A stretch of DNA of 24,000 nt from an uncultured archaeon (GTDB lineage Archaea; Asgardarchaeota; Lokiarchaeia; Sigyniarchaeales; SOKP01): NCBI GenBank assembly GCA_964525635.1, contig CAZGJX010000001.1:22546-46545 (forward strand). Reading direction: 5' to 3'. This document shows positions 1 through 24,000 of the stretch, one piece after another. Position 1 is the first letter of the stretch; each line of letters starts with the position of its first letter. The notes below the pieces were generated by a model, which did no database searches, was not told the DNA's origin, and was given only the letters and a program-made list of their open reading frames with translations. Both the position numbers and the translations under genes were made by a program.

Positions 1-416
1 CTGAACTTATCTCCTTTTTTATTAATTGAAGCATCAGAAATAATTAAATCAAGTTTATCGTTAAAATACGAAGAGATTTGCTCTTCTATTTCTTTTTCAA
101 TTATATTTCCTTTTAAAATCTTAATATTATTAATCGGAGTTATATGTTTGATATCAATACCCATGATCTTATAATCATCTCTATGATAATATTTATCATT
201 ATATATTACTAAATTCTTTTCAGCGATTTCTTTAGCTACCTGTAACCAAGATCCTGGTGCGCTTCCTATATCTAATATATAAAAAGCTCTTTTAAAAATG
301 TTATATCTATGTTGAATATCCAATAACTTATAAGCAGAACGTGCCCTATATCCTTCTTTTTTAGCTTTAAGGTAATGAGGATCTTGTTTATGTTTAAATG
401 ATTTATTACTCGGCAT
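1..416 (-). CDS. rlmE: 23S rRNA 2'-O-ribose methyltransferase RlmE/FtsJ family (N-terminal part; the 3' end runs off the window)
   Basis: Hand translation from the ATG at 416 (minus) gives MPSNKSFKHKQDPHYLKAKKEGYRARSAYKLLDIQHRYNIFKRAFYILDIGSAPGSWLQVAKE... This contains the FtsJ/RlmE hallmarks (R)SRAAYKL-like 'RARSAYKLLDI' and the SAM-binding 'DIGSAPGSW' (compare DLGAAPGGW). It is open to the window edge and is absent from the ORF track only because it is partial. Confidence 0.7.
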   Translation of the reverse strand, partial: MPSNKSFKHKQDPHYLKAKKEGYRARSAYKLLDIQHRYNIFKRAFYILDIGSAPGSWLQVAKEIAEKNLVIYNDKYYHRDDYKIMGIDIKHITPINNIKILKGNIIEKEIEEQISSYFNDKLDLIISDASINKKGDKF

Positions 417-438
417 AAAATATCAATTTTAATATTTA

Positions 439-1653
439 TTAAGAAGTTAAAATCCTTTTTAAAGAAAGTATATCCATATTTGTTTTAATAGATGTAAAAT
501 CAAAGTGAGTTCTTGATGCTTCATACCCTGCTTGTTTTATAATTTCAATTAATTGTTCTATTTTTGGTATTCTTTTACATTTTAATTGTTTACATAAATT
601 ATGTAAATTAAAATAATAAGCAGGCATATTTATCTCGTCTTGACAATATTTTAATATTTTTTCCAATCTTTTTTTATTTTTAAAATCAGATTTCTCATTT
701 AATATATGTAATATTTCAATAAATTCAGAATCATGTATTTCATCTAGCCATAAGGGCCCAGCATAATTAAATTTATTCAATTCTCCACAAATTTTACATG
801 TATCTGGTGATTCTAAATTTCTTTCTTGAATTGTAAATCTATGACCACATTTTTTACAATGAAAGATAAAACCATAATTTTTAATATATTTTGTAATGAG
901 ACTTTTCTTCTTAAAAGTTTTTACAAACACTCTAATGAAATGATTTGAATAAAAAGTTAATAATGGAATTATTCCCATGTTATTGATATTTGCTATTCTT
1001 GAGATAAAATAAATTAAGATACGAGCCCCAATTTCTTTACAAAATTTATTATGTAAAGGTTTAGCCATATATTTTCTTAAACACGCATCAGATTTAACAC
1101 CAAATAAAACCGCAGTGTCTGTTGCAGTTATACATATCATTCCCTCTTTTTGCTTAATTGCTTTAAAAGCAGGATCAATATACTTATTAGGAGTTCCCCA
1201 AGGATCAATTGAAATCACGTCTGGTTTTTTATATTTAGATTTGAAAGCAAGAGTACTTAATAAATGACTTGCGTTTTTATCTAATACTTTAATCTTTGCA
1301 TTTTCCTCCACCAGATTATTCAATCTTAAATTAATATTAATTAAATCTTTTGCAACTGGACTAATATCATTTATATAGATCTTTTTAATATTTTTACATT
1401 CTTTTAATAATCGAATAGAACTCACACCTGACCCCGCCATTGAATCCACAATAATTATATCTCTTTTATCATATAACTCCTGATAGGCTTGGATAGTTAA
1501 ACTCGTAATATCGCGATTTATCTCCATTTTTTTATTATAAAAAACATTCATAGATTTTGATGGTATTGCATCTACATCTTCTTTAAAGATGCTAAATCTA
1601 GCTAAACCTTCTTCTAAGATTTTTAATTTATTATCTTTTTCTATTGGATTCAC
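439..1653 (-). CDS. trm1: tRNA (guanine26-N2)-dimethyltransferase Trm1
   Basis: 404 aa. It has the SAM motif 'VDSMAGSGVSSIRLLKE' and 'ISIDPWGTP' (Trm1 DPFGSP-type motif). The C-terminal Cys cluster CKKCGH...CKICG is typical of archaeal Trm1. Confidence 0.8.
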   Translation of the reverse strand: MNPIEKDNKLKILEEGLARFSIFKEDVDAIPSKSMNVFYNKKMEINRDITSLTIQAYQELYDKRDIIIVDSMAGSGVSSIRLLKECKNIKKIYINDISPVAKDLININLRLNNLVEENAKIKVLDKNASHLLSTLAFKSKYKKPDVISIDPWGTPNKYIDPAFKAIKQKEGMICITATDTAVLFGVKSDACLRKYMAKPLHNKFCKEIGARILIYFISRIANINNMGIIPLLTFYSNHFIRVFVKTFKKKSLITKYIKNYGFIFHCKKCGHRFTIQERNLESPDTCKICGELNKFNYAGPLWLDEIHDSEFIEILHILNEKSDFKNKKRLEKILKYCQDEINMPAYYFNLHNLCKQLKCKRIPKIEQLIEIIKQAGYEASRTHFDFTSIKTNMDILSLKRILTS

Positions 1654-1876
1654 AGATTACATCTTAAAAATTTATTATTTTATACATCAAATAAAAGAAT
1701 ATCTCATATCTTCATATTAATTAATATTATCAATATATTAATTCATTTAATGTAATGTAGGATAATATAATAAGTATATTCTGTGCTATTATTGTTCCTT
1801 TACTTTGATATATTCTTTAGTTTATCTTTAGATCTTAATTCTTTATTAAATCTAATAGAATATCTTTCCAAAAATA

Positions 1877-2578
1877 CTAATTCATAAATCCAAAATCAGT
1901 CATATTTAATTTAAATTCTAGTACCTTATTTTTTGTAGAATGAGTTAGAATAAATTTCCTTTCTTTTAATTTTTGTGTTCTCTCAATTTTTAAAGCATTG
2001 GAAATCCAATAATTCATAACATTACCTCCACTTTGAATCTCTTTTGTTGATCCAATCTCAGTCTTTCTACTAACTTCATTTATTATTAATATTTCTACTT
2101 TGTATTTTTTATTTAAATATAATAAATTAGCTAATATCTGATTTAATTGATAATTAAGAGTAATAACATCTTTTTTTCGGTTTATATTTAAATTTAATCT
2201 ATATAAATCAGTTATAGAATCGATTATAATCAAACTAATTGATTTTTCTTCTATTAAATTCTTTAAAAATAAAAATTCTAGATTAAAGCTAATTTTATAT
2301 AGATTATCAAAATCTTTCAAATATATAAGAATAAAATTCTTTTTTTTTTGGGTGATTACATTATGTTGAGGCTTAAAAAGATTATTTATCTTATCTATAG
2401 GAAGGTTTGGTTTTGTATAAAAAAAAAGAACATTTTTATCATTTTTTATTGTATTTAAAGCTATTTGAAGAGCGTAAGTTGTTTTTCCAACTCCAAAATT
2501 ACCCCATATTGAAAAGATCCCATCAATAGGAGAATCTTTATCAAAAATAGTATTTAATTTAATTGTTGGAAAAATCAT
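1877..2578 (-). CDS. RecA-superfamily ATPase, RadB/KaiC-like
   Basis: 233 aa. It has a Walker A 'GNFGVGKTTYALQIA' and a Walker B-like 'LIIIDSITDLYR'. Size and layout match archaeal RadB (about 220-240 aa). Confidence 0.55.
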   Translation of the reverse strand: MIFPTIKLNTIFDKDSPIDGIFSIWGNFGVGKTTYALQIALNTIKNDKNVLFFYTKPNLPIDKINNLFKPQHNVITQKKKNFILIYLKDFDNLYKISFNLEFLFLKNLIEEKSISLIIIDSITDLYRLNLNINRKKDVITLNYQLNQILANLLYLNKKYKVEILIINEVSRKTEIGSTKEIQSGGNVMNYWISNALKIERTQKLKERKFILTHSTKNKVLEFKLNMTDFGFMN

Positions 2579-2624
2579 TTTTTTTATCTAGTTATTAATT
2601 TTATGATTAATTTATTATTATGAA

Positions 2625-2855
2625 TTGAATAAAGTTAAAATTTTTGTTCTGACAAATAATCCTAAATTCTTTTATAAAATAAATAAAGAGCTTAATGATC
2701 TAGGATATAAATTCAATATTATTGAATTTAAAGATATAATTCCTAATATTTCTTCTATTATTCTTACAACCTTGGAGGAATCTAAAAAGATCATAAATTT
2801 TAATAAAAATAAAGTGCTAATATTCCCTTATAACGAAAAAGAGGACTTTGATTAA
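2625..2855 (+). CDS. Hypothetical small protein (TTG start); possibly the N-terminal part of the next gene
   Basis: A 76-aa ORF with a TTG start and no recognisable motif. It overlaps the next ORF by 8 nt in a different frame. Confidence 0.3.
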   Translation: MNKVKIFVLTNNPKFFYKINKELNDLGYKFNIIEFKDIIPNISSIILTTLEESKKIINFNKNKVLIFPYNEKEDFD

Positions 2856-3483
2856 AATTTTTCAATGTGGGGCAAAGGATTATTCTAACTTGTTATTTTC
2901 AATTGATCCTGGACAAACTATTGGATTAGCTGTTTTCCTTGATGGATTTCTTTTTTATTCTAATTCTTTCTATGATAAGAAAAAACTCATTTCAGATATT
3001 AAAAAAACTATAAAGAATTTATCAGAAGATAATTTAACTCAATTAATTATATCCTTTAAATTTGGTAGAGGTGTTTTTTCTATAACTGTTGATCTAATCT
3101 CAGAGATCTATAAAATTTATAATGAGAAAGAGAAATTTAAAATTTATTTAATTAATGAATCAAAATCTTCAAAAATTAAACTTCATAAAATTTCTGATAA
3201 ATTATCTAAACATGAAGCATCTGCTGTAATACTTGCTCTTAGACCAGGGATTGAGGTAAATAAAGATAATTATTCAAAATTTATCGAATTAACTAAATCA
3301 GACAAAAATATACGAAAAAAAGTAGATGAAGAACTGACAATTATATCTTTTCTAAATCAAAATATTGACTTACTTAAATCAGTATTCCTTGATATAGTCG
3401 ATTGTAAAATACCTATTGATAAAGTTCTTGAATTTATTGAACAGAAAAAATTGATGAATAATATACCCTATTCAAAGAATTAA
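2848..3483 (+). CDS. Predicted RNase H-fold nuclease (RuvC/YqgF(RuvX)-like)
   Basis: 211 aa with a TTG start. 'FSIDPGQTIGLAVF' resembles the first acidic motif of RuvC/YqgF (GxDxGxxxxGxAv). 'LINESKSSK' resembles the YqgF DERxTT segment. 'HEASAVILAL' resembles the C-terminal D/E-x-x-AA-x-IL motif. This rests on motifs only. Confidence 0.35.
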   Translation: MIKIFQCGAKDYSNLLFSIDPGQTIGLAVFLDGFLFYSNSFYDKKKLISDIKKTIKNLSEDNLTQLIISFKFGRGVFSITVDLISEIYKIYNEKEKFKIYLINESKSSKIKLHKISDKLSKHEASAVILALRPGIEVNKDNYSKFIELTKSDKNIRKKVDEELTIISFLNQNIDLLKSVFLDIVDCKIPIDKVLEFIEQKKLMNNIPYSKN

Positions 3484-3520
3484 TAATTTTAGGTTAAAAG
3501 AGATTTTTTTTATTTATAAT

Positions 3521-3739
3521 CTAAGAATCTTTATGTTCATTAGAGTGAGAATCTTTACGTTTTTTTAATGCAATATCTACTGCTTTTTGGAGGTATTCCT
3601 CCCTTTTATTATTAAAATCAGGATCTGCCATATTAGTTATCATATTTTTTACCATAATATTTGCAATTCTTTCAGCATCATTTAGAGGTTCTTTCATTTC
3701 ATTATTTTCTTTTTTTTTTTCTTTCCCAGTATCATCCAT
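3521..3739 (-). CDS. Hypothetical small Lys/Glu-rich protein
   Basis: A 72-aa ORF at the distal end of the minus-strand gene string. No recognisable domain. Confidence 0.35.
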   Translation of the reverse strand: MDDTGKEKKKENNEMKEPLNDAERIANIMVKNMITNMADPDFNNKREEYLQKAVDIALKKRKDSHSNEHKDS

Positions 3740-3811
3740 ATACTTTTATCTCAACTTATTTTAAACAATTTATCAATAACTATTCTCTCGAAATATTATA
3801 CATTTAAAAGA

Positions 3812-4984
3812 TTAATTTTCTGGATAATTATGAAATAACTTACCCCAATCAGTTTTCATAAATTTCTCTATTCTTTTCTTTCCAATTGTTGGATACCAAA
3901 ACATATCATGATATATTAAAGATCCAAGAATAGGTAATGCCATAAAAGCTCTATTATGCATCAATGGTTCAATAAATTTTAAACGCCCCTTTCTAACCAT
4001 TTGATCTCCCCAGATTACGAGACTTCTTTTTACGGTGAAACTCCAATTTATATTGGAAACATCTTCTCCGATTATTTCGATTTGATCGAAATCTCCGCAT
4101 CCAAGTCCTTCATCATGTGCCAATTTTATAGCTGGTAATTTTAAAGGCTCAAATCCAAGCATTTTAGCCACAACGGTATCAACAGCAACTTGATCATATC
4201 CAGCAAGTAAATAATTTTTAATTCTTGGAATCATAGTTCTTGGTCCAGCACCATCACCACAGACTGTTCCATCCACTATGGCCATTATTTCAGGGTGAAT
4301 TTGTTTTTGGATAATCAGTAAATCAACTAATACTTCAGAAATATATTGATGACTAAAATGACGTCTTTTTGTTAAAAGCCCACCAAAAGCATTTTTCATA
4401 GCACAGGTAATCCCACCATTCTTCTGAGATTCATTTGTTTCTTTTAGAGATCCTCCCATAGCACCTGTATGACCATGGGTTTTCATTGTTGGTAAATGTA
4501 TAATTGGTTTTCCAAGATAAAATTTCGGAATTCTAAATCCCATTGGAAATATTTTAGAATCGAGTACATGTAATTCCTTATCTTTTAATGTTTCAAATTT
4601 TGATCTTAATTTTTCATTATAAGGAATAAATGGGATTTTAGTCAGAGGAACAAACCATGCACCATATTTTTTAATGATTGGACTCCATTTATTACCTTTT
4701 AGCCCCTTTGCTATATTGGTAACAACTGTACGATTTTCCGCAGTATAAAGGTTTTTTGGATTATATTGATCTTCCACCATAGTCTTAAGTATACCTTCTA
4801 ATTGCCATGGAGGACTAGAGCATGATGGAAAGAATTTTGACCAACTAAGATTAAGTTTAATAATTGTTTTAAGATCTTTTGGAAATCGTTTTTGATATTC
4901 TGCTAAATGCATCAGTTTTCTGTAATCTTCTAAAATAGTTTTATGAGATGTTTTTATGACGAAAATCTGAGGTTTTGCTTTCAT
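3812..4984 (-). CDS. DUF362 domain protein
   Basis: 390 aa. 'IVDGTVCGDGAGPRTMIPRIKNYLLAGYDQVAVDTVVAKMLGFEP...LAHDEGLG' matches the conserved DUF362 core (vDG...eG.GP..G.p......as.D.vA.D.v...lmG). Confidence 0.7.
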   Translation of the reverse strand: MKAKPQIFVIKTSHKTILEDYRKLMHLAEYQKRFPKDLKTIIKLNLSWSKFFPSCSSPPWQLEGILKTMVEDQYNPKNLYTAENRTVVTNIAKGLKGNKWSPIIKKYGAWFVPLTKIPFIPYNEKLRSKFETLKDKELHVLDSKIFPMGFRIPKFYLGKPIIHLPTMKTHGHTGAMGGSLKETNESQKNGGITCAMKNAFGGLLTKRRHFSHQYISEVLVDLLIIQKQIHPEIMAIVDGTVCGDGAGPRTMIPRIKNYLLAGYDQVAVDTVVAKMLGFEPLKLPAIKLAHDEGLGCGDFDQIEIIGEDVSNINWSFTVKRSLVIWGDQMVRKGRLKFIEPLMHNRAFMALPILGSLIYHDMFWYPTIGKKRIEKFMKTDWGKLFHNYPEN

Positions 4985-4994
4985 AATTAGTTAA

Positions 4995-5678
4995 TTAAAA
5001 GTAACTTCCTTTTTTTAATTTGTTAATTATTGTTTTCACATGTACAAGCGGATTTGAAAGAGAACCCATGCTAATAGATTTCTTTAATAAAAGACTATTT
5101 CTTATACTATCAAGAGATAGGTCAGTATCATTGATAAGAGTATAAGCATTTCCAATTTCTCCTCTCGTATGAGCATCAGATCCACCTGTTTCGAACAAAG
5201 AATGTTTTTTATTAAAATTTTTTGCTTTTTTAATGCAAGTTTTAAATATTATTCTAGAATTTAATATTTCTATTCCATCTATTTTTTTTTTTATAATTTT
5301 ATCATTTAGTAAATTTATTTTTAAATGATTTCGCCTTAAGAAATCAAAAGGATGAGGAATGATTACCAATCCATTATTTTCTTTAATCTTATCAACAACA
5401 TTAAAGAAATTATTATGTTTTATTGAAAATTCATGGTCAATAAAAAGACCAATAACTTCCCCTATATCAGTTTCAATTTCCATTCCGGGTATTACAATTA
5501 AATCATTAAATTTGGCCTCATTCTTTAATTGTTTATATGCTTTTAAATTATGATGATCACAGATAGCAAATCCATCTAAACCTTTTTTCTTTATGTATTT
5601 TATTATATCTTTTAGTTTAATATAAGAGTCTCCGGAATAAATAGAATGAATATGCAAATCTAATTTAATATTTACCAT
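4995..5678 (-). CDS. PHP (polymerase/histidinol phosphatase) family metal-dependent phosphoesterase
   Basis: 227 aa. It has the N-terminal 'DLHIHSIYSGDS', 'ICDHHN' and the C-terminal 'GGSDAH' His/Asp metal ligand motifs of PHP domains. Confidence 0.8.
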   Translation of the reverse strand: MVNIKLDLHIHSIYSGDSYIKLKDIIKYIKKKGLDGFAICDHHNLKAYKQLKNEAKFNDLIVIPGMEIETDIGEVIGLFIDHEFSIKHNNFFNVVDKIKENNGLVIIPHPFDFLRRNHLKINLLNDKIIKKKIDGIEILNSRIIFKTCIKKAKNFNKKHSLFETGGSDAHTRGEIGNAYTLINDTDLSLDSIRNSLLLKKSISMGSLSNPLVHVKTIINKLKKGSYF

Positions 5679-5696
5679 ATTAAATCATCATAATTA

Positions 5697-6647
5697 TTAT
5701 AATTTAAATAAATCTATAAAAAAATCTAGAATTTCGTCACCATAAAAAGAATATAATGTTATTATCCCCATTATTAAAAAAGCGATAATTATTCCTGTAT
5801 CAAAAAATGCTTTTTCTGTATTACGAGCAATATCAGGTCTTTCTGAGGTTAAGTACATATATCTCATAATAATATAGATAAGAACTGGAATTGAAAGAAT
5901 CATAATTGAATTCTTATCATCTAATAGATTTACAGGTAATAATTGAAATTTATAAAATAAATAAAGACAATAGGAAATAAAAATAGATGTTGCTGTTATG
6001 TTATGAAAGTTATCTAATATTTTTATCGAATATATACTATAGACTTTCTTATGTTTAATTGCATTTTCTTGATGTCCAAACATCATTAAATCTCCCTTTC
6101 TTTTTGCTATAACCAAAAAGAGAGCTACTTCAAAAATTAATAAAAACAACCAGGCAGATATTCCTTCATCTATTAAAAAACATCCTGCCAAGGATCTCCA
6201 TAGATATCCTGTAGATAAAATTAAAATATCAACAAAAGCATAATATTTAAAGAGAAGGTTATATAACTGCCCTGTAACAACAATTGCAATCAATATTAAT
6301 ATGAAATTCAAATTAACTGGTATTAAAAATATCAATGAAAATATGATAAAGAAACTTAGAGCTAAAATCAAAAAAACGGCAAATTTAACAGATAATTCAC
6401 CTGAAGCAAGGGGTTTTTTATTCAATTTCTCTTGATGTTCTTTATCCCTTTCAATATCTATAATGTCATTAATAATATAATTAATTGATGAGGTAAAACA
6501 TAATAGAATGAAACCTATCATTAGAGGGAAGTAATAATCGATTTTGAAGAGTTTTTCACTGAAGAAAATACCAACAAATATTAATAAATTCTTATAGTAT
6601 TGTCTAATTCTTAATAAATCGATTATATTTTTAACTGAATTTGACAT
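5697..6647 (-). CDS. UbiA-family prenyltransferase (polyprenyl-phosphate phosphoribosyltransferase-like subgroup)
   Basis: 316 aa and polytopic. It has the Asp-rich motif 'NYIINDIIDIERDKEHQEKLNKKPLASGELS' (NxxxDxxxD...K..RPlasG). The N-terminal 'LRIRQYYKNLLIF' resembles the RPxQWxKN motif of the DPPR-synthase-like UbiA branch. Confidence 0.7.
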   Translation of the reverse strand: MSNSVKNIIDLLRIRQYYKNLLIFVGIFFSEKLFKIDYYFPLMIGFILLCFTSSINYIINDIIDIERDKEHQEKLNKKPLASGELSVKFAVFLILALSFFIIFSLIFLIPVNLNFILILIAIVVTGQLYNLLFKYYAFVDILILSTGYLWRSLAGCFLIDEGISAWLFLLIFEVALFLVIAKRKGDLMMFGHQENAIKHKKVYSIYSIKILDNFHNITATSIFISYCLYLFYKFQLLPVNLLDDKNSIMILSIPVLIYIIMRYMYLTSERPDIARNTEKAFFDTGIIIAFLIMGIITLYSFYGDEILDFFIDLFKL

Positions 6648-6684
6648 TATTTTAATATATAATTATAATTGATATTAAATTTTA

Positions 6685-9216
6685 TTAATACATTATTTTA
6701 TCTGGTTTTATTTTTTTTAGTATTTTATACCCTATTTTTGACATTCCACTAGTTTCAGATTTTAATTGAATCATAGCACTATCATAACTAAAACTAATTA
6801 AATCAAGTTGCTTTAAAGATAATTCTATTGTTTTGTTAAATATATTTTCAATAATAACAATTGTCTCTGATTCCTCATTTTTTGTTTTTTTATTTTTATC
6901 AAAATTAATTTGTTTTTTAGAAATCTCCTTTAGATATCCTATTTCAACATTATTCACAGGCTTCTTTAAATAAAAATAAGATCTGATTTTATTGTTCAAT
7001 AGCCAATTCAATAATTCAGTTTCAGATTTTTTATACCTTTCACTTTTTCTAATTGAATAATAGATATTTTTAGGGCGAACTATTAAGTCTTTTAGACTTA
7101 ATTTAAAAATCTCTTTTTCACTGTTATTATTGTGATTTTTCATCAATTCTAATGTATAATTTGTATCCCCTGTTTTTTTTACATTTATACATTCAGTTAT
7201 TTGCAATATTCCTTTCGATTTTAAGAATAGATCTTTTCCTTGGAAGGTTTTTATTAAATCAAGAGAAATAGGTAATTTTGTTTTTTTTATTGGTTTTAAA
7301 ACTTTTTCTTCATTATTATTTACAAAGACATAGTTTCCATCATTGTTTTCTTTATTAAATTCTATCTCTTGTAAGATTAACGGTATATCTTTATTAAAAA
7401 CATAATGATTTCCAAATTTAACTTCTGTTTTTGGATATAGGAAAGAATTAAGATATTCTATTTTATTATTTTTTAGGTTTTCTATTTTATATTGAAAAGT
7501 ATCAGATATATCATCAATAAATTCGATATCCTTTATTTTCCCTAATATTAATTTACTATTAATTATATTTTTAAAGAGATAATCTTTTTCAAATTCATCT
7601 TTGTATAAATCTCTTATCTTTAAATCTTTTAAAAGATTGGAAATATCTTCTATATCAAATAATTCCTTAAATTTATTATTAGCAATTTCCTTAAATTCTA
7701 TTACTTGTTTTTCAAATTTTTTTCCATATTTTATCCTTTTTGAATTTTTGGCACATAACAAAGGAAGAATTGCTTCCTTGTAAGGATTTATATCATCACC
7801 TAAAATTGCAGCAATTCTATGGTAACTAGGGGGATGAGAATTAATAAAATTACCTAAGAGAGATATTCGGGAAGGTTTTACCATCGAATGACTAATATAT
7901 TTTGCTGTATCAATGTAATCTAATAATTGGTTATCTTTTGTTATTTTTTCTTCACAGAGTAACATTGTATTTAAACCAGTTTCTCGTCCAGATGCATAAA
8001 AACTTTCCAAATTATATAATGCTTTTGTTAATTCTATTTTATAACCGGCTTCTTTGGTCCTTAAATCAGCATATCCTTCAAGAATTCTAACAAAGAAATA
8101 AAGAATAATATAAATACCTATATTAATTATAATAAAATAAATTAATGGGATCTGAGGATTACCAAATGTGTAATCATAAAAAGTAGCTGGGATTTTTAAA
8201 AAATACCTTACTATTAAATCACCAATGGTAATAAAAGTGAGTATAAGTATATGATTTCCCTTAGTATGAGCAAGTTCATGTGCAATTATACCTTTTAACT
8301 CATCTTCTTTTATATTTTCAATATCATTAGCAATTATAGCAATTCTTTTATTAAAAAAAGGTCCATATGCTTGAGCATTCAAAATAGGGTATTTTCCAAA
8401 TCCAACTCTTACTTTTCCTTTAATTCCTATATCTTTTTTTACTTCTTCGACGATATTTAATAACTTCTCATCTTTTACTTCCTTGATACCTAAGAGTTTA
8501 TCAATAAAAGCTCCTGAAATAAAGTATATTATAATATTTATAACAATTAAGATAACGTAAATAATACTTAAGAGATCAAACTTAATATTAAATTCTAGAA
8601 GGATAGGATTAATAAATTGGCTAAGGAAGACTACAAATAACCATCCAATGATATATAAGAAGATAACAAGATATTGAGGGCTCATAAATCGCCAAACAAT
8701 TAAATATTTTCTACCAAATAATAAAAATCCTAATCCAAGAATGATCCAAAAAGAAAAAGCAAAGGTGGTATCTAGGACAATGGATGAAGTTAAAATCTTT
8801 GATTTTTCTAAATATGAAGATATAACCCCTGCTATAAAAATAAGATTATAGGTAATTAAAGAAATAGTCAAAAGTTTGTTGATTATAGGATACTCTTTTA
8901 ATTCAATGACACCAATCCATAAATAGATCGAAAATGCTCCCATAATGGAAGTCAATATATCTTTAGTAAAAACATATATGATAAAAAAGAAAAAAGCCAT
9001 AGCAATAAGATCGCTAAGCTCACTCCTTTTTCCATTTTTTGCCCATACATAAAATTCTTCTATAGTAATTGCAAATAAACATATCATTACCAAAAAGGCC
9101 CAATCTGAAAAAAGTTCTGCTAGATTTATTTTCAAATAAAAATATATAATAAGAAATGTGGATAAAGATCCAATAAGATAAATCAATAATAAACTGTATC
9201 TAGAAAATTTATTCAT
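6685..9216 (-). CDS. Large membrane-anchored M48 (HtpX/Ste24-type) zinc metalloprotease with a long C-terminal extension
   Basis: 843 aa. About 8 predicted TM helices are followed by 'IIAHELAHTKGNH' (HExxH), more TM segments, 'NSHPPSYHRIAAI' (the M48 C-terminal motif), and then roughly 380 aa of Lys/Asn-rich soluble sequence. Confidence 0.7.
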   Translation of the reverse strand: MNKFSRYSLLLIYLIGSLSTFLIIYFYLKINLAELFSDWAFLVMICLFAITIEEFYVWAKNGKRSELSDLIAMAFFFFIIYVFTKDILTSIMGAFSIYLWIGVIELKEYPIINKLLTISLITYNLIFIAGVISSYLEKSKILTSSIVLDTTFAFSFWIILGLGFLLFGRKYLIVWRFMSPQYLVIFLYIIGWLFVVFLSQFINPILLEFNIKFDLLSIIYVILIVINIIIYFISGAFIDKLLGIKEVKDEKLLNIVEEVKKDIGIKGKVRVGFGKYPILNAQAYGPFFNKRIAIIANDIENIKEDELKGIIAHELAHTKGNHILILTFITIGDLIVRYFLKIPATFYDYTFGNPQIPLIYFIIINIGIYIILYFFVRILEGYADLRTKEAGYKIELTKALYNLESFYASGRETGLNTMLLCEEKITKDNQLLDYIDTAKYISHSMVKPSRISLLGNFINSHPPSYHRIAAILGDDINPYKEAILPLLCAKNSKRIKYGKKFEKQVIEFKEIANNKFKELFDIEDISNLLKDLKIRDLYKDEFEKDYLFKNIINSKLILGKIKDIEFIDDISDTFQYKIENLKNNKIEYLNSFLYPKTEVKFGNHYVFNKDIPLILQEIEFNKENNDGNYVFVNNNEEKVLKPIKKTKLPISLDLIKTFQGKDLFLKSKGILQITECINVKKTGDTNYTLELMKNHNNNSEKEIFKLSLKDLIVRPKNIYYSIRKSERYKKSETELLNWLLNNKIRSYFYLKKPVNNVEIGYLKEISKKQINFDKNKKTKNEESETIVIIENIFNKTIELSLKQLDLISFSYDSAMIQLKSETSGMSKIGYKILKKIKPDKIMY

Positions 9217-9291
9217 GTTAATTTCCTTTAATAATCAATATTTCTTCTAATTAATCACAATAAATATTTTTACCTATTATTTTTGGATAAT

Positions 9292-10653
9292 CTATTTTTT
9301 TTTTCTATTTTTTTCTATTTGCTTCCAAAAATAGATAATTGTTATTTTATACCAAATTATTAAAATGGGTATAATTAATAAAAGAGAAATCAGAATATTA
9401 TAGGGTATTTTAATAATTTTTAGATCTAATTCGGTAAGAGGTAATTCCATTATATAAATATCAATAAAAAATAATAATAAAATCATCACTATAAATAAAG
9501 CAATGATATGAAGTGATATATCTATAATCCTAGGAAATAGATAAAAGAGAAGAATATAAACAATTGCAATCAAAATAACTATAACTATAATTATTGGTAG
9601 ATCTAAAGTGTTCATTGTCCAGCGTATTAGTAATGTCGTTATTATTGATAATAACCCACAAACAAAAGAGAGAATATAGAATTTTTTTACTAATTCAGGT
9701 TCTGTTAATGGCCCTTTAGATAGGATTAATCTTGGCATTGTTAATAAAGCATTTTTTTCTTCAGAAGCTTTTATCCTATCATCCTTAAGAAGGATTATAT
9801 CATCTCTTGATTTATGAATCTCTTCACTTTCAAAAAAACCCCTTACAGAGGAGATATAATAAAAGCTATTAAAAACATGGATTAAAAGAGCAACAAATGC
9901 TATTATTTCTAATCCACCAAATAGGGCAATACATGCAATCATTGCACCCATAATAAGTGTTCCAATATCACCAGGAAATATCTTTGCAGGGTATTTATTG
10001 AAGAGGAAAAATGATATAATCACAGAAAAAGAAAGAACTGAAAATATTACGCCTGAATATGAATTTATTATTATACTACAAATGATCAAAAATCCAATAA
10101 CAATTAAGCATGTTCCCGATCCTTCACCATTATATCCCTCTAACATGTTTACTGTGTTAGAAAAAATCGTAACTATTAAGGGAATTAGAATAGGATATAA
10201 AATGTTTAATCTTAATTCTCCAATAATAGGAAAAATTGGATTTTTTATAGTGATAAAATCAAAGAAGTTGGCAAAAAAAATCAATATTCCCGTCAATAAA
10301 GTTAAAGCGATTTTATATCTTGATCTTAATCTAATTCTATCATCAATATATCCAATGCATCCAGATAGAAAAATTGTCAAGGTTACAATCAGAATTTCAT
10401 TGATAATTTCAGGAAAAAATATCAGTAAAAATAATGCTCCTCCTAAAAAACCAAAAAGCATTCCTAATCCTCCAGATTCAGCTATTTGTGGTTTTGAATT
10501 TTTATGAATATCAAGTCCTATATAACCTCTCTTTTTCATGAATTTAATAATAAAAGGCATTAGAAAATAGGTTAGTGCAAAACCTATGATAAATATAATT
10601 ATTAAAAAAACTATCTTTAATAGATTGAATTCATTAACTGAGAAACATATCAT
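9292..10653 (-). CDS. Glycosyltransferase family 4 polyprenyl-phosphate HexNAc-1-phosphate transferase (AglH/Alg7/WecA/MraY superfamily)
   Basis: 453 aa and polytopic. It has 'GYIDDRIRL', 'NTVNMLEGYNGEGSG' (N..N..DG.dGL-type) and 'FPGDIGTLIMG' (GD.GS-type) motifs, plus about 140 aa of additional C-terminal TM helices. Confidence 0.7.
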   Translation of the reverse strand: MICFSVNEFNLLKIVFLIIIFIIGFALTYFLMPFIIKFMKKRGYIGLDIHKNSKPQIAESGGLGMLFGFLGGALFLLIFFPEIINEILIVTLTIFLSGCIGYIDDRIRLRSRYKIALTLLTGILIFFANFFDFITIKNPIFPIIGELRLNILYPILIPLIVTIFSNTVNMLEGYNGEGSGTCLIVIGFLIICSIIINSYSGVIFSVLSFSVIISFFLFNKYPAKIFPGDIGTLIMGAMIACIALFGGLEIIAFVALLIHVFNSFYYISSVRGFFESEEIHKSRDDIILLKDDRIKASEEKNALLTMPRLILSKGPLTEPELVKKFYILSFVCGLLSIITTLLIRWTMNTLDLPIIIVIVILIAIVYILLFYLFPRIIDISLHIIALFIVMILLLFFIDIYIMELPLTELDLKIIKIPYNILISLLLIIPILIIWYKITIIYFWKQIEKNRKKK

Positions 10654-10726
10654 TTTAGATCATAAATTTAAATCAAAGTAATATATATAATTTTCAATAC
10701 AGAATAAAAATAAAATCTTCTTATTA

Positions 10727-11827
10727 TTATCCAAAATTAATTTTAACATAATTGAGACAAATTAAATTTGGATTATCGAATTTCTTTAATTTTTCTTTAA
10801 AATTCATAGTAAAACGTTCATTATTTGGTCCTTTCCTTAGAATTTGAACAGATCTCTTTACTATTCTATCAACATCTCTTATATGTTCCAATGGAAACCC
10901 ATTATTTCTAAGAAAATGTTCTTGCGGGGCAGTTTCACCAGGGAAAAATTCTATACTAGGAACATTCAATAAACTAGACTCTCTAACAATGGTTCCTCCT
11001 CCACTTATGACGAGTCCACTATAAAAACATAAATCATCCAGTTGGGGTAAATAACGCGTTATAATAAGATTTTTATTTTTTGAATAGTCCTTTAATTTAT
11101 TTTTTAAGAATATCTCTTGTTTTTCATTTCTAGCTAATAATAAATATTTATGATCAGGGTATTCATGATATAATGGTGAAAAGATTTTACTTAATAATGT
11201 TTCATTTGGATCAAGTTTATCAATAAAATAACATGCTGCTGATGGTTCTGTTCTCATAATTATATATTTACCCTTCTCTAGATCAAAATCATTAAGAATT
11301 TGATCATTTGGAGTAAATTCATTAAGCCATGCAATTTCATCTATACCATTATATCGAATAATTTTTTTTGGATCAGCATATAGTTCAATATACCATTCCT
11401 TGGGAATACAATTGGGTGTAATTACATTGTCAATAAAAGGAAATACTAGCTTACAAACAGGTATATTTCGGGGTTCATCATTATATCCAATAGAAGGTAT
11501 TTTTAATCCATAGGCAATTCTTACACCTTCAACAGAAGTAAAAGTGATAAAATGATCTGGAGAAAATCCCGTAACTAATGGTAGTAATCCTTTGAGACGT
11601 TCAATATGTAATTCTAATTTATCCTCCAATTTTTGCCCTCCATGAGCTCCAACCTTTTTATAATCTATATTGTGATCATTTAAAATTTGAAACGTAGAGT
11701 CATAATCTCTTGCTGTTATTAATAATTCAACTTCTTCCTCTTTCAACATTTTAAAAAGAGGATTAAACATTATGGCTGTTTTAGGTTGCTCCACATCTAT
11801 CCAGATCTTTTTACCAGAAAGACTCAT
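10727..11827 (-). CDS. DUF354 family protein (GT-B / UDP-GlcNAc 2-epimerase-like fold)
   Basis: 366 aa. The N-terminus 'KIWIDVEQPKTAIMFNPLFKMLKEEEVELLITARDYDSTFQILN...KKVG' follows the DUF354 signature (kiwiDi.hP..v.fF...i..L...GheV.iTaR......eLl). It also has a C-terminal 'GGGTIVRESSLLNVPSI'. Confidence 0.6.
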   Translation of the reverse strand: MSLSGKKIWIDVEQPKTAIMFNPLFKMLKEEEVELLITARDYDSTFQILNDHNIDYKKVGAHGGQKLEDKLELHIERLKGLLPLVTGFSPDHFITFTSVEGVRIAYGLKIPSIGYNDEPRNIPVCKLVFPFIDNVITPNCIPKEWYIELYADPKKIIRYNGIDEIAWLNEFTPNDQILNDFDLEKGKYIIMRTEPSAACYFIDKLDPNETLLSKIFSPLYHEYPDHKYLLLARNEKQEIFLKNKLKDYSKNKNLIITRYLPQLDDLCFYSGLVISGGGTIVRESSLLNVPSIEFFPGETAPQEHFLRNNGFPLEHIRDVDRIVKRSVQILRKGPNNERFTMNFKEKLKKFDNPNLICLNYVKINFG

Positions 11828-12289
11828 TTTTAAAAGTAATAATTTATATTTTGAAAATAATAATTATTTGTTATATTAAAACTTAGTGAACCATAGGCCT
11901 TAGGAAATTGAATTTCATTCTTTTTCATGATACTGCTGTTAAGGTTTGGCTTGTATATCATAAAAAACCAATTCAATGTTTTAAAAACAATTATTCAATG
12001 ATGAATGAGATATAAAACAGAAAATGAAATTAATTATCAAATTTGATTTTCTATAATATTATAATTCTTTTTTCTAAGAAAGGAATATTGGGTTCTTCAG
12101 CAAATATTACATTACAACCTTATTATTTCTATTAGATCACTTATAAAAATATTATTTCATCTGTTTATTGAAATTTTATAAAATCTTATTATTATTTATA
12201 AAAATCAAAAAATCCTCACTCTTTAGGAATTTATCTTTTTATAATTCCTTTGGTATTATAATTTTATTCTTATCCTAATAATATATATT

Positions 12290-12916
12290 ATGAGTTCAGA
12301 ACAATTATTAAAAATTGGAGATGTTGCCACTCTCTTAGGGGTTACCACCCAAACTTTAAGAAATTGGGCGAATAACGGATATATGGATGCCATCATTGGA
12401 AAAGGAGGACATAGAAGATTTCGAAGGAGTGAAATCGAACGACTTATGGAACTGAAAGAACCAGAAGGTAACGTTAAGAAATGTCTTCTATATTGTAGAG
12501 TTTCTACATCCATTCAAAAAGATAATTTAGAGCGCCAACTAGAAAGACTTACATCCTTTGCTTTATCGAATGGCTTTATAATTGAAGGAATTTATAAAGA
12601 CATTGCCAGTGGAATGAATTTTAAAAGACGAGGGTTATTGAAGCTTTTAGATTATTGTCAAAAGCATCGTATAAACACAGTTGTTATAGAATATAAGGAC
12701 AGATTAGCAAGATTTGGAGTAGATTTGCTAAGAGAAATTTTAAATTCCTTTGGCACGGAATTAATGATTGTAAATGCTACAGATTCAGATTATAAGCAAG
12801 AAATAATTGATGATATGATTGCTATTATCATTCATTTTAGCAATCAACTGTACGGAAAGCGAAAGGGAAAGAATAAAGTAAATATAATAAAAAAAGAACT
12901 TTTAAAAGGGATATAA
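12290..12916 (+). CDS. tnpA: IS607-type transposase TnpA (MerR-like HTH + serine recombinase/resolvase catalytic domain)
   Basis: 208 aa. The HTH is 'LLKIGDVATLLGVTTQTLRNWANNG'. The catalytic-serine motif is 'LLYCRVSTSIQKDNLERQLERL'. Also present are 'DIASGMNFKRRGLLKLL', 'VVIEYKDRLARFG' and 'IIHFSNQLYGKRKGK'. These are all canonical for IS607 TnpA. Confidence 0.9.
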   Translation: MSSEQLLKIGDVATLLGVTTQTLRNWANNGYMDAIIGKGGHRRFRRSEIERLMELKEPEGNVKKCLLYCRVSTSIQKDNLERQLERLTSFALSNGFIIEGIYKDIASGMNFKRRGLLKLLDYCQKHRINTVVIEYKDRLARFGVDLLREILNSFGTELMIVNATDSDYKQEIIDDMIAIIIHFSNQLYGKRKGKNKVNIIKKELLKGI

Positions 12917-12961
12917 AAAACGATTTTTTATTTAAATAAATACACATATAGAGAGTAGTAG

Positions 12962-14497
12962 ATGATACAAACTATTAAATTTCGACTGCATCCGACACTC
13001 TCACAAGAGCACCAATTACATGAAATCTTTACTATCTATAATAGAATCAAGCGAAAAGGTTATAATCTATTTTATGAAAAGAGAGATTTATTCTTTTCAG
13101 AAAATGCCGAGGTCAGAAAAGAGTTAGATAAAGAAATACATCAGAAACTAATGAAGGTATGTCATAATAATCCTTATGTAAATAGCATTCGTATTGATTG
13201 TAAGAATAAGTTAACTCAACAACAAACATGGTTGGAGAAGCGAGAAACTTATCTTACTCATCAGATAACGACTATTTTGGAGAAGATTGAACAAATAAAA
13301 GAAATGGATAAAAAAGATAGACGATTAAAAGGGCTCTATTCTCGTCTATCCTCTGTCCAACTTAAATTAGCTACTCTTCACTTCAAATCTATTATATTTG
13401 GAACCAAACGATTGTTTCGAGAGCGAATTTTAAGGAAGCTTAGCAGAGAGGAATTTAGAATCAGGAGAGATTCTTCTTTTTGTTGCGTGGGAAAAAAGCA
13501 AGGTATTAATTTGAATTTAAAAGTCCTTCCCAATGCAACCCTACGGATTCGTACTTTTTCTAAGGAAAAAGAGAAAAAATGGTTAATTTTACCCTTTACG
13601 GTCAATTACACGCAAGGGAAATGGTTTAACGAAATCCTTAGATTAGAATTATATCAAGTAGAAATAATTAGGCGGTTCTATAAGGGAAATATTCGATATT
13701 TTGCTCATGTATCCTATGAAACTCCTGAGATGGAACCGATATATGGATTTGAACATGGGGCAGTCGGGCTTGACATGAATTATAACTTTGTTTCCCTTAG
13801 TAATATAGATAACCATGGAAATTTTAAGAGTTTTCATGGAATTCGTTTTAAGAATTTGCACTCATATCGTAAATACAAGCGTTTGGATTATATTAGCTAT
13901 AAAATGGATAAAGTGGTAAATTATTGCATTAATAAGAAGAAAGGACTAGTTGTTGAAGACCTTTCTTTTGAACATGAATTTTCTTATGGGAAAAAACGCA
14001 ATAGAAAATTAAGCAATTTTAAACTATCAGCATTAGAATTATTAGAACGAAAATGCTTTAAAAAATGGATTATGATAAAGAGAGTACATCCAGCATATAC
14101 CTCGTTAATTGGTAAATATAAATATTCACGATTATATAACTTATCTACTCATGTGTTAGCAAGTTATGTAATAGCTCGAAAAGGTTTAAGGATTAAGGAA
14201 GAGATTCCACCCAATTACAAGTGGGTGCTTGCACAAGTCGGGGACGTTATAAAGCCCCGTTTGAAACCAAGCAGTCCCTACCGCGATTGGGCTAAACTTC
14301 ACGACTTTTTCAAGTATAGCGGGATAACTTCCTTCAAGACTTCCGAAGTAATGATTAAAACATTACTAATGAAGCATGTCCTGAACTCGGTGACGAGCGA
14401 ACCGCCTGATAACCTTAAGGCGGGTCTTTCCCCCACAGGAAAGATTGATAATTGGAATAAATTTTGGAATTTTACAGAAATTACCAATTTTTTATAA
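12962..14497 (+). CDS. tnpB: TnpB-family (IS605 OrfB / RuvC-like) protein, atypical: no zinc finger, and His at the expected third RuvC Asp
   Basis: 511 aa. The N-terminus 'IQTIKFRLHPTLSQEHQL...IYNRIKRKGYN' is of the TnpB WED/REC type. RuvC-I is 'GAVGLDMN' (Asp271, nt 13772-13774). RuvC-II is 'GLVVEDLSF' (Glu332, nt 13955-13957). 'VHPAYTSLIG' corresponds to the TnpB 'p.yTSq.C' segment. No CxxC...CxxC follows, and 'STHVLASYVIARKG' sits where D-x-NAA-x-NI-A is expected (His397, nt 14150-14152). Confidence 0.8.
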   Translation: MIQTIKFRLHPTLSQEHQLHEIFTIYNRIKRKGYNLFYEKRDLFFSENAEVRKELDKEIHQKLMKVCHNNPYVNSIRIDCKNKLTQQQTWLEKRETYLTHQITTILEKIEQIKEMDKKDRRLKGLYSRLSSVQLKLATLHFKSIIFGTKRLFRERILRKLSREEFRIRRDSSFCCVGKKQGINLNLKVLPNATLRIRTFSKEKEKKWLILPFTVNYTQGKWFNEILRLELYQVEIIRRFYKGNIRYFAHVSYETPEMEPIYGFEHGAVGLDMNYNFVSLSNIDNHGNFKSFHGIRFKNLHSYRKYKRLDYISYKMDKVVNYCINKKKGLVVEDLSFEHEFSYGKKRNRKLSNFKLSALELLERKCFKKWIMIKRVHPAYTSLIGKYKYSRLYNLSTHVLASYVIARKGLRIKEEIPPNYKWVLAQVGDVIKPRLKPSSPYRDWAKLHDFFKYSGITSFKTSEVMIKTLLMKHVLNSVTSEPPDNLKAGLSPTGKIDNWNKFWNFTEITNFL

Positions 14498-14500
14498 ATA
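14215..14500 (+). ncRNA. Candidate omega RNA (reRNA) scaffold overlapping the tnpB 3' end
   Basis: There is a local G+C island: my hand count over 14221-14460 is 110/240, about 46%. For comparison, 13021-13080 in the same gene is 13/60 and 14521-14580 is 7/60. It contains five short perfect stem-loops: 14239-14243/14255-14259 (CGGGG/CCCCG), 14348-14353/14361-14366 (GTAATG/CATTAC), 14386-14389/14394-14397 (CTCG/CGAG, GTGA loop), 14402-14406/14419-14423 (CCGCC/GGCGG) and 14426-14431/14438-14443 (CTTTCC/GGAAAG). The position matches where TnpB omega RNAs are encoded. The exact ends are unknown. Confidence 0.4.
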
Positions 14501-14581
14501 ATTTGAAGGTTAATTATAAAATCTATCTTTTAATATTATCTAGTTTTTTTTTATGAAAAATTAATAATTAAAAGAGAAAAT

Positions 14582-14653
14582 AGCCCGGCACGGACTCGAA
14601 CCGTGGTCACAGGGTTCAAAGCCCCGTATGCTTGGCCACTACACCACCGGGCT
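14582..14653 (-). tRNA. tRNA-Gln (anticodon UUG)
   Basis: The minus strand reads AGCCCGG-UG-GUGU-AGUGGCCAA-GCAU-A-CGGGG-CUUUGAA-CCCUG-UGAC-CACGG-UUCGAGU-CCGUG-CCGGGCU (72 nt). The 7-bp acceptor is perfect, with the A1:U72 pair typical of archaeal tRNA-Gln. It has a D loop with GG, a T loop UUCGAGU, and an anticodon loop C-U-UUG-A-A. There is no intron and no encoded CCA. It is followed on its strand by the discriminator A and a T-rich tract (ATTTTCTCTTTT). Confidence 0.9.
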
Positions 14654-14708
14654 AATATAGATATATTAGAATAATCTAAAGTTTTATTTACTATTAGTAT
14701 TAAATAGT

Positions 14709-15332
14709 TTATAGGTTAAAAGGTTTAAGATTTCTATTTAAAATTTCTTTATCTAAAAATTCTTGATTTTCTTTGAGGAATTGGATATCTTTCTCTTTTT
14801 CTCTATATTCGTCAGGTAACATCCTAGGAATTGAATCTTTAATTGGATACCACCTATTACAGTTATTACATAAAATCAATCCTGTCTTAATCTCTATCTC
14901 AATTTTTATTCTATTTAGAAAATTCAATTCTGGTAATATTTTTTCAATTTCATTTAAATTTGAATAATCTCTAAATTGAAGTATCTTTTCTTTTATTTTT
15001 GTTTTTACCATATCAATACATTCCTTACTTAGATTAAAAGAAGAGTTATCACTAATAAAATCAAATTCTTCTACACTAGAGATTATAAATTTTATATAAT
15101 CATCAATTCTGATTTTCTCTATGACAATATTATCTCTAATATAAATTTGATCATCCTCTTTCGTCCATTCAGGTATTTTTTCTTTTATATGATATTTAAT
15201 ATCCGTTTTGATATATTTATCTAAAAGATTTTTAAAAAAATCCTCATCTGATTCATAAGTAAAAATAAATAAATTTAAAGGATAATGTTTACAAATCGGA
15301 CATGCTAAAATATCAAAAAGCCAAGGCTTCAT
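14709..15332 (-). CDS. Trm112-like zinc-knuckle protein with a large (~125 aa) internal insertion
   Basis: 207 aa. The N-terminal 'LFDILACPICKHYPL' and the distal 'LILCNNCNRWYPIKDSIPRMLPDE' are the two halves of the Trm112/UPF0434 fold (lL.iLvCP.Ck..L ... L.C..C...YPI.dGIP.mL.dE). Four Cys are available for Zn. Confidence 0.6.
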   Translation of the reverse strand: MKPWLFDILACPICKHYPLNLFIFTYESDEDFFKNLLDKYIKTDIKYHIKEKIPEWTKEDDQIYIRDNIVIEKIRIDDYIKFIISSVEEFDFISDNSSFNLSKECIDMVKTKIKEKILQFRDYSNLNEIEKILPELNFLNRIKIEIEIKTGLILCNNCNRWYPIKDSIPRMLPDEYREKEKDIQFLKENQEFLDKEILNRNLKPFNL

Positions 15333-15378
15333 GATTTTATTTTTTTTATTTTTTTTTTTATAAATAATGGAAAAAAAA

Positions 15379-17241
15379 TTATAATAAATAATTTCTCAAT
15401 TGTTGGATATATCTGTCAATAGTTCTATCTATTTTTCTTCTTCGTTTCAAGAAATCTCCAGATAATTTTTCAAAAGCAACCCTTGAAGGTAATTTTCCCT
15501 TTTTATATCTTGATTCTAATAATTTCAATCCATCTTCAACAGTCTGCCGTTCAGCTTCTAAGACTTCTAATTTTTGAACTATATTTTCAAAAGTCTCTCC
15601 AATTTCAATTAAAATTTTCTTGAATGGTTTTATTTCATCTTCGATAACTTTAATTTTTGACTCATTTTTATCAACAAGATTTCTATATTTCTTTTTCGGT
15701 AATTTTCTCCGTATTAAGTCTTCTTCTGCTTTTCTTATTTCAAGAACTAATGCATTCTTCTCCTCATACAATGAACAAAATTCACGGATCTCATTTTGTG
15801 GGAGCATTTCTTTCTTAATTATAGGTAATACCCCTCTTTCTTTTTTCTTCTTTACATATACAATATATACTGCGGATATAAGTGTTATTGTAAGCATAAA
15901 AATAATAGGTCTTAACAGCAAATCAAATAAATCTATTGTATAGGTGATTAAGATTGGATGTTTATCTGAGGATACTACATCTATATCTTCATAAATTAGT
16001 ATAGTCTTTCCTTGAGATTCATATATCCCCTCTGGAGTAGCAGAAATAGAATCGATACTATAACATCCATCAATTATAATTTTAGTTGTTTGTTCTCGTA
16101 TTATAAAATCAGCATAAGTTGGATAAATGTTCATTTTAATTGATTGTTGGAACCAATTGATAGATAGATAATCTCTTAAATTCAAGGTATATTTTAAAAT
16201 AAAATTTCCTATATCATATTGGTCAAGTACTACTCTGTTCTTTGCAAAACTGACATTAACTGATTTGATACTATCCTGCTTAGCTATTTTATTTCCTTTA
16301 AGCTGACCTAAATCATCATATATTTCTATATTATTAGCACTTAGAGGAACAAATAAAGGGAATCCCGGTAATGGAATATAATCTAAATTTATTATAGAAA
16401 AAGCTTCTTTTACAATTAAAGTCCCCCATGGTGAGATTGAAATTTCTCGATTTAAACTTATTACTTCTACTATAAGTGTATATTTATCTATAAATTTGAA
16501 TTTGGATATTGCCTCACTACCTAGATTTTCTGCAAAAGGAGCTAAGTAAGATTTTGAATATGTTAATATGTTTTCTGATGAGTTGGATGCCCAATCAGAA
16601 ATTGTTACGTGTGTTCCTGACAATAATAATTTATATTCAGCAGTTAATGCTCCTTCAGCTCTATAGGGTAATGATGGAAAAATATATGATTTGTAATATA
16701 CATTAAATTTTATTCCTTTTTCTTGTTGCGCATAGCGCGCTACTTCATAATTACAAAGAGCTATAAAAGTTTGCCAAAATCTAACTGTTTTAGTCTGATA
16801 TGGTTGTAAAGGTGAACTAAAATAAACCGAAATCATTTCAAACTCATGTCCTTTTGAATTCGATGATATTAATCCCTTTCTCTCACAATATAGGTTATTT
16901 TTTAATTCACCCATAGCTTTGAAATTAACTAGCTTTTGAGTGATATTTAATGGGATTCCAATAAGAATTGAATTGATAGGATTATTATTTAAGTTTTTTA
17001 TATCTAACCTATCTTGTATAAAAACTAATCTCCCATCAGATATGTTTGCTACTCTGTGTATATGTGTTATAACAATATTTTCTGCTCCATCTAGACCTAT
17101 TGAACTTTTAGGAATATTACTGGGTTCTTCATTAATATTATTAACTCCATTTAAATTTGGTATCAAGGCACTAACTATAAAGATCATAAATAAGATTGTT
17201 AAGTATGAAATTAATTTTCTTTTTCTCAACATAATATCCAT
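15379..17241 (-). CDS. Ribophorin I (OST1)-like oligosaccharyltransferase subunit homologue
   Basis: 620 aa with the topology of eukaryotic ribophorin I. An N-terminal signal/anchor (LISYLTILFMIFIVSALIP) precedes a ~420-aa extracytoplasmic domain. A single TM (LLLRPIIFMLTITLISAVYIVYV-KKKKE) follows at about 445-465, then a ~150-aa charged coiled-coil tail. 'NREISISPWGTLIVKEAFSIINL' (nt 16423-16449 encode REISISPWG) parallels the conserved ribophorin I block '[21 protein letters not shown]'. Confidence 0.55.
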   Translation of the reverse strand: MDIMLRKRKLISYLTILFMIFIVSALIPNLNGVNNINEEPSNIPKSSIGLDGAENIVITHIHRVANISDGRLVFIQDRLDIKNLNNNPINSILIGIPLNITQKLVNFKAMGELKNNLYCERKGLISSNSKGHEFEMISVYFSSPLQPYQTKTVRFWQTFIALCNYEVARYAQQEKGIKFNVYYKSYIFPSLPYRAEGALTAEYKLLLSGTHVTISDWASNSSENILTYSKSYLAPFAENLGSEAISKFKFIDKYTLIVEVISLNREISISPWGTLIVKEAFSIINLDYIPLPGFPLFVPLSANNIEIYDDLGQLKGNKIAKQDSIKSVNVSFAKNRVVLDQYDIGNFILKYTLNLRDYLSINWFQQSIKMNIYPTYADFIIREQTTKIIIDGCYSIDSISATPEGIYESQGKTILIYEDIDVVSSDKHPILITYTIDLFDLLLRPIIFMLTITLISAVYIVYVKKKKERGVLPIIKKEMLPQNEIREFCSLYEEKNALVLEIRKAEEDLIRRKLPKKKYRNLVDKNESKIKVIEDEIKPFKKILIEIGETFENIVQKLEVLEAERQTVEDGLKLLESRYKKGKLPSRVAFEKLSGDFLKRRRKIDRTIDRYIQQLRNYLL

Positions 17242-17393
17242 TTTGATATTTTAAAAAATATTAAATTATCATAAATTAATTAATACAACTTATAAAAATT
17301 TATTATAATTGAAGTTTAAGATTAATGAAAAATTTTTAAATGTTTTATAATATATCTATTAAATAACAGATAAACAATTAATTCTTCAAATAT

Positions 17394-17606
17394 ATGTCAA
17401 GTGGAAAACAATCAAGGAGAAAGAAAAGAAGATCAAGTACTAGTCCTATGCCCATGGGGGGTGCGGGATTGATGCGATTTTTTGAAGACTCTTCTATTGG
17501 TGTAAAAATTGGACCTATGGCAACATTAATATTTGCGATATCATTAGTTTTAATAGTAATCATGGCAAATGTTGGTGTTTTTGATTGGTTACTGACTCCA
17601 GGTTAA
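17394..17606 (+). CDS. secG: Protein translocase subunit Sec61-beta (archaeal SecG)
   Basis: 70 aa. It has a basic N-terminus, the conserved 'GGAGLMRFFEDSSIGVKIGPMATL' (Sec61-beta gaGlmRfy.e...glKi.P) and a C-terminal tail-anchor TM. Confidence 0.85.
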   Translation: MSSGKQSRRKKRRSSTSPMPMGGAGLMRFFEDSSIGVKIGPMATLIFAISLVLIVIMANVGVFDWLLTPG

Positions 17607-17645
17607 ATTTTTTTTTTAGTTATTAACATTTTATTTTGATTTAAA

Positions 17646-17948
17646 ATGAAAGTCAGTGAATTTCAACAATTGATAAAAGACCTTTATTTTCATCAAGATT
17701 TTGATAGAGGTATTGAGAAAAGCTTTCTATGGTTGGTGGAAGAGATAGGAGAATTAGCTTCAAATGTAAAATCAAAAATGATTAATAAAAAAGAAATTGG
17801 AGATGAAATGGCAGATATTGTTGCTTGGATTTGTTCTTTAGCTAATTTATTTGAAATTGAACTGGAAGAAGCATTATTTAGGAAATATCCAAATAAATGC
17901 ATAAAATGTGATTCTAATCCGTGTAGATGTAATCATTCAAAATTATAA
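17646..17948 (+). CDS. MazG-like nucleotide pyrophosphohydrolase
   Basis: 100 aa. 'LVEEIGELA' and 'EMADIVAWICSLANLFEIELEEALFRKYP' form the EExxE/ExxD four-helix MazG signature. It has the C-terminal 'CIKCDSNPCRC' found in archaeal members. Confidence 0.75.
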   Translation: MKVSEFQQLIKDLYFHQDFDRGIEKSFLWLVEEIGELASNVKSKMINKKEIGDEMADIVAWICSLANLFEIELEEALFRKYPNKCIKCDSNPCRCNHSKL

Positions 17949-17957
17949 TTAAAAATT

Positions 17958-19073
17958 TTAAGTCTCAGATAAAAATTTTTGATATACATCTACTAATCTC
18001 TTTCCAACTTTATCCCATGTATACTTTTTGGCAATTTCTTGCCCTTGTTTTATTAATTCTTTACGTAATTCCTCATCTTTAATAACTAATATAATTTTTT
18101 CTGCGAGTATTTTAGGATTTTTAGGGGGAATAAATATAGCCCTATCGTGTAATATTTCTCTATAGACTTTTAAATTTGAACATAATACTGCTGTACCACA
18201 TGCTAAAGATTCTAATGGTGTATTTCCAAAACCTTCAGAGCCATAAGAATAAGCAATTAATATATCCGCCATTGTATAATAAATAGGAACTAATTCATCA
18301 GAGATAAATCCTAAGAAGTGGATATCTAGGTTCTTTTCTCTCCAAGTATTATAAATATTCTCCATTTCAAAGTCAGGTTTTCCAGCAATTATTAAATTTA
18401 AATTGGAGATTGTTTTCTTAGCAATTTTATATGCTTTGATTATATGTTCTACTCCTTTATATTTAGCAATCCTTCCCAAGTATAAAATAATAGGTCCTTT
18501 AATTTTTAGTTGTTTTTTTAATTTTTCAGCATCTTTTGGATATGGTTTAAATTTATTATCAATTCCATTATATAAGATATGAATATTCTTACTATTGATA
18601 CTAGGAATAAACTTTTTAAGACCTTCTCTTGTATGGTTGGATACCGTTGTAATATAAGTTGCTTTTTTAATTATATATTTTATCAGAAATTTCTGAAGTG
18701 ATTGTGTCGCAAATTTTGTTTCAAATGGTCCTAAATCATGAATAGTGGAAATAAACCTTTTATAATTAGAAAAAAGAATTGGTATTGAACTTTTAGGTCC
18801 ATTTCCATGTATAATATCAAAAGAATTTCTATTTAAGTATTTATTTATATTATATATAAAATGGGGCATCCATAAGAAACGTTTCTTAACCAAGTTCATC
18901 TGTATTATATTTGGATCATTCAAAACATAATTCCATTTTCCAGTTAGTAATTTAACGTCATAACCTTCATTTTTAAGATAATTATATATCCCTTCGAAAC
19001 CAGTTCTTTCACAATCAGGAGCTATTTTAAGTGATATTAAACAAATTTTCATCTGATTCATTGAACGAGACAC
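17958..19073 (-). CDS. GT-B fold glycosyltransferase, CAZy family GT4-like
   Basis: 371 aa. 'LYLGRIAKYKGV' and 'SYGSEGFGNTPLESLACGTAVL' give the E-x7-E motif of retaining GT4 enzymes. Confidence 0.85.
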   Translation of the reverse strand: MSRSMNQMKICLISLKIAPDCERTGFEGIYNYLKNEGYDVKLLTGKWNYVLNDPNIIQMNLVKKRFLWMPHFIYNINKYLNRNSFDIIHGNGPKSSIPILFSNYKRFISTIHDLGPFETKFATQSLQKFLIKYIIKKATYITTVSNHTREGLKKFIPSINSKNIHILYNGIDNKFKPYPKDAEKLKKQLKIKGPIILYLGRIAKYKGVEHIIKAYKIAKKTISNLNLIIAGKPDFEMENIYNTWREKNLDIHFLGFISDELVPIYYTMADILIAYSYGSEGFGNTPLESLACGTAVLCSNLKVYREILHDRAIFIPPKNPKILAEKIILVIKDEELRKELIKQGQEIAKKYTWDKVGKRLVDVYQKFLSET

Positions 19074-19097
19074 TTCCTATTAAAAGAATTCATAATA

Positions 19098-20078
19098 TTA
19101 TGTTAATTGTTCATATCCATCTTCTGTTATAAGAATAGTTTCTTCTGATTGTGCAACATAGGCTTCTTTTTGTTCAGAAAGAACATAATGGGTTCTTAAC
19201 TTTCCTTGTTGAATTAATTCCTGAAGTCCAAATACAACGCCCATTTGAAACTCATCAGCTAGCCATCTTTCTGCAAATGGAAGAGTCTTAAAATTTGAAT
19301 TAATATATCCTAAAATTCTTTTTGAACTTTTTCTTCTTAAAGGAACTCTACCTGTATAGGGATTTAATTCATAAATACTACAAGTATTAGTATTATGGAC
19401 TGATCCTACCCCTGTGGAAGCAAATATTTCAATTGCAAATATATCATCTATTTCTATTAGATCTCCTCCCTGATTACCCAATTCAGGTAGTGATTTTTTA
19501 CCATGAACGGTCCATCTTTCAATTTGATGTCCACCTAATTCTTTTATGGGATTAAAATTAAATCCTTTGACTATACTTTCAATCTTTTTTCCTATTTCTT
19601 GAGTATTAATTCCAGGTTTTACCATCATCTTGGCAGCTTCTAATGCAGTATCTGTAGCGATTATTATATTATCAAGTGATTTTTCTTCAGTAAATTTAAT
19701 AGAGAAAGCTGTGTCAACAATAAATCCTTCAATATGAACTCCTAAGTCTATCTTTACAAGATCTTTATTTTTAATTACTAATCCATCATCTTTCATAGGT
19801 GATGTGTAATGAGCAGCGATATTATTAATTCCTATATTAACTGGAAAAGCACATAAGCCGCCTAATTCCTTTATCTTCTCTTCAGTTTCTAAAACTATAT
19901 CTTGTGCTTTTCTACCAATTTTTATCTTTGGTTTTATATACTCCTTAACTTTTTTCGCAATTTCTCCCGCTTTCTTTAAAGATTCTATCCTTAATCTCTT
20001 TTCTTCTTCACTTTCTCTGGGTTTTTCTTCCTTATTTTTATTAATGGGGGTTTTTTTTATAGTTTGTTTGTCACTCAT
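19098..20078 (-). CDS. map: Methionine aminopeptidase, type 2 (archaeal/eukaryotic type) with a Lys/Glu-rich N-terminal extension
   Basis: 326 aa. The metal-ligand contexts are 'AAHYTSP', 'VKIDLGVHIEGFIVDTAF', 'GGHQIERWTVHG', 'FAIEIFASTG' and 'VAQSEETILITEDG'. 'LKKAGEIAKKV' normally lies within the first ~10 residues of archaeal MetAPs, but here it starts near residue 34. Confidence 0.9.
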   Translation of the reverse strand: MSDKQTIKKTPINKNKEEKPRESEEEKRLRIESLKKAGEIAKKVKEYIKPKIKIGRKAQDIVLETEEKIKELGGLCAFPVNIGINNIAAHYTSPMKDDGLVIKNKDLVKIDLGVHIEGFIVDTAFSIKFTEEKSLDNIIIATDTALEAAKMMVKPGINTQEIGKKIESIVKGFNFNPIKELGGHQIERWTVHGKKSLPELGNQGGDLIEIDDIFAIEIFASTGVGSVHNTNTCSIYELNPYTGRVPLRRKSSKRILGYINSNFKTLPFAERWLADEFQMGVVFGLQELIQQGKLRTHYVLSEQKEAYVAQSEETILITEDGYEQLT

Positions 20079-20239
20079 AACGATTCATAATGAAAAATGG
20101 ATAATAATATTTTTTAAATAATTATTAACAAATTTATATAATCTTTTTCATTATCTAAAAAAATAAATAAAATCAATATTAATATTAGTTTATAACTTAT
20201 TATAATAAAATTAAATTTTAATTATTGGTTGATCTATAA

Positions 20240-20611
20240 TTGAGTGAAAACATCAGTGAACTTACCGATTTGTTAAGAAACCTTGAAGCAGTTAATTCTG
20301 ATATTCAGGGTAGTGCTATCGTCTCAGTCCAAGGACTACCAATATGTTCTGCTCTATCTAGAGATGTGAACGATGGAATTGTTAGTGCGATGAGTGCTGC
20401 TATTCTTAGTGTTTCAGAACGAGCAGTTCAGGAACTCGCAAGAGGTATTTTACAGAGAATTTTAATTGAAGGAATAGATGGTATCATTATTCTTTCAAGA
20501 GCAGGAGAAAATGCAATATTATGTACATTAGCAAAACCAGATGCTAGTTTAGGTATGGTTTTTATACATATAACGAGTGTTTCAAAAAAAATAGCTACAT
20601 TATTAGATTAA
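20240..20611 (+). CDS. Roadblock/LC7 (MglB-like) domain protein
   Basis: 123 aa with a TTG start. 'GSAIVSVQGLPICSA...DGIVSAMSAAILSVSERAVQEL..G...RILIEGIDGIIILSRAGENAILCTLA' follows the Roadblock/LC7 alpha-beta-alpha pattern (ga.lv..dGl.ia......d.e..aa..a.......g.l....ie...g.l.l...g....L.vl). Confidence 0.75.
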   Translation: MSENISELTDLLRNLEAVNSDIQGSAIVSVQGLPICSALSRDVNDGIVSAMSAAILSVSERAVQELARGILQRILIEGIDGIIILSRAGENAILCTLAKPDASLGMVFIHITSVSKKIATLLD

Positions 20612-20730
20612 ATAATATAAATTTGCTATATTCCTTTATTTAAATTTATTTGAAACGTCTTGAACTTAATTTCTTATAATAAATAAAGAATAAAATATAA
20701 TTAGAAATTTAAAAAAATAAAAATAAATTT

Positions 20731-22197
20731 TTACTCTCTTAGAGCTTGAATATTGTTAAAAATATTATCAAATCTATTTTTTATAGAACCTACTAATCCT
20801 TCTTCTTCTGAAATTACTGAATTTATAGCAGCTTTTAAACCATAATGTCCTTCTGATATTGATACTCTAATTGGTAAAGTCAAAAATTCATTGATTAGCA
20901 TAGCGATTTCTTGGAATAATTGTATTATTTTCGGAAAATTTTCTTGTGTTTTATTTATAATTGACTGTTCAGGTGATAATAATCCATTTTCTCTTTCTTG
21001 ATTCAATTCTTCCCAAATATTTTCTTTAAGGGTAGAAAAATTAATTCCTAAATCTTCTAAAGCAATTTGAGCTCCTTCAAAAAGAAAATTTATATCATCT
21101 CTACCAGAATAATTTTTGATATTTTCAACCATTTCATTTGGTGCTAATCCTTCTAAGAATTTAATTAATAGATTATGATAATCTTTTACTACATCTAAAG
21201 GCACAAATAATAATACCATCTCTTTAAGTTGTTTGAAAAAATATCCTGCCACTTTGGCGATTGTTTCATTTTTTAGTAATTTCTCAATAAACCTTCCATT
21301 TTCATTAAGTAAGTGTATAAGAAGAAATCCAATAATTCTTATCATATCTTCTTCATAATTTCTAAAATAGTCAAAAAAATGCTCTGGTTCCATATTTAAT
21401 TTATCTCTAATAATATCAGCAATTCTTTTTTTGATATTTTCTAATGGTTCATCAATTAGTTCTTCTAATTTATCGAGAGAAAAAGATTCTTGTAATTGAT
21501 CTAGAAGATCTACTTTATTTTTTTGAATTACTTCCTCTTCTATATCTGATTCAAGGATTACTTTAGATAATGTTTTATCTTTTAATTTTAATTGAGTCAT
21601 TTTTTTCCATTCATTATAATCATAGATTTTACATAACAACTGAAGGCAATTATCACCTTTTCCCATGCATTTTTGTTCTACAATTTTTATCCTATAATTA
21701 TTTTTTTTTACTTTTAAGATAAAATTTGCAACACCTTGAAGCATTCCACATAATCCACAAGCCATTCCTTCTGTTTTATTACCCAATTTCGATATATTAA
21801 ATGTATCTTCTGGTGATGTACCATAACTTGCACATATTGGACAGTGTTTAATCTTTAAAAGATAACTATTATAAATGGAATTTTCTTCTGAAATTTCTTC
21901 ATAATCTAGCTCTTCTAATTCTTTACCAAATACAACTACCCATAATAATTCAAAATAGTCTACAACTTTATCTGGACTTCCAGGCATGAATTTAAATATT
22001 GCAGAATGACGTTCACATGACTCCATTGCTGCTTGTTTCCCAACCTCCCTCATTACCAATAGACTTAATTCTTCATCTTTAGTAATTTCATTGATTTCTT
22101 TGAGAATTTCTCTATAAATTAATGAATAGAATAAAGAACTAGTATTCCGACCAAATGCTTTAGATATTTTTTTCATTAACCATTGAACGATTCCCAT
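20731..22197 (-). CDS. V4R (4-vinyl reductase / Bet3-TRAPP-like) domain protein with a long helical C-terminal region
   Basis: 488 aa. 'LLKIKHCPICASY...GMACGLCGMLQGVANFILK...YRIKIVEQKCMGKGDNCLQLLCKI' matches the V4R pattern (C..C......C....G...G.......v.E.kC.a.Gd..C.f.i). About 290 aa of acidic helical sequence of unknown function follow. Confidence 0.6.
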   Translation of the reverse strand: MGIVQWLMKKISKAFGRNTSSLFYSLIYREILKEINEITKDEELSLLVMREVGKQAAMESCERHSAIFKFMPGSPDKVVDYFELLWVVVFGKELEELDYEEISEENSIYNSYLLKIKHCPICASYGTSPEDTFNISKLGNKTEGMACGLCGMLQGVANFILKVKKNNYRIKIVEQKCMGKGDNCLQLLCKIYDYNEWKKMTQLKLKDKTLSKVILESDIEEEVIQKNKVDLLDQLQESFSLDKLEELIDEPLENIKKRIADIIRDKLNMEPEHFFDYFRNYEEDMIRIIGFLLIHLLNENGRFIEKLLKNETIAKVAGYFFKQLKEMVLLFVPLDVVKDYHNLLIKFLEGLAPNEMVENIKNYSGRDDINFLFEGAQIALEDLGINFSTLKENIWEELNQERENGLLSPEQSIINKTQENFPKIIQLFQEIAMLINEFLTLPIRVSISEGHYGLKAAINSVISEEEGLVGSIKNRFDNIFNNIQALRE

Positions 22198-22709
22198 TAC
22201 ATTCCACCTTCAATTTTATATTTAAATATTTGAACGCAATATTTATTTCCAAATGTTTTTGATTCTTGAATTTTTAATGGTTCAATTAATAGGATTGTTT
22301 TATTTTTTGAATTAATATTAATAATATTTATAAATTCAGATATTAATCCTAAGAGAATTTCACATCCAGCAATTTGAATATCATCATATTCATATTTACA
22401 TAATGCACAGTTGGTATCATTAACAATGATTAATTGTTCATTTTCATTCAATTCCACTGAAATCGAGCTTTTTAAAACTTTTTTATATATTGTAGCAATC
22501 ACATCCCTAATATTATTTAAATCAACTAGTTCAGTTGGACTCCAATATTTAATATAGGTTTTAGAAATATTCTTACCAATTCTTTGCATTCTCTCTTTTT
22601 TATCATCAATATTATTTTTTGCCATAAAACGAGCCAGATGATAAATTGCATTTCTTAATTGATTTATTGCAGCATCAGCATGTAATAATTCATTTCTTGA
22701 GTAATTCAT
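22197..22709 (-). CDS. V4R-domain protein (small)
   Basis: 170 aa. 'LIIVNDTNCALCKYEYDDIQIAGCEILLGLISEFIN...EPLKIQESKTFGNKYCVQIFKYKI' shows V4R-like Cys/Gly spacing. It shares one nucleotide (22197) with the downstream V4R gene, which implies co-transcription. Confidence 0.5.
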   Translation of the reverse strand: MNYSRNELLHADAAINQLRNAIYHLARFMAKNNIDDKKERMQRIGKNISKTYIKYWSPTELVDLNNIRDVIATIYKKVLKSSISVELNENEQLIIVNDTNCALCKYEYDDIQIAGCEILLGLISEFINIININSKNKTILLIEPLKIQESKTFGNKYCVQIFKYKIEGGM

Positions 22710-22854
22710 TATTTTTACTAAATATGTTTAATGTTTATGATATTATGTGAAAAAATAGAAGATATTTAAAATTTTTAATTAGATTAAAAATATTATTTGT
22801 ATCTATTTCAAGATATTAATTTCTAAATTATTATTAAATAATAATTATTATCAT

Positions 22855-22883
22855 ATGATTTTATCTAATTAAATTAAAATTAT
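22855..22883. repeat. Hairpin related to the trx insert (ATGATTTTA-11 nt-TAAAATTAT)
   Basis: The plus strand ATGATTTTATCTAATTAAATTAAAATTAT compares with the insert's plus strand ATGATTTATCTAATTATTAAATCAT. They share ATGATTT(T)ATCTAATTA and a TAAA(A)T-AT arm. It lies 33-61 nt downstream of the trx stop codon. Confidence 0.4.
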
Positions 22884-22915
22884 CAAGAAAAATAGTATAT
22901 ATTATTATAATATAG

Positions 22916-23301
22916 TTACATTTGTTCTATAATTGCTCTCAACATATCTTCTCCACATGCTCCCACCATTTTTCCATTTTGTATATGATTTTGACCATTT
23001 ACTTCTATATTTTTTTCTATTAATTCCCCATCTTTGAAAAACAACAGGGTTGGGATTGCGTGTATATTAAACATATTACCCAATGGTCTATTTTGATCTA
23101 AATCAACTTGTATTATATTTATTAATCCTTCATCTCTTAGCTTATGTAAAATTGGTGTGATGAACTTTCATGATGATTTATCTAATTATTAAATCATTTG
23201 CATGGTCCGCACCAAACAGTATAAATATCTATGATAAGCTTTCCTTTTTTCATTTCCTCTGTAACTGGAATGTTCACATCTTTTAATTTATCGATATTCA
23301 T
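22916..23301 (-). CDS. trxA: Thioredoxin, interrupted by a 32-nt BHB-type insert (exon 1 23199-23301, exon 2 22916-23166)
   Basis: Hand translation gives exon 1 as MNIDKLKDVNIPVTEEMKKGKLIIDIYTVWCGPC + A. Exon 2 is AG + FITPILHKLRDEGLINIIQVDLDQNRPLGNMFNIHAIPTLLFFKDGELIEKNIEVNGQNHIQNGKMVGACGEDMLRAIIEQM*. 103 + 251 nt = 354 nt = 117 codons + stop. The joined protein has the WCGPCK active site, the K-F-I-T-P-I-L continuation and the cis-Pro 'IPT'. The unspliced reading stops at TGA 23194-23196, and exon 2 is in another frame. Confidence 0.8.
23167..23198 (-). other. Candidate bulge-helix-bulge (hBHBh') intron in the thioredoxin pre-mRNA
   Basis: The minus-strand RNA reads 5'-GGAC CAUG [CA|A] AUGAUUUA auaauuaga UAAAUCAU CAUG [AA|A] GUUC-3'. 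The outer helix is GGAC/GUUC (4 bp, one G.U). The central helix is CAUG/CAUG (4 bp). Two 3-nt bulges lie on opposite strands, each 3' of its central-helix strand. The inner helix is 8 bp with a 9-nt loop. Cleavage after the 2nd nt of each bulge (the canonical rule) removes exactly 32 nt and restores the frame. Confidence 0.65.
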
Positions 23302-23483
23302 TTGTTCTCATCTTATATTAAATATTTTATTTAAATATCTTTTTTAAGATTTTCTCTTATTAAGTTTTTAAGATATATTTACATTAAGTAAATTGTAATA
23401 TTTATTTTTTATATTTTAAATATAAATCAAAAAGATATTAATACAATAAAATTTATGTTAAATTCTAGCTAAATTGTTTAAAT

Positions 23484-23501
23484 TGATTTAAGAATAAATC
23501 A
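23484..23501. repeat. Hairpin sharing the stem of the trx insert (TGATTTA-agaa-TAAATCA)
   Basis: A 7-bp perfect inverted repeat identical to the core of the insert's inner helix. The following ATTT also matches (TAAATCATTT in both). It lies in the trx/hdrC-like divergent intergenic region. Confidence 0.35.
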
Positions 23502-23692
23502 TTTAATTTCTATCAATTAAATTGATATTTCTTAAAATATTTTAATTGGTGATTAAACAGTATATTTAAGTTAATATCTATATTCTATTTTTATTTCTTA
23601 AATAAGGAAATAATTAGAATAAAATTTAAATTCTATGAAGAGAAATTTAAAATAATCTATAGTAGTTAAATAAATTAATAATATATTTTGTT

Positions 23693-24000
23693 ATGTTAAC
23701 AATAGATTTTGATTTTCGAAACCAAATCATTCAGTCTGATATTGGAAAAACATTGGTATATTGTTACCAATGTGCTACTTGTTCTGGAGCCTGTCCAGTA
23801 GCACAAGTAACTAATGGACGCTATAATCCAAGAAGACTAATTTTAACATCATTATTAGGTTTAAAAGAAAAGATATTTGGTGCTGAAAATTCTTTTGAGA
23901 TTTGGGGGTGTACAGTGTGTGATACATGCGATGAACTATGTCCACAAAAAGTTGAACTTACAGAAATATTTACAATACTTAAGAATATCAGCGTAGAGCG
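23693..24000 (+). CDS. HdrC-like 2x[4Fe-4S] ferredoxin-domain protein (heterodisulfide reductase subunit C family), N-terminal part
   Basis: Hand translation from the ATG at 23693 gives MLTIDFDFRNQIIQSDIGKTLVYCYQCATCSGACPVAQVTNGRYNPRRLILTSLLGLKEKIFGAENSFEIWGCTVCDTCDELCPQKVELTEIFTILKNISVE... It has two CxxCxxCxxxCP clusters with the HdrC-typical 'NPRR(l)i' spacer. It is open to the window edge. Confidence 0.6.
   Translation, partial: MLTIDFDFRNQIIQSDIGKTLVYCYQCATCSGACPVAQVTNGRYNPRRLILTSLLGLKEKIFGAENSFEIWGCTVCDTCDELCPQKVELTEIFTILKNISVE

What the first reader, a model, noticed from the sequence alone, without database searches (positions are those of the whole stretch)
23162..23208. Canonical BHB (archaeal splicing-endonuclease) intron inside a thioredoxin coding sequence, right after the CGPC active site
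Seen directly: the thioredoxin gene on the minus strand is broken by 32 nt, and no ORF for it appears in the track. The insert and its exon flanks fold as outer helix GGAC/GUUC (23205-23208 with 23162-23165), central 4-bp helix CAUG/CAUG (23201-23204 with 23169-23172), 3-nt bulges CAA (23198-23200) and AAA (23166-23168) on opposite strands, and an 8-bp inner helix (23190-23197 with 23173-23180) closed by a 9-nt loop. That is the strict hBHBh' geometry recognised by the archaeal tRNA splicing endonuclease. Applying the canonical cleavage rule (after bulge nt 2) gives ...CCA UGC A|AG UUC AUC ACA CCA..., which reads WCGPC-K-FITPIL. This is a perfect thioredoxin continuation in a 354-nt ORF. Established knowledge: BHB introns are common in archaeal tRNA and rRNA but very rare in protein-coding genes. 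The classic case is cbf5 of Crenarchaeota. I know of none described in a thioredoxin or, with confidence, in Asgard-type genomes. The alternative reading is that a small palindromic element has killed the gene. Having frame restoration and a full BHB by chance together makes that less likely.
Basis: partly seen in the sequence, partly recalled or inferred. Interest (0 to 1): 0.85.

Follow-up and report, generated by a model that had tools for sequence, protein, structure and literature searches.

The report
Endonuclease-type intron splitting an Asgard thioredoxin gene
A 32-base insert that breaks a thioredoxin gene of a Lokiarchaeia-type (Asgard) archaeon has the shape of an intron cut by the archaeal tRNA-splicing enzyme. 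Related genomes carry similar inserts at three places in the same small gene, so this looks like a real and so far unannotated case of messenger-RNA splicing in the closest archaeal relatives of eukaryotes.

Summary
The minus-strand thioredoxin gene (22916..23301) is interrupted by 32 nt (23167..23198). These 32 nt and their exon flanks fold as a strict hBHBh' motif. Cutting after bulge nucleotide 2 on each strand gives a 354-nt ORF and a 117-aa thioredoxin reading WCGPCKFITPIL.

- **Orthologues.** The product is colinear and equal in length with hundreds of uninterrupted Lokiarchaeia orthologues.
- **Chance.** BHB geometry alone is common by chance in this 25% GC DNA. The case therefore rests on comparative data.
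- **Same-site inserts.** Ten further loci (eight distinct sequences) carry a 29-34 nt insert in the same codon. Their interiors are unrelated, but the pairing is kept, with compensatory changes.
- **Junction.** The same cleavage rule rebuilds the invariant Lys-35 codon in every case.
- **Selection.** Exons of insert-bearing alleles are under strong purifying selection (dN/dS 0.04-0.10).
- **Synonymous sites.** Sites predicted to pair in the outer helices are biased only in insert-bearing alleles.
- **Independent assemblies.** The identical split gene occurs in three independent assemblies.
- **Other sites.** BHB-like inserts occur at two other positions in orthologues, before W30 and after E65.

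Splicing itself is inferred, because there are no RNA data. I found no paper describing such introns in Asgard protein genes. Verdict: a new member of a known kind.

The parts
23199..23301 (-). Thioredoxin exon 1 (103 nt). It runs from the ATG at 23301 to ...TGG TGC GGA CCA TGC A, that is Met1 to Cys34 plus the first base of the Lys35 codon.
   Evidence: Unspliced, this frame stops at a TGA just inside the insert. Gene callers report it as a 35-aa ORF.
23167..23198 (-). 32-nt BHB intron, AAUGAUUUAAUAAUUAGAUAAAUCAUCAUGAA.
   Evidence: It has no other copy in the window, even allowing 3 mismatches. It has no Rfam match.
22916..23166 (-). Thioredoxin exon 2 (251 nt). It starts with AG TTC ATC ACA CCA ... 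and ends with the TAA stop at 22916-22918.
   Evidence: Gene callers report only a 52-aa fragment of it.
23205..23208 (-). Outer helix h, 5' strand GGAC (exon 1). It pairs with 23162-23165.
   Evidence: The third base of the Gly32 codon is a purine in 9 of 9 intron-bearing alleles, against 24 of 47 intronless ones.
23201..23204 (-). Central 4-bp helix H, 5' strand CAUG (exon 1, Pro33/Cys34 codons). It pairs with 23169-23172.
   Evidence: The second pair changes from A-U to U-A between allele groups.
23198..23200 (-). 5' bulge CAA. The predicted cleavage is CA|A, between 23199 and 23198.
   Evidence: The rule of cleavage between bulge residues 2 and 3 is taken from PMC2738675.
23173..23197 (-). 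Inner hairpin h'. An 8-bp stem AUGAUUUA/UAAAUCAU (23190-23197 with 23173-23180) closed by a 9-nt loop (23181-23189).
   Evidence: All five inner pairs counted show changes on both sides across alleles.
23169..23172 (-). Central helix H, 3' strand CAUG (intron).
23166..23168 (-). 3' bulge AAA. The predicted cleavage is AA|A, between 23167 and 23166.
   Evidence: The junction CCAUGCA|AGUUC rebuilds the Lys35 codon as AAG.
23162..23165 (-). Outer helix h, 3' strand GUUC (exon 2: last base of the Lys35 codon plus Phe36).
   Evidence: Lys35 is AAG in 8 of 9 intron-bearing alleles, against 14 of 47 intronless ones.
23210..23215 (-). Extended exon-exon helix, 5' strand UUGGUG (Trp30/Cys31 codons). 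It pairs with CACCAA at 23152-23157.
   Evidence: and the same helix appears in the folds of other alleles.
23152..23157 (-). Extended exon-exon helix, 3' strand CACCAA (codon 38, Pro39 and the start of Ile40).
   Evidence: The third base of codon 38 is A in 9 of 9 intron-bearing alleles, against 8 of 47 intronless ones (Fisher p = 3e-6, not corrected for relatedness).

Best explanation
The 32 nt at 23167..23198 (minus strand) are a bulge-helix-bulge (BHB) intron in the pre-mRNA of a functional thioredoxin gene of a Lokiarchaeia-type Asgard archaeon.

Proposed mechanism:
1. The transcript folds so that exon 1 (GGAC-CAUG) pairs with exon 2 (GUUC) and with the 3' end of the intron (CAUG). This presents two 3-nt bulges, 4 bp apart, on opposite strands.
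2. The archaeal splicing endonuclease EndA cuts after the second nucleotide of each bulge.
3. An RtcB-type ligase joins ...CCAUGCA to AGUUCAUC.... This rebuilds the Lys35 codon and the frame, giving WCGPC-K-FITPIL.
4. The excised 32-mer is probably circularised.
5. Unspliced mRNA can only yield a 35-residue peptide that ends just after the CGPC motif, so splicing is required for active protein.

Shown here: the structure, the exact frame restoration, conservation of the structure with covariation in relatives, purifying selection on the exons, and selection on synonymous exon sites for the outer helices.

Inferred: the actual cleavage and ligation, the enzymes, and any regulatory role.
For: - **Structure.** The minimum-free-energy fold is a strict hBHBh'. 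The coordinates are exact.
- **Product.** The spliced product is a 117-aa thioredoxin (Pfam E 3e-18, with the match crossing the junction). It is equal in length to, and 60-74% identical with, hundreds of uninterrupted Lokiarchaeia orthologues whose active-site stretch is WCGPCKF[IV]xP[IV]L.
- **Same-site inserts.** L025 and nine metagenome loci, L081-L089, carry a 29-34 nt insert in the same codon. Every match of an unbiased DNA pattern was such an orthologue.
- **Register.** In all of them the 'cut after bulge nucleotide 2' register restores C-K-F.
- **Covariation.** 89.4% of cells pair, against 32-43% when partners are slid. Six of 13 pairs have double changes, and 0 of 500 shuffles reach the observed score.
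- **Selection on exons.** dN/dS between intron-bearing alleles is 0.04-0.10, with dS from 0.6 to saturation.
- **Synonymous bias at pairing positions, only in intron-bearing alleles.**
  - Codon 38 third base is A in 9/9 against 8/47.
  - Lys35 is AAG in 8/9 against 14/47.
  - Gly32 third base is a purine in 9/9 against 24/47.
- **Independent assemblies.** The identical split gene is in three independent assemblies.
- **Other sites.** BHB-like inserts at two further positions in orthologues also restore the frame under the same rule.
- **Literature.**
  - Cleavage lies between bulge residues 2 and 3, and cbf5 is the precedent (PMC2738675).
  - Asgard archaea have the (alpha-beta)2 EndA with the L1 loop, which is linked to broad substrate range (PMC5829648).
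Against: - There is no RNA evidence of any kind.
- None of the spliced protein sequences exists in the 15-billion-protein collection.
- EndA and RtcB are not encoded in the 24-kb window.
- BHB geometry is frequent by chance in this AT-rich DNA, and the fold z-score is modest (-1.58).
- Several relatives are only 'relaxed' BHBs.
  - The CUUG/AAAG group has a G.A mismatch in the central helix.
  - MFE folding does not return the in-register BHB for any of the four distinct sequences of that group that were folded (L081, L082, L084, L085).
  - L087 lacks an in-register outer helix.
- A simple BHB-plus-ORF-rescue screen of 529 kb of related DNA found no other convincing split gene among the 13 candidates I inspected. 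The phenomenon may be confined to this gene.
Confidence: 0.85

Rival explanations
1. The gene is a pseudogene. A small palindromic or hairpin element, or a replication-slippage insertion, landed in the active-site codons and inactivated thioredoxin. The BHB-like fold is incidental.
For: - BHB geometry arises often by chance in this AT-rich DNA.
- The insert is a near-perfect hairpin flanked by CATG on both sides.
- Gene callers see only fragments of 35 and 52 aa.
Against: - Exons of insert-bearing alleles evolve under strong purifying selection, although synonymous sites are near saturation (dN/dS 0.04-0.10).
- No further frameshifts or stops have accumulated in any of 12 distinct insert-bearing alleles.
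- The pairing covaries, and synonymous exon sites are tuned to it.
- The insert has no other copy in the window.
- Inserts at the same codon have unrelated interiors, which is not what a repeat family would show.
Confidence: 0.04
2. Translational bypass. The ribosome hops over the insert, as it does over the 50-nt gap of phage T4 gene 60: it takes off at Lys AAA before the UGA stop and lands downstream.
For: In the window allele alone, the take-off codon AAA is followed at once by a UGA stop and a hairpin, and an AAG lies at the right place downstream. This superficially resembles gene 60 (my own knowledge of that system).
Against: In L025 and in the whole CUUG/AAAG group there is no Lys codon before the insert. 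The frame reads UGU AAC... or UGU ACA..., UGU AGC..., UGU AUC.... The invariant Lys35 codon exists only as A + AG joined across the predicted cleavage sites. A hop cannot create it. The covariation is in BHB register, not in a take-off/landing arrangement.
Confidence: 0.03
3. The insert is a sequencing or assembly artefact, or a strain-specific error.
For: The window comes from a metagenome-type assembly, and AT-rich hairpins can be error-prone.
Against: The gene sequence, including the 32 nt, is identical over all 386 nt in three independent assemblies from different samples and pipelines. Homologous inserts occur in at least 13 other contigs from other projects.
Confidence: 0.01
4. The RNA is processed at the BHB by EndA, but as a cleavage or decay switch rather than productive splicing. 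This would resemble TSEN-initiated mRNA decay in yeast. Alternatively, splicing is conditional, so that the intron acts as a regulatory gate on thioredoxin synthesis, as in HAC1/XBP1.
For: - The intron sits in the active-site codons, and unspliced RNA is non-functional.
- Eukaryotic TSEN cleaves some mRNAs without ligation (PMC10485636).
- Three different intron sites occur in one small redox gene.
Against: - Strong purifying selection on both exons, and exact frame restoration, argue that ligated product is made.
- Most orthologues (76 of the 80 genome loci kept) do without any intron, so no regulatory role is required.
- There is no evidence on conditions of splicing.
Confidence: 0.07

Closest known systems
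cbf5 pre-mRNA intron of Crenarchaeota (Aeropyrum, Sulfolobus, Desulfurococcales; Watanabe 2002, Yoshinari 2006, Yokobori 2009, PMC2738675)
   Same: - It is a short intron inside a protein-coding gene, in the codon of a catalytic residue.
- It is defined by a BHB or BHB-like fold.
- It is cut between bulge residues 2 and 3.
- Its interior is highly variable while the pairing with the exons is kept.
- Its lineage distribution is patchy, implying gain and loss.
- The host has a heteromeric (alpha-beta)2 EndA.
   Different: - The gene differs (thioredoxin, not a pseudouridine synthase).
- The phylum differs (Lokiarchaeia/Asgard, not Thermoproteota).
- The window allele is a strict hBHBh', whereas most cbf5 introns are relaxed.
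- Orthologues show three separate intron sites, and up to two in one gene copy.
- Splicing here is not shown experimentally.
Archaeal tRNA and rRNA BHB introns (Marck & Grosjean 2003 hBHBh' definition)
   Same: The geometry is identical: a 4-bp helix flanked by two 3-nt bulges on opposite strands, plus outer and inner helices. The size range is the same as tRNA introns (11-175 nt per PMC2738675).
   Different: - The host RNA is an mRNA.
- The exon parts of the motif are protein-coding and so doubly constrained.
- There is no tRNA body to assist recognition.
HVO_1309 mRNA of Haloferax volcanii, an EndA substrate (PMC7714728; discussed in PMC10485636)
   Same: It is an archaeal mRNA cut at a BHB by the splicing endonuclease, with a spliced product seen in RNA-seq.
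   Different: - That host is a euryarchaeon with a homodimeric EndA. The HVO_1309 papers were not read for where its BHB lies, so its position cannot be compared.
- Here the BHB lies inside the ORF, in the active-site codons, and its removal restores the frame.
HAC1/XBP1 unconventional cytoplasmic splicing (IRE1 cleavage, with RtcB ligation in metazoa)
   Same: A very short (about 26 nt in XBP1) non-spliceosomal intron is excised by a protein endonuclease at paired stem-loop sites. The ends are joined by an RtcB-type ligase, and removal changes the reading frame downstream. This comparison rests on my own knowledge.
   Different: - The endonuclease differs (IRE1), and so does the recognition motif.
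- Regulation by stress is established there and is purely speculative here.

Membership tests
Archaeal BHB (EndA-spliced) intron | Two 3-nt bulges on opposite strands, separated by a 4-bp helix. | tested here: met
   The bulges are CAA (23198-23200) and AAA (23166-23168), and the central helix is CAUG/CAUG. This is both the MFE and the centroid fold, with the register tabulated.
Archaeal BHB (EndA-spliced) intron | Flanking outer (h) and inner (h') helices, that is the strict hBHBh' form. | tested here: met
   The outer helix is GGAC/GUUC (4 bp, one G.U), extended by the exon-exon helix UUGGUG/CACCAA. The inner helix is 8 bp.
Archaeal BHB (EndA-spliced) intron | Cleavage between bulge residues 2 and 3 on both strands yields a functional, colinear product. 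| tested here: met
   In silico, the junction CCAUGCA|AGUUC gives a 117-aa thioredoxin colinear with its orthologues. The same rule works in the 8 other distinct same-site alleles and for the E65-site intron. For the three W30-site inserts the ORF-restoring removal was done, but its fit to the rule was checked only by hand. The rule is taken from PMC2738675.
Archaeal BHB (EndA-spliced) intron | The structure is conserved in homologues through compensatory changes, while the interior sequence drifts. | tested here: met
   89.4% of cells pair, against 32-43% when partners are slid. Six pairs have changes on both sides, and 0 of 500 shuffles reach the observed score. The alignment was anchored on coding junctions, not on structure.
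Archaeal BHB (EndA-spliced) intron | The host encodes the splicing endonuclease EndA and an RtcB-type ligase. | not testable with these tools
   Neither gene lies in the 24-kb window. The literature reports an (alpha-beta)2 EndA with the L1 loop in Asgard genomes, including a Lokiarchaeota genome (PMC5829648).
Archaeal BHB (EndA-spliced) intron | Cleavage and exon ligation are demonstrated in RNA. | not testable with these tools
   No transcript data are available. The spliced proteins are absent from the protein collection.
Archaeal pre-mRNA intron of the cbf5 type | It lies inside a protein-coding ORF that remains under purifying selection, so it is not a pseudogene. | tested here: met
   dN/dS is 0.04-0.10 between intron-bearing alleles, and all spliced ORFs are intact.
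Thioredoxin family (PF00085) | A Trx-fold domain with a WCGPC active site. | tested here: met
   The Pfam match has E 3e-18 and 66 bits, over residues 18-97. WCGPC is invariant in the alignment.
Repeated palindromic or MITE-like insertion element | Multiple related copies in the genome, with terminal repeats and a target-site duplication. | tested here: not met
   There is no second copy in the window at up to 3 mismatches. Same-site inserts in relatives have unrelated interiors. Only 24 kb of this genome was available, so the test is partial.

The most novel reading that the evidence does not exclude

- It has three independent insertion sites (before W30, in K35, after E65), and up to two introns in one copy.
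- The distribution among close relatives is patchy.
- The K35 site coincides with a pre-existing exon-exon complementarity: UGGUGC of Trp-Cys pairs with GCACCA of Ala-Pro. This could act as a ready-made outer helix and may predispose the site to intron fixation.

If true, the closest archaeal relatives of eukaryotes have a working, protein-only route for creating and removing mRNA introns. This would be a tractable system for watching intron gain. A bolder version is that splicing is conditional and gates thioredoxin synthesis, as in HAC1/XBP1.
Probability: 0.3. Interest if true: 0.88.

Novelty: new member of a known kind. Interest (0 to 1): 0.74.

Why it matters
- **Rarity.** Confirmed endonuclease-spliced introns in archaeal protein genes are extremely few. 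A 2023 review lists cbf5 and HVO_1309 and says more probably remain to be found (PMC10485636).
- **What is new here.** This would add a new gene and a new phylum. The phylum is Asgard archaea, where questions about the origin of eukaryotic gene structure are most pointed.
- **Testable system.** The comparative series found here gives a natural system for studying gain, loss and the sequence requirements of mRNA BHB introns. It comprises three sites, at least 12 distinct alleles, and intronless sister alleles.
- **Annotation gap.** None of the spliced thioredoxins exists in a 15-billion-protein collection. Gene callers emit fragments of 35 and 52 aa. Asgard proteomes are therefore systematically missing such genes.

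Tried and rejected
- **Chance test of BHB geometry.** Strict hBHBh' geometry is not rare here: 65 and 63 hits per strand, against about 44 in shuffles. I did not use the motif alone as evidence.
- **Other split genes in the window.** 19 strict-BHB candidates keep an open frame of at least 25 codons on each side after removal. Besides trx, removal extends the frame in only three: 2576-2647 (+), 10497-10574 (+) and 280-341 (-). The second is antisense to a real gene and the other two lie in intergenic or edge regions. I judged all three to be chance.
- **The same screen over 95 fetched loci (529 kb).**
  - It gave 69 candidates.
  - Four of these are the trx K35 intron itself (L025, L090, L091, L092).
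  - I inspected 13 others. About half are the spacer between the two conserved genes downstream of trx, or junctions at its 3' end, several with a visible start codon. The rest join stretches with no sign of coding.
  - The other 52 were not examined one by one.
- **Rfam.** An E-value scan of 22700-23600 found nothing.
- **Exact look-up of eight spliced protein sequences.** I hoped for an RNA-derived or intronless identical allele. None is present.
- **Translational bypass.** Rejected because the Lys35 codon is created only across the junction in most alleles.
- **Group I/II intron or intein.** Rejected on size (29-35 nt) and on the presence of stop codons.
- **MAFFT alignment including L087.** It shifted that sequence by one base, because its BHB register is 1 nt off the coding register. 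I left L087 out of the covariation count.
- **Literature.** Seven full-text searches found no report of BHB introns in Asgard protein-coding genes. The library lacks most subscription journals, so this is not proof of absence.
Full report
**What is in the sequence**

On the minus strand, an ATG at 23301 opens a frame that reads MNIDKL...YTVWCGPCK and then hits TGA. Thirty-two bases further on, in another frame, the text continues (K)FITPILHKLRDEG...AIPTLLFFKDG...EQM* down to 22916.

Deleting 23167..23198 joins the two parts into a 354-nt ORF of 117 codons. Its product matches Pfam Thioredoxin (E 3e-18) in one unbroken stretch, residues 18-97, across the junction.

- outer helix GGAC/GUUC
- 3' bulge AAA
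- central helix CAUG/CAUG
- 5' bulge CAA
- an 8-bp inner stem with a 9-nt loop
- a further exon-exon helix, UUGGUG/CACCAA

**Host organism**

The window is about 25% G+C. It encodes proteins typical of Asgard archaea:
- Ribophorin I
- a Roadblock/LC7 protein
- Trm112
- Trm1
- archaeal-type glycosyltransferases

The thioredoxin's nearest relatives are labelled Promethearchaeota or Lokiarchaeia.

**Is it more than chance?**

The motif alone is not. A scanner for strict hBHBh' geometry (4+4+4 or more pairs, G.U allowed, inserts of 14-120 nt) finds 65 and 63 instances on the two strands, against about 44 per strand in shuffled sequence. The fold z-score is only -1.58.

For one fixed position and length, however, the chance rate is about 2e-5. 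Among all strict hits in the window, only this one both has a long inner stem and rescues a real coding frame.

The insert is also not an assembly error. The same 386 nt, insert included, occur without a single difference in three independent assemblies. There the gene callers emit a 35-aa and a 52-aa fragment.

**Comparative evidence: orthologues**

The spliced protein has hundreds of full-length, uninterrupted homologues in Lokiarchaeia. Most are 114-117 aa long and 60-74% identical. In the 29-sequence alignment W30-C-G-P-C-K35 is invariant, and the listed sequences read WCGPCK[FY][ILV]xP[IV]L, mostly WCGPCKF[IV]. The proposed junction therefore reproduces the family exactly, with no residue gained or lost.

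A scan of one genome per species gave 80 loci. Of these, 76 are uninterrupted and four carry a 30-nt insert:
- L025 has its insert in the same codon as the window. The interior is different (CUGUU...AACAG), but the central helix (CAUG/CAUG), the two 3-nt bulges and the junction (UGUA|AGUUU) are the same. Its MFE fold is again the BHB.
- L015, L065 and L078 have an insert one codon before W30.

**Comparative evidence: metagenome scan**

I scanned metagenome contigs with a DNA pattern that requires only WCGPC, a gap of 14-44 nt, and K-F-[IV]-x-P-[IV]-L. It returned nine loci. Every one is such a thioredoxin, with a 29-34 nt insert in the Lys35 codon.

With the window and L025 this makes nine distinct sequences. 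They fall into three groups by central helix:
- CAUG/CAUG
- GUGC/GCAU (L087, with its register shifted by one base)
- CUUG/AAAG (carrying a G.A mismatch)

In all of them, cutting after bulge nucleotide 2 rebuilds Cys-Lys-Phe.

**Covariation**

I aligned eight of these sequences by their ORF-restoring junctions, not by structure, and counted the 13 pairs of outer, central and inner helix:
- 89.4% of cells pair, against 32-43% when partners are slid by 1-3 columns.
- Six pairs show changes on both sides.
- All five inner pairs covary.
- The second central pair switches A-U to U-A, following the Pro33 codon.
- 0 of 500 shuffles reach the observed covariation score.

**The genes are alive**

Between intron-bearing alleles, dN/dS is 0.04-0.10 while synonymous divergence runs from 0.6 to saturation. 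No allele has picked up additional frameshifts or stops.

Synonymous sites that should pair in the outer helices are biased only in intron-bearing alleles:

| Site | Intron-bearing | Intronless | Fisher p |
|---|---|---|---|
| Codon 38, third base A | 9/9 | 8/47 | 3e-6 |
| Lys35 is AAG | 8/9 | 14/47 | 0.0015 |
| Gly32, third base purine | 9/9 | 24/47 | 0.007 |

The search pattern left all these positions free. The p-values ignore relatedness. The intron-bearing alleles fall in about five separate places on a rough tree. Even at five independent lineages, the codon-38 result would be about 1e-4.

Selection on silent exon positions for pairing is hard to explain unless the RNA structure is used.

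**Further intron sites in the same gene**

- **After E65.** L081/L083 and L086/L088 carry a second, 35-nt insert after Glu65: GGUG AA|A AUUAAAG...CUUUAAU CACU AA|A. It has a 4-bp central helix and two AAA bulges, and it restores G-E-K-F.
- **Before W30.** The inserts in L015, L065 and L078 have a good 5' bulge and inner stem. Their central helix has only three Watson-Crick pairs, which covary (CCG/CGG against CUG/CAG). The outer helix is weak, so this is a relaxed motif. The register and pairing of this site were worked out by hand from those sequences.

Relaxed motifs are what cbf5 introns show, and what heteromeric EndA with the L1 loop is reported to accept. Asgard genomes are reported to have that enzyme type (PMC2738675; PMC5829648).

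**Mechanism**

The best-supported reading is a BHB intron cut by EndA between bulge residues 2 and 3 (rule from PMC2738675). The exons are then joined by an RtcB-type ligase. The ligase step and circularisation of the intron rest on established knowledge of archaeal tRNA splicing, not on anything tested here. Unspliced RNA encodes only 35 residues, so splicing is obligatory for function.

**Rivals**

- **Pseudogene.** Excluded by purifying selection, covariation and recurrence.
- **Assembly artefact.** Excluded by the independent assemblies.
- **Ribosomal bypass of the gene-60 kind.** It could superficially fit the window allele (AAA, UGA, hairpin, then AAG downstream). It fails in L025 and in the CUUG group, where the Lys35 codon exists only as A + AG across the junction.
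- **Cleavage-only or conditional splicing.** This cannot be excluded, but nothing supports it.

**Known or new?**

- Seven full-text searches found no report of BHB introns in Asgard protein-coding genes or in any thioredoxin.
- A 2023 review counts two archaeal mRNAs spliced this way, cbf5 and HVO_1309.
- A 2024 paper on Asgard genomes reports abundant tRNA introns only.
- Rfam has no match.
- None of the spliced proteins exists in the protein collection.

The mechanism is of a known kind. The gene, the lineage and the multiplicity of sites are new as far as I could determine.

**Limits**

- There are no RNA data.
- EndA and RtcB are not in the window.
- The tree is a neighbour-joining tree of about 97 residues and is not robust, so the number of gains and losses is unknown.
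- A crude screen for other split genes in 529 kb of related DNA found nothing convincing among the 13 candidates inspected.

Noticed in passing
L081 about 1060-1095 (same in L083); L086 and L088 equivalent position: A second, 35-nt BHB insert lies in the same thioredoxin gene, after Glu65: GGUG AA|A AUUAAAG...CUUUAAU CACU AA|A. These copies therefore carry two introns within 117 codons.
   Followed up: partly
L015 3001-3381, L065 3001-3381, L078 1142-1519: A third insert site lies between codon 29 and Trp30. The insert is 30 nt with a relaxed BHB: the central helix has 3 Watson-Crick pairs, which covary (CCG/CGG against CUG/CAG), and the outer helix is weak.
   Followed up: partly
window 23152-23157 with 23210-23215; all K35-type loci: The Trp-Cys codons (UGGUGY) are the reverse complement of the x38-Pro39 codons (xCACCA). 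The thioredoxin active-site coding sequence can therefore form its own exon-exon stem. The complementary codon choice is nearly confined to intron-bearing alleles: 3 of 47 intronless alleles have CACCA.
   Followed up: yes
window 12290-14497 (+), next to tRNA-Gln at 14580-14654 (-): An IS607-family serine transposase (NCBIfam E 4e-62) is followed by a 511-aa ORF. That ORF has only a weak, sub-threshold TnpB-related match (27 bits against a cut-off of 32) and no Pfam hit. It may be a divergent TnpB-like protein in an Asgard genome.
   Followed up: partly
window 20731-22709 (-); the same pair in L002, L006, L019, L023, L024, L027, L043, L090: Two conserved genes of unknown function (170 aa and 488 aa, with no Pfam or NCBIfam match) lie directly downstream of trx in many Lokiarchaeia loci. 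They overlap by ATGA in the window and are separated by a 40-100 nt spacer elsewhere.
   Followed up: partly
window 15379-17241 (-), 20240-20611 (+), 14709-15332 (-): Eukaryote-like proteins cluster here: a Ribophorin I homologue, a Roadblock/LC7 protein and a Trm112-like protein. A Sec61-beta gene is called between MazG and Ribophorin I in the identical contig L093.
   Followed up: no
L085, 3' end of trx: In this intron-bearing allele the usual stop after ...AKM is missing, and the frame runs on for 26 more codons. This is either a natural C-terminal extension or early decay of this copy.
   Followed up: no
L031 3001-3342 and 3545-3790: Two thioredoxin paralogues lie in tandem in one Lokiarchaeia MAG.
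   Followed up: no
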